Source: a virus
Virus record (IMG/VR): IMGVR_UViG_3300049927_000065
Coordinates: 1 to 46,066 of that record
Length of the DNA: 46,066 nucleotides
Direction: 5' to 3' (one strand)
Shown: one piece after another, positions 1-46,066 of the stretch
How positions within the stretch are numbered: position 1 is the stretch's first letter
Layout of the letters: every line of letters starts with the position of its first letter
Position numbers and translations under genes: made by a program
The notes under the pieces: generated by a model
What the model was told of the DNA's origin: nothing
The model's database searches: none
The model's input: only the letters and a program-made list of their open reading frames with translations

Positions 1-127
1 GGGTAAGACCATCACCGTCATAAAAAAGTGAGGGTTTCCGCCAACACCATCATATAGGCCCCTTATACAAAATTTGATGTTGTTACACACTTATAAGTAG
101 AGTTAAATCTGATATGGGGTAAGACCA
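1..127. repeat. Terminal redundancy copy 1 (identical to 45940-46066)
   Basis: Read directly. Both window ends carry the same 127 nt (gggtaagaccatcaccgtcat...gatatggggtaagacca), 127/127 identical. Confidence 0.95.
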
Positions 128-131
128 TCAG
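117..131 (+). repeat. 15-bp direct repeat GGGGTAAGACCATCA (second copy at 45939-45953)
   Basis: Exact 15-mer present twice, 117 bp apart on the circle, inside an AT-rich intergenic spacer. Confidence 0.9.
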
Positions 132-171
132 AAAATCATGTGTACGACGCGCGCGCGAGGATCTTATCGGC

Positions 172-417
172 TCAGTTGTCATCATCAAGCATGACGAAGG
201 CATAGCCCCTCTTGAGGCCACCAGCAACCAGCTTGCCGGGCCATTTCAATTTTGCGGCAAGTTCCTCGGCTGCCTTCCGGTGTCCTTGCTCGATGGTTAA
301 TTCGTGCGGGTAGCTGATGGTGTGCCGGATGCCGCTTTCTGTCGTGGCGATGATGCGCCCGCCTTTGGTGTTGGTCGGCCCGGCATACTTCGTGGTTATC
401 GCTTGGTAGATGGTCAT
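172..417 (-). CDS. Small phage protein of unknown function (81 aa)
   Basis: Complete ORF. AGGAA lies upstream of the ATG (TGAGGCTAGGAACCAACC-ATG). The motif KYAGPTNTKGGRI recalls a recurrent small phage protein family with no known function. Confidence 0.6.
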   Translation of the reverse strand: MTIYQAITTKYAGPTNTKGGRIIATTESGIRHTISYPHELTIEQGHRKAAEELAAKLKWPGKLVAGGLKRGYAFVMLDDDN

Positions 418-487
418 GGTTGGTTCCTAGCCTCATCAGGCGTGGCATTATCCACACGACGGGCTTGCGCCCGTTTCGGCTTCAATT

Positions 488-718
488 TTAGCAGGGTTTA
501 CCGCATTGCTCGCAATCATCGCCATAGTGCGGCGCCCAGCACCACGGGCGGGATTGTTCTGGGATACCGTCACGCAGGTTTAAGATGAATGGCACCGCGC
601 CAGCTTTGGCGCATGCGTCGCACGTCACCTTATCATGGTAGTGCGCTTCGTAATACGCCAGCCCGATCTTGTTTTCCGTGCCAGCGTGGTTCATGCGTCG
701 GTAATAGGCCATTGTCAT
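488..718 (-). CDS. Cys-rich small protein (about 76 aa), possible zinc binder
   Basis: GGGAGGAT lies directly before ATG 718, with a second ATG at 712. Cysteine pairs are present (CDAC ... CEQCGKPC). I judged the upstream 58 codons of the 134-aa ORF non-coding. Confidence 0.55.
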   Translation of the reverse strand: MTMAYYRRMNHAGTENKIGLAYYEAHYHDKVTCDACAKAGAVPFILNLRDGIPEQSRPWCWAPHYGDDCEQCGKPC

Positions 719-906
719 ATCCTCCCTATGGCAATCGATATGCGAATGTAACTGCACCCCGTATAGTCGCGGTGAGCGGTTCCTAGCCTCACCTGTTTCG
801 CCGATCACAATGTGACTGCACCCCACATACACCACAAGCAGCATTATGTATACCCCGCCATGCGCCCAACGCATACCCCATATGTGTGTCATATAAGGTA
901 CACTGT

Positions 907-953
907 ATCCACCTCATGCATGTGGATTGCCATGGTCATCCACCTCATGCATG
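907..953. repeat. 16-bp direct repeat ATCCACCTCATGCATG x2 (907-922, 938-953)
   Basis: Exact 16-mers 31 bp apart in a non-coding region. The first copy is part of the palindrome ATCCAC-N9-GTGGAT. Confidence 0.85.
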
Positions 954-1112
954 GTGGCTCGTAGGGCGCCTGGCGGTCAGCGCCTACCTGTTGCCTGTAT
1001 GCCACAGTGTTGCTTAGAGACCGGGGGTGGGGGTCGGTCGGGATTGGCGCGCTCGCGGCTGCGGAGGGTGAATACCTGTTCGTGAGGTACACGGCCGGTT
1101 TCAGATCGGCCT

Positions 1113-1187
1113 ACCTAACCCAGTTAGTATTTTTTCGCTTGCCAGCGGTGGCGGCCTATGCTATATCTACCACACCTAACCCGGTTA
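1113..1187. promoter_or_regulatory. Two palindromic operator-like sites ACCTAACCCrGTTA (1113-1126, 1174-1187)
   Basis: 13/14 identical 14-mers. Each holds a TAAC(C)-N-(G)GTTA dyad, and together they bracket the candidate late promoter just upstream of terS. Confidence 0.45.
1139..1167 (+). promoter_or_regulatory. Sigma70-like promoter candidate for the structural operon
   Basis: TTGCCA (1139-1144), a 17-nt spacer, then TATATC (1162-1167). It lies 34 nt upstream of the terS start. Confidence 0.35.
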
Positions 1188-1200
1188 TGAGAGTAGCAGT

Positions 1201-1755
1201 GTGAGCATCCAAGACGAGAAAATGGGGCCGAAGATGGCGAAGCTGACGCCCAAAATGCGCGGCTTTGTGCTGGCGATCATGGCCCAAGGAGACCGCAATG
1301 CCACCCAGGCCGCGGCAACCGCCGGCTACTCCGCCAAGAGTCATGGTTCCTTGAAGGGGCAGGCTCATATGCTGTGGCACGACGAGCGCATACAGGAGGC
1401 CATCCATGAGGAAGCCCATAAACGGCTGAAAGGTCTTTTGCCTATGGCGGTGAATGTGGTAGCATCGATCATGGAGAACACACAGGAGGCCGGGGCCACG
1501 CGGCTGAAAGCGGCGACGATCACCATGGACCGCGCCGGCCTGCACGCGGTCAGCGAGAAGATCAACACCGATGGCGGCGTGGCTGACGACCCCGATCGGC
1601 TGAACCGCATCATGGCACTCGCGCGCGGCCTCAACATGCCTCTCGCCGACTTTATCGGTCAACGCCTGGCTCAGCGCCAGTTGGAGAAGCAGCCGGTGAT
1701 CACGGAGGCGGATTACGTCGAGACTTCGATCGAGGGCCTGGAGGGGTTGATATGA
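1201..1755 (+). CDS. terS: Terminase small subunit
   Basis: The motif LTPKMRGFVLAIMAQGDRNATQAAATAGYSAKS is the classic HTH of Terminase_2-type small subunits. The gene sits directly upstream of terL. The start is uncertain: GTG 1201, ATG 1222 or ATG 1234. Confidence 0.85.
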   Translation: MSIQDEKMGPKMAKLTPKMRGFVLAIMAQGDRNATQAAATAGYSAKSHGSLKGQAHMLWHDERIQEAIHEEAHKRLKGLLPMAVNVVASIMENTQEAGATRLKAATITMDRAGLHAVSEKINTDGGVADDPDRLNRIMALARGLNMPLADFIGQRLAQRQLEKQPVITEADYVETSIEGLEGLI

Positions 1756-1901
1756 CCGAGCGGGAAGCCCTCCAGCAGGAATACTACAAAGCCCGTCGCG
1801 AGCGCATGGCGGCGAAGGAATACTACGACGCGACGGTGTGCGAGGAACAACGATTGGCGCAGCGTATCTGGAAACTTCTGCGCCCGGCCGATGATGCCTG
1901 A
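1752..1901 (+). CDS. 49-aa micro-ORF between terS and terL
   Basis: Hand-translated as MTEREALQQEYYKARRERMAAKEYYDATVCEEQRLAQRIWKLLRPADDA. It has an ATGA overlap with the terS stop and overlaps the terL start by 11 nt. GC3 is about 73%. Confidence 0.45.
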   Translation: MTEREALQQEYYKARRERMAAKEYYDATVCEEQRLAQRIWKLLRPADDA

Positions 1902-3387
1902 TCTGTCGGCCCTCGCGGGCATGAGCGACGAGGAACTCGAACAGACCCTCATCGCGCTCACGGAGCACCGTAAGTTCAACTTGCTCGATTTCATTGAGCT
2001 GTACCCCCGCCAAAAAGAGTTTATGGCGATGGGCGCCCACAAGCAGGAACGGCTGTTCTTCGCTGGCAACCAGATGGGGAAGACCTTCTGCGGCGCCGCG
2101 GAGTGCGCGTACCATCTTACCGGATTGTACCCGGACTGGTGGGAAGGCAAACGCTTCGATCATCCGGTTCGTGCATGGGCCGGCGGCGTCAGTACGACTG
2201 CATGCCGGGAACAGGGCCAACGCCTCTTGTGTGGACCCCCGGGCATCGAAACAGGTTTTGGAACCGGGCTCATTCCGCGCCATCTGTTCGCCGACAAGCC
2301 GACGCTGGCGCGCGGGGCCGTGGCGGACGCTTACGATACTATCGCCGTTTGGCACCACATCAACGGTGTCCGTGACGGAATATCGACGCTCCAGTTCAAA
2401 TCCTATGAGCAAGGCCGTGAGAAATTCCAGGGAAGCACGCTGGATTTCATCTGGTGGGATGAAGAACCAAAGATGGAGATATACGTCGAGGGTAATGCCC
2501 GGTACACGGCAACCGGAGGCATGTCGTACCTGACGTTCACCCCGTTGCATGGCATGAGCACCGTGGTGGTGCGCTTCCTGCACGAGAGGGATGACCGGCG
2601 CGATTACCTCACGATGGGATATAAGGACGCCCTTCATATGACCCCGGAGAAGCTCGCCGACGCGATGGCGAAATACCCGGCGCACGAACACGACGCCCGC
2701 ATGAACGGCGCCCCCCTTCTGGGCTCTGGGCGTATCTTCATTGACAACGAAGCGACCTTCGTATACCCCGCAAGCCAGGTGATCCCGGACCACTGGCCAA
2801 AATTGTGGGGTGTCGACTTCGGCATCGAGCATCCCTTCGCGGCGGTCCTGATCGCATGGGATCGCGACCTTGACATCATCTACGTGATGCACACCTACCG
2901 CGCCGCCGGTGCCCTCCCCTTAGTCCACAGCGAGGCGCTGAGGGCGGTCTGCCCCGAGGCTCCAGTGGCGTGGCCGCACGACGGCAACACGCGCGTGGAG
3001 AACAAGCTGGGGGAGCTGGCGCCCCTCTACAAGAAGTTCGACCTCAGGATGCTTCCGAAGCACGCGCATTACAGCACCGGGGGATTTTCGACCGAGGCGG
3101 TGATCAAGGAACTCCAGCAGCGGTTCCAGTGTTCCGGCGGCCCCGGCGGTATCCGGGTGCGTGAAGACCTTGGCGACTTCTTCGAGGAATACCGCATGTA
3201 CCACCGCAAGGAAGGGTTGATCGTCAAGGAACGGGACGACATTCTCTCGGCGCTGATGAAGGCGGTCATGATGCGTCGCCATGCGCGGATCGTCACGATG
3301 GGCTATGCACCTCGTCCGCCGCGTGTCCGTCCGTCGCGTCCCGTGGGCGGCCGGATAAATCCATGGACAGGTCGAACAGAGTATTGA
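1891..3387 (+). CDS. terL: Terminase large subunit
   Basis: 498 aa. Walker A-like FFAGNQMGKTF, a DFIWWDEE Walker B-like motif, and a C-terminal nuclease-like half. Its position after terS fits. Confidence 0.9.
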   Translation: MMPDLSALAGMSDEELEQTLIALTEHRKFNLLDFIELYPRQKEFMAMGAHKQERLFFAGNQMGKTFCGAAECAYHLTGLYPDWWEGKRFDHPVRAWAGGVSTTACREQGQRLLCGPPGIETGFGTGLIPRHLFADKPTLARGAVADAYDTIAVWHHINGVRDGISTLQFKSYEQGREKFQGSTLDFIWWDEEPKMEIYVEGNARYTATGGMSYLTFTPLHGMSTVVVRFLHERDDRRDYLTMGYKDALHMTPEKLADAMAKYPAHEHDARMNGAPLLGSGRIFIDNEATFVYPASQVIPDHWPKLWGVDFGIEHPFAAVLIAWDRDLDIIYVMHTYRAAGALPLVHSEALRAVCPEAPVAWPHDGNTRVENKLGELAPLYKKFDLRMLPKHAHYSTGGFSTEAVIKELQQRFQCSGGPGGIRVREDLGDFFEEYRMYHRKEGLIVKERDDILSALMKAVMMRRHARIVTMGYAPRPPRVRPSRPVGGRINPWTGRTEY

Positions 3388-3516
3388 CACGTAAGTCGAA
3401 GTGTGCGATATATGTCGAGCTCCGTTCCTCCTGCGGGGCGGGTGGGTGTGCGCCTTTGCTCCTCGCGGTGCGGCGCCGGGCAGGATTTCATTTCAGGGGG
3501 CAGGAGAGAACACCGC

Positions 3517-3990
3517 ATGGCGATGACCATTCTACCACGGGACGACCCGCGCTTCCCGAAGGGTGGCCCCGACCCGGAGAACGATCAGCTTTCCCGGCAG
3601 CAGCGCGCCCACGCAGCCAAGAAGGATGAGCGCGAGAAGTTCACTTCCGAGACCGTCAGCATCGCGGTCGGCCCAAAGGCGACCAAGATGGATGTTGTCC
3701 TTTGTTGGCCTAGTTCGGCGCGGATCGTCGAGGAAGCCGACCCCGAGGATGAACTCGGCAATGTGCGGCGGTCGCGCATCTGGACCGGCGGCAAATACAT
3801 CTTCGCAGTGTACGCCAACAATCTGCCATGGCACGCGGCCGACCGGGCCGAATGGGAAGCCGGCGCCCGAAACGCGATCGAGAAATTCGCCGCGATCCGC
3901 GGCCTCACGATCACCAGCGGCCCCCGGCAGGAAGATACGAATAGATACAACATCATGGCCGAAACGCGGGAGGAAATCCGTGACCACTGA
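3517..3990 (+). CDS. Hypothetical protein (157 aa)
   Basis: ATG 3517 is preceded by GGGGGCAGGAGAG. No motif recognised. Confidence 0.6.
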   Translation: MAMTILPRDDPRFPKGGPDPENDQLSRQQRAHAAKKDEREKFTSETVSIAVGPKATKMDVVLCWPSSARIVEEADPEDELGNVRRSRIWTGGKYIFAVYANNLPWHAADRAEWEAGARNAIEKFAAIRGLTITSGPRQEDTNRYNIMAETREEIRDH

Positions 3991-4213
3991 GGAGAAGCTC
4001 AAGGCCGCGACCTTAGAAGCGATGGCGGAAGCGGAAGCCATCAGAAACGCCTCGGACAAAGTGGTTTCGTTGACCCCCTCACCGGACGGCATCGTCGCCC
4101 TGACGGCGAGCGGCCGGATGTTCCTGCGCGCCACGGACCCGAACCACTACAACGACGGCCGCACCACCCGAAAGTTCCGGTGGACCTTAGTTGAGGGACC
4201 GCTCGGCGCTTGA
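3980..4213 (+). CDS. Hypothetical protein (77 aa)
   Basis: GTG 3980 is preceded by GGGAGGA. It is in frame with the tail of ORF 3563..4213, and its stop overlaps the portal start (TTGA). Confidence 0.5.
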   Translation: MTTEEKLKAATLEAMAEAEAIRNASDKVVSLTPSPDGIVALTASGRMFLRATDPNHYNDGRTTRKFRWTLVEGPLGA

Positions 4214-5979
4214 GCTACGACATATATCAGGGCGATACGGGGGACGATGGCGAAGTAGTCGCGTATCTTATGCGGCTGTTCTCGTCCGCTCGTCTGCAAA
4301 GGTCGGGCTTCGAGCCACAGTGGGAAGAAGCTGCGTCGATGTATTGGCCAGAGTACCGGGGGAGCTTTTCCTTCGGCAATATCCGGGCGCAGGGCGCGAA
4401 ATACTCTCAATATCAGGTCGACAGCACTGGTTCGCTCATGGCGTTCCGGTTTATGGCGATCTACGATGCGCTGGTGACGCCGTTTAATAGCCTATGGTCC
4501 GAAGTTCGGGCTGTTGACCCATATCTGCGCAAGCAGAAGGGGGTAAGGGGATACTATCAGGAGATCTCAAACGTAGTCTGGGGCGAACGTTACCGCCCCG
4601 TCGCCAATTTCCAGGCGCAGAACCAGCAAAACGGTCATGCGCTGGGCGTTTTTGGCAATATGGGGATGTTTGTCGAAGCTCTCGACCCTCGGCCGGGCGT
4701 CTATGCGAAGGGTTTGTCCTACACGTCGACCAGTCCTGGCGAAATCTATCCCCTACAGAACCGGCAGGGCCGGATCGACGGATATATCCGGTCGATACAG
4801 TGGACCGCCCGCGAGGCGTTCGGCAGATGGCCGGCAATCGCGACCAATCCCGAATATCAGACGTTGAAAGCGGCACTTGAGAAGGGCGACGTTTTCACCA
4901 AGTTCAATTTTCTCGAATTCGTCATCCCTCGCACCGATTACGACCCGTACAAGATTTTCTCGACGCAATCGAAGCCGTGGTCGAGTACCTACGTGAGCGT
5001 CACGGGCAACTGCATCATGGAGCAGAATGGCTACTATTCGTTCCCGATGCCGGTGGGGCGGTACATACAAGCCCCCGGTGAATGGCTTGGTCGGGGACCG
5101 GGGCAAATCTCCCTCGCCACCGGCAAGACCATCAATGCTGTCATGGAGGCCTACCTCCGCACGAGCGTTGAGGCGGGTGATCCATCCTATTTGCTGCCGG
5201 AAGACAAGCTGTTCGATTTCCAACGGGGCGCCGGCAAGGACATCTTCGGTGGCGTGAACGACGACGGCCGCCCGATGGTCGCGGTTAAGCCGCAGGGCGA
5301 GATACAGCTCACTGAGGATACCCTTGTCAGACTGACGAAGGTTCAGGCGGGCATCTGGCTCAATGATCTGTTTCCCCTCCTGTTCGAACAGAAAGGGCCG
5401 CAACGCGGCGCCCGCGAGGTTGTCGAAATGGCAATCCAGCAAGGCATCTTCCTGTCCCCGCTCGCTCGCCAGTACACCGAGTATTGCGGTCCCCTGGTGG
5501 ACCGGGAAATCGATTTGCTGGCCCGCATGGGTAAGTTCGACCGCATCCCGGTTCCTGGGATCATAAAGGAAGCCGGGAACGAATACGAGCACCTGTTTAC
5601 CTCGCCCCTGGCCCAGGCACTCGATATGCCGGCGGTCGGCGGCTTTATGCGGACGGTCGATCTGGCCGCGCAGATTTCGCAGGCGCAGGGCGGAGATCGG
5701 TCGGTGTTCTACCATTTCGCGTTCGGCCGTGCTCTGCCCGCCATCGCCGCCAACCAGCGCGCGCCGGAAGACTGGATGAGCACCGACAAGGAAGTTGCTG
5801 CGCAGCAGAAGGCCGCCGCGCAGGAGAAGCAGCGAGACGATTACGTCAAGTCGCTGCCGGGGCTCGCGGCGCAGGAGAAGGCGCGGGCGATTACAGCCAA
5901 GGCGCAGACCGGCGGCAACATCGGTGGCACGCTGTCAGGCACACCCGAGGGCGGCATGCCCATGATGCCGGGACAATGA
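4210..5979 (+). CDS. Portal (head-to-tail connector) protein
   Basis: 589 aa, placed between the terminase and the scaffold/capsid genes in a T7-like virion module. The C-terminal tail is charged and Ala/Gln/Lys-rich. Confidence 0.8.
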   Translation: MSYDIYQGDTGDDGEVVAYLMRLFSSARLQRSGFEPQWEEAASMYWPEYRGSFSFGNIRAQGAKYSQYQVDSTGSLMAFRFMAIYDALVTPFNSLWSEVRAVDPYLRKQKGVRGYYQEISNVVWGERYRPVANFQAQNQQNGHALGVFGNMGMFVEALDPRPGVYAKGLSYTSTSPGEIYPLQNRQGRIDGYIRSIQWTAREAFGRWPAIATNPEYQTLKAALEKGDVFTKFNFLEFVIPRTDYDPYKIFSTQSKPWSSTYVSVTGNCIMEQNGYYSFPMPVGRYIQAPGEWLGRGPGQISLATGKTINAVMEAYLRTSVEAGDPSYLLPEDKLFDFQRGAGKDIFGGVNDDGRPMVAVKPQGEIQLTEDTLVRLTKVQAGIWLNDLFPLLFEQKGPQRGAREVVEMAIQQGIFLSPLARQYTEYCGPLVDREIDLLARMGKFDRIPVPGIIKEAGNEYEHLFTSPLAQALDMPAVGGFMRTVDLAAQISQAQGGDRSVFYHFAFGRALPAIAANQRAPEDWMSTDKEVAAQQKAAAQEKQRDDYVKSLPGLAAQEKARAITAKAQTGGNIGGTLSGTPEGGMPMMPGQ

Positions 5980-6176
5980 TGGTAACATTCCGTATCGACC
6001 GGCACTACAATAAGGGCAATGCCCCCGGCGGTCATGTCATCGGCGATCTGGCCTTTGCCTGTCCTATTCCGTGCGCGGCTATCCAGTTGCGTATCGGCCA
6101 GGAAGAAGTGTGGTTGACCCGCGACGAAGCGATGGAAGTGGCAGATGCCTTGCGTAACGCCGTGGTGGACGCATGA
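5976..6176 (+). CDS. Hypothetical protein (66 aa)
   Basis: ATGA overlap with the portal stop, indicating translational coupling. Confidence 0.55.
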   Translation: MMVTFRIDRHYNKGNAPGGHVIGDLAFACPIPCAAIQLRIGQEEVWLTRDEAMEVADALRNAVVDA

Positions 6177-6355
6177 CGGCAGAGCCAGATTTCTCGGCCT
6201 TCGTTGACTTCAAGGACCATGACGCGGTGTGGATCGCCTGCGATGAAATGTATGGTCAGGGCGCCGTTGTCGTCAGCGCCACTCCCTGCTCCGACAGGGG
6301 CCGGGATATCGTCCTCATTCGCGGTTGGAGGGTGAGCCCTTATGACCATCGCTGA
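6173..6355 (+). CDS. Hypothetical protein (60 aa)
   Basis: ATGA overlap with the upstream ORF. Confidence 0.5.
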   Translation: MTAEPDFSAFVDFKDHDAVWIACDEMYGQGAVVVSATPCSDRGRDIVLIRGWRVSPYDHR

Positions 6356-6677
6356 CCGCCGGGTCAACCTTCGCAAGATCGCGCGTCGGGTCTTCGGCCA
6401 GGAAGTCGAGGTCGATCTTCCCGCCCAGCGCAACGCCTTCCGGGCCGCGTTCAGCTCCCCCGCTGGCAAACGGCACATGCTGCCAGACATACTCGAGTAT
6501 ACGGGTGTCCTTAAACCGGCGCCCATGCACGGCGACGTTTACGCGCAGGGCCGCGTGCAGGGCCGCCGCGACGTCGGCCTGCACATCCTCGAACACCTCA
6601 ATCTACAGCCGGTTGACCTGTACGCAATCCTAAAGGGCCAACCGATTATCAAGCCCGAAGATTTCACCAACGACTAG
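6342..6677 (+). CDS. Hypothetical head-module protein (111 aa)
   Basis: GGAGGGTGAGCCCTT-ATG. Sits between portal and scaffold. Confidence 0.6.
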   Translation: MTIADRRVNLRKIARRVFGQEVEVDLPAQRNAFRAAFSSPAGKRHMLPDILEYTGVLKPAPMHGDVYAQGRVQGRRDVGLHILEHLNLQPVDLYAILKGQPIIKPEDFTND

Positions 6678-6691
6678 CACAGGAGACAACG

Positions 6692-7516
6692 ATGCCCGAT
6701 CCGACTTGGTTCTCAACGCTCGATGCGGACACGCAGGCGCACATCACCGGCAAGGGATGGGAGAAGCTCGAACCCGCTGCCGCCGCCGCCGAGGCGTCCA
6801 AGGCGCACCTCGCCGCGCAGAAGTTCATCGGCGTTCCCGCCGAGCAGTTGCTCAAGCTGCCGAAGGACGCTGCCGACCCCACCTTTCAGGCGGCCTACGA
6901 TCGCATCTTTGGCATGGTCACGCCGACCACGGCGGACGCTTACAAGTTTGATGGGGTCAAGTTCAAGGACGGTTCCGAACTCGACGCCGGGGACGTGGAC
7001 TTTGTTCGCAACCTCGCGGTGAAGTTCAAGCTCCCGACTACGGTTGCCGCGGGTATTGCCGCCGATCTGGCCGCGCGCTCGGACACCGCCGATGGGGAAG
7101 CTGCGGCCGCGGTCGAGACAACCAAGGCGGCGAACAACGCCTATCTGCGCGCGGCCTACGGGGCCGATCATGACTTCAAATTGTTCGGGGCGCAGCGCGC
7201 CGTCGAGGCCAGCGGCCTTCCGGCGTCGATCCTCGATCACATCATGACGCTGCCCCAGGAGGAGTATCGCAAAGGCGTGGATGCGCTCGTTGCCCTCGGG
7301 CAGCGCATGAACGAGGTGCCGATGCATCGAGGCACCGGGTCGCCAATCGTCGATCCGACCCTCGGATTGACCCCGGATGCCGCTGCCGAGCGCCTGAAAG
7401 CATTCACCACGGATGTTGGGCTGCGCGCCAAGTTTCTCGCGAACGATACCGAGACGGTGGCGAATTGGACGAAGCTGACCTCGATCATCGCGGGCGGCCG
7501 GGTGGCGCCGCGATGA
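6692..7516 (+). CDS. Putative scaffolding protein
   Basis: 274 aa, Ala/Asp/Lys-rich and apparently helical. Sits between portal and capsid as in T7 (gp9 position). Confidence 0.55.
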   Translation: MPDPTWFSTLDADTQAHITGKGWEKLEPAAAAAEASKAHLAAQKFIGVPAEQLLKLPKDAADPTFQAAYDRIFGMVTPTTADAYKFDGVKFKDGSELDAGDVDFVRNLAVKFKLPTTVAAGIAADLAARSDTADGEAAAAVETTKAANNAYLRAAYGADHDFKLFGAQRAVEASGLPASILDHIMTLPQEEYRKGVDALVALGQRMNEVPMHRGTGSPIVDPTLGLTPDAAAERLKAFTTDVGLRAKFLANDTETVANWTKLTSIIAGGRVAPR

Positions 7517-7713
7517 AGACGGTCATTCGGACCTTCGAGCCTGATTGGGCCTATCAGCACCCGAGCAGACAGGCAGACCCATACGAGCTTATCGGGATCG
7601 CGGTGGACCACCACGGCAAGGAGCTGTTTGTCACGGTGCAGGATAGCCCGTATATCATCGCGGGTGCCCTTGAAGCTATCGCATGCGCCATTCGGAGAAC
7701 TTGGATCATATGA
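7513..7713 (+). CDS. Hypothetical protein (66 aa)
   Basis: ATGA overlap with the scaffold stop at 7513-7516. Confidence 0.5.
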   Translation: MKTVIRTFEPDWAYQHPSRQADPYELIGIAVDHHGKELFVTVQDSPYIIAGALEAIACAIRRTWII

Positions 7714-8069
7714 CCGCCGGTCAGATTGTCTATGTGCAGGACCACCCATCCCGCACGCGATACATGCGGCAGATACAGCTTATCGCCGGGCTGATCACGC
7801 GTTCGACTGATTATTATGTCACGGCCGAGCATTGGGGACGGATCATCGCCGAGTTGGACGCACAGTACAGCGACGCGCTGATGGATCCGACAAAGCCGGC
7901 GCCGTGGAAGCCGCATCCCAACGAACCGTTCGTATTCGGGATGCACGACCCGAAATTGCGGGTCATCAACGCCGGCACGGATGACGAGAAGGTCGTTTGG
8001 TTGCTGAACGAGCATCCCGCGGCCGTGGCGGAATTTGGCGTGCGGCGCGATCGGCTAAGGACAGGCTGA
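7710..8069 (+). CDS. Hypothetical protein (119 aa)
   Basis: ATGA overlap at 7710-7713. An alternative start exists at 7683. Confidence 0.55.
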   Translation: MTAGQIVYVQDHPSRTRYMRQIQLIAGLITRSTDYYVTAEHWGRIIAELDAQYSDALMDPTKPAPWKPHPNEPFVFGMHDPKLRVINAGTDDEKVVWLLNEHPAAVAEFGVRRDRLRTG

Positions 8070-8248
8070 TGCCGAGCGTATCCGGTAAGCAACACAGGTT
8101 TTTCGCGATGGCTTCGACCCCGAAAGGTCGAGCGAAGATGCGGGCCGAGGGTAAGTCTCCGCCCCCGGCGGCGGTCGCCGCGGAGTACGTGGCCGCCGAC
8201 AAAGGGAGGCACTTTGGCAAAGCACGGAAGGGAAAGAACGATGGCTAA
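8069..8248 (+). CDS. Small basic protein, DUF3008-like (59 aa)
   Basis: TGATG overlap with the upstream stop. SGKQHRFFAMA...KG...GK resembles the DUF3008 pattern. Confidence 0.5.
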   Translation: MPSVSGKQHRFFAMASTPKGRAKMRAEGKSPPPAAVAAEYVAADKGRHFGKARKGKNDG

Positions 8249-8408
8249 AAAGTGGATTGCGGGGGCGATTAAACATCCGGGCGCCCTGACGCGCCAGGCG
8301 AAGGCCGCGGGTGAGAGCCCCATGAAATTCGCGCGGGAACACAAGGGCGATAGCGGCACCACCGGCAAGCGGGCGCGGCTCGCGCTCACTCTGCGAAAGA
8401 TGCACTGA
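8241..8408 (+). CDS. Small basic protein (55 aa)
   Basis: GGAAGGGAAAGAACG-ATG. The KKWIAGAIKHPGAL...TGKRARLALTLRK pattern recurs in small phage proteins. Confidence 0.55.
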   Translation: MAKKWIAGAIKHPGALTRQAKAAGESPMKFAREHKGDSGTTGKRARLALTLRKMH

Positions 8409-8417
8409 AAAAGATCG

Positions 8418-8448
8418 TTGACATATGAGCCACACTGTGCTTTATATG
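8418..8448 (+). promoter_or_regulatory. Sigma70-like promoter candidate upstream of the major capsid gene
   Basis: TTGACA (8418-8423) followed after 17-19 nt by TTTATATG. It lies in a 144-nt gap before the capsid gene. Confidence 0.4.
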
Positions 8449-8552
8449 AGACATTCGGTCCACAACCCTTGGAGGGGGCGGACCTAGCATAGGCCCCCGG
8501 AAATGGACAAGGCTGGCACGAAGTCGGTCAACCAATTCAGAGGATCGGGTCG

Positions 8553-9509
8553 ATGGCCCCCAATTACGGCGCAAACCCCTACGAAATCGAAATGCTCACT
8601 GTGCAGTACACGTCCAAGCTGGACATGCTGCTGCAACAGATGGTCTCCAAGCTGCGTGGTCTCGTCGACGTCGGTTCGTACACCGGCAAGGCGGCGTCGC
8701 CGGTCAACCAGATCGGTGTTCTGGAATTCAAGCAGCCGGGCAGCCGGTACGGACCCCTGGTCCCCCAAATTCCCCAGGAAACCCGTCGTTGGGTGTTCCC
8801 GAACGATCGCGATATCGCGGTTCTCGTTGACAAGTTCGATGAGCTACGGTCCATCGTCGATCCGAAGCCCGGCATCAGTGGTGCAATCGCCGCCGCCGGC
8901 GGCCGGTATTTCGATGACCTGATCATCAACGCGCTGAACGGCACCGCCTCGACGGGTGTCGACAGCTCGAACTATTCCACGGAGAGCTTCGCCTCGACGG
9001 TTTCGACCTCGGGTGGATACCTCGTCGCGGACACGTTCGGTGCCTCGGGTTCCACGGGCATGACCTATCCGAAGTTCGTCGAGGCCTGGCGGGTCATGCG
9101 ACGCGCCCAGGTCGACCTCGACGCGGAGCGGCCGGTCTGCTTGATCGCGTCCCAGCAGGAGAGCGACCTGAAGAAGCAGCAGGAGGTAATCTCCCGCGAG
9201 TACAGCGATACCGTCGTTGTGCAGAACGGGCGAGTGCCGAGCATCGCCGGCTTCGATCTGGTGGTCACCGAGCGGCTGAACTCCAGTTCGTCCACCACGT
9301 TGCGGAACTGTCTGGCGTTCGTGCGCTCGGGCATCCACCTCGGGTTGTGGCAGGACATGATGATCAAGATCGACAACCGGGTCGATCTGACCAGCCAGCC
9401 GTGGCAGATTTACGCCATGCTGTCGGCAGGCGCGACCCGAACCCAGTTGTTCAAGGTCGTCCAGATCAACTGTGCCGATACCACCGGGTTCGATCCGACC
9501 GCCCCGTAA
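8553..9509 (+). CDS. Major capsid protein, T7 gp10-like
   Basis: 318 aa. By eye it is collinear with T7 gp10: SYTGKAASPVNQIG matches ISSGKSAQFPVLG, and the C-terminal QIYAMLSAGATR matches AKYAMGHGGLR. A strong hairpin follows the gene. Confidence 0.85.
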   Translation: MAPNYGANPYEIEMLTVQYTSKLDMLLQQMVSKLRGLVDVGSYTGKAASPVNQIGVLEFKQPGSRYGPLVPQIPQETRRWVFPNDRDIAVLVDKFDELRSIVDPKPGISGAIAAAGGRYFDDLIINALNGTASTGVDSSNYSTESFASTVSTSGGYLVADTFGASGSTGMTYPKFVEAWRVMRRAQVDLDAERPVCLIASQQESDLKKQQEVISREYSDTVVVQNGRVPSIAGFDLVVTERLNSSSSTTLRNCLAFVRSGIHLGLWQDMMIKIDNRVDLTSQPWQIYAMLSAGATRTQLFKVVQINCADTTGFDPTAP

Positions 9510-9516
9510 TCGAGTA

Positions 9517-9542
9517 GGAGCGCCTTCGGGCGCTCCGCTCTT
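9517..9542 (+). terminator. Hairpin / partial intrinsic terminator after the capsid gene
   Basis: GGAGCGCC-TTCG-GGCGCTCC: an 8-bp GC stem with a UUCG loop, followed by GCTCTT, a weak U tract. Confidence 0.55.
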
Positions 9543-9553
9543 GAGGAACTGCA

Positions 9554-10105
9554 ATGACTGTTCAAGCAAATCTTCTCTCCCCGGCGATTACGAGCCTCAA
9601 CGCTACCCCTCCTGTCCGCACGTCGGCTGGGTTCGGTGGCGCTGGCGTTCTTCGTTCGGTCGTTGGCTCGGTCGCCGCCCTGACGGACACCTACACCGCG
9701 GGGGGCATCCTTCGTATGGTGCGGGTGCCCTCGAACGCGATGATCCAGGAAGTTTATTGGGGCGTCGCAGCGAGCACCACCACGTTCGATTGTGACATCG
9801 GGGTCTACTACAGCAACGGCACCGATGGCACCTCGCCGGCAAATGTCGCCGCGGCGAATACCACGATCAGCGCGGCGTTGTTCGGCTCTGCGGTGGACAT
9901 GCACACCGCCAGCACGACCGGGTGGAAATCGGCCACCTTTGAGGCGGGCACGTTTCTCCCCGCGGCGTGCATCTTGCCCTTGTGGAAGGCGGCCGGGCTG
10001 TCGTTCGATCCGGGCGGGTTCCTCGACATCTGCTTCACCAACACGTCGACCACCAGCGGCGCCCCCGTGCCGTCGTGCCGGGTCGATTACGTCATGCCGG
10101 TATAA
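9554..10105 (+). CDS. Hypothetical virion protein (183 aa)
   Basis: ATG preceded by GAGGAA. Ser/Thr/Gly-rich and beta-rich in character. Sits between capsid and adaptor genes. Confidence 0.6.
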   Translation: MTVQANLLSPAITSLNATPPVRTSAGFGGAGVLRSVVGSVAALTDTYTAGGILRMVRVPSNAMIQEVYWGVAASTTTFDCDIGVYYSNGTDGTSPANVAAANTTISAALFGSAVDMHTASTTGWKSATFEAGTFLPAACILPLWKAAGLSFDPGGFLDICFTNTSTTSGAPVPSCRVDYVMPV

Positions 10106-10114
10106 GGAACGAAC

Positions 10115-10786
10115 ATGTTCAGCCTCCTTCCCGCAAATTTCGTCCCGCTCGCGGGGCAAGTTCGGAACCCAACGGTCGAGAGCAATTCGGACGGCACGAA
10201 TGCCGTGATGTCGCTGTCGCGCGAAGGCGCGCAGCACGTCCAGCAAATCCACGGTCAGTGGTATGCCGCCGCTCGCCGGGGGAACCTGTTTATCGCCTCG
10301 ACGTTGGCGGCCGGCGTGACGCTCCCGGTGGAAGACACTACCCAGCTTGCGTCGACCGCGGGCATCGTCAACCCGATCACCTCCGGTGTCATTCTGGAGC
10401 TGGTTGGGCTTATGATCAGCAACACCACGATCGACGTGGCGGTGAAGCCGAATGTCGTCTGCTTCCAGAAAAACCTGTCAACCTCCGGTGGCCCGCCGAC
10501 TTCGGTTACGGCCCTGACGGCGCATTCGCAGCCCCTCAGCCTCGGCGCCACGACTGCGAAGTGTGTGGCCCATTCGGTCGCGACCTTCACGAACTCGGTC
10601 GAAATGACCCCGCGTCTCAATCTCATCCCCAGCATTTCGACCGCCGTTGGCACGGGTTCGGCGGCGTGGTTCCAGTTCAACGGCGAAGTGACGATGGGGC
10701 CAGATACCGCGATGGCGATCGTCAACAGCGTGACGGCCATCGCTGGGCACCAGCTCACCTACATCTGGGCCGAGTGGCCGGTCTAA
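10115..10786 (+). CDS. Hypothetical virion protein (223 aa)
   Basis: AAGGAACGAAC-ATG. Located in the structural operon. Confidence 0.6.
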   Translation: MFSLLPANFVPLAGQVRNPTVESNSDGTNAVMSLSREGAQHVQQIHGQWYAAARRGNLFIASTLAAGVTLPVEDTTQLASTAGIVNPITSGVILELVGLMISNTTIDVAVKPNVVCFQKNLSTSGGPPTSVTALTAHSQPLSLGATTAKCVAHSVATFTNSVEMTPRLNLIPSISTAVGTGSAAWFQFNGEVTMGPDTAMAIVNSVTAIAGHQLTYIWAEWPV

Positions 10787-10797
10787 GGGGGTAACCG

Positions 10798-11064
10798 ATG
10801 GCTTCCGTATTCTTCATTTCCTCGACGAGCAGCGGCGCGGGCGACACGCGGTCAAAAGACCCGGATCACGTCTCCACCGACGCCTCGTTTACCGCTGCAA
10901 CCGTGTCTCCCCAGGCGGGGGACGTGTTCGAGCTTCGCATCGGCAACGCTACGACCGTCCCGACGCAGCGCCAGACGCTCGCCTTTATGGAGCTTGTCGA
11001 GCGGTGGATCATGCAGAACGGCCTAAACGGGTTGGGGGCAAATCTGCCGCCACTCCGGGGCTAG
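10798..11064 (+). CDS. Hypothetical protein (88 aa)
   Basis: GGGGGTAACCG-ATG. Located in the structural operon. Confidence 0.55.
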   Translation: MASVFFISSTSSGAGDTRSKDPDHVSTDASFTAATVSPQAGDVFELRIGNATTVPTQRQTLAFMELVERWIMQNGLNGLGANLPPLRG

Positions 11065-11070
11065 ACCGAA

Positions 11071-11367
11071 ATGACCGCGCCTGTGCCGATTGGCGTCACC
11101 GCGTCTTTTAACGCGGTTGGCAAGAACGTCGCGACCGGGAACTTCTCTTTCTCGGAAGCTGGCATCGCGACGATCACGTTTCAGCCGGTAGACGTGAATA
11201 ACCCAGGCGTCGCCACGCTCTACGACAGCACCAATAATGTCATCCAGACGATAAGCGCCGAAGGGTACGAGACCTTTCAGCTCCCGCTCGGCGGCGGCAC
11301 GTACTATTTCAAGGCCACGCTTGGCGCGAACATCCTGGCGGCGACCCTTCCGAGCATAGGGAGATAA
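11071..11367 (+). CDS. Hypothetical small beta-sandwich-like protein (98 aa)
   Basis: Ends in ...GGGTYYFKA..., a PPC/Ig-like signature. Likely a paralogue of the next ORF. Confidence 0.55.
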   Translation: MTAPVPIGVTASFNAVGKNVATGNFSFSEAGIATITFQPVDVNNPGVATLYDSTNNVIQTISAEGYETFQLPLGGGTYYFKATLGANILAATLPSIGR

Positions 11368-11368
11368 C

Positions 11369-11677
11369 ATGACCATCGCGCCTGTTGATTTCAGCGGCGA
11401 CGGCTTCGGCGCGACTGGCGCGACGAATAACGATGTTGTCGGCCCGTACTATCTCCTCGGGGGCAGGTATGCCCTCATCGGCTATTCCAGCGGCACCTAT
11501 AGCGTGCAGCTCGCGGCGCTGACCTTGGACAGCACCAACTACATGAACCTCACCGCCGCGGCCTCCACCGCCTTCGCAACCTTCGATTTGCCCCCAGGGT
11601 CATACAAGATTACCTGTGGTGCCTCCATGACAACCGGCAATGTCGCGCTCGTCCGCGTTCCGTACCGTGCCGCCTAA
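11369..11677 (+). CDS. Hypothetical small beta-sandwich-like protein (102 aa)
   Basis: GGGAGATAAC-ATG. Carries the ...PPGSYKITC... signature. Confidence 0.55.
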   Translation: MTIAPVDFSGDGFGATGATNNDVVGPYYLLGGRYALIGYSSGTYSVQLAALTLDSTNYMNLTAAASTAFATFDLPPGSYKITCGASMTTGNVALVRVPYRAA

Positions 11678-12712
11678 ATGGTCAGCGTTTCCCCGTTCCT
11701 CATCAAAGAGGATATAGGCAACCGCGCGCTGCAACACCTCGGCGCGAAGCGGATAACTACGTTCGCGGACACTACCAAGAACGCGGCCGAGATAGCATTC
11801 TGCTATGACAAGCTTCGGGTGGCCGAACTGCGTCGCAGCCCGTGGCGCTTCGCCAGCCGCCGCACCAACCTTCGCGTGGTCACCGCGACTTCCTACCGTT
11901 TCATTCCTGGGGTGTGGGCAGTCGGGACCACCTATGCCGCCGGCAACGTCGTGATGGATGCAACCGGCGTCTACTGGATCAGTCTCGCCGCGACGAACCT
12001 TGCCAACACGCCAGGCGCGGCGCCGACCGCCGGTTATCCTGCATTTTGGTCACAGTATTTTGGCCCGACCGTCGCGGACGTTTGGTCGAACGCGGTCATC
12101 TATGACGCGGGGGAAATCGTTTATAAGACCGGGAGCCCGCGCGTCTATTACATTTGCACCACCAACGCCACGGTGGCCGCGACGGACCCGGCCAGCGGCG
12201 CTCCGTGGGTGCCTATTGGCACGGTGACCGCCGACCGGATCATCACGTTCTTGCAGCCTTCCGGCGTCGGCAAGACGGTCAACGGCCGCGCCCGCAACCT
12301 GTTTCATTTGCCGAACGGCTATCTCCGCATGCTCGCCCCGGACCCGATGGTGGAGAGCACCGGCCAGTTGAATACTTCGGCGGGCATTCCTCAGACCGAC
12401 TACCAGTTTGAGGGGAACTATATCATCACGTCCGCCGCCGGCCCTTTGCTGCTGCGCTACGTTGCCGACGTGTCCAATGTCCTTGAAATGGACGGATTGT
12501 TTTGCGAGGGGCTTGGCTGCCGGATCGCCTACGAGCTGGCCGAGACCCTGACGCAGAACAAGGACAAGATCGCGGCGGCCTCGACCGCCTACACCGCGTT
12601 CATGGCTGACGCCCGCCTCGTCAACTGGATCGAGACGGGTAACAGCGAGCCCCAAGAAGACGCCTGGGAAGCGTCGCAGACGCCGGCACGCGCAGCCCCC
12701 GCGGGGAGGTAA
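11678..12712 (+). CDS. Adaptor / tail tubular protein A (T7 gp11-like), paralogue 1
   Basis: The N-terminus IGNRALQHLGAKRI...DTTKNAAEIAFCYDKLRVAELRRSPWRFA follows the gp11 pattern (N..L..IG...V......A.......L......W.F). It sits just before the nozzle gene. Confidence 0.65.
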   Translation: MVSVSPFLIKEDIGNRALQHLGAKRITTFADTTKNAAEIAFCYDKLRVAELRRSPWRFASRRTNLRVVTATSYRFIPGVWAVGTTYAAGNVVMDATGVYWISLAATNLANTPGAAPTAGYPAFWSQYFGPTVADVWSNAVIYDAGEIVYKTGSPRVYYICTTNATVAATDPASGAPWVPIGTVTADRIITFLQPSGVGKTVNGRARNLFHLPNGYLRMLAPDPMVESTGQLNTSAGIPQTDYQFEGNYIITSAAGPLLLRYVADVSNVLEMDGLFCEGLGCRIAYELAETLTQNKDKIAAASTAYTAFMADARLVNWIETGNSEPQEDAWEASQTPARAAPAGR

Positions 12713-12715
12713 ACT

Positions 12716-14074
12716 GTGTCGTATCAAATCGCGCTCGACATAGTGAACCGCGCTATCCAGCATTTGATTGGGGTCAACCGGATATACGACCTCGGCGATA
12801 CCACGCCGGTGGCCCGCGAAATCTCCTTCTGCTATGACAAGATCAGGGCCGCGGAGTTGCGTCGCGCCGCATGGAAATTTGCTATACGGCGCGTAGTCCT
12901 GCGGCCTGTCACCACGGCCACGGTCCTGTGGACGCCCGCCGCCTGGGCCGCGACCACGACATACGCCGCGGGTGCCGTTGTGAGCTACACCCCGGCATCG
13001 CTCAACGTGGCCGAGAAAGGGGCCAACCCGGTCCCCTATCTGTGGTATTGCGGTGTGCCGATCGCCGGCCTGGCGGCCAATGACCCGCCGGATATCTCGA
13101 CGGTATGGCATCGCTACTTCGGCCCGGTCACTTGCGAGCCATTCGTGTCGGCGGACAGCCCGCCGCTCGCGCCCACGCTTGGATCATCCGTGGCGGGGGC
13201 GCTCACGGGATCGACGATCTTCGTCAAGGTGGTTTATGTCACGACCACCGGGGAGACGCTGCCGAGCGGCGAGAGCAGCCTGGCGGTTGCCACGAACAGC
13301 GTGCTGGTTGTCACGTCCCCGGTCGCGCAGACCAACGCCACGGCGTATCACGTCTTTGCCGGGCTCACGGCGGGCGAGGAAACCCTCCAGACCGGCACCG
13401 CGGCGATCACCTTGGGGACCGACTGGACTGAGCCAACGACAGGGCTCGTCATCGGCCGCGGACTGCCCCTCGCCGTCACGGGGGCCAATCTCCCCGGTTT
13501 CTGGTCACAAGAGATTACGCTCCGGGGGACCGCGATCTACACCTCACTATATTCGAGCAACGTCGATGCTCCCCCGTCTGGCAAGTGGCTCGCGCAAGGT
13601 GGCACCGCTGCACCGCTCAACATTCTCTATCCGATCGGTGCGGGGCCGAGCGCTCAGGCGGGCACGCGCAATGTGTTCCGGCTGCCCCACGGCTTCCTGC
13701 GGAAGGCACCCACCGATCCGGCGGCGGACACAAGCGAGTATGATGGTGTTCCCTCTGGCATAGCTGACGAAGATTGGGTGTTCGAGGGCAACTATCTCAT
13801 CAGCCGGGTGACCGGGCCGCTGCTCGTCCGCTTTGTGTCGGAAATGGTCGACGTGTACGATTTTGACCCTCTGTTCTGTGAAATGGTGGCCGCGCGTATC
13901 GCGACCGAAGTAGCTGGCTGCAATGGGGTGTGCGCCGCCGATGTAGTCAATGCCTCGATGCGTAACGCCAACGCCCACTACCGTTCGGAGCGCAGCCAGG
14001 CATATCAGGCGAACTCGATCCTCGTCGGCCGATCGGCTACTCCAACGAACCGCTACATGCTCGCGAGGCTCTAG
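12716..14074 (+). CDS. Adaptor / tail tubular protein A-like, paralogue 2
   Basis: Shares both N-terminal (NRAIQHL...DTTPVAREISFCYDKIRAAELRRAAWKFA) and C-terminal (FRLPHGFLR...FEGNYLI...PLFCE) blocks with 11678..12712. The central insert differs. Confidence 0.65.
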   Translation: MSYQIALDIVNRAIQHLIGVNRIYDLGDTTPVAREISFCYDKIRAAELRRAAWKFAIRRVVLRPVTTATVLWTPAAWAATTTYAAGAVVSYTPASLNVAEKGANPVPYLWYCGVPIAGLAANDPPDISTVWHRYFGPVTCEPFVSADSPPLAPTLGSSVAGALTGSTIFVKVVYVTTTGETLPSGESSLAVATNSVLVVTSPVAQTNATAYHVFAGLTAGEETLQTGTAAITLGTDWTEPTTGLVIGRGLPLAVTGANLPGFWSQEITLRGTAIYTSLYSSNVDAPPSGKWLAQGGTAAPLNILYPIGAGPSAQAGTRNVFRLPHGFLRKAPTDPAADTSEYDGVPSGIADEDWVFEGNYLISRVTGPLLVRFVSEMVDVYDFDPLFCEMVAARIATEVAGCNGVCAADVVNASMRNANAHYRSERSQAYQANSILVGRSATPTNRYMLARL

Positions 14075-16029
14075 TGGCCCGCGCAGCACATCATCAAAGT
14101 GCGTTCATCGGCGGCGAGTGGAGCCCGCTTGCCCAAGGGCGTAGCGATCTGCCCGCGTACAAGCAAGCGCTGAATGTCTGCCTCAATGGGATGCCGATAG
14201 AAGAAGGTGCATGGACCCGGCGATCCGGTTTTCAGTTCATCGCGCCGACCCGTAATCGGCTCGTCGCTAAACTGCTTCCCTACTTTTTCCCGACCGTCAA
14301 CTTCGCGCTTGAGTTTACCGATCTGTGTCTTCGCATCTTCGCGGGCACCTCGCCGCTGTTCACAGTGAACCACCCAACGGTCAGCGCCTCGTCTTTCGCC
14401 TCGAACTTTCTGACCCTCACTGTTGGGTCTGTAACGGGCCTAGTGATCGGTGATGACTGCATGCTGTGGGCGCCGAGCACGTTGGACTATGCCGCGATCG
14501 GCCCGTTTCGCAACCGGGTGATGCAGATCACCGCGATTTCCGGCACCGATGTCACGCTCGGCGATGAAACTGGCGCGGCGTTCTCGGGGGTATCGAGCAG
14601 CAGCAACGCGCTCGCAACATGTGTGCTTTACCAGATCGTGAGGATCGATACCCCCTGGACCGGCGCGACGGTGCTGAAAAACCTCCGCGGCATACAGGCC
14701 AACACCATTGGGGAAGCCAACAGTATCCTTCTTTCCAGCTCCGCCGCGCCGCAGGAGTTGCAGATCGACGCTGATATCACCTTCGCCCCCGTCTTCTTTG
14801 AAGACGGCCCCTACCTCGATCCGCAACCGGATACCGGCACCGTCAGCGCCTATACCGGCTCAATTACTTTTACGCCGGCAAGCAGCACCTTTTCTGCCAC
14901 CGACGTAGGGCGGGTCATTCGGCTGTACTCCGAACCCGCGGCGTGGGCCTCCGGTACCACCTATGCTTACGGGGCTACTGTCAAGTACCAGAGCCAATTC
15001 TGGCAGTCGATCGCCGCCGGCAGCTACGCCGCGATCAACGTCGGAGTGCCGCCGGGCACTATGGCGACTTCCGGCAGCACGCAGGTCATGGTGTGGGCAC
15101 CGCAACCGCAAGCGGCCTCATGGGCGTGGGGACACATTACGGCGCAGGCCGGCACGTCTTGCACAGTCAATCTTGACCCCGCGCTGACCCTGCCGCTGGA
15201 AAGCACAAACGGAACCACGATTACAAGCTGGCGCCTCGGGCTGTACCGCTCCGGGTTCTATCCGACATGCGGCGCATACCACAAAGGCCGGCTATGGCTG
15301 GGCGGGGCGATCGAAAATCGCTTTGATGCCAGTTCGGCCAATGACCCTACGAATTTCTCGCCGTCTGACGCTTTCGGACTTGTTACGGACGCCGACGCGA
15401 TTTCGGAAACGTTGAACTCTGATGACCAGAACCCGATTTTGTGGATGAAGTCGGACCACCAAGGGCTGTTGATGGGGACCACTTCCGGCGAATGGCTTGT
15501 GTCGGCTTCGACGCTCAATGACCCCTTCACTCCAACGAGCATTTCCGCGGACAAGGTGACGAAGTACGGGTGCGCCTTTGTAGAGCCGGTGAGGGTCGGG
15601 ATGGCACTCGCTTTTGTGCAACGGTACGGTCAACGGCTAATCGAATACCTTGCTGATGCTTTCTCTGGACGCTTCACGGGCCGCCATATTAACGAGTATG
15701 CCAAACACATCACCGCCGCGGGTATTGCCGAACTGGCCTATCAAGAGGAAAAGGTGCCGACGGTATGGGCGCGAATGACAGATGGCGCGCTCGCCGGCTG
15801 CACCTACCGTCGTGTAAGCCGCTTCGTGACCGAAGCCCCGGTCTTTCAGGGGTGGCACCGTCAGGTCATTGGGGGCAGCTACGATGCCGCGATGGTACGG
15901 CCGGTGTCGAGCATGATTGTTCTGCCGAACGACGACGGCTTAAGTGATCTTTTGTTCGTCGCAACCTCGGACACCGCGCTCGCGAACGGCGCGATCGAGG
16001 TTCTGCGTCCCCTTTACGAGGATGCCTGA
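14074..16029 (+). CDS. Tail tubular protein B / nozzle (T7 gp12-like)
   Basis: 651 aa. The N-terminus FIGGEWSPLAQGRSDLPAYKQALNVCLNGMPIEEGAWTRRSG matches the gp12-type GG.S....R.D...Y......N.....G...R.G pattern. Its position after the adaptor fits. Confidence 0.7.
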   Translation: MARAAHHQSAFIGGEWSPLAQGRSDLPAYKQALNVCLNGMPIEEGAWTRRSGFQFIAPTRNRLVAKLLPYFFPTVNFALEFTDLCLRIFAGTSPLFTVNHPTVSASSFASNFLTLTVGSVTGLVIGDDCMLWAPSTLDYAAIGPFRNRVMQITAISGTDVTLGDETGAAFSGVSSSSNALATCVLYQIVRIDTPWTGATVLKNLRGIQANTIGEANSILLSSSAAPQELQIDADITFAPVFFEDGPYLDPQPDTGTVSAYTGSITFTPASSTFSATDVGRVIRLYSEPAAWASGTTYAYGATVKYQSQFWQSIAAGSYAAINVGVPPGTMATSGSTQVMVWAPQPQAASWAWGHITAQAGTSCTVNLDPALTLPLESTNGTTITSWRLGLYRSGFYPTCGAYHKGRLWLGGAIENRFDASSANDPTNFSPSDAFGLVTDADAISETLNSDDQNPILWMKSDHQGLLMGTTSGEWLVSASTLNDPFTPTSISADKVTKYGCAFVEPVRVGMALAFVQRYGQRLIEYLADAFSGRFTGRHINEYAKHITAAGIAELAYQEEKVPTVWARMTDGALAGCTYRRVSRFVTEAPVFQGWHRQVIGGSYDAAMVRPVSSMIVLPNDDGLSDLLFVATSDTALANGAIEVLRPLYEDA

Positions 16030-16814
16030 TGACCCTCAGCCTGAACAAGGCTTGGTTTGCCGACCGCTCGCCGGGGCGTGGTCTTATCACGACGGCCACC
16101 AACCTCGCCCCGGCGGCGCCGTTGACCCGCGGCAAGTTCTATTTCGAGGTGCAATTCACGCTGGCTGGGGGCTTGTCCAGTCTGCTTGTCGGCGTGGCCG
16201 GAGCGACCTTTTCCCTCACCGATAGTATCGACGTCGCGGTCAACGGCACGAATGTCACCCAGGCCCAATGCGCGGTTCTCTCAGGCGCGGCCGTTGGGGG
16301 AACCTGTTCCGGGTGGGGGTATCCCAATCGGTTCAGCGGCACGCCCAACATCTCCTTTGCGAATTTCGGGGATTGGTTTGGAGTGGCGGTCGACACGATC
16401 AACGGGCTGCTGTGGATGCGGAACGCGACCGCGGCGGCTACGTCATGGACCGGCGACGGCACGGGTGGAACGCCCAACCCGGCAACGGCGGTCAAGGGTT
16501 TTGACATCAGCACGCAGATCACCGGCAATATTTATATCACCGCTGGCACCAACAAGAATTGGTTCGATGGCGACACGACGCACAGCACTGTAACGCTGAA
16601 CGCCGGCCACACGGCCTTCGCGGCCACTCCGCCTGCCGGTTTTTCGCCGTGGGATACGACGGCCACGACGGTATTCAACTCCGCTGACAAGGACAGCCGG
16701 ATCACCTTATCAGGCGCCAATTTGATCGCGGATACGAACATGCCTTCGCCTTTCAGCACGCCGCCGTTCTCCCATAACGCGATGGTCCGCAGCAACACTT
16801 CTAGGAGCCGCTGA
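16029..16814 (+). CDS. SPRY (B30.2-like) domain protein
   Basis: GKFYFEVQF, GDWFGVAVDTINGLLW and VTLNAGHTAFAATPPAGFSPW are the three hallmark SPRY blocks. Both gene borders are TGATG overlaps. Confidence 0.7.
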   Translation: MTLSLNKAWFADRSPGRGLITTATNLAPAAPLTRGKFYFEVQFTLAGGLSSLLVGVAGATFSLTDSIDVAVNGTNVTQAQCAVLSGAAVGGTCSGWGYPNRFSGTPNISFANFGDWFGVAVDTINGLLWMRNATAAATSWTGDGTGGTPNPATAVKGFDISTQITGNIYITAGTNKNWFDGDTTHSTVTLNAGHTAFAATPPAGFSPWDTTATTVFNSADKDSRITLSGANLIADTNMPSPFSTPPFSHNAMVRSNTSRSR

Positions 16815-17491
16815 TGGCGGCCTTCGGCATGATCGGCAAAGGCGGCGGCGCCGTCGCCAATGTGGATAAGAACCTACAGATTTGGGGGCTGTACCACCTT
16901 ATCGGACAGACGGTATCGGTCTTTCTGCTCGGGCTCGACCTTGGGGACTTCACGGTCGCCACGGACGGGTCGATCACGGTTTCCCTTGTTACGACGGGCA
17001 GTCAAACCGCGGCGTGGAGCGCGGCGCAGCTCATTGCCGCCGATGGTGACTACGGCGAGAGCACTACCCCTATTTCGGTCAAGAACGGCGGGGCCGCGGT
17101 GCAAGTATCAGTGCCGATTGTCGTCGGTTCGCCTTTCGTGTCGCAAGGCCAGCGGCTTCGCGCAATCGCTCCCGATGATACGAAGACGCAATCGGGGCCG
17201 GCGCTTGGGCTCGGACGGCGGGGCAATCAATTCGCCGTTCTGATACAGAACACCGTCCGGGCGAGTTTCGGCACGTCTCTAACTCCCTCGCCGGAAGGCG
17301 CGATGTTGCCGACGACGTTCACTGATGCGGGGGGTACGCCCATCGCAGCGGGGGCAGCTTTTAGCGGAGTGTATTGGGATACGTTGACGGATGACTACAG
17401 TTTTGATAGCATGTTCTGTTGGCAGATCAACCGTCCGTACCCTTGCACGATCGTGTCGACAACCTCCTTTATCGAGATCGAAGAACGCTGA
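16814..17491 (+). CDS. Tail structural protein, possibly the C-terminal module of the nozzle
   Basis: 225 aa. GLYHLIGQTVSVFLLGLDLGDFTVATDGSITV recalls the ...GL.HL.G..V.V..DG......V..G.I.. block that I recall inside long podoviral nozzle proteins. Both borders are TGATG-coupled. Confidence 0.5.
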   Translation: MAAFGMIGKGGGAVANVDKNLQIWGLYHLIGQTVSVFLLGLDLGDFTVATDGSITVSLVTTGSQTAAWSAAQLIAADGDYGESTTPISVKNGGAAVQVSVPIVVGSPFVSQGQRLRAIAPDDTKTQSGPALGLGRRGNQFAVLIQNTVRASFGTSLTPSPEGAMLPTTFTDAGGTPIAAGAAFSGVYWDTLTDDYSFDSMFCWQINRPYPCTIVSTTSFIEIEER

Positions 17492-18327
17492 TGGCGACGT
17501 TCAATTTCCCCCAATCGAGCGATACCTCGTCCGGCTGGAGTGGCGGTCTCGGATCGGATACGTTGGGGGGAGGAACCCCCGTGTCCACGTCCACGGGACT
17601 GTCCGCGGTGCCGCCGCCGGACACCGCGTTGCTACAAAGCATCACCTCGGACATCGGGAGCCTGACCGCTACAGCAGCACAGAACACCGCCGGGTCCGAA
17701 GCGGCAGCGACCCAGGCCGCGGGCTACCAGAAAGAGACTGAGGCCTATAACACGGTTGGCGCTATCGCCGCGGAGAATGCCACGGTTGAGGGGGTTGCCG
17801 GGAACATAAAACAGCTCGCGGCAAATCGGCAGGTCAACGTGACGCTCGGGTCGCAGCGCGCCGCCGTGGCCTCGGCGGGGTTCGCCAATTCCGGCAGTTC
17901 GTTGGACATCATGAAGTCAAGCATCCAGCAAGGCTACCTCAACCAACAGATCATTCAGACCCAGACCGCATTGACGCAGGGTGGGTTCTTGGAAGAAGGT
18001 GCTGCCGCGCAGGCCGAAGCCGCGGGCGGACAGGTCGCTTCCAATGCCGCGCTATCCCTGTCTCAGGCTCAGGCGGCTGCTGGGCAACTTGCGACGGCGA
18101 ACGCAGCGAACGAGACTGCCGCGATCAACGCCTATCTCGCATCCACGGGCGGCGTTAATTCGCCATCACGGGCTCTGGTGACGAGCACGCTTACCGGAGA
18201 CGCCAATCTGCCGACCACCTTCTCGCCGACAGGAGGCTCTACGACGGGCGGTTCGGATGCTGCCCAGGGAGCAAATAACGCATTGCGCGGGGGCGGAATG
18301 GGCACCCTGTCGGGGAACGTATTCTAA
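17491..18327 (+). CDS. Internal virion protein A-like
   Basis: 278 aa, Ala/Gln/Gly-rich. GSQRAAVASAGFANSGSSLDIMKSSIQQGYL is typical of podoviral internal core proteins. Occupies the gp13/14 position. Confidence 0.6.
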   Translation: MATFNFPQSSDTSSGWSGGLGSDTLGGGTPVSTSTGLSAVPPPDTALLQSITSDIGSLTATAAQNTAGSEAAATQAAGYQKETEAYNTVGAIAAENATVEGVAGNIKQLAANRQVNVTLGSQRAAVASAGFANSGSSLDIMKSSIQQGYLNQQIIQTQTALTQGGFLEEGAAAQAEAAGGQVASNAALSLSQAQAAAGQLATANAANETAAINAYLASTGGVNSPSRALVTSTLTGDANLPTTFSPTGGSTTGGSDAAQGANNALRGGGMGTLSGNVF

Positions 18328-19139
18328 TGCCGAGCATCCCGGAATACACAGCCCGCGAGACTACGTTCGCACCATCCCCTGTTGGCGCTTCCGCATGGGA
18401 GCAAGCAGGCCGCCGGATCGGGCCGCTCTACAATGAGGCGGCGACTTTTCGGGAGCAGCAAGGCCGCCTCGCAGCCGAAGCGCAGAAGCAAAAAATGTGG
18501 CCGTTCGATATCCTGCGTCTCTATCAGATACAGGCAACCGCGCAAGCCAAGGCCGCCGCCAACGCGCCGAGAACGGGGTTTAAGGTACTCGATAAGCCAG
18601 GTGCGACGGGCAGCGCCAACGACTTTGACCAGCCGGAAGCGCTCAATAGCGGTTGGACCCCCGGATACAATGACCTCGGACAGGTCTCTCGCGGGGCCGC
18701 TGCGCTCGGTAACGCGGTCAGCGACGGGGGATATGGCGTGGCAGGACCATCCCGTGCTAAGGGCGGTGGCGTTCCTCCGGCGGCTGATCCGGCTGGCGGC
18801 AGCGACTATACGCTATATCAGGGACAGTTCGTCTCCAGTGCCTACGGGCAGAAACTCGACGCCGAGGCGCGAGCAAATGATGCGAAGGAGCTGAATAAGT
18901 ACGGCACCAACCTATCAGACTATTATTCGCAGTATTACGGCTACCAGCCGGTGCCAGAGGGCAACAAAGACCCGTCGCAAGGCCCCGCGGGCAACCCCGT
19001 TCCGAACATGACGGTTCCTGGATATGCCCCCTCGACGGCCACGGGCGGTTACGGCGGCTATGAGGCGCAACCTGGCTTCTTCCAGAGCCTCGGAAACTGG
19101 ATAACAGGAGGCTCGTCTGATGCGACGGGGGATCAATAA
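18327..19139 (+). CDS. Internal virion protein
   Basis: 270 aa of low complexity. TAATG-coupled, and lies in the ejectosome block. Confidence 0.55.
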   Translation: MPSIPEYTARETTFAPSPVGASAWEQAGRRIGPLYNEAATFREQQGRLAAEAQKQKMWPFDILRLYQIQATAQAKAAANAPRTGFKVLDKPGATGSANDFDQPEALNSGWTPGYNDLGQVSRGAAALGNAVSDGGYGVAGPSRAKGGGVPPAADPAGGSDYTLYQGQFVSSAYGQKLDAEARANDAKELNKYGTNLSDYYSQYYGYQPVPEGNKDPSQGPAGNPVPNMTVPGYAPSTATGGYGGYEAQPGFFQSLGNWITGGSSDATGDQ

Positions 19140-20782
19140 TGGCTGACGATTATCCCGAAGACGAAACCCCGCCTCCCGCCGCCGCACAGTCACCCGCGCT
19201 GCAAGAGTTTCAAGAGGCCTTCACCTCTCCAGCCGCGAAGGATTGGGCGGGGGAAGTGTCGGCGCGGCTCAACGACTACTTTACCCGCCGGCAGATCGCC
19301 GACGACAATACCATGGCAGGCAACAATTTTGTCGCCGACATGGACACCTTCAAGTCCGGCCTGGTGAACATGGTGCAGGCCGACCCTAACGCGGTCCATA
19401 CCGCGCTCGATATCGTGCCCCCGACCATTTCAGCGTTGATGACGTCGATGCCGAACCCTCCCGAGAATGCGGACGACCATCACGCCAGCCTGACCGGCCA
19501 CATTCAGGGCGAGATTGCCACCGCAGCCGTCACCCGCTTGGCCGAGACGCACGAAGGCGCGGCGCGCGGCATGCTCAACGATGAACGGATCAAAGCCGCG
19601 CTCGGGGACGCGGCCGGGCCGCTCGACACCTACATCAGCGCGCAGGCGCAGGCCCGGCAGACCGACCATGAGGCCGAGGTTGCCGACATGCAGGCACACG
19701 CGGCGCTCGCTGCCGACCAGACCGCGGTTCGCTACCTCAGCGCTCTATACGATCCGGCCAGCGGCACGACGCAGTTCCCGCCGGGATGGAACCAGGCGGT
19801 CCTGAAAGACCCAGCCATTCCTCCGCCGATCAAGAATGCGATGGCGGGGGTTTACGACCGTCTACGTGGCCGGGGAGACGTGGAAACGTCCGACCCCTCT
19901 GTGATCACCGACGCCATCCGAAGGGCCGCCAACGGCCTCCCGCCGCCGGCGGGGGAACTTCTGTCTCGCGCTGGTCAAGACCTGACCCTCAACGATGCTC
20001 TTACGCTCACCCGCAAACTGTCGATTTCCCCCGCGGCCAAGGTGGAGGCCGAGAAGATGATGGAGACGATTGACGCCGTTGGGCATCAGATCGCCAGCCC
20101 CGAATACGGCATCGCAGGTGCCCGTGCCTACGGTCGGTTTGTCAACTGGTTCGTCGGCGAATACGCCCGGCAAGGGCCGAGCAGTCTCAATCCACAATCC
20201 GATCGGTGGATGCTGAACCCGGAAGCAGTTGACAATCCGATCGACCGCTTCCGGCCTACCGGCGGCGATCTGATCAATGTCGAGCCGCTCGCCAACTTCG
20301 CGGATAAGGTCGATATGTCGATCGCCAAACGGCCGACACTCGACAGCATCTTCAATCGGGGTGGCCGTGCACGCGAACCTGCCCCGCATGCCGCGCCGGC
20401 TGGATATCAGTATGATGCGAGCGGCAGCATCGTGCCGGTACCTGTCCCGTCGCACCCCAACACCGCGCCCTTCTACGGCGTCGAGCCCGTGCCCAATGAT
20501 CAGGCGGTTAACCCGGCCGGGATCGATCGCGACGCCGCGGGGCACCCGCTGACTGAAATGCGTACCGACGCGGGTATCAAGGCGCTGACCCCGACTGACA
20601 TTGCCCGTTCTACCTCAGGCCCCCGCCCGGTCGCGGCGCCCGCGCTCAGCGAAGACGAACAGCGCACCTTCCAAGAGACCGGCAAGTTGCCGACACGCGG
20701 GGCCGCTCCGACCACTAGAGGCACCCCGGTTCGGTCATCCCAGACCACCCCGGTTCGATCCGCTCCGCGTAGACGCCGATAA
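19139..20782 (+). CDS. Internal virion protein
   Basis: 547 aa. Coupled start (TAATG). Pro-rich basic tail TPVRSSQTTPVRSAPRRRR. Confidence 0.6.
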   Translation: MADDYPEDETPPPAAAQSPALQEFQEAFTSPAAKDWAGEVSARLNDYFTRRQIADDNTMAGNNFVADMDTFKSGLVNMVQADPNAVHTALDIVPPTISALMTSMPNPPENADDHHASLTGHIQGEIATAAVTRLAETHEGAARGMLNDERIKAALGDAAGPLDTYISAQAQARQTDHEAEVADMQAHAALAADQTAVRYLSALYDPASGTTQFPPGWNQAVLKDPAIPPPIKNAMAGVYDRLRGRGDVETSDPSVITDAIRRAANGLPPPAGELLSRAGQDLTLNDALTLTRKLSISPAAKVEAEKMMETIDAVGHQIASPEYGIAGARAYGRFVNWFVGEYARQGPSSLNPQSDRWMLNPEAVDNPIDRFRPTGGDLINVEPLANFADKVDMSIAKRPTLDSIFNRGGRAREPAPHAAPAGYQYDASGSIVPVPVPSHPNTAPFYGVEPVPNDQAVNPAGIDRDAAGHPLTEMRTDAGIKALTPTDIARSTSGPRPVAAPALSEDEQRTFQETGKLPTRGAAPTTRGTPVRSSQTTPVRSAPRRRR

Positions 20783-23700
20783 TGTCTGAGGACGAATATA
20801 TCGAGCCCCCCGGCCCGCAGCCCGCGCCGCCGCCGCCATCGCCCGACACCAGGCCGGTTCCACCGCCACAGCCTGCTGCCGCCCCGTCTGAGGAAGAATA
20901 TATCGAGCCTCCCCCGGCCGCCAATTACCAGGGCGCCATCGAAGACGCGCGGGGGGCGGGATACCAGTGGTCCGAAATACGCGGCCACATCGCACAGGGG
21001 ACCGCCGCCGCGGCGGATGCCGGGTACAATGACGCGGAAATTGACGCCCACCTTGGCTTTGCCGATCCGGCGGGGTTCGAGCGTGATGCCCGTAACGGGT
21101 GGGCCAAGCAGATGGCGCAGAACCCGGAGCTACTGACCGGCCTTACGGCACCCGAACCGAAGATCGATCTGTCGCTCAGCCCGGACATGGCCTCTGATTA
21201 CACGCGGGCGCTGCTCAACGGCGAGGTAAAAGGGCCGCAGGATTTCGCGCGCCGCTATGCCGCCGCCGCTCTCAATGCGGCGCATGAGCTTCACGGCGCC
21301 GACGCGACTGATCCCGATGTAATGGCCGCGCGCAGGGACGCCGCGACGGAGGCTGCCACCGAACTTGCCGCTGGGTTGCCCAGCCGAGAAGACCTGGCGG
21401 ACGCCACTGTAGCCCTGGGAGGGGGGCAAACGACCCGCGAGCGTCTGATGGCGCATTGGACGGACACGGGCACTCAGCCCCTCGACGCGGCAGTACAGGC
21501 CCAATCTGATCCGTCTCTCGCCGACAAGCTGTTTGCGGCGCCCGTCGCCGCGGTTGGCGCGTTTGGCAACTTCCTAAAGGACATCGGTGTCGGTGCGGCC
21601 GCCGGCACGTTCTATCCTGACCCGGAATTTCACGCCCGCTACGATACCGACAGGCTGGCCGAGGCGCTGCGACAGGGTGCGCCGCCCAACCTGGCCGAAC
21701 AGCTTACCGCTGCCCTGACGCACGCCTTGCTCGCGCCGGGTGCCAACTACGCGGAGGGATTGCTCAAATCGGGGCCAGAGACGATACAGCGCGTCATGGG
21801 GGGCAAAGGCTTCACAATCGAGGAAGCTCTCGGGGTAGCGCAGTACGCCCTATCACCAGCCGCCGGGCGCTATCCTGGAGGGCGCATTCCCGTCGAGCCG
21901 GAGATACTTCCGCCGCAGCGCGGCCTCCCGCCGCCTCCCGGTCCTGGCTTGCCGCCACGCGAGCCGATCATCATCGATCATGAGGCCGCGGGAGTGCCGG
22001 CGAGCGAACTGGTCAAGTTGCCGCCGCCGTCGCCGTTGGAAGTCATCAATCCCGAGGCTCCGCTCGGTGCCCCACGCGAGACGATCCCGGCCAAGGAAGC
22101 CCTCGGTCCCGTGCCAGCGGACGACCTTGCCGTTCATGCAGCGGCGCAGGAACTATCCGATATCCCCTTCGCGGAACGCGAGGGCGCGCTATCGCCGCGC
22201 GATCAAGAGTACCCCCCGACCCCGATGCCGAACAACCGCATCCCGCGCTCCGTGGTGCCGGAGGGGCAAGAAGATTTTGTTGGACAACAGGCCGCGCGGT
22301 TAGAAGCCCTGCGAGTGGAGAACTCGGCGACTGAAGGCGGCGGAACATTCTTTCAGCGCATCCTGGAACAGCAAATCGCCAATCGGGAAATCACTCCCCA
22401 GCAAGCGGCAGCCATCGTCGAGCCTAAGCCGCAGCAGATTACCGAACTGGCCGAAGGCTACGATACAGCCAAGAGCCTGTACCAGCATTTCAGCGGCATT
22501 CTCGGTGACGTGCTCACGGACGAGAGCGGTGCGCTCACATGGCGCACGCCGGAGGCGCAGGCGTTTTGGGATAATTTCTCGCGGTCGCGTGACATAGCGC
22601 ACCGCATCTTGATCCCAAACATACAGAAGGGCGTCAAGAATGACGTGCTGCTGGCCCGCATGATGGACAGCTATCGAGGCGCGATGGCCCCGCACGTCAA
22701 CGAGTTCGCCCGCGCCTCACGCGCCAGCGACGGCCAGGCGATGATCGACAGCGAGATCGGCAAGTTCATTGGCTACGTCGAGAACCGGACATGGGGTGGC
22801 ACGCTACGCAACAGTCGGCTGCAGCCGGTCGCGGACGCCCTCGCGGCCATCGGGCAGCACGGCGAAAAGGCCATGGCGGATGCAGCGGCCGAAGGACTGA
22901 TCGACGTGCCGACCCTCATCGCCAACTGGTACAAGCATCTGTGGAAGAACCCGCACGGGATCAATTGGGATAATCTCACGGGCGGCTACAGCGGCGTACA
23001 GGGCAATGCGACCTTCACACGCAAGCGGTCCATGCCGACCATGTATGACGGCATGAAGGCCGGGCTGTCGCCGATGTTCGACAACCCTATCGATCAAGCC
23101 CTCTACGGCGAACACCTCCGCGGCCACTACCTCAACGCGCTTCGCTCGATCAAGGCCGCGATGGCGGAGGATCAGGTCTATTGGGCGCACGGACCCCGGG
23201 AGGTTAATGACATCCAACTCGACGGAACCACGCCGAGCTATGACGGCCCGCTGGGTGCTCCGCAGCGCGGGGTGACGCCGAAGATCGGTACACCGCAGCC
23301 CGGCATGGTCCTTTACGGTCAGCCCGGCTTCGCGCGGCCCTATAACAACATGCTCGCCATGGGCATGAATGCGCACCCAGTCGGCGCGAGTGTCTATAAC
23401 CGTCTACTGTGGGCGGGCAACATGTCGACCGCGATCAAGCTCTTGTGGCCGGGGTTCCATTTGCGGGTGATCGGCCTCGGAACACTGGCAACCGGAGCGG
23501 CCACCATGCTCGATGAGGTAGAGCGGTTGGAATTTGGCAAAGCCTTCGCGAGTGCCATGAAGACCGCAGTTTTTCCGGTTACCGCCGGAGAACAGATGTG
23601 GAAGGGTTTTCGCTCGATCTACCGCTACAACCGCGATATGAAAGACCCAACGCTCGATCTTCTGGACAGCGCCGGTCTACGGCTTACTCCCCGGCAATCC

Positions 23701-24924
23701 GTCTACCACGTCGGGCCGGAGAGCCTGATGGAAACCGCGAAGCGCGGCGGGTTTCAGCCGACACAAGGGCGGTGGGGTGTGCTCGGCGGCGTACAGGAAA
23801 TCTTCCGCACGATTGGCCGTGATCTACAGGCGATAAAGGGCGACCCGCGGTTGGAGGGAACGGGCGGCAGCGTACAGAAGACTTTCCGCACGATCGGCCG
23901 TGGTTTGCAGTTTCCCCTCACCGAGCTTGGCCGAGTGATGCAGACCGCCACCTCGCCGTTCTTCGATTACTGGATACCCGCGGCTAAAGCAGGCGCCGGC
24001 TATGTCCGTCTCGCCTCATGGCTTGACAAGAACCGCTTTGCCACTGATGAGCAGAAATGGTTCAAGGCGCGACAGATCGTTCGCGACGTGGAGAACCGTT
24101 TCGGTGAGTTGAACCAGGACACTCTGTTCGGCCCAAAGTTGGCGAAGCAGATCGCCAATGTATTGATGGTATCACCCGGATGGAAATGGGGTTCATGGCG
24201 GGGCTTCCTCGGGGCGATCGGCATCGATGTCGAGCGAGGCGGCCGGCTCGGTAAGCTGTCGTGGAACTCGATCAACACCAACTCCCTCGCGGGTGCCCTA
24301 ATCGTGTACTCGATGTTCAACGCAGTCGAGCAGGTAGCGCACGGTCAGCCGCCGTTCTGGAAAACCGATACCGCCATCGCTGACCTGGCGAATGCCCGCA
24401 TCGGGGGCACGTCAAAGTGGGGCGGCCCCGCCCGGTTGATGGACCCGGCCGAACTCAAGGAGCTGTATGACGCCGCCAAGGTCATGCTGGTCTCGATCTA
24501 TTCGCCGAAGGATGGTCCGACCGCGGCTGCTGAGTACGTGATGAATGCCCTCAACCCGTTCTGGCATGCGTTCTACGGCACGCTCTCGGGACGCGACGGC
24601 ATCGGCCCGCAGGCGCGCAGCGTCCAGGACCGCCCCGGCGGCTACCCCGCTTTCTTGAAGGAAACTTTCGGCCCGATCGTCTACCAGCAGCTACAAGACC
24701 TCCGCCCCGGCTCAAATTTATCGAAGCTCGAGATTTTCATGGGTACCCGCGAGGCGTCAAAGTGGGTGACGGACTGGAACGCCTACATGCAAGGTATGGC
24801 GAAGGGTCACGCATATACGACCAAGGAAGAAATCCGGCGAGAGAATAAGATGCACGGCATCCCTGGACCGGGCCGGCCGAAGAAGGAGAGCGCGGGCGAG
24901 CGGCATTGGCAGACAGGTCGGTAA
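20782..24924 (+). CDS. Large internal virion / DNA-ejection protein (gp16-like by size and position)
   Basis: 1380 aa, the last gene before the fibre genes. N-terminal repeats S-E-[DE]-E-Y-I-E-P-P x2 and GY..(S/A)EI..H. Internal repeat VQEIFRTIGRDLQ / VQKTFRTIGRGLQ. Confidence 0.65.
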   Translation: MSEDEYIEPPGPQPAPPPPSPDTRPVPPPQPAAAPSEEEYIEPPPAANYQGAIEDARGAGYQWSEIRGHIAQGTAAAADAGYNDAEIDAHLGFADPAGFERDARNGWAKQMAQNPELLTGLTAPEPKIDLSLSPDMASDYTRALLNGEVKGPQDFARRYAAAALNAAHELHGADATDPDVMAARRDAATEAATELAAGLPSREDLADATVALGGGQTTRERLMAHWTDTGTQPLDAAVQAQSDPSLADKLFAAPVAAVGAFGNFLKDIGVGAAAGTFYPDPEFHARYDTDRLAEALRQGAPPNLAEQLTAALTHALLAPGANYAEGLLKSGPETIQRVMGGKGFTIEEALGVAQYALSPAAGRYPGGRIPVEPEILPPQRGLPPPPGPGLPPREPIIIDHEAAGVPASELVKLPPPSPLEVINPEAPLGAPRETIPAKEALGPVPADDLAVHAAAQELSDIPFAEREGALSPRDQEYPPTPMPNNRIPRSVVPEGQEDFVGQQAARLEALRVENSATEGGGTFFQRILEQQIANREITPQQAAAIVEPKPQQITELAEGYDTAKSLYQHFSGILGDVLTDESGALTWRTPEAQAFWDNFSRSRDIAHRILIPNIQKGVKNDVLLARMMDSYRGAMAPHVNEFARASRASDGQAMIDSEIGKFIGYVENRTWGGTLRNSRLQPVADALAAIGQHGEKAMADAAAEGLIDVPTLIANWYKHLWKNPHGINWDNLTGGYSGVQGNATFTRKRSMPTMYDGMKAGLSPMFDNPIDQALYGEHLRGHYLNALRSIKAAMAEDQVYWAHGPREVNDIQLDGTTPSYDGPLGAPQRGVTPKIGTPQPGMVLYGQPGFARPYNNMLAMGMNAHPVGASVYNRLLWAGNMSTAIKLLWPGFHLRVIGLGTLATGAATMLDEVERLEFGKAFASAMKTAVFPVTAGEQMWKGFRSIYRYNRDMKDPTLDLLDSAGLRLTPRQSVYHVGPESLMETAKRGGFQPTQGRWGVLGGVQEIFRTIGRDLQAIKGDPRLEGTGGSVQKTFRTIGRGLQFPLTELGRVMQTATSPFFDYWIPAAKAGAGYVRLASWLDKNRFATDEQKWFKARQIVRDVENRFGELNQDTLFGPKLAKQIANVLMVSPGWKWGSWRGFLGAIGIDVERGGRLGKLSWNSINTNSLAGALIVYSMFNAVEQVAHGQPPFWKTDTAIADLANARIGGTSKWGGPARLMDPAELKELYDAAKVMLVSIYSPKDGPTAAAEYVMNALNPFWHAFYGTLSGRDGIGPQARSVQDRPGGYPAFLKETFGPIVYQQLQDLRPGSNLSKLEIFMGTREASKWVTDWNAYMQGMAKGHAYTTKEEIRRENKMHGIPGPGRPKKESAGERHWQTGR

Positions 24925-25496
24925 TGCCCCCACCTGACATCCGCATTCGCGGCATCCGCACGCCTCTTCCTTCCGGCTACGTGCTAGGGCGCATCAGCCC
25001 CGGCACGGGCGATACGGAATTGATCGACCTAGGCAAGATCGCCTCGCATGTCGCGGCGAGCGGCCAGGTCGCGGTCCCGTCGAGCATTTCGCCCCCGCTC
25101 GCGGCCAGCGGCGTCACGCCTGGCAGCTATACTCTCACCAGCCTCACCGTGTCCACGCTGGGCATCATTACGGCTGCGACGAGCGGCACGTTGGCGAGTG
25201 CAAAACTATGGGTGGGGAACGGAAGTAGCGTGCCCACGGCGGTCAGCCTCTCGGGCGATGCGACGCTCGCGAACACAGGCGCGCTCACCTTGGCGACGGT
25301 GAATGCAAACGTCGGCAGTTTCACCAATACGAGTATGACCGTGAATGCAAAAGGCCTTGTAACAGCGGCTTCTAGCGGCGCTGCTGTTACTGCCCCAAAC
25401 GGTATGCTGCCCTTGGTCACGGGCGATACAACCCCAGGAGACCAACCATTCTTTGTCACGGACGGGGCCGGACAGTGCATCGGAGTACCACTATGA
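24924..25496 (+). CDS. Tail fibre protein 1 (tail-attachment N-terminus)
   Basis: TAATG-coupled. Carries the fibre repeat VNANVGSFTNTSMTVNAKGLVTAASSG, shared with 26540..27376. Confidence 0.7.
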   Translation: MPPPDIRIRGIRTPLPSGYVLGRISPGTGDTELIDLGKIASHVAASGQVAVPSSISPPLAASGVTPGSYTLTSLTVSTLGIITAATSGTLASAKLWVGNGSSVPTAVSLSGDATLANTGALTLATVNANVGSFTNTSMTVNAKGLVTAASSGAAVTAPNGMLPLVTGDTTPGDQPFFVTDGAGQCIGVPL

Positions 25497-26536
25497 GCCA
25501 GCAATACCTCTACTATGACACGGCCGTTCACGGCTATGTTGGTGTGTTAGAAATAGGAACAAACAATGACGGGTCCGCGGTATTGCCAGCGTCAACAACT
25601 ACCGCTGGCTGGGCGATATCGTCTAACTATTTTAATGACAACGGAGTAAATTTCTGGTCTACTGTTAATGGAGATAATCCCTCGTTAGCAAATCAGGGAT
25701 TTTATTGGCTTCAAAAGCTAACGGACACGACTAAATTTACTCTAGGACACATATACGGTGATCCAACATTCACCGAGTTTGACTACTATGTCAATGACAA
25801 CCCAGCGGGTTTTATCGGCGCCAGTGCCACAGAAATGTTTTTAGGAACGCCTAATAGCAATCCCTTTAATCACTACGTGAACAACGGCGATCTTACATTT
25901 TCGGTGGACCCCGGATTTAGTGTAACAATTTATGGCAGTACATCAGGAGGAATAAAGCTACAAGTGCCAGCAATGGCGGGAGCAAACACTTTAACTTTTC
26001 CAGCGGGAACAACGGATTTTAGCTCAACGGGGGGCGCATCACAAGTTGTCAAGCAAACTTCTGCCGGGGGTGCATTTACCACGGGTCAAGTAGCAACCTC
26101 TGAGGTTAAAACAACCAGCACCAACGATAACGCGGCCGCTGGGGGCATCGGGGAGTACATCAAATCGAACATCCCCATCGCCAGCAAGGTCGGCTTGTCG
26201 ACGGCGACGGCAAAAACAATCGCATCCGTTTCCTTGACTGCTGGCGATTGGGATGTCACCGGCACAGTCGCCTTCGCCCCCGATGCCGGCACACTGATCG
26301 TGGACATGAAGGGCGGGATAAGCCAAACCGACAACACGCTTCCCACACTCTCTGACACCGCGGCCTTGGTTGACGTCCCTCTTGCGCCGAGCGCGGGCGT
26401 CGGGGCGACGATACCCGTGGGTGTCTCACGATTGTCGCTCGCCGGCACTACGATAATCTATCTCGTAGCGCAGTGCACTTTCTCGGTCAGCACCAATTCC
26501 GCCTACGGTTTCATCAGCGCACGACGAAGGAGATAG
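25493..26536 (+). CDS. Tail fibre / receptor-binding protein 2 (mosaic, low-GC N-terminal two thirds)
   Basis: ATGA-coupled. The C-terminal block GIGEYI...SLTAGDWDVTG...AYGFISARRRR is a recurrent fibre-tip domain. GC of 25500-26040 is about 46% by line counts. Confidence 0.7.
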   Translation: MSQQYLYYDTAVHGYVGVLEIGTNNDGSAVLPASTTTAGWAISSNYFNDNGVNFWSTVNGDNPSLANQGFYWLQKLTDTTKFTLGHIYGDPTFTEFDYYVNDNPAGFIGASATEMFLGTPNSNPFNHYVNNGDLTFSVDPGFSVTIYGSTSGGIKLQVPAMAGANTLTFPAGTTDFSSTGGASQVVKQTSAGGAFTTGQVATSEVKTTSTNDNAAAGGIGEYIKSNIPIASKVGLSTATAKTIASVSLTAGDWDVTGTVAFAPDAGTLIVDMKGGISQTDNTLPTLSDTAALVDVPLAPSAGVGATIPVGVSRLSLAGTTIIYLVAQCTFSVSTNSAYGFISARRRR

Positions 26537-26539
26537 CAC

Positions 26540-27376
26540 ATGACAGCCAGCACCTCCATCTTCGACTATATCGGCCGCGGTACGCACGCCGCGCGTCCTA
26601 GCACCCCGAATATCAATTCGGGCGGCACCGCCCTGTACTACGAGACGGACACCACCAATACTTTTATTTGGTCCGGGTCAGCATGGGTACAGGCCAACGG
26701 CGGTACTGGAACGATTACCGCGATCACGGGCGACCTTGCCGCGAGCGGTACGGGGAGCGTGACCGGGACGCTCGCGACCGTGAACAGCAACGTCGGCTCG
26801 TTCACCAACGCCAATGTGACGGTGAACGGGAAAGGACTGGTGACGGCGGCGGCAAACGGCTCAGGCTCAAGCGGCGCTATGACTTTGATTTCCACGTTGA
26901 CGGCGAACAACAGCGCCTCGCTTGCGTGGACCGGGTTGACCCTCGGCACTCATTGGCGAATGTCCGGGAAACTGCTTGTGCCGGCGTCGAACGCTGTCGG
27001 GTTGACATTGGTGTTTGGCACAGGCGCCGGCCCGACCTACATTACCACGAACTATTTCCAAGCTATGAGCGGCTATTCTACTGCCAACTCAGCGGACAGT
27101 TTTGGCGGGGCAAGTCGAAATTATGTCGATCTTTCCGATGGATCGGTTGGGAACTCGGCCGCGGGGGCATCTTTCGCCGTGGAGATCATGACCGACAACG
27201 CAACCTTCATCGTCGTTACAGGGACATTTATAAACAAAACAGGTACGGCGACATATGCTGCATTACAGCTCGGTAATGCCTTGGCTATCTCTGCCGCAAT
27301 AACCGCGATGAAACTTGTAATGACTTCCGGCAATATCACATCAGGAACCGCTTCGCTCTACTCGATCGCAGAATGA
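26540..27376 (+). CDS. Tail fibre protein 3
   Basis: Carries the motif TLATVNSNVGSFTNANVTVNGKGLVTAAANGS. It is the last gene of the plus-strand operon. Confidence 0.65.
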   Translation: MTASTSIFDYIGRGTHAARPSTPNINSGGTALYYETDTTNTFIWSGSAWVQANGGTGTITAITGDLAASGTGSVTGTLATVNSNVGSFTNANVTVNGKGLVTAAANGSGSSGAMTLISTLTANNSASLAWTGLTLGTHWRMSGKLLVPASNAVGLTLVFGTGAGPTYITTNYFQAMSGYSTANSADSFGGASRNYVDLSDGSVGNSAAGASFAVEIMTDNATFIVVTGTFINKTGTATYAALQLGNALAISAAITAMKLVMTSGNITSGTASLYSIAE

Positions 27377-27377
27377 C

Positions 27378-27602
27378 CTAATGGTATTGAAGGTCGATCA
27401 TCGCCGGCCACACGAATTGCTTGCCGGGGTCGAGCGGGGCAAAGTCTGCAGTCTTCCACACCCGGATACGAGCGATGTTCGGGCTTTCGTTCGCGTGGTC
27501 TAGGATATCCTGCACGCACGGCATGTCAGGGCAGCGCACGACTTGATGTTGCGGGTGCCCTGACATGCCGGATAGGAACAGCAGGACCACCACATACATC
27601 AC
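27378..27602 (-). CDS. Small secreted/membrane protein at the end of the lysis cassette
   Basis: N-terminal hydrophobic segment MYVVVLLFLSGMSG. The start (GTG 27602 or ATG 27599) overlaps the o-spanin stop. Confidence 0.5.
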   Translation of the reverse strand: MMYVVVLLFLSGMSGHPQHQVVRCPDMPCVQDILDHANESPNIARIRVWKTADFAPLDPGKQFVWPAMIDLQYH

Positions 27603-27913
27603 TTCACCGACAAGCCTTTATCGCGCCCGGTGTAGAAATCGACGGCGGCTTTGAAACGGAATTTGCAGCCGGCGAGCGCCGCGCGATCCGCTGCCCATCC
27701 GCGCTCCGCGGGGCCATCGTTCATGGCACCGTCCGGGATGGTGCTCGGCTCATCGCACGGTGCCGTCAGCGCCCCCGGAGGGGCGGCGTTCTGTAGCTCA
27801 ACGACCGGGCGGCTGTCCAGCTTGGCGGATGCGCCGCATGCTGTCAGCGTCATGACAAACGCGCTTGTCATTGCGAGCCGACAGGCGAGCGACTTCGGAC
27901 TTGAGGGACGCAT
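27599..27913 (-). CDS. o-spanin (outer-membrane lipoprotein, Rz1-like)
   Basis: Lipobox LTAC after a hydrophobic leader (MTSAFVMTLTAC-G). GGAGAAACGCA-ATG at 27913. The start is embedded out of frame in the i-spanin gene (overlapped architecture). Confidence 0.7.
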   Translation of the reverse strand: MRPSSPKSLACRLAMTSAFVMTLTACGASAKLDSRPVVELQNAAPPGALTAPCDEPSTIPDGAMNDGPAERGWAADRAALAGCKFRFKAAVDFYTGRDKGLSVK

Positions 27914-28190
27914 TGCGTTTCTCCGATGCAACAGCTTGGGCGAGAGAGGCCTCGGCCTCGCCTTCCGCCTTGGCGATGACCGCCTGACGCCGGGCGCTCT
28001 CGGCCGCCGTCAGCTTTTCCTGCGCGGCGACATACACGGCTACGGCCTGACGGCGCTCATGGACGATGAAACCCACGATCGCGCCGAAGGCCAGCAGACC
28101 GACGAGAACCGCCTGGCACGGCTTGCAGGACCGCACCTTGGCCATGAAGGGCAGCATGGGCAGAAGGTAGGGCAGCAGAAAGGCGATCAT
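27798..28190 (-). CDS. i-spanin (Rz-like)
   Basis: N-terminal TM segment(s) followed by a long Ala/Glu/Lys/Arg coiled-coil-like region. CGGAGGTTCC-ATG. Overlaps the o-spanin gene. Confidence 0.7.
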   Translation of the reverse strand: MIAFLLPYLLPMLPFMAKVRSCKPCQAVLVGLLAFGAIVGFIVHERRQAVAVYVAAQEKLTAAESARRQAVIAKAEGEAEASLAQAVASEKRNASLKSEVARLSARNDKRVCHDADSMRRIRQAGQPPGR

Positions 28191-28342
28191 GGAACCTCCG
28201 GGGGTGGCTTCATGGAACCCGTAAACGGGACCTCGCCATGCCCCTTGACTTCATGCTTGGGGGCGTCCGCAGCCGGAGGGCCTTCGGAGCGGCCGGAAGG
28301 GCGGGGGGCCGTCAGCGGATTGATAGTGGGATCGTTCGTCAT
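28187..28342 (-). CDS. Pro-rich 51-aa ORF
   Basis: Hand-translated as MTNDPTINPLTAPRPSGRSEGPPAADAPKHEVKGHGEVPFTGSMKPPPEVP. ATGA overlap with the i-spanin start. GC3 about 70%. Confidence 0.35.
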   Translation of the reverse strand: MTNDPTINPLTAPRPSGRSEGPPAADAPKHEVKGHGEVPFTGSMKPPPEVP

Positions 28343-28355
28343 AGCAGTTTTCCCT

Positions 28356-29297
28356 TTAAGTGGCGCATTGATAACAGGGGTTGGCGCTCCATCCGTGGGG
28401 TAGGAGGTTGTTGAGCCATTCGTAGTTGCCCGCGCCGTCCGTACACCAAAAGCCGGTGTAGGTGTTGGTGGGCTCGTAGTAATCGTAAACGATACCGGAA
28501 CCCGCCACGGCGGGCCACCATGCCGGATTGTCGATCTTGTTGCCCGCGCCCGGCTGAGCGACCGTGATCAGCGTTCTGCTGTAGCCGTACACTGGACAGG
28601 ACCAGATGCCAAAACGAACCCATGTCGACGGGTCCCAACGGTTGATGGTTGACAGAACCCCACCGACGTAAACGAGTTTGGTGCCGTCTGGGCTGAACGC
28701 CGGCATGTCGCTTTCGGGGTAATTCGGGTCCGTATTAGGGGGGAGAAGGAATGGAATACCATATCCCGAAGTATTTACTGTGTAAATCTGTCGGCCATTA
28801 TTGGGGGAATTTGCGGCGAAAGCGCACAACGTACCGTCAGGGGAAATCGAACCCGGCTGCACTCCGTTAAGAGCGCTCGACAACGGATATAAGTAGGTTC
28901 CGTCTTCGTAAAGAACCCAAATGTCATCTCGCCCGGTTTGGGTGTTCCGAGCGTGGAAGATGATTTTGCCGGCGGCGTAAGATGGCCGAGCGATATTTGA
29001 CAACCCAGGAACCGTCGTGTACGCCAGATTCCCGGTGACGTGGTTGGACACCCCGATGGTCTTGCGATCGGCGGCTACGAACACCGATTTGTATATGTCG
29101 TTGCCAGCAGACCCGCGAGCGGCATCATACCCGTGGATATAGCCATTGGCATCCGTCCATCCCGGAATTTGGGTTGAGGACCAGTAATACTGAGTGTAAT
29201 AGTAGCTCCCAGACTGGTGAATGGTGGCCATAATGCCACTACCGTCATACCAGCACTTATCGAAGCCGACGTAGGAGTTGAAGTCGATGATTGCCAT
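28356..29297 (-). CDS. PD40/TolB-like beta-propeller protein
   Basis: 313 aa. PD40-type repeats SISPDGTLCAFAANSPNNGRQIYTV and PAFSPDGTKLVYVGG. GAAAGG lies upstream of ATG 29297. No N-terminal signal peptide. Local GC about 50%. Confidence 0.6.
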   Translation of the reverse strand: MAIIDFNSYVGFDKCWYDGSGIMATIHQSGSYYYTQYYWSSTQIPGWTDANGYIHGYDAARGSAGNDIYKSVFVAADRKTIGVSNHVTGNLAYTTVPGLSNIARPSYAAGKIIFHARNTQTGRDDIWVLYEDGTYLYPLSSALNGVQPGSISPDGTLCAFAANSPNNGRQIYTVNTSGYGIPFLLPPNTDPNYPESDMPAFSPDGTKLVYVGGVLSTINRWDPSTWVRFGIWSCPVYGYSRTLITVAQPGAGNKIDNPAWWPAVAGSGIVYDYYEPTNTYTGFWCTDGAGNYEWLNNLLPHGWSANPCYQCAT

Positions 29298-29301
29298 TCG
29301 T

Positions 29302-30162
29302 TTAACCTTTCTGTGAGCCGCCGTGACGGAGTTTCCAGACCACAAGGGCGACGGCGATTGAGGCGATCAGCATGATGGTGTCGATTTCCATGTGAACGCC
29401 GGTAAACATGGCTTGGAGCTTATCGAAGAGCTGCGTGCCGGACACGGCGAGAGTGCCGCCGATAGCCTTCTGGTGGCCCATCGTCCCGCCATCCGTCGCG
29501 GGGGCGGGCAGCTCCGCCACTACCGGAGGGTCAGCCGCCGGCCGCGGTGCCGGTGCGGCCTCCTCGTCGAGCCCGTCGTGAAAGGCCTTGGCGTAGCCAG
29601 CGATCATCGCGGCATGATCGCTGCCGTTGATGATGCGGCGTGCGCCATCCCAATCCTCATCGGTATCGTTGAAATATCGTTGCAGATTGACGCCCGAGAA
29701 GGTATCGCCCGGCTCGCCGGTCATTCCGTGGATCATGATCACAGCGGCGACCGCCGGTTCCATCGCGCGATCCGGCGCGCCGACCAGATCGATCCCGGTA
29801 AGTCGGGTCATTTTCTCGTAGTTCGTGCGCCCCGTGAGCTGAACGAACCCACGGCCGGCGAACTTCACCCCGTCGCCGGGGTTCACGTTTCCGAGCCGGC
29901 GGGCGAGTTCCGGGTTTTCCCCCTCGATGTCATAGCGCCGCTTGAAGTAGGCGTCGCCCCCGTACTCATGGACCGGCTGCATCGTGTGCGCGGTCTCGGC
30001 GTAGGTGGTGCCGAGCATGTAGCCCAACCAGCGCAGGTCGGTGGAGTTGGACGCCTCCCATGCGTCGAGAATGAAGTTGATCCCGTCGACCTGGGGCTGC
30101 TCGAAGCGCCCCCCGAATACGGAGACGCGGATGCTTGAAAAGAGTTTTCCCCGGTCGATCAT
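29302..30162 (-). CDS. Endolysin, glycoside hydrolase family 19-like, with C-terminal TM segment
   Basis: YAETAHTMQPVHEYGG...LGNVNPGDGVKFAGRGFVQLTGRTNY matches the GH19 catalytic core. A Pro-rich linker and the hydrophobic stretch TIMLIASIAVALVVW follow. Confidence 0.75.
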   Translation of the reverse strand: MIDRGKLFSSIRVSVFGGRFEQPQVDGINFILDAWEASNSTDLRWLGYMLGTTYAETAHTMQPVHEYGGDAYFKRRYDIEGENPELARRLGNVNPGDGVKFAGRGFVQLTGRTNYEKMTRLTGIDLVGAPDRAMEPAVAAVIMIHGMTGEPGDTFSGVNLQRYFNDTDEDWDGARRIINGSDHAAMIAGYAKAFHDGLDEEAAPAPRPAADPPVVAELPAPATDGGTMGHQKAIGGTLAVSGTQLFDKLQAMFTGVHMEIDTIMLIASIAVALVVWKLRHGGSQKG

Positions 30163-30233
30163 TTCTTGATCCCTTGTGAGAAGGCGAGCATGAGCGCGGC
30201 GAAAACGATGGCCGCGATGATGAGCGTGAACAT
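30159..30233 (-). CDS. 24-aa single-TM micro-ORF
   Basis: MFTLIIAAIVFAALMLAFSQGIKK. TGATG overlap with the holin stop and ATGA overlap with the endolysin start. Confidence 0.4.
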   Translation of the reverse strand: MFTLIIAAIVFAALMLAFSQGIKK

Positions 30234-30526
30234 CAGATCACCGCGATTAGTGCGACGATGGTTAGAATGAGCCCAGCACCGGATAGAAGCAGGATCAAAA
30301 AAGCTACTCGATCCTCCGCTATCAGCACCTCGCGCCGACGAACCACCCAATATAAGGTCTTCCACCGAATTCGCCATCTGCGGCCGGTATCGCTTTCCCA
30401 CAGGAGAACCGCGTACCATGCGACCGCGAACAGGGCGGCGAGAGGCGGCAAGACTTGACCTAGCACGCCCCCAAGGGCCGCGAGCGCGGCGCCATCAACA
30501 AACCATTCGTGACCTGGGCGAGACAT
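30233..30526 (-). CDS. Putative holin (97 aa, 2-3 TM segments)
   Basis: Hydrophobic stretches AALAALGGVLGQVLPPLAALFAVAWYAVLLW and VAFLILLLSGAGLILTIVALIAVI flank a highly basic loop. It is the first gene of the lysis block. No clear SD. Confidence 0.5.
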   Translation of the reverse strand: MSRPGHEWFVDGAALAALGGVLGQVLPPLAALFAVAWYAVLLWESDTGRRWRIRWKTLYWVVRRREVLIAEDRVAFLILLLSGAGLILTIVALIAVI

Positions 30527-30560
30527 CGATCAAAGGGCTACCACAAGAGGTGTACATTCA

Positions 30561-30589
30561 TGTATACACCGACCCCCACGCAGGGTCAA
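30561..30589 (-). promoter_or_regulatory. Sigma70-like promoter candidate for the lysis cassette
   Basis: Minus strand: TTGACC (30589-30584), a 17-nt spacer, then TATACA (30566-30561). It overlaps the imperfect palindrome GGTGTACA-N6-TATACACC. Confidence 0.35.
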
Positions 30590-30936
30590 GTTCCGAATGG
30601 GTCGCTCCATGGATACGACTTGGGAACCGCTGCGCCGTCATCATCCGTACCGCGGAGGGCCGAAAGAGGGACCAGCGGCGAAGCGCGGTTTTGTACCGCG
30701 GCCGCCAGGGCTTCCTTGGCTAGAACAGAGATTTCCCGTTGGAGGTACCAAACCGCCTTCTGCAAGTCCTGCACGGCGGCGCCCTTTTTTCCGGAACGCA
30801 GCAGATATTTGAGGGCATTGCCGCGGTGATAGTTCCCCGGTGCAAACGCCTCGATTACGTCGATAGCCTCCATACCGTTCGCTTTGTAATGCGCGGGCTG
30901 GTGGACGATCGGGTCGTAAAGTTCATCAGGGCTCAT
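30586..30936 (-). CDS. DUF3310-family protein
   Basis: PAHYKANGMEAIDVIEAF...GNALKYLLRSGKKG...DLQKAVWYLQREI matches the DUF3310 signature. Confidence 0.7.
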   Translation of the reverse strand: MSPDELYDPIVHQPAHYKANGMEAIDVIEAFAPGNYHRGNALKYLLRSGKKGAAVQDLQKAVWYLQREISVLAKEALAAAVQNRASPLVPLSALRGTDDDGAAVPKSYPWSDPFGT

Positions 30937-31361
30937 GTGATCCTCCGCTTGCTAAAATGTGTATACAGACTCTCTTCCGAGAAGAAAACCGCATCCGCGA
31001 TTTTGTACATCAAATCCCAATCGTCGGGCTCGCGGTCGAAGAAGACAAACCCCGGCCGACCAGTGCCTATGAGCCAGCCCAACTCCAGATGAGCGGATTT
31101 ACCCGCGGGCAGAACGAGTAGCCCTGCGTCCGCGTCGGCAAGATGGTGCATGTCGAACCGGAAACTGTTGCCCGCGGCGCGGCCCCGCAATGCCTCGGCG
31201 TATGTGTCGCCCCGTTGCCGATGATACCGGCGCCATTGGAGATCCGCCTCGGGGCCACCCGCGTGCCAATCGTCAAACACATCATGGCCAAGATCACGCA
31301 AACCCTTGCCGATGTTAGGCACATGAGGGTTCTTGAGCGATCCCATCAGGTAGATTTTCAT
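30933..31361 (-). CDS. Nucleoside 2-deoxyribosyltransferase-like protein
   Basis: MKIYLMGSL at the N-terminus and LVLPAGKSAHLELGWLIGTGRP fit the Ndt/Rcl-superfamily pattern (N-terminal Rossmann strand plus catalytic Glu loop). Confidence 0.55.
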   Translation of the reverse strand: MKIYLMGSLKNPHVPNIGKGLRDLGHDVFDDWHAGGPEADLQWRRYHRQRGDTYAEALRGRAAGNSFRFDMHHLADADAGLLVLPAGKSAHLELGWLIGTGRPGFVFFDREPDDWDLMYKIADAVFFSEESLYTHFSKRRIT

Positions 31362-32497
31362 GCAGCCTCCAGCATTGATGGGTTGACAGTGTATCGGGCG
31401 ACTTCGCCGTGTTCGCGATGCAACACTATCGCCTTCATGTCCCGGCCGGCGCGGTATCCCTTGTTGGCCGCCCAGGCGTCAGCGGGGGCGAGGATACGGA
31501 AGCTCTCAACCGAGCAACCCTGGAAATCATAGTGCCTCTGCGTATGGACATGGCCGGTCCACCAATACCGATGTGACGTGGTGCCCCACAATTCCTTGCG
31601 GTCGTGAGCCATGATCATGGGCAGGTCGGCGATCTTCGCACCGTGCCCATGATGGACGCCTACAAGATTTTGCCCAAAGTCAAAGTAGTGAAAGTGCCGC
31701 GGAGAAGTGTCGACAGCGACGCGCGGGTTGTCTTCATAGATGTTGTGCAGAGCTTCCATAAGGAAGATGCTAGAAGCAAGATCGTGGTTGCCTATCTCCA
31801 CGATCACCAGGACTTCCTTATGCCGACGAGCCGCAGTCTCGATCGCACGACGCATTGTGCGTACCGCCGCCCGCACCATCTTGGGAAACCGCCCGTCGCT
31901 GTCGAGTATGTTGCGGCTCGTTGGTGTCACGGCGTCGAAGCTGTCGTAGTGCATGAAATCGCCGAGAAACACGACCGCGGCCCGGTCGCAGGCGGGCGTC
32001 ACCTCCGCGAGGTGGTCCATCGCGCCAGCCAACAGGCGCTCGCCGATTTCTAGGTCATAGCTCGCGCCCGTCTCATGCTTCCACGACAGCATGCCCATGT
32101 GATGATCGCCAACTGGATAACAGGCCATCAGGTCTTCGTTGGTGTCCTTGGGGGCATCGAGCGGCGCGGCTCGGGGTAGGTCTTCGGCGAGCGCCTTCGC
32201 CCACTCCTGTAGGTTGGCGATGCGCTGGGCGTCTTCCGGCTTCTCGATGATCCATTGCGCCCGAACGTCCCCGTCTGGCCCATACAGGGTGGACACGCGG
32301 GCGATTTTCGCTGGGTCCGGTACGTGCGGCACCTCGTCGGCAGCGCGGCCCGCGAGTACGAACGTCTCGCTTGTCGTCTCACCCGCACCATTGACCGTCC
32401 GCTTGGACAGCTTCATTTCCTGTGTGATCGCGCGACGACGTGCGTTCGCCCGCTCCCGCATCTGCTCGACTGTTTCACCTGTGCGTGGGGTTGGCAT
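31358..32497 (-). CDS. Calcineurin-like metallophosphoesterase
   Basis: Motifs GDHHMG, VVFLGDFMHYD, GNHD, VHHGHG and GHVH. ATG 32497 is coupled (TGATG) to the upstream small ORF. About 130 aa of unique N-terminal extension. Confidence 0.75.
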   Translation of the reverse strand: MPTPRTGETVEQMRERANARRRAITQEMKLSKRTVNGAGETTSETFVLAGRAADEVPHVPDPAKIARVSTLYGPDGDVRAQWIIEKPEDAQRIANLQEWAKALAEDLPRAAPLDAPKDTNEDLMACYPVGDHHMGMLSWKHETGASYDLEIGERLLAGAMDHLAEVTPACDRAAVVFLGDFMHYDSFDAVTPTSRNILDSDGRFPKMVRAAVRTMRRAIETAARRHKEVLVIVEIGNHDLASSIFLMEALHNIYEDNPRVAVDTSPRHFHYFDFGQNLVGVHHGHGAKIADLPMIMAHDRKELWGTTSHRYWWTGHVHTQRHYDFQGCSVESFRILAPADAWAANKGYRAGRDMKAIVLHREHGEVARYTVNPSMLEAA

Positions 32498-32679
32498 CAA
32501 CAATCGTCCTTTGTTCCTGGCAGCACGCCGTCGCCGGTAATCAGTTCATCGAGGGGTAGGGGTAGGGTTCGGTGGGTCGGGCCTCTGTGCCTTCTCCTCC
32601 ACGGCGTGCGCTGCCCACGTTTATAGTCGAGCCATTCCTCCTGATCCGCGAGGCGATCAAGCTGTAGAAATCGGGCCAT
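32497..32679 (-). CDS. Hypothetical protein (60 aa)
   Basis: GGAGG lies 9 nt upstream. The stop overlaps the next start. GC3 is only about 62%. Confidence 0.4.
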   Translation of the reverse strand: MARFLQLDRLADQEEWLDYKRGQRTPWRRRHRGPTHRTLPLPLDELITGDGVLPGTKDDC

Positions 32680-33457
32680 AGCCGACTGCCTCCATGTAGA
32701 TGGTCACGAAACTGGCCGCGACTTGCGGGACGATGGCGTTGCCAATACCACGAAGTTGAGCCAAGCGGGAGGGAAACCCATTAACCATAAGGGGTATGCC
32801 GGATTTAACCGAAGGAACTCTATAGCGGTGCCCGTTGGAGTGAAGGACTGTTCGGTACTCATCCCATATTGATGTCGCGCAATCGCCCATGAATTTGGTC
32901 CTCGGCCACCCTTCACGTGACTGGGGGATCTTCGGCGATCGTCCGTCTTCGGTGTCGCGACCCCGTGCCACCCAATATAGCCGTTGTCGGATATGGGGCG
33001 CGCCCTCGCCCGCAGCGCACAGATCGGCGGCCCCGACGCCATATCCCAATGCTTCCAAGTCAGCACGTACTCCGGAGAGCCATCCACGTCCATCCTTGCT
33101 CGCAACCTGTTCTCCAAAGACGACTGGAGGGCGGCACTTCGCGATGAGGCGGTGGAACTCGGGCCATAAATGGCGGGCGTCGGCGGTTCCGAGACGCTTG
33201 CCGGCGGCGCTGAAAGGCTGACAGGGGCAAGAGCCGGTCCACACGGGTCCACAGAAGCCCGCCTGCGCGAGCGCGTAGGGCCAACCTCCGATGCCCGCGA
33301 AAAAGTGACAGTCAGCGTACCCCCGAAGATCGGAGCCGTGTACGTCGGCGATGCTCCGCTCGTCAACATCGCCCGCCGGCAAATGTCCTTGAGTGATAAG
33401 CGCGCGAAGCCATGCGGCGGCATGCTTATCCCACTCATTATAGTATGCGCGGGCCAT
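32657..33457 (-). CDS. DNA (cytosine-5)-methyltransferase
   Basis: Motif I FFAGIGG, motif IV SCPCQPFS, motif VI FGEQV, motif VIII QRLYW, motif X GNAIVP. GGGAGGCGGATC-ATG at 33457. Confidence 0.85.
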   Translation of the reverse strand: MARAYYNEWDKHAAAWLRALITQGHLPAGDVDERSIADVHGSDLRGYADCHFFAGIGGWPYALAQAGFCGPVWTGSCPCQPFSAAGKRLGTADARHLWPEFHRLIAKCRPPVVFGEQVASKDGRGWLSGVRADLEALGYGVGAADLCAAGEGAPHIRQRLYWVARGRDTEDGRSPKIPQSREGWPRTKFMGDCATSIWDEYRTVLHSNGHRYRVPSVKSGIPLMVNGFPSRLAQLRGIGNAIVPQVAASFVTIYMEAVGYGPISTA

Positions 33458-33794
33458 GATCCGCCTCCCGCAGCAGCTCGAAAAAGTCGTCGGCACCGAG
33501 CACGACCAACCAGTCGCCTTTACACGACGTCTTCCGCTTGTCGTCGTTGCAGCGATGAACTACAACCGGCGTGCAGCCCACGGCGGCGTCACGGCGCGCC
33601 TGGTCGACTGCGGCGTAGAGCGCCAGCCGTTCGGTGCGCTTCACCTCGAAATGGACACCGGGGATGCTGTGGATCACATCCGGGCTCTCACCGCCACCGG
33701 AGAATTGCTGACCCCGGCGCGCCTCATAGCCCCGGTCCTTCAGCTCCTTGGCCCACTCCAATTCGCCGCGGGCGCCCTTATCCCTGCTGTTCAC
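33438..33794 (-). CDS. PD-(D/E)xK nuclease, Holliday-junction-resolvase (Hjc)-like
   Basis: KGARGELEWAKELKDRGYEARR...SPDVI...VHFEVKRTE matches the Hjc-type G.RgE...D...E.K layout. GTG start. Confidence 0.6.
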   Translation of the reverse strand: MNSRDKGARGELEWAKELKDRGYEARRGQQFSGGGESPDVIHSIPGVHFEVKRTERLALYAAVDQARRDAAVGCTPVVVHRCNDDKRKTSCKGDWLVVLGADDFFELLREADHGPRIL

Positions 33795-34065
33795 GCCATC
33801 CCCTCGGGCGGCAGGAGACCCGGCTGCCCTTTGTCACATGAGGCGTTGAGCCCGCTGAGATAGTGGTGGAACCCGTACATGAAGCTGCCTCGCGGATCAA
33901 ATCCTGCGGCGTGCCAGACGGCACATGCTCGACATGATGCACCGCGCCGGCCGCGAAGATCATCACCGCGGTGAACGTCACGGCGGTGCCATGCGTCCGC
34001 ATGGCCTCATTGAAGACCACGGTAAGCCCCCGCTGCACATCCATAACGGCATCAGCTTTGTCCAT
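33778..34065 (-). CDS. Hypothetical protein (95 aa)
   Basis: AGGAGATCGCTAA-ATG immediately after the polymerase stop. One hydrophobic stretch. Confidence 0.45.
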   Translation of the reverse strand: MDKADAVMDVQRGLTVVFNEAMRTHGTAVTFTAVMIFAAGAVHHVEHVPSGTPQDLIREAASCTGSTTISAGSTPHVTKGSRVSCRPRGWREQQG

Positions 34066-34076
34066 TTAGCGATCTC

Positions 34077-35696
34077 CTATTTCCTGTAACGCGCGTCAGC
34101 CCAGCTCTCGACGGCAATTGGCACCTTGATCCGCCGGCTGTAGGCGGTCTGTTCCGCCATGATCTGCTCATACGCCTTCTTGTCGCTGCGAGCAAGCGAT
34201 ATCTCACTCATGCACTCATCGTGGACCGTAAGTACGAGTGGAAATCCGTTCGCCTCCAGCCGGTGCATGGCCTCGCACAGAAATCCCCGTGCAATTTTCT
34301 GCACGACGTTCTCACAAAGTAATCCTCCGTAGGCGTAGACCGTCCGCCATTGGCCCTGCTTCATCGTCTGATAGCACCAGCACGGCCGGATGTCGGGCTT
34401 GTCCGCGGTGCTCCACGGCATTTTCTTTGCTGTCAAGCACGGATCGCGATACCACATGATCTGCCCGTCAGGGATGATACAGGCGAGCGCGTGCGGATAC
34501 CACTGGTAGGTGATGCCATACGCCTCACAACGCCCCTGCGTCTGCACGGCGCGCAGGGCGGCGTTCTCCAGAGCCCACCACAACTTCGGCACCTCGGGCG
34601 CCCACACCTCGCGATAGGCCCTTATGACACCCTGCGCGAACTCATCGGACATGTCGGGGCAATACCGATCCTTGAACTTCTGCCAGCCCATCTGAAAACC
34701 GCAGCCTAGAACAGTGTTCTTGCCGATCTGGCGCTGCGGCGCATGCTGCACCTTGTTGAACGACCCCTTGGGTGCCTGATAGATATCCTCGGCCATATCG
34801 AGATAGACGTCCTTGCCGGATGCCAGCAACGCGGTCTTGTCATGCTGACCGGCGAGCGCGAGCACGACGCGCATTTCGATCCCGGCGAAGTCTCCCGTGT
34901 TGAATTCATGCTCGTCCGCGGCAATGATCGCATGACGCAGACCGGAGGCTACCGCGGCGATCGGATCGCCGAACACCATATTGATGTAGTCGAGATTGCC
35001 CCCGAAGATCGCCGAGACAAGTGCGTCGGGGTCGTGGCCGCCCTCTATTTTCCCTCGGGGAAAATTTTGCGGCTGGAACAGCCGGCCAGTCCAGCGTCCG
35101 GGGCCTGCGCCATGGTACTGGAGGGTATACCGGACCCGTCCGTCTGCGTTGACACAGGCGAGCATGCGATGGAGCTTCTTGATGCTGGCGCTCCCGAGCA
35201 CTGCCCTAATCTCAAGCGCCCTCCGCACCCTCGGGGGCACCGTTTGTTGGTCAAGAGCAGAGGGCACCATTTCCAACTCGCCGGCTTCTTCATCGTCATC
35301 CTCATCGATCCCGAGCGCCTTGAGGTTTTCCTTACTCAAGCTGTCGATCGGGAAACCGTTGACCCCGCACCAAGCGGTGAGCTTCTGAACCTGTGTCATC
35401 TTGAGGCCACCTGTCAGCTCCGCGAACTCAGCGGCGAGCGGCTGACTGGCCTTGGCTACCACATCGAGACAGGCATGCACGTAGGGTAGGTCGATGCGTA
35501 GACCGCGCTGGTTGATGCGTTGGTCTAGCTCCCACACCCGGCGCTCATAGGGCGAGAGCGGGCCCACAGCGGCCCCTACGGCTATCTCCGTGCGACAATC
35601 CTGTACGCAGTATTCCCCGACGCGGCGCAGCGTCTCAGGTGTCCTATCATAGGTGCCCTTGACGAACCGCCTCCGCCATTCAGCCTGCGTTGTCAT
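34077..35696 (-). CDS. DNA polymerase I family A, C-terminal fragment (ExoIII motif plus polymerase domain)
   Basis: ExoIII-like YCVQD, motif A GDFAGIEMRV, motif B RQIGKNTVLGCGFQMG, motif C LTVHDE. The start overlaps the MTase stop (ATGA). Confidence 0.9.
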   Translation of the reverse strand: MTTQAEWRRRFVKGTYDRTPETLRRVGEYCVQDCRTEIAVGAAVGPLSPYERRVWELDQRINQRGLRIDLPYVHACLDVVAKASQPLAAEFAELTGGLKMTQVQKLTAWCGVNGFPIDSLSKENLKALGIDEDDDEEAGELEMVPSALDQQTVPPRVRRALEIRAVLGSASIKKLHRMLACVNADGRVRYTLQYHGAGPGRWTGRLFQPQNFPRGKIEGGHDPDALVSAIFGGNLDYINMVFGDPIAAVASGLRHAIIAADEHEFNTGDFAGIEMRVVLALAGQHDKTALLASGKDVYLDMAEDIYQAPKGSFNKVQHAPQRQIGKNTVLGCGFQMGWQKFKDRYCPDMSDEFAQGVIRAYREVWAPEVPKLWWALENAALRAVQTQGRCEAYGITYQWYPHALACIIPDGQIMWYRDPCLTAKKMPWSTADKPDIRPCWCYQTMKQGQWRTVYAYGGLLCENVVQKIARGFLCEAMHRLEANGFPLVLTVHDECMSEISLARSDKKAYEQIMAEQTAYSRRIKVPIAVESWADARYRK

Positions 35697-36208
35697 ATCT
35701 TACATTCTGCCATGCAAATTGTATCATTACGGCCGCCTCCGTGGGCAACGAGTAAAATTTCCTTGATCGCGTATCCGCGGCCCTTTCCCATGCCCGCGCT
35801 ATTCCAACCGAAAGATAAGACAATCCCGCCAGGGACGATCAGCGCGTCGAGGGCATCGCGAACTCGCCGGTATAGAGCACCATTCTGCGTGCCCGCCATT
35901 CCAACCTCGCGCCCAACACTCTTATAAACTTCGCTGATCTGACGGGGGCTATATGGCGGATCGAACAATCCTAAATCGCATAGAAATCCCCGCCTTGCTA
36001 TCTCAAGCAGAAAATCTTCGGCGTCCATATGATACCGCGCGGCAGTGTTCGGGGCTAGATCGTTCGTGAAACTCGCCCACGTCTTATTCCGCGCAAATGG
36101 ATCGATACTCCTAGTCGCTTCGCTCATGTACCGCCGCACAAAATCTCCGATTGGTCGGACGGAGAAGGTTTCTGCATTCGGCATCGCGAACACGCGAGAA
36201 AATATCAT
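35693..36208 (-). CDS. DNA amino-methyltransferase (N6-A or N4-C; DPPY motif)
   Basis: SIDPFARN (motif I-like) followed by LFDPPY (motif IV). ATG 36208 has ATGGAGAAACTGAT upstream and an ATGA overlap with the exo-fragment stop. An alternative start exists at 36226. Confidence 0.75.
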   Translation of the reverse strand: MIFSRVFAMPNAETFSVRPIGDFVRRYMSEATRSIDPFARNKTWASFTNDLAPNTAARYHMDAEDFLLEIARRGFLCDLGLFDPPYSPRQISEVYKSVGREVGMAGTQNGALYRRVRDALDALIVPGGIVLSFGWNSAGMGKGRGYAIKEILLVAHGGGRNDTICMAECKI

Positions 36209-36663
36209 ATCAGTTTCTCCATCCATGACACCATCGTCATCGGTTTTGACAACGATAAGGTGAGCTTGCGGCCGATCTTGTCCTTCTGCTCATCCACGCC
36301 CAGCACCTGGGCGGCCATGTCGAGCGCCATCGGGGCGCCCGTGTAGGCGCAGCGGGCCATAGTACAATCCCACCGCTCGATCGGGACTGGCGGCATACCG
36401 AGCTGGCCGACCATGATAAAGTGCCAGATGGCTTGCTCGAACGCGGCGTTGTGCGCCTCAAAGATCACGTCGGGGTTCTCCGCGAGCCCGCGCAGCATGA
36501 TCAGGAGGTGGTCATTCTGCCCCGGTATCCAGACCCATACGTGTTCCCCGCGGACCCAGGCAAGACAGAGGATTTCCGTGGTGGGGTCTTCGGCATAGCG
36601 CCAGGCACCCGCCTCGGACAGGTCGCAGTTCGATGCTGTCTCGAAGTCAAGGCAAATTTTCAT
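36205..36663 (-). CDS. DNA polymerase I family A, N-terminal fragment (3'-5' exonuclease ExoI/ExoII)
   Basis: ExoI LDFET and ExoII EAHNAAFE. It ends just after the conserved KDKIGRKLTLSLSKP block. Confidence 0.85.
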   Translation of the reverse strand: MKICLDFETASNCDLSEAGAWRYAEDPTTEILCLAWVRGEHVWVWIPGQNDHLLIMLRGLAENPDVIFEAHNAAFEQAIWHFIMVGQLGMPPVPIERWDCTMARCAYTGAPMALDMAAQVLGVDEQKDKIGRKLTLSLSKPMTMVSWMEKLI

Positions 36664-36668
36664 TTGCT

Positions 36669-36848
36669 TCAGGCGCGCTTGACTGGACGGCCAACACCCC
36701 GTACCGCGCGGATCGCGCGTAAGGCGGCACCCGTGTACTTCTGTGCGCGCGGACGTTTCGGCGATTGGTTGGCCTTGCGCTCGAACAAATGCAGGCCAAC
36801 GTCCATCAGCGCGACCTTGAGCGGTACGCCTTGCTTGTTGAAGATCAT
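36669..36848 (-). CDS. Small basic protein (59 aa)
   Basis: AAGGGAGAACACAA-ATG at 36848. Lys/Arg-rich C-terminus. Confidence 0.5.
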   Translation of the reverse strand: MIFNKQGVPLKVALMDVGLHLFERKANQSPKRPRAQKYTGAALRAIRAVRGVGRPVKRA

Positions 36849-36866
36849 TTGTGTTCTCCCTTTTTC

Positions 36867-36980
36867 CCTTACGCCTGCCGGGGGCTTACCGGACTTGCAG
36901 GACCGCCACCCATGCGGGCAGCGGGTATCCACCGGAGGGCGACCTCTGCTATGTTGGACCCTCGACCCGGCAGGCGTAAG
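36867..36980 (-). repeat. 15-bp perfect inverted repeat closing an 84-nt insert (structured RNA or MITE-like element)
   Basis: CTTACGCCTGCCGGG (36869-36883) pairs with CCCGGCAGGCGTAAG (36966-36980). The flanking T/A runs extend the pairing. It sits in the 190-nt gap between the SSB gene and the next operon. Confidence 0.7.
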
Positions 36981-37017
36981 AAAAAAGTTGGCCGGCGCTT
37001 CCCCAGCCTGGGGCGCT
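36981..37017 (-). terminator. Possible intrinsic terminator after the SSB gene
   Basis: Minus strand: GCG-CCCCA-GGC-TGGGG-(AAG)-CGC, then CGGCCAAC and TTTTTT. The stem is imperfect and the T-run is distal. Confidence 0.3.
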
Positions 37018-37037
37018 ATTTCAGCCCGTGTCTCAGG

Positions 37038-37709
37038 TCAGACGAGGCCGTGTACCGGGGCACCAGCAGTCGGGCTGATGTTTGAAACATGACCCGTGTA
37101 CCGCGCAAAGCTGTCGGGACTTCCGTACCGTTCCTCGGGGTCCATGCCCCCAGCAATCCGGTCGCCCGTGTTCAGCGACAGCACTTCGTTGAGGTAGGCC
37201 GAAACGCCCCCGCCCATGCCCTCATAGCCCTGAATATGAAAGGTGCCGATCGCAAGCACGCCGCTGTAAAAGAATTTGGCGGCAAGCTGGCGCGGTGCGT
37301 CCGTCGTATCGTAGTTGACGAACTTCCCGTTGAGCAACACCACAAGGCGCGGCGGGATCAACAGCGATCCGTCGAGCTTCTTGACGTTGCACTTCGCCTT
37401 GAACAGGATTTTCCCGCGCGCCCATTCGCGATCCTTTTTCAACGCGACCGCCTGATTGGCGATCACGTCGCCATCCAGCACGGGGTAGGGATTGGCCGCG
37501 TGTACCTCGGGGCAGTTCTCCCGCAGCATTTGACGAAGCGGTTCCCAATCCGGGTGAGCGGCGGTGAGAAGCCAAGTCGCCTCGTAGGCGGCCTTGAACG
37601 GCGCTCGCGGGTCTTTCGGGTTAGGGCGTTCGGGGCGGGGTTCTACGACCGCCGACCACACCATCGGCGCGGGGACGGACATCTGAAAATTCTGTTTGTC
37701 ATTGGCCAT
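37038..37709 (-). CDS. ssDNA-binding protein, T7 gp2.5-like (DUF2815)
   Basis: VLDGD, FYSGVLAIGTF and GGGVSAYLNEVLSLNTGDRIAGG match the DUF2815 pattern. AAAGGAAACTCATCA-ATG. Sits next to DUF2800 and PolA as in known modules. Confidence 0.75.
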   Translation of the reverse strand: MANDKQNFQMSVPAPMVWSAVVEPRPERPNPKDPRAPFKAAYEATWLLTAAHPDWEPLRQMLRENCPEVHAANPYPVLDGDVIANQAVALKKDREWARGKILFKAKCNVKKLDGSLLIPPRLVVLLNGKFVNYDTTDAPRQLAAKFFYSGVLAIGTFHIQGYEGMGGGVSAYLNEVLSLNTGDRIAGGMDPEERYGSPDSFARYTGHVSNISPTAGAPVHGLV

Positions 37710-37798
37710 TGATGAGTTTCCTTTGGGTCTAAAGTGGGACGCATTGTCCGGGGCGCTCCAGCCCGGTCTATCGCAGTACACACATGTTGTCTCACGTG

Positions 37799-39148
37799 TC
37801 AGATGGGCGCGTCAACATATTTCTCCGGCGGGCCGTATTTCTCCTCGTTGGTTTTCGGGATGACTGGCTTGCGCCGGTCGTCAAGCTGCGCCACGGCGTA
37901 GCCGTTGTCGACCGTGTAACACCATTCGGCCGTGGCGAGCTTGCCCTCCGGCAAGGTCTCCACCCCGGCGGGGGAAAGCATCTTAGGAGGCGGATACAGT
38001 TGCTCCCGAGTGTAGCGTGTAAGCAACGCAGCCTCGGCACCGTCCTTCCACTCCCGGCTCGATTTCGCCATAACGATCTTGCTCCCCGGAACGTCTATCC
38101 CAGCGAGGATGCGGCGCCGATAAACTTCTTTCTCGATCGCCGCGAGACGCATCTTGACGAAGGGAACCAGCGCATAGTCTCGGCCGAGAATGTCGGCGTC
38201 CATGAGACCAAGTTCGGGAACCACTTCCCCGGAGAACGCACGGAACGCCTGGCTCATGGCCGGACAAACCAGCTTGGCGGGGCAAAACCGGCACCACTCG
38301 CCCATCTGAAGATGCATGTCCCGCGCCTCGATCGCCATCCCCGGCAGCAGCACCTCGTAGAGCCACTGCTTGAGGGCACCGACTGTCGTTACCCATGTCC
38401 GCACGGGATCAGCCCAAACGATGCGAGGCTGCACGATGCTCAACTCAACCTCGTCTTCGTCGCCGTAATAACTCGGGTCTTCCATAACCGCCATGCATGC
38501 ATAGTATTTGAGCTGATCATTCTCCTCGGCCTCGACAAAGATGCCCTCCCCGTGCTTGTAGTCGACCACTCGTAGCCGGATGCGGCCCGCAACAGGATCG
38601 AGCACGGCGTCGAGCGTCGAGAACATGTGCGGGCTAAGTTCGGGCAGATGCAGCTTCACCTCAACCCGACGCCGGCCAGACAGCGACCGGACGTAATCGA
38701 GGTAGACCTGCACAGACATGGCGGCGATCGGATTGAGCTGCGGATACTCATGTACTAGTTCCCATGCGTCCACGTTCGCGTCTAGCGCGCGAGCGCCCAG
38801 CTCATGAGCCTGCACACCATCACGCCGCCAGTCGGGATCGTCCCCCTCAACGCCGTCAGGGACCATCTTCTTGACAAGATCGATCAGCGCGGTCGAGCCT
38901 GTGCAGTTGAGGAAGCGGTGCGCGGCGCTGCCGCCCATCTTACTGTGCGCCGGCAGCTCAGGAGTCGCATTCTCCGTCTGCGGCGCAGACACGGGAGAAG
39001 CAACGATCTCCGGCAATCCAGCAATAGGTGCCGCTTCGGTCATCATGTAGTTCTCCTTCGGCACATTCTCCGGGCGCTGGCACTTCCGACACACCCGCTC
39101 GCCCTTCGGCTCGCCCTTCGGGTAGCTGCACTTCAAGCAGTTGCTCAT
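37799..39148 (-). CDS. PD-(D/E)xK nuclease, DUF2800/Cas4-like, with N-terminal zinc ribbon
   Basis: GGSAAHRFLNCTGS, VVDYKHGEGIFVEAEENDQLKYYA and CRFCPAKLVCPA match DUF2800. N-terminal CLKC...CRKC. GGAGGAAGAA-ATG at 39148. GC3 is 90% in this frame over 39061-39120. Confidence 0.8.
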   Translation of the reverse strand: MSNCLKCSYPKGEPKGERVCRKCQRPENVPKENYMMTEAAPIAGLPEIVASPVSAPQTENATPELPAHSKMGGSAAHRFLNCTGSTALIDLVKKMVPDGVEGDDPDWRRDGVQAHELGARALDANVDAWELVHEYPQLNPIAAMSVQVYLDYVRSLSGRRRVEVKLHLPELSPHMFSTLDAVLDPVAGRIRLRVVDYKHGEGIFVEAEENDQLKYYACMAVMEDPSYYGDEDEVELSIVQPRIVWADPVRTWVTTVGALKQWLYEVLLPGMAIEARDMHLQMGEWCRFCPAKLVCPAMSQAFRAFSGEVVPELGLMDADILGRDYALVPFVKMRLAAIEKEVYRRRILAGIDVPGSKIVMAKSSREWKDGAEAALLTRYTREQLYPPPKMLSPAGVETLPEGKLATAEWCYTVDNGYAVAQLDDRRKPVIPKTNEEKYGPPEKYVDAPI

Positions 39149-40022
39149 TTCTTCCTCCATTTATGTCGCCCGGTTCCATGGCCGCGATGGCGGCAGCGTC
39201 GACGATCGCAGGCGGCGCGGCAGCCGCCAGTTTGGCGAGGATCTGAGCGTCAGTCATGCTCTTCTGAGCCTGTGCTTCCGCGGCAAACCTGATGACGCAC
39301 CGCGATGCCCGCTGTTTCTTCGGGAAATCCTCGGTTGCGAAAAAGGGCCGGTACTCGTCGGTATCGAGCCACGGATATCGCTCGACGATCTTCGCGTAGC
39401 TCGCTGTTTCCCGGATCGCCTGATAGAACGTTTCCGCTTCGGCGGTGATCTGTGCCCGCCGTTCGCGGTGCCACATGACGAGCGCATACACGGCCTCGAA
39501 ATCGTCGTCAGCTTCCCGGACATAGCACTCGTAATAGAGCGCCCGATCTTCCTCTTTCTGCCCGGCATAAAGGTAGGCGGTGCCCGGCATCATGATCGGC
39601 GATTTGAATTCGACGCCGAAGGTTTGATCGTAGCATTTAGTCCGGCGATCGTACACCCGGAGATTGGCGCCCCCGATCGGAGCGGCATAGTGATACTTGC
39701 TCATGATCGCCATATCGGCCTGTATCTCGGGAGCGCCCCACTCGGCACGCAAGCGCTTGTCGGCGGCGGCGACCAGTATGGCGACGTTGGTATCATATTC
39801 GGCCTTCATCATGGCCTCGCCGCGCTTCCGGTTGATTTGCTGTAACTCGATCCGCAGCCGGCGGTCCAGCTTGATACCCCGGGGAATGCTCATTTCTTCC
39901 TCCATTACCTCGGCCATCGTGCGATGGCCCGTGAATGCCCAACTTTCTCCGGGGTGGACGACCCTGGCAACCGCCGTGCCGGCAACCGGGATTGTCGCAG
40001 CCGGCGCAGTAGCCGGGGCCAT
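38958..40022 (-). CDS. Hypothetical replication-module protein (311-354 aa)
   Basis: Long ORF. The best start is ATG 39893 (GGAGGAAGAA-ATG), with ATG 40022 also possible. The last 191 nt overlap the nuclease gene out of frame. Confidence 0.6.
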   Translation of the reverse strand: MAPATAPAATIPVAGTAVARVVHPGESWAFTGHRTMAEVMEEEMSIPRGIKLDRRLRIELQQINRKRGEAMMKAEYDTNVAILVAAADKRLRAEWGAPEIQADMAIMSKYHYAAPIGGANLRVYDRRTKCYDQTFGVEFKSPIMMPGTAYLYAGQKEEDRALYYECYVREADDDFEAVYALVMWHRERRAQITAEAETFYQAIRETASYAKIVERYPWLDTDEYRPFFATEDFPKKQRASRCVIRFAAEAQAQKSMTDAQILAKLAAAAPPAIVDAAAIAAMEPGDINGGRNEQLLEVQLPEGRAEGRAGVSEVPAPGECAEGELHDDRSGTYCWIAGDRCFSRVCAADGECDS

Positions 40023-40031
40023 TATCCACGA

Positions 40032-40664
40032 TCACAGGGCTGCGAGCTGCATGAGGAACGCCGCCCGCTTCGCCGCGGGGATAGCCTGCACCTTGGCCGG
40101 TGGCGGCACAAACGTAGCGACGAGCGCATGTAGCGCGACCGGCACCTGCTGGCGAGCCATGTCATCAGCCGCCGCGTTCAGCATGTGGGCGTTCTTCGAG
40201 GAAATCGCCTCGACCATCTGCGCGTCGGTGATTTCAGTATCCACCGGGGCATCGGCAGGGTTTATAGCCGCCCCCATGATGTCTCTTGGCGCCCCGATCT
40301 TTTGCCCCACGGTCGGGCCAGACCAGGCTGCGTTGATCGGCTGGGCAGTTAAAGTCTCAGCAGGTTTCAACAACGAAGGCCCGCTGACCGCCGCCAAAAC
40401 CTCGATCTGCGCTTCGTCACTGGGTTGCGCTGGCTGACTGAGAACGGGCTGCTTCTTCACATTCGCTTTGCCCCCGGTCGCATCGGCGACCATCGCCAAC
40501 GCACGGGCAACCGCTTCGTTGGCCACGGCGCGGACGCGCTCGTAAACCGCCTCCGTTGGCGCCCCCTCGGGGAGAACGAAGGTCAGGCTCACAGTAGCCT
40601 GCTTGTGCTGGTAGTCGCCGGTCGTTATCCGGCGCTCGAACGTGATAGTGCCATTCGTAATCAT
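40032..40664 (-). CDS. Hypothetical protein (210 aa)
   Basis: GGATGGAGAACCAGC-ATG at 40664. No motif recognised. Confidence 0.6.
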   Translation of the reverse strand: MITNGTITFERRITTGDYQHKQATVSLTFVLPEGAPTEAVYERVRAVANEAVARALAMVADATGGKANVKKQPVLSQPAQPSDEAQIEVLAAVSGPSLLKPAETLTAQPINAAWSGPTVGQKIGAPRDIMGAAINPADAPVDTEITDAQMVEAISSKNAHMLNAAADDMARQQVPVALHALVATFVPPPAKVQAIPAAKRAAFLMQLAAL

Positions 40665-40864
40665 GCTGGTTCTCCATCCGCTCCAGAACTCAACCACACT
40701 TCCTTTAGCGTTTCCAAATCGACGACTTCCGCCCATTCGTTGGGATACGCCATGACCCGCTGGGCAGATTCGATTGCGCTGTCGCGATCGTCAAAAGCGT
40801 CTCGAAAATCCCGCCACCCTCCGTTCATGTTGCCATTCCCAGCAAACACAAGATACCGTTTCAC
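40661..40864 (-). CDS. Hypothetical protein (67 aa)
   Basis: GGAGGATAGC-GTG at 40864, with a GTGA overlap onto the SNF2 stop. Confidence 0.5.
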   Translation of the reverse strand: MKRYLVFAGNGNMNGGWRDFRDAFDDRDSAIESAQRVMAYPNEWAEVVDLETLKEVWLSSGADGEPA

Positions 40865-42528
40865 GCTATCCTCCGATCCAAGCTGTTGTGCGTCACATGC
40901 CCCTTCCGTAGCGCGGAAGCAAGTACCTTCTCCGCGATCGACCCGGCGGCAACGCATATGTCGCCGAGCACCTTCATCTTCTGGCCGCCTCTATCGAGGC
41001 GATCAAAACATTGCTGGTTGTTCCCGTTTACCCAATCGGGTTCCCCGAGCACCGCGTGCCAGCACACGTCTTGCAACCCGTCCGTCCCCGTGCCGAGCGA
41101 CAGCACGTTCCCCATGATGACGCGGTATCGAGGGTCCGTGCGGAACCGTTGGATAAGTGCGTGCTTTACCACAGGCGTGATGCTGCCGTCAACCCTACAC
41201 ACGCCGTACTTCCCAAGGATGCTCTGATAGATCGTGCCGACGCTAATGTGCCAATAGAACAAGGTGATCTTTTCCTCGCCGCCGTCGAGCAGCAGCTTCA
41301 CATATTGGGCAACCTGGGGCGCCATCGCCTCGCCCATGATCCGGCGGGCCTCGGCGATATGACCGAACACCATGGCATTGGCGCCCTCAAGATGCTCCGG
41401 GTCGATCCCGAGCAGGCTTTCGGCCTTGAGCGCGGCCCGGACTGCTTCGGTTTCCTCAAGGCGCACCAGGTCAAACGAGGGGTATTTCAAATCCTTCATC
41501 ACCTCGCGCTTGAGGTGGCGGGTCATGAAGTTGGCGCGCAGCCGATTTTGCAACTCGGCGTGCCGGCCGCTGCGCTCGTCATTGACGATGGCCGTTGACC
41601 CGTCTTTCCGTGTAACCTCGATTTGCCGAATAGGGTTGAACCGCTCGTTGAAGCGGTCCTCGCTCAGCCAGTCGAGCGCGGCGTGGTCAAAGTGGCGACC
41701 AAGGACATACGCCTCGCGGGGACGGTTTGGCAAAGGAGTGCCCGTAAGGGCAACGATCCGTTTCGCGTTCTCTGCCAAAGCCTCATGGTAAAGAACGTCA
41801 TGTCCGCCGCCGAAAACGGCTCTTGTGCGTTTTGCGCCAATAGTCTTGAGATAGTGCGCTTCGTCCAAAATGAGAAGGTCATAGTTCGATTGCCTCAAAC
41901 CGGCGAGAATGCCGGGGTTGCGCGCCAGCTCGTAGCTCGCGACGGTCCATGCGGCTGTCGGGTGGACGCCGCGCTTGCCGGAGACGACCGCGTAGGCCAT
42001 CTGGTTCGGAGTGTAGTAGGTGCCGTTGTGGCCGTCGCCCATTGTCGACCACTCGGCGATCTTGGACAGCCATTGCAGCCGGATCGACGCCGGCACGATG
42101 ACGAGCACACGCTGCGCTTCGATCTCGTTGGCGTAGACGATCGCGGTCGGTGTCTTGCCGAGCCCCGGTTCATCCGCGTCGAGTACGCGCTCGCGCGAGA
42201 GCATGTAATCAAGGTCAGCCTTCTGGAAATCCCAAAGCTCTTTGTCGGGGGGCACCGAGAAATGGCGACCGCTCGTCGCGGCGCGGCTGGCAGCGATCTC
42301 CCGAACGATCCAACCAAGCTCAGCCTGCGCACCGGGGGTCGCGACATGAGCAAAGGTCGCCGCGGCATAGGGCTGCGGGGTGAACAGCACGGCCGTCTTG
42401 GCGGTGCTGTCCGGCAGGGAAAGCTCGAACCCATAGTCCTCCATCGCGGACTGCGCGGTCAGCTCATCCCGTTGCCGATCAAGCGACAGAATGAACAGCT
42501 TGGTTGCTGGGTTATAGTCGAGCTGCAT
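40861..42528 (-). CDS. SNF2-family helicase
   Basis: Motif I DEPGLGKT, motif II LILDEAHYLK, motif III LTGTPLPN. The C-terminal helicase lobe is present. ATG 42528 follows the upstream stop (TAGAATG). Confidence 0.85.
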   Translation of the reverse strand: MQLDYNPATKLFILSLDRQRDELTAQSAMEDYGFELSLPDSTAKTAVLFTPQPYAAATFAHVATPGAQAELGWIVREIAASRAATSGRHFSVPPDKELWDFQKADLDYMLSRERVLDADEPGLGKTPTAIVYANEIEAQRVLVIVPASIRLQWLSKIAEWSTMGDGHNGTYYTPNQMAYAVVSGKRGVHPTAAWTVASYELARNPGILAGLRQSNYDLLILDEAHYLKTIGAKRTRAVFGGGHDVLYHEALAENAKRIVALTGTPLPNRPREAYVLGRHFDHAALDWLSEDRFNERFNPIRQIEVTRKDGSTAIVNDERSGRHAELQNRLRANFMTRHLKREVMKDLKYPSFDLVRLEETEAVRAALKAESLLGIDPEHLEGANAMVFGHIAEARRIMGEAMAPQVAQYVKLLLDGGEEKITLFYWHISVGTIYQSILGKYGVCRVDGSITPVVKHALIQRFRTDPRYRVIMGNVLSLGTGTDGLQDVCWHAVLGEPDWVNGNNQQCFDRLDRGGQKMKVLGDICVAAGSIAEKVLASALRKGHVTHNSLDRRIA

Positions 42529-42529
42529 T

Positions 42530-42754
42530 CTACGTGAGGGGCGGCCCAATCGGGAGGATATACAGCCCCCCGATCGGGAGGATATACAGGTCTTGAACCG
42601 CGACGGTGCACACTGTGCCATCCTCAAGCTGGACCCACGCATAGCTCATTAGATCGGCGCAGCGCCGCAAATAACGAGCTTCGATCCGACCGCCCAAACT
42701 TTCCACGATGCAGTCGGCGGAATAGGGGCGGGGCTTTGGTTTACGTCCGGTCAT
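42530..42754 (-). CDS. Hypothetical small protein (74 aa)
   Basis: Strong AAGGAGG 8 nt upstream of ATG 42754. The C-terminus carries the duplicated LYILPIG peptide encoded by a 17-bp direct repeat. Confidence 0.55.
   Translation of the reverse strand: MTGRKPKPRPYSADCIVESLGGRIEARYLRRCADLMSYAWVQLEDGTVCTVAVQDLYILPIGGLYILPIGPPLT
42549..42588. repeat. 17-bp direct repeat ATCGGGAGGATATACAG x2
   Basis: Two exact copies 23 bp apart, immediately upstream of the SNF2 start on the minus strand. Confidence 0.85.
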
Positions 42755-42827
42755 CGTTCACGCCTCCTTGCATGGTCGCGGCCATATACAGGAGGTACCC
42801 ACGGGAGGTCAAGGGGAAAACCTCTTA

Positions 42828-42857
42828 TTGACAAATCCTTGTATCCGTGCTCATAAA
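42828..42857 (+). promoter_or_regulatory. Sigma70-like promoter candidate for the primase gene
   Basis: TTGACA (42828-42833), an 18-nt spacer, then CATAAA (42852-42857). It lies in the divergent intergenic region. Confidence 0.35.
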
Positions 42858-42882
42858 GGGGGCTTCCCATTCAGGAGGGCGG

Positions 42883-44769
42883 ATGACCCCACGACATCAA
42901 GCCGCGTTGGCTTATGCTGCCCAAGGCATACCGATATTCCCAGTCGTTGAGCGCGGTAAAGCGCCCGCGACCGAGCACGGGTTCAAGGATGCCACCACTG
43001 ACCCGGCACTGATCAGCGCATGGTTTGCCATAGGAGACTGGAATATCGGCACCGAGCCCGGCGCCTCGAACCAGCTTGTGGTCGACATCGACAACAAGAA
43101 CGGCAAGGGGGGCTCGCGCGTGTGGGCCGATCTGTGCGCTGAGCATGGCGACCCGCCGGCCACGATGATCGTGCGAACACCCAACAACGGATGGCACATC
43201 TACTTCGAGGGGACCGCGCCTTCGGGAGCGGGCACGGAGCGCCGCGGCCTCGGTCCAGGGATCGATGCCCGGTCGATCGGGGGGTACGTGTTGCTGCCGC
43301 CCAGCGTGCTCCCTACGGGCGCCTACGAGATCGTGACGCCAGGGCCGGTTGCGCCCATGCCTACATGGATCAGCGCCCGGCTGGCCCACGTCGAGCATGT
43401 CGCGGCGCTGGCCCCCGAGAACGTCGTGGTCGACCCTGAGGGCATCGAGGCGTGGGCTGCGGCCCTGATCGAGCGCACCCTTGCCAGGGACGGCCCCGCC
43501 GAGATAGGAAGCGCGCTCAACGACCGGACATTTGCGCTCGCGGCCATGCTCAAGGATGGACCCGAAGCTGGCTACACGGTAAACATCGAGACTGCCGTTG
43601 CCTTGATGCGCGATCATTGGTCCGACGAAGCGCGCGTCGAGGACACGGTGCGCAACGCCTACCGCACGGGCGAGAACGAGCCCGGATGCGGGCCGATCGG
43701 CGACCCGACGCGCAAGTATGGCGACGCGGAATATCTGGCGGAAAAATGGTGGACGCCTCCCGCCGTAACCGAACTGGTAAACGGAGGATCGATCATGTTG
43801 AAGCCGGTGGATTGGATATGGCCCGGATGGCTGGCGCGCGGCAAGTTCCACATGCTTGGAGGCGAGGGCGGCGCTGGCAAGTCGACACTGTGCTTTACCC
43901 TCATGGCTACGATCACAGTCGGGGGCAAATGGCCTAATGGCGCTCAAGCGCCCAAGGGCGATGTGCTGATATGGTCGGGCGAGGATGATACAGCCGATAC
44001 CATCTTGACCCGCATCACCGCGGCGGGAGGCGACGTGCGCCGCGTATGGTTCCCCGGCAAGGTGGCCGGGATCCGCGCCTTTGACCCAGCGATCGACTTT
44101 CCGCTCATTTTCGAGGCATGCCGCAAGCTGCCAAACCTCCAGGTCATCATGGTCGACCCTATCGTCAGCGCGAGCCAAGGCGACAGCCACAAGAACGCCG
44201 AGACACGACGCGGACTGCAGCCGCTCGTCGACTTCGCCGAGCATGTCGGCGCCGCGGTCCTAGGCGTGACCCACTTCACCAAAAACACGCAAGGGCGTAG
44301 CCCCATCGAGCGCATCACAGGCTCACTCGCATTCGGCGCGCTGCCGCGCATTGTGTGGGGCGCCGAGAAAGAGGAAGACGAAGCAGCCCCACGCCGGCTG
44401 GTGCGTATCAAGAGCAATATCGGGGTCAGCGGCGGGGGGTTTGAATACACCTTGGAACAGACGCCTATCAGCGAAGCGATAACTGCGCAACGGGCTGTAT
44501 GGGGCAGGGTGCTGCAAGGAAGCGCACGCGAGCTTCTGGAAGCCAAGAGCGGCGGCCAAGGCGCCAAAGCTCAAGAATTCCTCGCCGCGGTCCTGGGCGA
44601 CGCTGGCAACGCCGGTATGTTGGTGAAGGACATCAAAGCCGCCGCCGCGGCGCACAGCATATCATGGTCGACGATCGAGCGGGCCAAAGCCAAAATGCCC
44701 CGCGTCCAAGCCAAGAAAAACCTGGGCGACGGGGCGCCATGGTATTGGGTGATGCCGCCTATTGGCTAG
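42883..44769 (+). CDS. Bifunctional primase-polymerase (Prim-Pol) fused to a RecA-like/AAA_25 NTPase
   Basis: GIPIFPV...GFKDATTD...VVDIDNKNG is the Prim-Pol N-terminal signature. Walker A is GGEGGAGKST. AGGAGGGCGG-ATG at 42883. Confidence 0.85.
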   Translation: MTPRHQAALAYAAQGIPIFPVVERGKAPATEHGFKDATTDPALISAWFAIGDWNIGTEPGASNQLVVDIDNKNGKGGSRVWADLCAEHGDPPATMIVRTPNNGWHIYFEGTAPSGAGTERRGLGPGIDARSIGGYVLLPPSVLPTGAYEIVTPGPVAPMPTWISARLAHVEHVAALAPENVVVDPEGIEAWAAALIERTLARDGPAEIGSALNDRTFALAAMLKDGPEAGYTVNIETAVALMRDHWSDEARVEDTVRNAYRTGENEPGCGPIGDPTRKYGDAEYLAEKWWTPPAVTELVNGGSIMLKPVDWIWPGWLARGKFHMLGGEGGAGKSTLCFTLMATITVGGKWPNGAQAPKGDVLIWSGEDDTADTILTRITAAGGDVRRVWFPGKVAGIRAFDPAIDFPLIFEACRKLPNLQVIMVDPIVSASQGDSHKNAETRRGLQPLVDFAEHVGAAVLGVTHFTKNTQGRSPIERITGSLAFGALPRIVWGAEKEEDEAAPRRLVRIKSNIGVSGGGFEYTLEQTPISEAITAQRAVWGRVLQGSARELLEAKSGGQGAKAQEFLAAVLGDAGNAGMLVKDIKAAAAAHSISWSTIERAKAKMPRVQAKKNLGDGAPWYWVMPPIG

Positions 44770-44942
44770 TACCCCGCCCAGTGCGGTTCCGGTTCCTCCC
44801 CATCTTCGGCCTCCATTGCGTCCAGCCATCCGTGCTTCCATGCGTAGCCGGTGTCTGTGTCTAGTCTTTCCGGCCAGTAGCGCCCATCACAGCCTGCCAT
44901 GCACGCATTCCATCCGGCCGTGTAGGCCTCTGCTTTTGTCAT
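44766..44942 (-). CDS. Small Rmf-like protein (58 aa)
   Basis: Hand-translated as MTKAEAYTAGWNACMAGCDGRYWPERLDTDTGYAWKHGWLDAMEAEDGEEPEPHWAGY. AGGAGTAGGGC-ATG. The AY.AGW...GY.W..GW..A pattern resembles ribosome-modulation-factor-like small proteins. Confidence 0.5.
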   Translation of the reverse strand: MTKAEAYTAGWNACMAGCDGRYWPERLDTDTGYAWKHGWLDAMEAEDGEEPEPHWAGY

Positions 44943-44945
44943 GCC

Positions 44946-45296
44946 CTACTCCTGAGTTGCAGTGACGATTGCGACACGCGCGAGCGCGTCCTTATTGCCC
45001 CTCTTGGTCCAGTGTGCCGCGGCTTCGTCGACCGTAAACCAGCGACAACCAGCGCTGATACGCCAACCGTCCGCGTGCTCGACCGCGAAAAAATGGTAGC
45101 CCCTAGGGTCCACTCCGAGGCATTTGTAACCTTTGGTCCAGCGCAGGTCGGTCCAGCGCAAGTCGGCCCCACGCAGGTTGATCCCGCGCAAGTCGGCCCC
45201 ACGCAGGTCGATCCCGCGCAAGTCGGCCCCACGCAAGTCAGCACCGTTGTGTTTGTACAAAATGTCGCCGGTACATCGGTGCTTAATCTCGATCAT
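44946..45296 (-). CDS. Pentapeptide-repeat protein (116 aa)
   Basis: Seven consecutive A/I/T-[DN]-L-R-[GW] pentapeptides, followed by a C-terminal domain with GCRWFTVDEAAAHW. AGGAGTAAGGGC-ATG. Confidence 0.8.
   Translation of the reverse strand: MIEIKHRCTGDILYKHNGADLRGADLRGIDLRGADLRGINLRGADLRWTDLRWTKGYKCLGVDPRGYHFFAVEHADGWRISAGCRWFTVDEAAAHWTKRGNKDALARVAIVTATQE
45136..45240. repeat. Tandem repeat, 7 x 15 bp (3.5 x 30 bp), encoding the pentapeptide repeats
   Basis: 30-mers 45181-45210 and 45211-45240 differ at 2 positions. 45151-45180 differs from 45181-45210 at 3 positions. Confidence 0.9.
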
Positions 45297-45538
45297 GCCC
45301 TTACTCCTCTGTTTAGGTTGATGAAAAAGGCCGACACTTCCACCTCGCTCATCATGATAGCCAACATCGCCCGGCGATGGCCAATCTTACGGATTTGGAG
45401 TTGGGCAACCGGGAGGTCGGCGGGGCGGGAATATTTGGCTTCAAGATGTACCACTTTGCCATTGTGTATGCCATCATAGGTGATCGCCGCACCCCGTAGG
45501 AATGCCGAAAGGTCGGGGCGCGCCCGTGTGTTTGCCAT
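45293..45538 (-). CDS. Hypothetical early protein (81 aa)
   Basis: AGGAGGTAAGGCAC-ATG. ATGA overlap with the pentapeptide gene start. Confidence 0.55.
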   Translation of the reverse strand: MANTRARPDLSAFLRGAAITYDGIHNGKVVHLEAKYSRPADLPVAQLQIRKIGHRRAMLAIMMSEVEVSAFFINLNRGVRA

Positions 45539-45556
45539 GTGCCTTACCTCCTGGTC

Positions 45557-45805
45557 TCAGAACCAGCAGTCTCGGAACCATCGGTTTCCGCTGCCGCTTG
45601 TGTCCCGGCTATGCTGACCAACCAAAACGCCCTTGGCGTTGTAGATCGAGCAATAATCAGCGGTAGCGCCATACTCCTCAGCCCACGCTCGGCATTCACG
45701 GATCGTGCGCAATTCAGCGCGGGGGCCGCGCGACCAAGAGTGTCCGCCGATCATGGCAGTGTAAAGGCCATGCCGTGGAGCAACTTTGTGGGAAGGGTTT
45801 GCCAT
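45557..45805 (-). CDS. Hypothetical early protein (82 aa)
   Basis: AGGAGTAAGACAC-ATG at 45805. It is the first gene after the AT-rich spacer. Confidence 0.55.
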   Translation of the reverse strand: MANPSHKVAPRHGLYTAMIGGHSWSRGPRAELRTIRECRAWAEEYGATADYCSIYNAKGVLVGQHSRDTSGSGNRWFRDCWF

Positions 45806-45939
45806 GTGTCTTACTCCTGTGGTTCGAGCGGGATTGCATAGCCTAGTTAGGGTGGGTGTGTCAAGGCCATCATAGACCGTCATGAGCCGGTAAGGCCGTC
45901 AGGGTTAGGCTAACTGTAAGTTGTAATTGACGGTCTTAG

Positions 45940-46066
45940 GGGTAAGACCATCACCGTCATAAAAAAGTGAGGGTTTCCGCCAACACCATCATATAGGCCC
46001 CTTATACAAAATTTGATGTTGTTACACACTTATAAGTAGAGTTAAATCTGATATGGGGTAAGACCA
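45940..46066. repeat. Terminal redundancy copy 2 (identical to 1-127)
   Basis: Same 127-nt string as the window start. The length equals a common assembler k-mer, so this may be a circularisation overlap rather than a physical DTR. Confidence 0.95.

Follow-up and report, generated by a model that had tools for sequence, protein, structure and literature searches.

A leaderless PD40-type beta-propeller gene packed between the endolysin and spanin genes of a ~46-kb phage

What is a beta-propeller gene doing inside a phage lysis cassette? The question is raised by IMG/VR virus record IMGVR_UViG_3300049927_000065, a stretch of 46,066 nucleotides that we analysed as a whole and refer to as the window. 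Its two ends share 127 identical bp, which marks it as a complete phage genome of ~46 kb, and its products include DNA polymerase, helicase, primase and exonuclease as well as terminase, portal, tail proteins and a major capsid protein. The last has ~36% identity to its counterparts in the Ralstonia podophages DU_RP_II and RpY1 and ~35% to that of pelagiphage HTVC010P; tRNA genes, sought in the window as a clue to the host, numbered zero. An earlier note, made from the letters alone, had pointed to a 313-aa ORF between a GH19 endolysin and spanin genes and had quoted two PD40-like strings from it. The ORF is there, on the minus strand, and both strings are present (ISPDGTLCAFAANSPNNGRQIYTV, aa 151-174; FSPDGTKLVYVGG, aa 201-213). 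Its start is supported by both full-length homologues, which begin at the same M-[AT]-I residues. The genes of the cassette are listed in Table 1.

Table 1. Genes of the lysis cassette in order of transcription. Positions are those of the window; L006 is a locus from a related phage.
Feature	Coordinates	Strand	Basis and remarks
Holin candidate, 97 aa	30233..30526	-	2-3 hydrophobic segments; 38% identity over 66 aa (E 2e-6) to the ORF directly upstream of the L006 endolysin
24-aa single-TM mini-ORF MFTLIIAAIVFAALMLAFSQGIKK, doubtful gene	30159..30233	-	Coordinates derived from the longer ORF 30159-30419; translation and hydropathy
Endolysin, 286 aa	29302..30162	-	GH19 catalytic domain aa ~1-198, Pro/Ala-rich linker, ~62-aa C-terminal membrane tail
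Predicted leaderless stand-alone six-bladed PD40 beta-propeller (P0001)	28356..29297	-	313 aa from ATG; PD40 score, AF2 model, Foldseek
Pro-rich 51-aa ORF	28187..28342	-	13 nt after the propeller; ATGA overlap with the i-spanin
i-spanin, 130 aa	27798..28190	-	N-terminal TM aa ~21-46; Ala/Glu/Arg-rich helix-like periplasmic part; 41% identity to the L006 i-spanin
o-spanin lipoprotein	27599..27931	-	Lipobox LTAC; overlaps the 3' end of the i-spanin; 50% identity to the L006 o-spanin

The description of the gene as leaderless yet translationally packed holds. Its ATG follows the TAA of the endolysin after 4 nt, and its own TAA is followed after 13 nt, within which lies an AGGGA Shine-Dalgarno-like motif, by the 51-aa ORF, whose stop overlaps the ATG of the i-spanin. 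No signal peptide was found in the propeller: no 19-aa stretch has a Kyte-Doolittle hydropathy above 1.6, and the N-terminus carries neither a basic nor a hydrophobic segment (maximum 10-aa hydropathy in the first 35 residues, 1.06). Searches with Pfam, PHROG and NCBIfam, together with hydropathy, revealed none of the core lysis hallmarks in the protein (TM segment, lipobox or muralytic family match). A programmed frameshift joining endolysin and propeller was considered and ruled out, since the window has a +1 frame offset (4-nt gap) where the closest comparable locus, L001, has an ATGA overlap, and the two have no slippery motif in common.

The doubtful mini-ORF between holin candidate and endolysin is as tightly placed, its start touching or overlapping the stop codon of the holin and its stop overlapping the endolysin start. 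The GH19 label of the neighbouring endolysin stands, although its Pfam GH19 score (22.7 bits) is itself below the gathering threshold of 25.5, because the protein matches PHROG 181 (endolysin, E 4e-37) and its residues 1-198 are 51% identical to GH19 endolysins of Rhizobium phages. The hydrophobic core of its tail, a TM segment by hydropathy, spans aa ~255-281. This tail has no match in metagenome contigs, IMG/VR, the protein database or the phage collection. The idea that it is a former separate small TM gene, like those of the related loci L006 and L008, was ruled out, there being no similarity. The i-spanin, searched as a handle to related cassettes, gave no match. Family matches of the o-spanin are weak (Pfam LysC, E 2e-4; PHROG 456 Rz-like spanin, E 2.9e-4), and the 51-aa ORF has none in Pfam, PHROG, NCBIfam or PADLOC.

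Is the product of the gene a propeller, as claimed? The Pfam PD40 profile (PF07676) matches P0001 at 27.7 bits (E 2.5e-6), above the gathering score of 20.9, and all three members of the family delimited below exceed that score (27.7, 23.9 and 24.8 bits). An AF2 run on three sequences was poor (pLDDT 55.7). The model used here, from a 36-sequence alignment, has a pLDDT of 74.1 and a pTM of 0.78 and consists entirely of beta structure, its ~22 strands forming six groups that fill the whole 313 aa; it is weak over the N-terminal ~70 and C-terminal ~20 residues, and blades 1 and 6 have low confidence. In Foldseek searches of the PDB, TolB propellers lead, including those of TolB-Pal complexes (best E 2e-10, range ~1e-10 to 1e-9), with TMq up to 0.61 over ~297 columns and 13-15% identity. 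They are followed by propellers of S9 peptidases and by 2ojh, a stand-alone ‘putative TolB’ from Agrobacterium. Matches among viral structures (BFVD) are generic WD40 and kelch propellers, including tail-fibre-like proteins. Model and profile agree with the earlier assignment and point to a stand-alone six-bladed PD40 propeller, predicted to have ordinary central blades and family-specific first two and last two blades. Residues invariant in the family, YPESDMP, GAGNK-DNP-WWP and SAN-CY, would make up one patch on it.

The same earlier assignment had called the protein TolB-like. The generic PD40 fold and the top structural matches bear this out, but each TolB-specific feature that could be tested speaks against it. 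The NCBIfam TolB equivalogs TIGR02800 and NF002183 score 18.1 and 19.4 bits versus cutoffs of 343.15 and 405. TolB_N is the N-terminal alpha/beta domain through which TolB contacts TolA. This domain (PF04052) is absent from P0001, in which PD40 is the sole Pfam domain, and there is none among the precomputed domains. The tolQ-tolR-tolA-tolB-pal context is absent as well, the neighbours being a phage holin, endolysin and spanins, and a sequence profile run against the PDB places a Nostoc WD40-repeat protein (2ymu) above TolB. Together with the missing leader, the missing TolB_N domain, the low equivalog scores and the missing tol-pal operon rule out that the propeller is TolB itself. Judged by profiles and model, ‘TolB-like’ appears to be true of the fold only.

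The family is very small. A word-indexed search of 5.8 billion protein clusters returned two full-length relatives only, P0002 (50% identity) and P0003 (44%), each a singleton from a short Logan contig; the remaining matches cover just 20-60% of the query. The sequencing runs behind the two loci, L001 and L002, are SRR26786819 and SRR22868765. An exhaustive family-profile search of 1.84 billion representatives gave 39,300 PD40-type matches, of which the family alone matches end to end, and the best stretch of the top non-family matches lies mainly at profile positions ~105-215, corresponding to two PD40 blades. When the profile was reduced to a chimera of the N-terminal 102 and C-terminal 98 residues and run against the 5.8 billion clusters, the three members alone were recovered, even at E <= 1. 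Family patterns searched in IMG/VR, JGI metagenome contigs and one genome per GTDB species yielded no further members, or generic cellular PD40 proteins only (L043 was inspected). PHROGs and PADLOC gave no match to the propeller, and neither did the INPHARED phage collection at the level of DNA or by tblastn. These searches suggest a phage-only family with three members among about 15 billion proteins, placed inside the known PD40 superfamily and lacking a PHROG. The earlier suspicion that no lysis cassette with a PD40/TolB-like gene had been described agrees with our own search of phage records, PHROGs and the literature, in which we found no such description.

Does the gene belong to the cassette? 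In L001, which encodes P0002, the gene order equals that of the window: endolysin, propeller (with an ATGA overlap), a 43-aa ORF and an i-spanin-like gene. The catalytic domain of the L001 endolysin is GH24, not GH19, and its ~62-aa C-terminal membrane tail is 62% identical to that of the window. The 43-aa ORF and the 51-aa ORF of the window have PPAADAPK(H/K)E in common (pairwise E 7e-6), and the first 25 residues encoded by the gene after the small ORF match the N-terminus of the window i-spanin (E 8e-5). The synteny is thus that of two phages with the whole block in common, from endolysin tail through small ORF to i-spanin, and may be due to shared ancestry instead of selection. The third member, P0003, has other neighbours. 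The order in its locus, L002, is a metallophosphatase-like gene, the propeller, a 57-aa ORF and the start of a DUF5664-like gene, and no endolysin lies beside the propeller within the 2.3-kb contig. L002 has no counterpart of the 51-aa ORF, its 57-aa ORF being unrelated, and the small ORF is kept only between the window and L001. The setting in L002 means that neither a lysis link nor a position in a cassette is obligatory for the family.

Relatives of the window phage itself were collected with its exonuclease-like gene (31358-32503; PHROG 704) as a handle, which gave 34 IMG/VR loci at up to 74% identity. A survey of related lysis cassettes had been proposed in the earlier note, and the recognisable ones all lack the propeller. 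L006/L007 encode a holin, a GH24 endolysin, a 74-aa TM protein and i/o-spanins; L008 encodes a holin-like protein, a GH19 endolysin, a 108-aa TM protein and i/o-spanins; and L039 encodes a holin, a SAR-type GH24 endolysin and i/o-spanins. A family HMM run against the 3,548 ORFs of 39 loci found no match at E <= 10 outside L001 and L002, leaving the 37 other loci empty. Because the cassettes of L006/L007, L008 and L039 do without it, the propeller, with the small ORF downstream, is an accessory insertion and not a core lysis function. The best explanation of its status is a rare, non-essential accessory late gene that is co-translated with the lysis genes and has a putative role in lysis.

Is this insertion a moron, acquired with low GC, as had been thought? 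The earlier estimate of ~63% GC for the genome was too high, as the window measures 61.1%. The GC content of the propeller gene is low nevertheless, at 55.2% (the 2.3rd percentile among 942-nt windows), with 60-nt lines ranging from 41.7% to 73.3%, and the gene is missing at this site in the relatives, as is expected of a moron. However, its GC3 of 0.662 is 0.9 SD lower than the mean of 36 genes (0.72 +/- 0.07), and so within one SD. The main site of the GC deficit is GC1 (0.487), as in the tail-fibre genes, which indicates that the low GC reflects mostly a protein rich in Asn, Tyr, Thr, Ser, Gly and Trp, more than foreign DNA, and makes GC a weak argument for a recent acquisition. No promoter or terminator of its own was found at the borders of the gene, and the weak 9/12 consensus matches all lie inside coding sequence. 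Since the 4-nt and 13-nt gaps leave no room for a promoter or terminator, and none was detected, the gene is not a classical (Hendrix-type) moron.

The composition of the protein offers a clue to where it works. All three members have 11-13% charged residues (KRDE) and 13-15% aromatics (YWF), and hydropathy reveals neither a leader nor a TM segment in any of them. Among proteins of the window, KRDE is 6.5-14% in the tail and tail-fibre proteins and 17-29% in the non-membrane proteins (enzymes) encoded on the strand of the propeller. In 33 cellular PD40 matches KRDE averages 20.7 +/- 3.3, with a minimum of 14.5, and ~24 of the 33 start with a strongly hydrophobic, signal-like segment (10-aa hydropathy mostly >2.1). 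The propeller is extracytoplasmic or virion-like in composition, and unlike its strand neighbours. The argument is a statistical one, and a virion protein fits it too.

So, what might such a protein do? The reading that we tentatively prefer, at somewhat under an even chance, is that of a leaderless binding protein of extracytoplasmic type that is produced late, alongside the lysis proteins, and is set free by them. We favour it because of the fold, the lack of a leader, the coupling within the cassette, the arrangement in L001, the composition, the dispensability of the gene, and the precedent of type 10 secretion systems and Shiga toxin. The propeller would be a soluble ligand-binding scaffold rather than a known enzyme, and would build up in the cytoplasm. 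Only when the holin-endolysin-spanin system opens the cell would it reach its target, acting then outside the cytoplasm on a component of the envelope or cell surface, or in the medium. The phage's own lysis would stand in for the signal peptide that most cellular PD40 relatives carry. Cytoplasmic PD40 and WD40 propellers exist, which counts against release by lysis. A more specific proposal is a long shot: the propeller, perhaps with the 51-aa Pro-rich ORF, would represent a new class of lysis-cassette component, a binder delivered by the holin or by lysis that attacks a tether of the outer membrane (Pal, an OmpA-like protein or an outer-membrane protein linked covalently) or else masks the phage receptor on debris.

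A protein without an export signal may of course simply stay inside. The gene would then be an intracellular accessory one, encoding a cytoplasmic scaffold for protein interactions (in host takeover or anti-defence, for instance) at a junction that merely tolerates insertions. That the related cassettes do without it agrees with this, and so does the variable position of the family, with the L002 copy beside genes of a nucleotide-metabolism or repair type. We nonetheless consider it unlikely: in composition the protein resembles neither the cellular PD40 proteins nor any cytoplasmic enzyme that the genome encodes, PADLOC and PHROG offer no match, and the tight translational coupling within the cassette is kept in L001. 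The composition is instead that of the window's tail and tail-fibre proteins, so the protein could be associated with the virion, docking on the tail fibres as an accessory module for receptor binding or decoration, with its gene at the margin of the late region. Late expression would be expected, the tail-fibre genes are just ~1 kb away and convergently transcribed, and propellers are known in phage receptor-binding proteins, as the tail-fibre-like matches in BFVD illustrate. But the gene lies inside the lysis cassette on the strand opposite to all structural genes, lacks any domain recognisable as one for tail attachment (for its N- and C-terminal parts there are no relatives of any kind) and matches no structural PHROG family; the L002 neighbours are non-structural, and the family HMM found nothing similar among the tail genes of the relatives. 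Residence in the virion is decidedly improbable on this evidence.

A direct part in lysis was the role first imagined for the gene, and Tol-Pal targeting by the propeller is speculation. As a mimic of TolB, the protein would enter the periplasm after holin triggering, bind Pal or another tether and loosen the outer membrane for the spanins, or else would block superinfection through Tol-Pal. The gene does lie between endolysin and spanins in two phages, and TolB propellers, including those of TolB-Pal complexes, are the best structural matches (E 2e-10, TM 0.61). The similarity is that of generic PD40 proteins, however, given 13-15% identity, 18-19 bits against cutoffs of 343-405 and a profile that ranks 2ymu above TolB. 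The TolB N-domain and leader are lacking, related phages manage lysis with such a cassette minus the propeller, and one family member, that of L002, is encoded outside a cassette. Access is a further obstacle. Where a pinholin is paired with a SAR endolysin, the holin forms small pores. The C-terminal membrane tail of the window endolysin is like that of the reportedly Sec-exported endolysin LysAP of phage AP1 (PMC8879335), and if the holin pores are small here too, as such a pairing would suggest, a 34-kDa protein would be barred from the periplasm before rupture. We regard TolB mimicry as very improbable.

As it stands, the locus defines a well-delimited PD40 family that is confined to phages, very rare at three sequences, and set in a reproducible neighbourhood; it carries no general consequence yet. 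Should the propeller contribute to lysis or to an event after it, the lysis cassettes of Gram-negative phages would have an accessory activity that had gone unrecognised, and there would also be a phage case in which lysis delivers a leaderless extracytoplasmic protein, following the logic of the type 10 secretion system. If attack on a tether or masking of receptors were true, a lineage of alphaproteobacteria-like podophages would have a function beyond those of the holin-endolysin-spanin scheme.

How does the propeller compare with known systems? With the C-terminal beta-propeller of TolB (2hqs, 2w8b, 4pwz, 7mx5) it has in common the six-bladed PD40 architecture predicted for P0001, the leading Foldseek ranks and the ‘SPDG’ blade motifs. 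The two differ in length (313 versus ~430 aa), only two blades are alignable by sequence, and P0001, devoid of signal peptide and TolB_N, is encoded in a phage lysis cassette instead of tolQRA-tolB-pal. Comparable too are the stand-alone bacterial PD40 propellers of the COG0823 type, annotated ‘Tol biopolymer transport system component’ (2ojh of Agrobacterium; P0004-P0036). These are likewise single-domain proteins, of ~280-400 aa; P0001 is 30-38% identical to them over two central blades, and 2ojh reaches a TMt of 0.63. The cellular proteins mostly have a signal-like hydrophobic start and ~21% charged residues, whereas the phage family is leaderless, with 11-13% charged residues and N- and C-terminal thirds that have no relatives.

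The cassette around the propeller has its own parallels. Endolysins with a C-terminal TM segment are found in Acidovorax phage AP1, the LysAP of which combines a GH24 domain with a TM segment at aa 194-216 and is reported to be exported via the Sec pathway (PMC8879335), and in Hafnia phage Enc34. The endolysins of the window and L001 are built likewise, with the catalytic domain at the N-terminus and a TM segment at the C-terminus; the sequence of the window tail is unmatched in the phage collection, and AP1 is described as having a cassette of just holin and endolysin. For the proposed release, the nearest parallels are the type 10 secretion systems of Serratia and Yersinia and the lambdoid phages that release Shiga toxin, in which leaderless proteins are freed by holin-endolysin-spanin cassettes (PMC10847048). 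Here, unlike there, the genome is that of a bona fide phage, the cargo would be a binding-type propeller and no toxin or chitinase, and release and extracellular function are what we infer. The likeness lies in a leaderless protein that is encoded within the lysis cassette and that may leave the cell by way of it.

The termini of the window (1-127 and 45940-46066) are identical over 127 bp, which indicates that the sequence is a complete genome of ~45.9 kb, either circularly assembled or terminally redundant. Its nearest IMG/VR relatives, L006 and L007, share 74% identity in the exonuclease-like protein. Their lysis cassettes, which lack a propeller gene, follow the tail-fibre genes and are oriented opposite to the replication genes, so the module order is inverted relative to the window. 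Both also carry a tyrosine-integrase-like gene, and thus, judged by gene content, some relatives of the window phage are temperate; in L006 these features are at 6907-8013 and 8520-10199.

Among the minus-strand replication genes, the DNA polymerase appears to be in two pieces (34077-36663), with a low-GC DNA methyltransferase ORF between the two polymerase ORFs and overlapping each. The long run of these genes adjoins a plus-strand primase/polymerase-like gene, which overlaps a 457-aa minus-strand ORF that has no family match. The lowest GC of the region, 43% at 25500-25950, lies in a tail-fibre-like gene (GC3 0.54), a deeper dip than that of the propeller gene. The C-terminal part of its product is 36% identical to a protein of L023, another of the fetched loci, and the gene looks like an exchanged receptor-binding module.

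Features of the window discussed in this section
Feature	Position	Strand	Remarks
Tail-fibre-like gene	25475-26536	+	
Pro-rich 51-aa ORF	28187-28342	-	3' of propeller; counterpart L001 2356-2487
Endolysin C-terminal membrane tail	within 29302-30162 (aa ~225-286)	-	~62 aa
Single-TM mini-ORF	30159-30233	-	24 aa, MFTLIIAAIVFAALMLAFSQGIKK; between holin candidate and endolysin
DNA polymerase-like ORF	34077-35696	-	PHROG 17 positions 804-1231
DNA methyltransferase ORF	35693-36226	-	GC 52.6%, GC3 0.54
DNA polymerase-like ORF	36205-36663	-	PHROG 17 positions 673-790
Primase/polymerase-like gene	42847-44769	+	640 aa
Overlapped ORF	42871-44244	-	457 aa

Two small ORFs accompany the larger lysis genes. 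At one end the mini-ORF runs up to or into the stop codon of the holin candidate, and at the other it runs into the start of the endolysin gene; it may be an unannotated small component of the cassette. The Pro-rich ORF has neither a TM segment nor a family match; it is retained in L001, a contig with a propeller homologue (common PPAADAPK(H/K)E, pairwise E 7e-6), and the i-spanin start is coupled to it in both sequences. Its product is a possible partner for the propeller protein.

The endolysin tail also has a counterpart in L001 (endolysin at L001 693-1400), with 62% identity, yet it is joined to a GH19 catalytic domain in the window and to a GH24 domain in L001. From this sequence comparison, the catalytic domain has been exchanged while the membrane tail was conserved. 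No match to the window's tail was detected in the INPHARED phage collection; endolysins with a C-terminal TM segment are already known from AP1 LysAP and Enc34.

Follow-up and report, generated by a model that had tools for sequence, protein, structure and literature searches.

How does an endolysin whose only hydrophobic segment lies at its C-terminus, and whose N-terminus carries no export signal, come to act on the murein? The question is raised by a lysis cassette in IMG/VR virus record IMGVR_UViG_3300049927_000065, analysed here from position 1 to 46,066 (46,066 nucleotides, henceforth the window). It comes from a T7-like phage, complete at ~46 kb, whose host would be Gram-negative, as the presence of spanins indicates. 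The cassette is complete, lies on the minus strand (as do all coordinates below) and comprises, in order, a putative holin gene (97 residues), a 24-residue reading frame (henceforth the micro-ORF), the gene for a 286-residue GH19 endolysin (29302..30162), a beta-propeller gene and overlapping spanin genes. Hairpins upstream of the holin gene were no better than those in shuffled sequences (z = -0.07).

The distal genes frame the problem. The i-spanin (130 residues, 27798..28190) has a transmembrane (TM) segment at residues 21-46 by Kyte-Doolittle (KD) hydropathy and then a region rich in Ala, Glu, Gln and Lys that to the eye looks helical, and homologues with 56-71% identity occupy the same position in three related loci (L001, L167 and L180). 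The o-spanin gene (27599..27931) overlaps it, probably starts in truth at an internal ATG, encodes an LTAC lipobox and gives weak matches to the Pfam LysC/Rz1-like family (2e-4) and to PHROG 456 'Rz-like spanin' (3e-4). With an N-terminal TM segment in the one and a lipobox in the overlapping other, the pair has the makeup of a two-component spanin of the Rz/Rz1 type. Between lysin and spanins lies a PD40-type beta-propeller accessory gene (Pfam PD40; 313 residues, 28356..29297), which has a 315-residue counterpart at the same position in L178, whereas in L001 and L167 a lectin-like gene takes its place; it is no part of the anchor device. Across all six related loci, a gene for a small TM protein precedes the lysin and spanins follow it.

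The GH19 lysin and its C-terminal membrane module

The preliminary description of this locus, made from the letters alone, had assigned the lysin a typical GH19 catalytic core, and the profile and structure searches agree. The protein matches PHROG 181 ('endolysin') at 4.2e-37 and Pfam GH19 (PF00182) at 1e-4, its 22.7 bits falling just under the gathering cut-off of 25.5; most of its homologues carry PF00182. PDB profile matches include the SPN1S endolysin (4ok7), 7r6s and many GH19 chitinases, the best Foldseek matches are the GH19 endolysins 9ms7 and 4ok7 (probability 1.00), and AlphaFold2 (AF2) models the catalytic domain (residues 1-198; 29569..30162) with confidence (pLDDT >95). A GRGxxQLTxxxNY motif is present, and E56, E66 and T110, which from general knowledge of GH19 enzymes we take to be the catalytic acid/base glutamates and the water-positioning Ser/Thr, are invariant in our alignment of 120 homologues. 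No deposited phage covers 80% or more of the lysin or of its GH24 sister P0123 (see below), and a single-protein scan of IMG/VR with the lysin returned relatives at 33% only.

By KD hydropathy the lysin has just one hydrophobic segment, at residues 255-281, and none before residue 255, in keeping with the earlier statement that an N-terminal signal or SAR segment is absent. The lysin's N-terminal stretch (MIDRGKLFSSIRVSVFGGRF) is polar and, in the AF2 model (pLDDT 96), forms part of the folded catalytic domain, which rules out the SAR endolysin class for this lysin. Internal initiation at Met229 had also been suggested. The residue in question is Met228; it is replaced by Thr in L001/P0002 and by Val in P0126, and since the Met is not conserved and only a weak GGCGGGA lies ahead of it, an internal start there is unsupported.

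The Pro/Ala-rich linker (EEAAPAPRPAADPPVVAELPAPA) and the TM helix (TIMLIASIAVALVVW, residues 262-276) that had been noticed beyond the core are both present in the translation. We called TM segments by combining hydropathy scales (KD and Hessa) with the AF2 model. The spacer (residues 199-261; 29380..29568) consists of a disordered Pro/Ala/Glu-rich linker, a small-residue stretch (AIGGTLAVSGT), a weak amphipathic helix and an acidic EID just before the TM helix. In the model, residues 199-241 are disordered, the weak helix spans 242-253 (pLDDT ~63) and a confident helix follows at 260-280 (pLDDT 85-90), so that the spacer measures 63 residues by the AF2 boundary and 58 in our scan of tailed lysins. 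The proximal spacer segment, with a summed Hessa dG of +7 to +11, is too polar for a TM helix. The TM core (residues 262-276; 29335..29379) has a KD value of 2.33. Because it is only 15 residues long and, with the flanking D and K counted, scores a marginal +3.1 kcal/mol when Hessa values are simply summed, stable membrane insertion is not certain. The protein ends in a cationic tail, KLRHGGSQKG (residues 277-286; 29302..29334 with the stop codon).

The 12 residues ahead of the TM helix carry a net charge of -2 and those behind it one of +3, and this acidic-before, basic-after pattern around a single span argues for an N-out topology. The pattern recurs in a set of 16 tailed lysins with GH19, GH24 or PHA02564 catalytic domains: the tail is net positive in 15 of them, the preceding 12 residues have a net charge of zero or below in 15, and the spacer ranges from 36 to 72 residues (median 55). 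A sorting signal of the PEP-CTERM, GlyGly-CTERM or LPXTG type was considered and rejected, since the tail has no NCBIfam or Pfam match and the protein no signal peptide; nor did the module show similarity to the holin families in PHROGs and Pfam. Hydropathy and model together support a genuine C-terminal membrane anchor on a lysin predicted to lack an N-terminal export signal.

Relatives of the lysin and exchange of its domains

Could the tail be a separate downstream membrane-protein gene, fused to the lysin by an assembly or sequencing frameshift? The preliminary description had raised this point, and we consider such an artefact extremely improbable, as the same uninterrupted frame occurs in independent SRA assemblies, both with the GH19 domain (L001 and L002) and in GH24 versions (L167, L168, L178 and L179), and 13 more distant homologue clusters share the layout. 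The full-length homologue P0002 is present on two assemblies. We found nothing in support of a frameshift.

It is also not the case that homologues always end before the linker: among the 120 best homologue clusters of the lysin, 13 carry linker, TM segment and basic tail. About eight of the 120 have a linker and an amphipathic C-terminal helix (e.g. GGFFYAALKNLLEALFGRKA) instead of the TM helix, and six proteins (P0064, P0087, P0089, P0104, P0079 and P0034) have two hydrophobic segments split by a short turn. In a tree of the catalytic domain that includes 111 of the top 120 homologues, no fewer than eight changes in the TM-tail state are required, and well-supported branches force at least two of them.

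A search with the spacer and TM region only placed the module on a GH24 protein, P0123, at 87% identity (86% by our own alignment), and it stands on a second GH24 protein, P0126, at 63%. Because the same module follows an unrelated GH24 lysozyme domain in these sister phages, the catalytic domain has been exchanged on a constant anchor. Spacer, TM helix and tail are thus, as far as sequence and model tell, a portable C-terminal membrane module made up of a weak amphipathic helix, one TM helix and a cationic tail. Three types of upstream 'holin' are interchangeable within the clade while the module stays constant. HMMER over 1.84 billion representatives returned the tail on P0001 and P0126 only, a metagenome scan with the tail alignment gave 0 confirmed cases, and the DNA pattern GCCTTCTCACAAGGGAT had only two chance matches in IMG/VR (L169 and L170). 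Two tail-less relatives (L180 and L182) have an extra gene for a 63-71-residue two-TM protein after the lysin; this gene (71 aa) was considered as a tail homologue and rejected, as no homology was found.

The small membrane proteins upstream of the lysin

The 97-residue frame (30233..30526) had been called the holin. In size, in its two hydrophobic segments (about residues 14-43 and 72-97) around a strongly basic loop, and in its position next to the endolysin gene, the product looks the part. The label is not borne out by the rest: the protein ends inside its second TM segment (...IVALIAVI), so that the charged C-terminal tail is absent, it matches no Pfam, PHROG or NCBIfam family, and it has no homologue at E<=1 among 5.8 billion proteins. 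We treat it as an orphan and, from its position and topology, a putative holin.

The micro-ORF (30159..30233), a 24-residue hydrophobic frame said to be locked to both neighbours, proved to be just that. Its junctions read ...ATC TGATG TTC... and ...AAG AAATGATC..., the ATG overlapping the holin stop (TGATG) and the stop overlapping the lysin start (ATGA). The product (MFTLIIAAIVFAALMLAFSQGIKK) is predicted to form one TM helix with a C-terminal KK. Among 296 ATG-to-stop stretches of 20-40 codons in the six frames of the window, it is the sole one with a 17-residue window of KD >= 2.5. Five of the six related loci (the window's own, L001, L167, L178 and L180) have the micro-ORF, with overlaps and hydrophobicity kept; its dN/dS is 0.26-0.79, GC3 0.72-0.83 and GC2 0.28-0.44. 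Its 3' end holds the Shine-Dalgarno-like AAGGGA of the lysin, no Shine-Dalgarno sequence lies ahead of the micro-ORF itself, and the product belongs to no PHROG, Pfam or NCBIfam family. A longer, 86-residue frame around it was set aside in favour of the 24-codon ORF, since its extensions are Arg-rich and unconserved between loci and GC3 there is ~0.47.

One might suppose that the micro-ORF has no peptide function and is a translated spacer that couples ribosomes from holin to lysin and houses the lysin ribosome-binding site, its hydrophobicity being incidental. The 14-nt block at its 3' end (GCCTTCTCACAAGG), which includes the AAGG Shine-Dalgarno core, is indeed invariant even at synonymous sites, dN/dS reaches 0.56-0.79 in two of three pairs, and L182 has no such ORF, the holin gene there directly overlapping the lysin start; the missing Shine-Dalgarno sequence ahead of the micro-ORF also fits a mere spacer. 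Against this, nearly all replacements among the five diverged copies are hydrophobic; the length of 24-25 codons, an acidic/aromatic N-terminus and a dibasic C-terminus are all kept; the low GC2 beside high GC3 marks a hydrophobic coding frame under selection; hydropathy of this kind is found in just one short ORF of the 296; and in two other lineages (L020/L021 and L173/L174) unrelated 28-34-residue single-TM ORFs are ATGA-coupled to GH19 lysins. We therefore regard a function as spacer only as unlikely and the micro-ORF as very probably a real gene, judging by its conservation and composition.

What would its product do? Very small membrane-active peptides are known, among them pinholin S21-68, antiholins and type I toxins such as TisB and IbsC. 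The micro-peptide resembles such peptides in being a 24-25-residue single helix with a dibasic C-terminus, encoded in a lysis operon and coupled upstream of a muralytic enzyme; known holins are more than twice as large. A role as the specific partner of the lysin tail, as the preliminary description had it, is contradicted on both sides: L180 has the micro-ORF with a tail-less lysin, whereas L171, L175, L176, L131 and L050 have tailed lysins and no micro-ORF. Most likely, the micro-peptide would be a small membrane-active accessory of the timing step and not a dedicated tail chaperone.

A bolder proposal is that micro-peptide and spacer/TM module form a portable two-part membrane device, in which the 24-residue helix pairs with the C-terminal helix of the lysin and carries or releases the enzyme between them. 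The micro-ORF and the module flank the catalytic domain and do not change when the domain that they enclose switches between GH19 and GH24. Both helices have small-xxx-small motifs, namely A14xxxA18 in four 25-column micro-peptide copies (aligned by eye, WIN gapped after Met1) and, in the lysin helix, an invariant SxxxA in LIASIAV. If true, the device would represent a signal-peptide-independent, C-terminally directed route of export or activation; we hold it to be very unlikely.

Likeness to published endolysins and the route to the murein

The statement that known membrane-tethered endolysins are N-terminally anchored was incomplete. Endolysins with a C-terminal TM domain (TMD) were described between 2019 and 2022, namely those of Siskin (PMC6498227), M4Lys (PMC7143992), Enc34 (PMC8943055) and LysAP (PMC8879335), so that the question of a different export mechanism had already been raised in the literature; indeed, the Enc34 authors state the same export paradox and took the arrangement to be limited to Chivirus and relatives (PMC8943055). 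By its predicted architecture, the GH19 lysin is a GH19 variant of this class, with the same layout as LysAP and M4Lys/Enc34/Siskin.

LysAP, from Acidovorax phage AP1 (OM049504.1), is the closest cultured relative of the GH24 sisters P0123 and P0126 (54% over the catalytic domain). Like the GH19 lysin, it has no signal or SAR segment, a ~55-residue spacer, a single C-terminal TM helix and a cationic tail; a holin gene lies directly upstream of it, much as a putative holin gene precedes the lysin here. It differs in having a GH24 catalytic domain (T4-lysozyme type); in AP1, the holin and lysin genes as annotated are separated by a 9-nt gap, which leaves no micro-ORF between them, and no spanins are annotated downstream. 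The chi-like phages share a layout of PHA02564 catalytic domain plus C-terminal two-helix TMD (M4Lys of Salmonella phage BSPM4, Enc34 ORF39 and Siskin): catalytic domain, linker, weak or amphipathic helix, TM helix and basic tail, with a small-residue stretch and then a polar helix before the TM, as in the GH19 lysin. Their catalytic fold is unrelated to GH19, and their upstream gene encodes a 113-residue protein with an N-terminal TM, with no micro-ORF annotated. Spacer length and tail charge are 55 residues and +2 in LysAP and 51 residues and +3 in M4Lys, compared with +3 for the tail of the GH19 lysin. Homology of the tails is not demonstrable: BLASTP could not align the tail of the GH19 lysin with that of M4Lys (for LysAP, the comparison was by hhalign alone), and hhalign scored both tails at 14-15, compared with 8.1-8.6 +/- 1.5 for shuffles, at a probability of 1.5-2.4%.

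Two further systems are instructive. SAR endolysins working with pinholins (P1 Lyz, phage 21 R and phiKMV gp45) are likewise membrane-tethered muralytic enzymes whose action is expected to need membrane de-energisation, and phiKMV-like podophages have the holin, lysin, Rz/Rz1 order of this cassette; but the SAR domain lies at the N-terminus, has weak hydrophobicity and depends on Sec, and the enzyme becomes active when this domain is released, whereas the GH19 lysin has a C-terminal anchor and a folded N-terminus. The LysAB2 type we take to be a GH19 endolysin with a C-terminal amphipathic helix. Abtn-4, a GH19 endolysin of a Gram-negative phage, has such a helix and belongs to the same catalytic family as the lysin described here (PMC7936296). 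The helices of Abtn-4 and the LysAB2 type are amphipathic and not membrane-spanning, and are not known to follow a long Pro-rich spacer.

The explanation that we favour, tentatively and at slightly less than even confidence, combines an anchored GH19 lysin with holin-gated crossing, an N-out/C-in topology and an accessory role for the micro-peptide. The lysin, made without an export signal, would at first stay on the cytoplasmic side of the inner membrane, where its hydrophobic tail would hold it. Once the cassette's holin-type proteins, perhaps with the micro-peptide among them, had permeabilised or depolarised the membrane, the catalytic domain would cross and the lysin take the N-out, C-in topology dictated by its charges. 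While still anchored, it would cut murein, the long spacer giving it reach, and the spanins would act last, by membrane fusion. Several observations sit uneasily with this account: the 97-residue 'holin' is an orphan and lacks the charged C-terminal tail, the TM core is short and marginal, the Siskin prediction (see below) differs, several GH19 homologues have two clear hydrophobic segments, and homology to the LysAP and M4Lys tails is unproven.

Holin gating may in fact be unnecessary, because M4Lys and LysAP lyse without a holin when over-expressed. The lysin could instead export itself, its holin-like, membrane-damaging C-terminal module carrying the cis-linked catalytic domain across while the upstream proteins modulate timing. 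LysAP lyses alone when over-expressed, and its TMD is needed for lysis and localisation (PMC8879335); M4Lys alone lyses E. coli, a Sec inhibitor being without effect, and its TMD is indispensable and by itself bacteriostatic (PMC7143992), although the two papers disagree on Sec dependence (PMC8879335, PMC7143992). Toxicity or lysis by M4Lys and Enc34 ORF39 requires the full-length protein, and catalytic domain and TMD supplied in trans cause no lysis (PMC7143992, PMC8943055). The interchangeability of the three upstream 'holin' types beside a constant module points the same way, as does the two-TM gene after the lysin in two tail-less relatives, which looks as if the tail had been replaced in trans. 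The precedents, however, all come from over-expression in E. coli, no tailed locus is without a small TM gene upstream and spanins downstream, the module is unlike any PHROGs or Pfam holin family, and the two-TM protein encoded downstream shows no homology to the tail. On balance, we think self-export somewhat unlikely.

Alternatively, the tail might be an anchor or hairpin (N-in) that concentrates the enzyme at the inner membrane or at holin rafts, with exit through large holin holes and no N-out stage at all. The Siskin endolysin, with two C-terminal TMDs, is predicted to form an N-in, C-in two-helix hairpin (PMC6498227), the six homologues with paired hydrophobic segments and a short turn would suit such a hairpin, and the linker plus amphipathic helix of about eight of the 120 homologues is the design of cytoplasmic membrane-targeting sequences. 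In the GH19 lysin itself, though, the polarity of the proximal segment is far too high for a TM helix, the charges around the single span argue for N-out, and a simple cytoplasmic tether would not need an extended spacer of 55 residues. We judge a purely cytoplasmic tether decidedly unlikely.

Endolysins with a C-terminal TMD are a recently recognised class without an accepted mechanism for how a signal-less N-terminal domain reaches the murein. The relatives assembled here extend the layout beyond chi-like phages to GH19 and GH24 enzymes in uncultured T7-like phages, with the anchor as a self-contained module recombined onto two unrelated catalytic folds and the TM tail gained or lost several times within the GH19 family. 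Natural domain-swap pairs are thereby at hand, the same tail with GH19 or GH24 and the same GH19 with or without a tail, and the conserved 24-residue membrane peptide is a candidate accessory. In practical terms, lysins with such tails are toxic to the hosts in which they are expressed, and the tails are of interest for the engineering of lysins able to cross Gram-negative membranes.

The lysis block and its anchored GH19 lysin

The window is one entire 46,066-bp contig whose minus-strand late lysis block, of textbook type, holds both the lysin (286 aa, 30162..29302) and the 24-codon micro-ORF (30233..30159). ORF translation places a 97-aa two-TM ORF in the 'holin' slot ahead of them (30526..30233), followed beyond the lysin by a PD40 propeller gene (313 aa, 29297..28356), an i-spanin (28190..27798) and an overlapping, lipobox-bearing o-spanin (27931..27599), all on the minus strand. 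The holin/micro-ORF junction reads ATC TGATG TTC and the micro-ORF/lysin junction AAATGATC; the TGATG and ATGA overlaps given in the preliminary description are exact at both.

The 97-aa 'holin' has no homologue in 5.8 billion proteins, and three unrelated small membrane proteins occupy its slot in otherwise syntenic cassettes: the window type (97 aa, two TMs, 30233-30526), a 57-63-aa type with one TM (L001:250-441), and a 116-aa type with an N-terminal TM and a C-terminal region helical by eye (L178:269-619), the last having the same build as the holin candidates of chi-like phages and AP1. The slot after the lysin also varies. In L178 the GH24 tailed lysin is directly followed by a 315-aa PD40-type propeller gene (1397-2344) that corresponds to the 313-aa one of the window (28356-29297), while in the related loci L001 and L167 this slot holds a gene of 154 aa that matches no Pfam family and shows, by eye, a bulb-lectin-like DGNLVLY motif; a 175-aa, signal-peptide-bearing version lies after the spanins in L180.

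Profiles and structural modelling identify lysin residues 1-198 as a GH19-type muramidase domain. The protein matches PHROG 181 'endolysin' (4e-37) and scores slightly below threshold against Pfam GH19, a profile search of the PDB returned 4ok7 (SPN1S endolysin) together with many GH19 chitinases, and the best Foldseek matches of the model are GH19 endolysins. AlphaFold2, run with 120 homologues, gave pLDDT >95 for residues 1-198 and disorder for 199-241, and beyond these it modelled two helices, a weak one at 242-253 and a confident one at 260-280; E56, E66 and T110 are invariant family-wide. By hydropathy, the single TM-like segment spans 255-281 (core TIMLIASIAVALVVW), the linker-to-TM stretch AIGGTLAVSGTQLFDKLQAMF is too polar to span a membrane, and the N-terminus has no hydrophobic segment that could serve as signal peptide or SAR domain. 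Hydropathy and AlphaFold2 thus bear out the original observation of a GH19 lysin with a C-terminal TM and no N-terminal signal or SAR, which is correct and far above chance; the internal methionine placed at 229 is residue 228.

The tail as an exchangeable module

Judged from homologous sequences, the fusion of catalytic domain and tail is real and recurrent. The closest homologue, P0002 (67% by BLAST), keeps the complete architecture on two independent Logan assemblies, which upholds the fusion against a frameshift artefact. Nor do homologues always end before the linker: 32 of the 120 best homologue clusters continue past the catalytic domain, 13 of them with linker, strong TM and basic tail and about eight with linker and amphipathic C-terminal helix, others having PG-binding or other domains. 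In IMG/VR and GTDB genomes the TM tail is rare, being clear in only two of 160 loci (L131 and L050), and it has no match among deposited phages. On a catalytic-domain tree of 111 of the 120 top homologues, tail state requires at least eight gains or losses, at least two of them forced by well-supported branches, and the nearest catalytic relative, P0003 (74%), lacks the tail.

Several extended homologues merit separate mention. In about eight of the 120 GH19 clusters (P0082, P0100, P0093, P0086, P0047, P0058, P0067 and P0109), a Pro-rich linker precedes a short C-terminal helix, amphipathic by eye (example GGFFYAALKNLLEALFGRKA); helical moments support this reading for P0086 (0.50) and P0093 (0.38) and give no support for P0100 (0.13). 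Amphipathic and TM tails are steps of one graded series of membrane-binding C-termini in this enzyme family. Three close GH19 homologues (53-55% overall and 61-67% in local BLAST alignments) differ in what follows a VPxP-rich linker, a ~130-aa beta-rich domain in P0005 and P0011 and a coiled-coil-like region (by eye) in P0007. Domains have repeatedly accreted at the end of the GH19 catalytic domain, making it a hot spot.

A search with the tail only (residues 225-286) retrieved P0123, a 229-aa GH24 (Phage_lysozyme) protein whose spacer and TM module is 87% identical to that of the window lysin (86% in our own alignment), and a HMMER pass through 1.84 billion representatives brought up a second GH24 protein, P0126, whose module is 63% identical. 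The loci that encode these two proteins, L167 and L178, are syntenic with the window, from small TM gene, micro-ORF and lysin to accessory gene and spanins. GH19 and GH24 catalytic domains have therefore been swapped between constant flanks within one phage group. The alignment places the breakpoint at the very start of the linker, where LDEEA is common to both versions. In the sister comparison, conservation of the module (71-86% identity) matches that of the GH19 domain (75%) and exceeds that of the i-spanin (56-71%).

In both loci with a tail-less GH19 lysin, a gene for a 63-71-aa protein with two hydrophobic segments overlaps the lysin stop (L180:3594-3809; L182:1444-1635); the four tailed loci lack it. 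The protein has no homology to the tail, and the finding that each of the six loci has one or the other hints at mutual substitution.

A conserved micro-ORF upstream of the lysin

The micro-ORF is kept, with both overlaps, in five of the six related loci, its products being MFTLIIAAIVFAALMLAFSQGIKK (window), MFLLIITVFVFAALALAFSQGIKK (L180), MDWPLICAVFIAFALVLAFSQGMRR (L001), MDWPLIIAIFIELALVLAFSQGIKK (L167) and MDYPFICAILIAAALVLAFSQGMKK (L178). Nearly all replacements are hydrophobic, length and dibasic end are conserved, GC3 is 0.72-0.83, GC2 0.28-0.44 and dN/dS 0.26-0.79, and in hydropathy it stands alone among the window's 296 short ATG ORFs. Upstream extensions of the frame are junk, unconserved between loci. 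No Shine-Dalgarno sequence precedes the micro-ORF, which is therefore probably translated by termination-reinitiation.

The lysin's AAGGGA ribosome-binding site sits inside the micro-ORF. At the 3' end, the 14-nt block GCCTTCTCACAAGG (30165-30178, minus), which contains the lysin's Shine-Dalgarno core, is invariant in the window, L001, L167, L178 and L180, synonymous positions included; conservation is thus in part nucleotide-level. That the micro-ORF is a mere coupling spacer seems unlikely to us.

The micro-ORF stays constant while the upstream 'holin' switches among three unrelated types and the catalytic domain switches too. Going by gene content, it is not tied to the tail: L180 pairs it with a tail-less GH19 lysin, L182 has neither, and no such ORF accompanies the tailed lysins of other lineages (L171, L175, L176, L131 and L050). 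A role as helix partner of the tail is improbable. Two further lineages have unrelated single-TM ORFs of 28-34 aa with ATGA coupling to a GH19 lysin, which is tail-less in one (L021:2918-3004; L020 around 2915-3007) and tailed in the other (L173:1005-1109; also L174); in L173 the ORF comes straight after a tail-fibre-like gene, and no other holin lies upstream. We tentatively regard the micro-peptide as a small accessory that acts on the membrane in the timing of lysis, ranking the helix-partner reading second and the coupling spacer third.

Membrane topology and published C-terminal-TMD endolysins

The preliminary description had set this lysin apart from known endolysins. That interpretation is only half borne out: the architecture is real, its mechanism is unexplained, but a full-text literature search found C-terminal-TMD endolysins already published. 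M4Lys, from phage BSPM4, lyses E. coli on its own, and a Sec inhibitor does not affect it; the TMD of M4Lys is indispensable and by itself bacteriostatic (PMC7143992). Enc34 ORF39 joins a catalytic domain to a two-helix TMD, and its authors state that no mechanism is known for N-terminal domain export by a C-terminal signal (PMC8943055). In LysAP of Acidovorax phage AP1, lysis depends on the one C-terminal TMD (PMC8879335); among cultured phages, LysAP is the nearest to P0123 in the catalytic domain (54%). These published endolysins and the GH19 set share one design of spacer, TM and tail: in 16 tailed proteins the spacer measures 36-72 aa (median 55), and in 15 of the 16 the 12 residues preceding the TM are net non-positive, as many having a net positive tail. 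BLAST finds no match between the tail and that of M4Lys, and hhalign against the M4Lys and LysAP tails gives ~2% probability with scores ~4 SD over shuffles, so that homology of the tails is not demonstrable.

With architecture, modularity, charge asymmetry, spacer and a complete holin-type and spanin context established, the charge pattern around the TM suggests a stable N-out/C-in topology. A purely cytoplasmic tether, as an N-in hairpin, suits some homologues with two hydrophobic segments but fits the window lysin poorly. We favour a holin-gated transition, since the lysin lacks a signal for export and the cassette retains both its small upstream TM gene and its downstream spanins: the lysin would wait at the cytoplasmic face of the inner membrane, cross once the membrane is breached or de-energised, and cut murein within reach of its ~55-residue spacer, a length that would suit an enzyme acting while still anchored in the inner membrane. 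The main rival to holin gating is self-export, with the tail itself as the membrane-breaching element, for which the over-expression data on M4Lys, Enc34 and LysAP speak.

The literature yielded no description of a GH19 member of this class. What is new is the GH19 version (and sister GH24 version) of the C-terminal anchor in uncultured T7-like phages, the demonstration that this anchor can be swapped as a module, and a conserved gene for a 24-aa membrane peptide adjoining the anchored lysin.

Follow-up and report, generated by a model that had tools for sequence, protein, structure and literature searches.

The locus lies in a 46,066-nucleotide stretch of viral DNA (positions 1 to 46,066 of IMG/VR record IMGVR_UViG_3300049927_000065), here called the window, and consists of three adjoining open reading frames on the minus strand (Table 1). 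The first encodes a 152-aa protein with the ExoI and ExoII motifs of a 3′-5′ exonuclease, the second a 171-aa methyltransferase (MTase), and the third a 539-aa protein with an ExoIII-type motif followed by polymerase motifs A, B and C; both gene junctions are ATGA stop/start overlaps. This layout had been described in the initial annotation and is borne out by the sequence and the ORF list, in the coordinates of the three ORFs and the two overlaps as well as in the distribution of the motifs over the two outer ORFs.

Table 1. Features of the split polymerase locus (window positions)
Feature	Position	Strand	Basis
Exonuclease N-terminal fragment gene, 152 aa	36205..36663	-	ORF list; PHROG 17 profile positions 673-790
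ExoI, LDFET	36637-36651	-	
ExoII, HNAAFE	36436-36453	-	
Tail of the exonuclease ORF, MTMVSWMEKLI and stop, including GGAGA and the first ATGA overlap	36205..36240	-	Alignment to intact homologues
Alternative upstream in-frame MTase ATG (177 aa)	36226	-	
Shine-Dalgarno-like GGAGA, 7 nt 5′ of the MTase ATG	36216-36220	-	
First ATGA overlap, exonuclease stop and MTase start	36205-36208	-	
Cargo gene, 171-aa class I SAM-dependent amino-methyltransferase	35693..36208	-	PHROG 11619, E = 6e-35
MTase motif I variant, DPFARN	36086-36103	-	
MTase motif IV, DPPY	35951-35962	-	
Second ATGA overlap, MTase stop and polymerase start	35693..35696	-	Within the clade-conserved NTGACC start of the polymerase chain
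Polymerase chain gene, 539 aa	34077..35696	-	Pfam PF00476; PHROG 17 positions 804-1231
ExoIII, YCVQD	35598-35612	-	
Motif A, GDFAGIE	34875-34895	-	
Motif B, RQIGKN...	34716-34733	-	
Motif C, VHDE	34215-34226	-	

The two outer ORFs occupy collinear stretches of the PHROG 17 DNA polymerase profile. The 539-aa ORF matches Pfam PF00476 (DNA_pol_A) with 42.5 bits, above the cut-off of 34.3, the profile matching the motif A and motif C regions of Taq and Klenow, and Foldseek recognizes a family A polymerase fold (probability 1.00 to G20c Pol I, Klenow and DpoZ). This chain opens with ~50 residues that form the C-terminal exonuclease helices, ExoIII included, after which come thumb, palm and fingers. 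The 152-aa chain, for which no matching NCBIfam model was found, is the beta-sheet core of the 3′-5′ exonuclease domain. As established for Klenow, exonucleases of the DEDDy type are defined by the motifs ExoI (DxE), ExoII (Nx2-3[F/Y][D/E]) and ExoIII (Yx3D), and all three are present here as LDFET, HNAAFE and YCVQD, the ExoII acid being Glu rather than Asp across the whole family. Residues D6, E8, H71, F75 and E76 are invariant across 24 stand-alone exonuclease homologues, all eight database polymerase chains retain the ExoIII Y and D, as does that of the window, and 67 homologues show little or no variation at D6, E8, E76, Y181 and D185 (numbered as in the joined sequence).

When the two fragments are put together in order, they match intact homologues of 650-730 aa collinearly, with no residue missing or duplicated. 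In a MAFFT alignment with 12 intact homologues, the break falls between ExoII and ExoIII, and every aligned residue is accounted for by the two fragments. The tail of the exonuclease ORF aligns to ...PMTMVAWEAKRP... of intact homologues and represents native sequence, namely the first half of a helix-loop-helix insert specific to the clade, the fission point being at the tail's end; among 70 intact relatives, the length of the ExoII-ExoIII linker ranges from 2 to ~29 aa. The last 11 codons of the exonuclease ORF had initially been seen as the source of the MTase ribosome-binding site, and a Shine-Dalgarno-like GGAGA is indeed present there, but the codons themselves are native polymerase sequence, homologous to that of intact relatives, and do not derive from an insertion. 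An AlphaFold2 (AF2) model of the artificially joined chain (pLDDT 91.8, pTM 0.89) matches family A structures with an exonuclease domain from end to end; the junction sits in a loop between helix 144-148 and helix 156-161, and the ExoIII helix (172-196) is carried by the polymerase chain. Since a joined chain was modelled, this confident fold says nothing on the affinity between two separate chains. In both alignment and model, ExoIII is on a different chain from ExoI and ExoII, which confirms the earlier proposal of a break within the exonuclease fold rather than at a domain boundary; collinearity with intact homologues was likewise confirmed, and no alignment putting ExoIII in the first fragment was obtained.

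The identical break characterizes a monophyletic clade (neighbor-joining bootstrap 98/100). At least 24 distinct stand-alone exonuclease genes, 62-100% identical, were recovered, and the same two-gene arrangement is present in independent assemblies from JGI, NCBI, ENA and Logan. At every locus the exonuclease ORF is intact, adjacent to the polymerase ORF and co-oriented with it, and no split member deviates at the ExoI, ExoII or ExoIII residues. The polymerase start, NTGACC, is at the same position in nine of nine loci (the codon being CTG in L001), and intact sister genes have ATGACG or GTGACG at this position, as internal Met/Val-Thr codons. Both halves are under purifying selection, with equal dN/dS for the exonuclease fragment (0.11-0.24) and the polymerase fragment (0.12-0.26), synonymous sites being saturated (dS 0.74 to >2). 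A metagenome scan and four further viral scans revealed no new split members, just more distant relatives, and since all 102 of these that were judged (70 + 32) are intact, they support a single split clade. At the DNA level, a search against 50,697 cultured-phage records gave no match; the best cultured-phage polymerases are ~33% identical at the protein level and intact. Nothing was found in a search for related loci with the exonuclease protein alone or in a scan of genome contigs for relatives. Judged from these sequence comparisons, the fission is old and inherited, and predates the MTase. More distant lineages, too, have stand-alone exonuclease-like proteins of 154-163 aa with the same linker end, encoded on contigs of 6-57 kb. 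Four sequences, P0279, P0329, P0345 and P0353, are possible independent fissions, and the relatives P0071 and P0280 harbor an intein-like insert in motif B.

The content of the junction, on the other hand, is not conserved. Among the nine loci inspected, seven carry cargo (eight ORFs in total), usually flanked by NTGA-type stop/start overlaps, and two (L099 and L011) are cargo-free, with exonuclease and polymerase ORFs overlapping in different frames. The cargo is the MTase, in the window's locus only, or else ORFs of 131, 66, 56, 30, 62 or 73+82 aa, and the eight ORFs are mutually unrelated; even the closest relative, 83-86% identical, has an unrelated gene, that of 131 aa, in the slot. The junction is a turnover slot for small unrelated genes, with the MTase as its latest occupant. 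The initial annotation had taken the MTase to be the insertion that split the polymerase. This is not supported: relatives without the MTase were searched for and found, and since they show the same break with other cargo or with none, the MTase arrived in an already split gene. Its low GC3 (0.552, compared with 0.74-0.80 in the flanking genes) likewise marks it as a recent arrival.

That the MTase is a complete, horizontally acquired and free-standing gene, as also suggested initially, is upheld by this GC3 and by its phage homologues: residues 1-171 align over their full length to free-standing phage proteins of 167-195 aa with 40-49% identity. More than 6500 homologues of 170-195 aa exist, and in a phage whose polymerase is intact, one of 71% identity lies elsewhere in the genome. 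The orphan DPPY MTases of PHROG 11619 (from Croceibacter phage P2559S, Serratia phage BF, and Staphylococcus and Streptococcus phages) resemble it in size, in the DPFARN and DPPY motifs and at that same level of identity, but are free-standing elsewhere in those phage genomes instead of occupying a polymerase slot. Since close homologues begin M-x-F-x-R-x-F-A-M-P, the 171-aa start is supported over the alternative upstream ATG. The AF2 model (pLDDT 92) has a Rossmann-like fold, with Foldseek probability 1.00 and TM about 0.5-0.6 to TrmN, Trm11, RsmD/YhhF and other SAM MTases, and the nearest solved folds are RNA m2G methyltransferases. FDPPYS (residues 82-87), after strand 77-82, is invariant in 55 MTase homologues. 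The glycine-rich motif I (FxGxG) is absent, its place being taken by a family-wide variant, DPFARNK, with no GxG, and SAM binding is putative. No match was obtained to Pfam and NCBIfam DNA MTase models or in a PDB sequence search, and no target-recognition domain is evident in the 171 aa. We found no characterized MTase of the PHROG 11619 type, 'Adenine-specific DNA methylase' being the depositors' annotation only. As regards a target-site duplication around the gene, the junctions share GATATGA only, which is 3 nt beyond ATGA and not significant, and no flanking repeats were found. The substrate could be DNA or RNA, between which the modelled fold does not discriminate; the enzyme likely modifies phage nucleic acid, for example as self-protection against restriction, and an anti-restriction role is a plausible candidate.

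The explanation that we favor, and hold to be probable, is that of an inherited fission whose two products reassemble and whose junction has become a slot for accessory genes, at present filled by a recent MTase. The gene of a phage family A replicative polymerase was cut at the tip of the clade-specific, length-variable helix-loop-helix insert between ExoII and ExoIII, giving one chain with the beta-sheet core, ExoI and ExoII and another with the ExoIII helix and the whole polymerase. These are presumed to associate, without a covalent link, into an ordinary enzyme of the Klenow type, in which D6, E8 and E76 of the first chain and Y29 and D33 of the second would together form the exonuclease site. 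The new junction has turned into a permissive slot for small accessory genes, and has here taken up a minimal DPPY SAM-methyltransferase, which by its position would be co-expressed with replication genes. Given the NTGA-type overlaps, and with no Shine-Dalgarno-like sequence visible upstream of the polymerase start, the polymerase chain is probably translated by termination-reinitiation coupling. The initial annotation had left the choice between an enzyme reassembled from two chains and an inactive exonuclease. We infer from the equal dN/dS and the invariant catalytic residues that the exonuclease site is best read as composite, in an enzyme of two chains, and the inactive alternative is disfavored on the same grounds. 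If the enzyme does proofread, its active site would be built from two chains, a natural case of fragment complementation, and such a design could be useful for split-polymerase engineering and for studying the communication between exonuclease and polymerase.

Fission of phage family A polymerases is already known, as is cargo between polymerase halves, and no central concept is altered by the present locus; what is new is a break inside a domain, a junction turned cargo slot, and an independent fission in a different subfamily. In S-SBP1-like T7-like cyanophages, the family A polymerase is encoded by adjacent exonuclease and polymerase genes, a frameshift having produced a new stop, with an upstream start and overlapping ORFs, and the complex is predicted to have a normal fold with the new termini solvent-exposed (Czernecki et al., NAR 2023, PMC10201439). 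There as here the two genes are adjacent, co-oriented and collinear with intact relatives, and the overlapping-ORF layout is that of the cargo-free L099 and L011. However, the window polymerase belongs to a different, unrelated subfamily (DUF2800 / Enc34-SSB / SNF2 replication module), and whereas the S-SBP1 break separates the exonuclease and polymerase domains (PMC10201439), the break described here falls between ExoII and ExoIII, so that the active site would be shared by two chains; the variable cargo slot, too, is a feature of this locus and not of S-SBP1. [quoted passage not shown] The logic of cargo entering a pre-split gene is the same as for the MTase, although family, break site and cargo differ (family B and a homing endonuclease there, family A with an MTase and small unknown ORFs here). 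In the OM43 phages MEP401 and MEP402, a small unknown ORF likewise separates the two ORFs of a family A polymerase, but the break of MEP401 is inside the polymerase domain, ORF13 comprising the exonuclease domain and the N-terminal part of the polymerase, with an intron origin left open (PMC10580990), and clade-wide cargo turnover as seen here was not described. A split DNA polymerase has also been reported from an uncultured cyanophage lineage (bioRxiv 10.1101/325100). Lastly, the polymerase of CCPol-MP, from staphylococcal SCC elements, keeps the last exonuclease helices and binds a small partner with them (PMC10201439). This is the architecture of the 539-aa chain. MP, however, is an unrelated beta-barrel, and CCPol has lost its exonuclease, whereas the 152-aa partner in the present case is just that part of the exonuclease which the 539-aa chain lacks, with conserved catalytic residues.

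A more far-reaching version of this explanation can be put forward tentatively. The ExoII-ExoIII loop may be a permissive fission point that has been cut repeatedly, and the junction a cassette slot in which recombination between copies of the exonuclease tail and of the polymerase 5′ end would capture and stack unrelated genes, which NTGA overlaps would force into co-translation. Were this true, it would represent a recurrent route to accessory-gene hotspots inside essential genes, as well as a natural DEDDy active site built from two polypeptides.

It could also be that some cargo gene other than this MTase did insert and cut the polymerase gene, and was later swapped or lost, which we consider rather unlikely. 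The high proportion of loci with cargo (7/9), its placement exactly at the NTGA junctions, and duplications at the junction of L013 of a type typical of recombinational insertion would fit such an origin. The empty loci could then be deletions, since the exonuclease ORF of L099 stops at an out-of-frame TGA that is also used by the cargo ORFs of L003, L010, L012 and L013. There is precedent in T4-like phages, where nrdA and gene 60 are split by free-standing endonuclease genes (PMC2988022). However, no cargo is common to different lineages, and a homing-endonuclease split was rejected because the window ORF is an MTase and no endonuclease domain was found in any cargo ORF, those of the relatives included. 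Homing elements usually land in conserved motifs, as does the intein-like insert in motif B of relatives, whereas the break lies in a hypervariable loop. In addition, NTGAC pre-exists in the intact sister genes, so that a small indel would create stop and start at once, comparable to S-SBP1 (PMC10201439), and the two cargo-free members are simple overlapping frames.

Very improbable, in comparison, is a dead exonuclease, the 152-aa ORF being a remnant or repurposed and the 539-aa chain replicating alone without proofreading. In some family A enzymes, such as Taq and CCPol, the exonuclease domain is indeed inactive or truncated (PMC10201439), but the equality of dN/dS between the halves, even with saturated synonymous sites, the invariance of D6, E8 and E76 in the 24 exonuclease genes, the retention of the ExoIII Y and D on the polymerase side, and an ORF kept intact, adjacent and co-oriented at every locus all argue against loss of function. 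The chances are slimmer still that the halves are rejoined after transcription or translation, be it by a self-splicing intron containing the MTase ORF, by bypass, by frameshifting or by a split intein. In several phages, DNA polymerase genes are interrupted by ORF-containing group I introns (PMC10580990), and the different-frame overlap in the two cargo-free relatives could in principle allow frameshifting. However, all loci have an in-frame stop and share the NTG start, no X XXY YYZ slippery site was found on reading the junction sequence of the window and its relatives, and cargo sequence, length and frame vary between loci, which excludes a common ribozyme. To our knowledge, a translational bypass of 513 nt is without precedent. 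An intron with an ORF was rejected since a search of positions 33500-37500 on both strands against Rfam 15 found nothing at E <= 1 and the relatives' intervening sequences are unrelated, and an intein or split intein since the fragments sum exactly to the intact length, leaving no room for intein halves, and Pfam detected nothing extra. Although the window is a metagenomic contig, we give practically no weight to a chimeric assembly or a false indel, because independent assemblies from four sources are split at the same codon down to 62% identity, with both ORFs maintained.

In this clade, a gene boundary created within an essential gene has become a turnover hotspot for small accessory genes, the MTase included. 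Such loci are also a trap for annotation, as gene callers give the two halves separate labels, set a wrong start for the polymerase gene or overlook the slot ORFs. Promoter-like sites in the region are at the level of shuffled sequence (2 compared with 1.5 in shuffles); terminator-like sites are commoner than in shuffles (8 compared with a mean of 3.1, sd 1.7), the majority lying within coding sequence.

The exo, MTase and pol ORFs are consecutive and all on the minus strand of the window, and the layout described in the initial annotation, with two ATGA stop/start overlaps and the respective exo and pol motifs, was confirmed from the ORF list and the window sequence (see table). The exo ORF carries LDFET and HNAAFE, and the pol ORF has YCVQD close to its N-terminus, followed by GDFAGIE, RQIGKN and VHDE. 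Among the three ORFs a Pfam DNA_pol_A match was obtained for pol only, and the PHROG 17 DNA polymerase profile is matched by exo over positions 673-790 and by pol over positions 804-1231. The MTase ORF matches PHROG 11619 ('DNA methyltransferase', E = 6e-35), and GGAGA lies 7 nt upstream of its ATG. The source annotation (P0001) gives the pol gene as 496 aa, starting from a later ATG; a 539-aa chain beginning at 35696 is supported both by the NTGACC start conserved in the split clade and by comparison with intact homologues.

Positions of features in the window and of the repeats at the L013 junction
Feature	Position	Strand	Remark
Large terminase	1891-3387		
T7-type portal	4210-5979		
C5 cytosine MTase (DNA methylase)	32657-33496	-	Pfam PF00145, E = 3e-17
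pol ORF, 539 aa	34077..35696	-	ORF list
ATGA overlap, MTase/pol	35693-35696		window sequence
MTase ORF, 171 aa (177 aa if upstream ATG used)	35693..36208	-	ORF list
ATGA overlap, exo/MTase	36205-36208		window sequence
exo ORF, 152 aa	36205..36663	-	ORF list
Terminator-like GC-rich hairpin and T-run	36990-37008	-	
Enc34-like SSB, replication module	37038-37781	-	weak, sub-threshold Pfam match
DUF2800 nuclease, replication module	37799-39160	-	
SNF2 helicase, replication module	40861-42642	-	
L013 exo-tail copies	481-505 / 716-740		sequence repeats
L013 pol 5'-end copies	708-722 / 970-984		sequence repeats

The joined exo and pol sequence retrieved more than 1,200 homologues, most of them single proteins of 650-730 aa with 100% query coverage, and a minority spanning the pol part only. 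In a MAFFT alignment with 12 intact homologues the two fragments are fully collinear, with no loss or duplication; exo ends in ...LSLSKPMTMVSWMEKLI and pol begins with MTTQAEWRRRFVKGTYDR, with ...LSLSKPMTMVAWEAKRPEDVTKAAWKRQFVKGTYDR as the corresponding stretch of P0003, the intact protein closest to them (63% identical). The break falls within a segment of about 24 residues that is wholly absent from more distant homologues in the alignment, and whose length ranges from 2 to about 29 residues across 70 intact relatives. In an AlphaFold2 model of the joined sequence (pLDDT 91.8, pTM 0.89), which matches the exonuclease-bearing family A structures G20c Pol I, Klenow and DpoZ over the full length, junction 152|153 is located in a loop between short helices 144-148 and 156-161, and ExoIII sits on helix 172-196 (the Exo motifs are those established for Klenow). 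Collinearity and loop position thus bear out the central point of the initial annotation, that the polymerase is cut inside its exonuclease fold, and place the break between ExoII and ExoIII. That a single fold is divided in this way over a two-chain enzyme is supported indirectly, and we regard it as quite probable.

The split is old, inherited and under selection. The two-gene layout was found in every contig compared, i.e. those of the pol-only homologues and that of one stand-alone exo gene (L001, L002, L003/L004, L010, L011, L012, L013 and L099), and NJ analysis of the pol region groups all nine split sequences in a single clade (bootstrap 98/100), which is nested within intact sequences. 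A search with exo alone gave 24 distinct stand-alone proteins of 150-158 aa (62-100% identity; two carry longer called N-termini) from JGI, NCBI, ENA and Logan. Residues D6, E8, H71, F75 and E76 are unchanged across all 24 genes, and the ExoIII motif reads YCLQD in 8/8 database pol chains and YCVQD in that of the window. Pairwise Nei-Gojobori dN/dS is 0.11-0.24 for exo and 0.12-0.26 for pol, with dS from 0.74 to >2. Since the exo fragment is under purifying selection in the same range as pol and retains its invariant Exo residues, it is not a decaying remnant; nor is the arrangement an assembly artefact, because relatives from all four databases have the same layout. The polymerase is intact in all judgeable distant relatives (70 metagenomic and 32 from IMG/VR) and in the best cultured phages (Xanthomonas Xp12 group and Achromobacter AMA1, ~33% identical).

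What lies between exo and pol differs in every lineage across the nine loci. The closest relative, L001 (83-86% identical), has an unrelated 131-aa gene in place of the 171-aa MTase; the gap holds an ORF of 66 aa in L002, 56 aa in L003, 30 aa (hydrophobic) in L010 and 62 aa in L012, two ORFs of 73 and 82 aa in L013, and nothing in L011 and L099, where exo and pol overlap in different frames. All eight other split loci therefore lack the MTase, and the proposal that its insertion split the polymerase is not supported, the same split being present in relatives with unrelated or no gap content. No similarity was found among the eight cargo ORFs, and none of the eight (0/8) has an endonuclease domain. 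Gene callers left the gap empty in L002 (2535-2737), yet the ORF there has GTGA overlaps at both ends, and likewise in L010 (3363-3459), where the ORF is membrane-like and tightly coupled to its neighbours. An Endonuclease_7 gene (PF02945) directly upstream of exo in L010 (2590-2904) is the only nuclease-type mobile-element candidate noticed near any junction.

The MTase has a GC content of 0.531 and GC3 of 0.552, as against 0.601 and 0.797 for exo and 0.604 and 0.744 for pol. A 71%-identical MTase is found in a related replication module (L016), two genes upstream of a 700-aa polymerase that is intact, and a 77%-identical one in an unrelated ERF-type phage. From this deviant composition and these close homologues elsewhere, the MTase is a recent, mobile arrival at a junction older than itself. 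Its family has more than 6,500 matches of 170-195 aa (homologues P0121-P0240 among them), for which no Pfam or NCBIfam model was found, with full-length members in Croceibacter phage P2559S, in Erwinia, Serratia and Yersinia jumbo phages, and in Staphylococcus and Streptococcus phages. The window copy retains 48/48 invariant columns of a 55-sequence alignment that includes it. Its AF2 model (pLDDT 92) is a class I SAM methyltransferase, nearest in Foldseek to TrmN, Trm11 and RsmD-type (D/N)PPY amino-methyltransferases (TM about 0.5-0.6). The MTase has a canonical motif IV (DPPY) and, as motif I, a non-glycine variant that is conserved (DPFARNK); it shows no obvious target-recognition domain. 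The family is a large, uncharacterised one of minimal DPPY methyltransferases, which would act on DNA or RNA; 'Adenine-specific DNA methylase' is the depositors' annotation only.

The junction itself suggests how the split may have arisen. The pol chain starts with NTGACC in 9/9 loci, the start being ATG in the window, L012 and L013, GTG in L002, L003 and probably L099, TTG in L010 and L011, and CTG in L001 (where a GTG further upstream could serve instead); the TGA doubles in several loci as stop codon of the ORF before it. In intact sister genes the very same position is occupied by internal Met/Val-Thr codons, ATGACG in L017 and GTGACG in L018. Since NTGAC is already there, a small indel upstream would put TGA in frame and leave NTG for restart, giving two genes, the same kind of event as the documented frameshift in S-SBP1-like cyanophage polymerases (PMC10201439). 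Alternatively, the split could stem from an ancestral insertion whose cargo was lost later. Whichever ORF follows, the exo tail, with its usual ending ...AGGTxGGTAGG-ATGA, would usually provide it with an SD-like sequence and a coupled start. In L013 each cargo ORF is flanked by one exo-tail copy (25 nt, 88%) and one pol 5'-end copy (15 nt, 100%), a pattern that indicates cassette stacking, presumably via recombination at the junction; no significant flanking repeat was found around the window MTase. Stand-alone exo-like proteins also occur in distant lineages (45-51% identity; P0279, 154 aa; P0329, 158 aa; P0345, 156 aa; P0353, 163 aa), on contigs of 5.9-57 kb, and terminate within the same LSKP...YDR linker. 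They may stem from separate fission events at this permissive loop, or their ends may be sequencing frameshifts.

Mechanisms that would rejoin the halves are unlikely, as the intervening sequence differs in each lineage and start and stop codons are conserved. Alignment to intact homologues leaves no room for intein halves in the fragments, and Rfam gave no match at E <= 1 over 33500-37500. Two relatives of 945-966 aa, P0071 (residues ~450-731) and likewise P0280, have a ~280-aa insert within motif B of the polymerase, and its boundaries are intein-like (GKN|CFVAGT...VIVHN|SVLGLGF), although Pfam detects no intein domain in these proteins; similar inserts may be present in other relatives, of 937-1325 aa. 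A homing element would be expected to insert in motif B, whereas fission occurred here in a loop that is not conserved.

Phages with a split family A polymerase gene have been published before. In S-SBP1-like cyanophages a frameshift separates exo and pol, and a complex is predicted (PMC10201439); in MEP401 and MEP402 it is the pol domain itself that is interrupted, and a small ORF separates the two parts (PMC10580990); and a split DNA polymerase is also reported for uncultured cyanophages of one lineage (bioRxiv 10.1101/325100). The closest logic is that of the B-family gp43A/43B of Aeromonas phages, where intervening content varies among relatives, an endonuclease gene is suggested to have entered a gene that had been split before, and the products co-purify and are active (PMC2988022). 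CCPol-MP shows that a partner can be held through the last exo helices when the pol chain retains no more of the exo domain than these (PMC10201439). Three features set the present case apart from all of these: the break falls between ExoII and ExoIII, implying a composite active site; the polymerase is of another subfamily; and unrelated cargo genes, presumably coupled in translation, are documented to turn over at the junction.

By its gene content the window is a phage genome. The replication module runs, on the minus strand, from the SNF2 helicase through the DUF2800 nuclease and Enc34-like SSB to exo, MTase and pol. The C5 cytosine MTase lies about 600 bp downstream of pol within the same module, so that the phage carries two different MTases. 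The terminator-like hairpin lies between the SSB-like gene and exo, directly after the former, so that exo-MTase-pol may form a transcription unit of its own.
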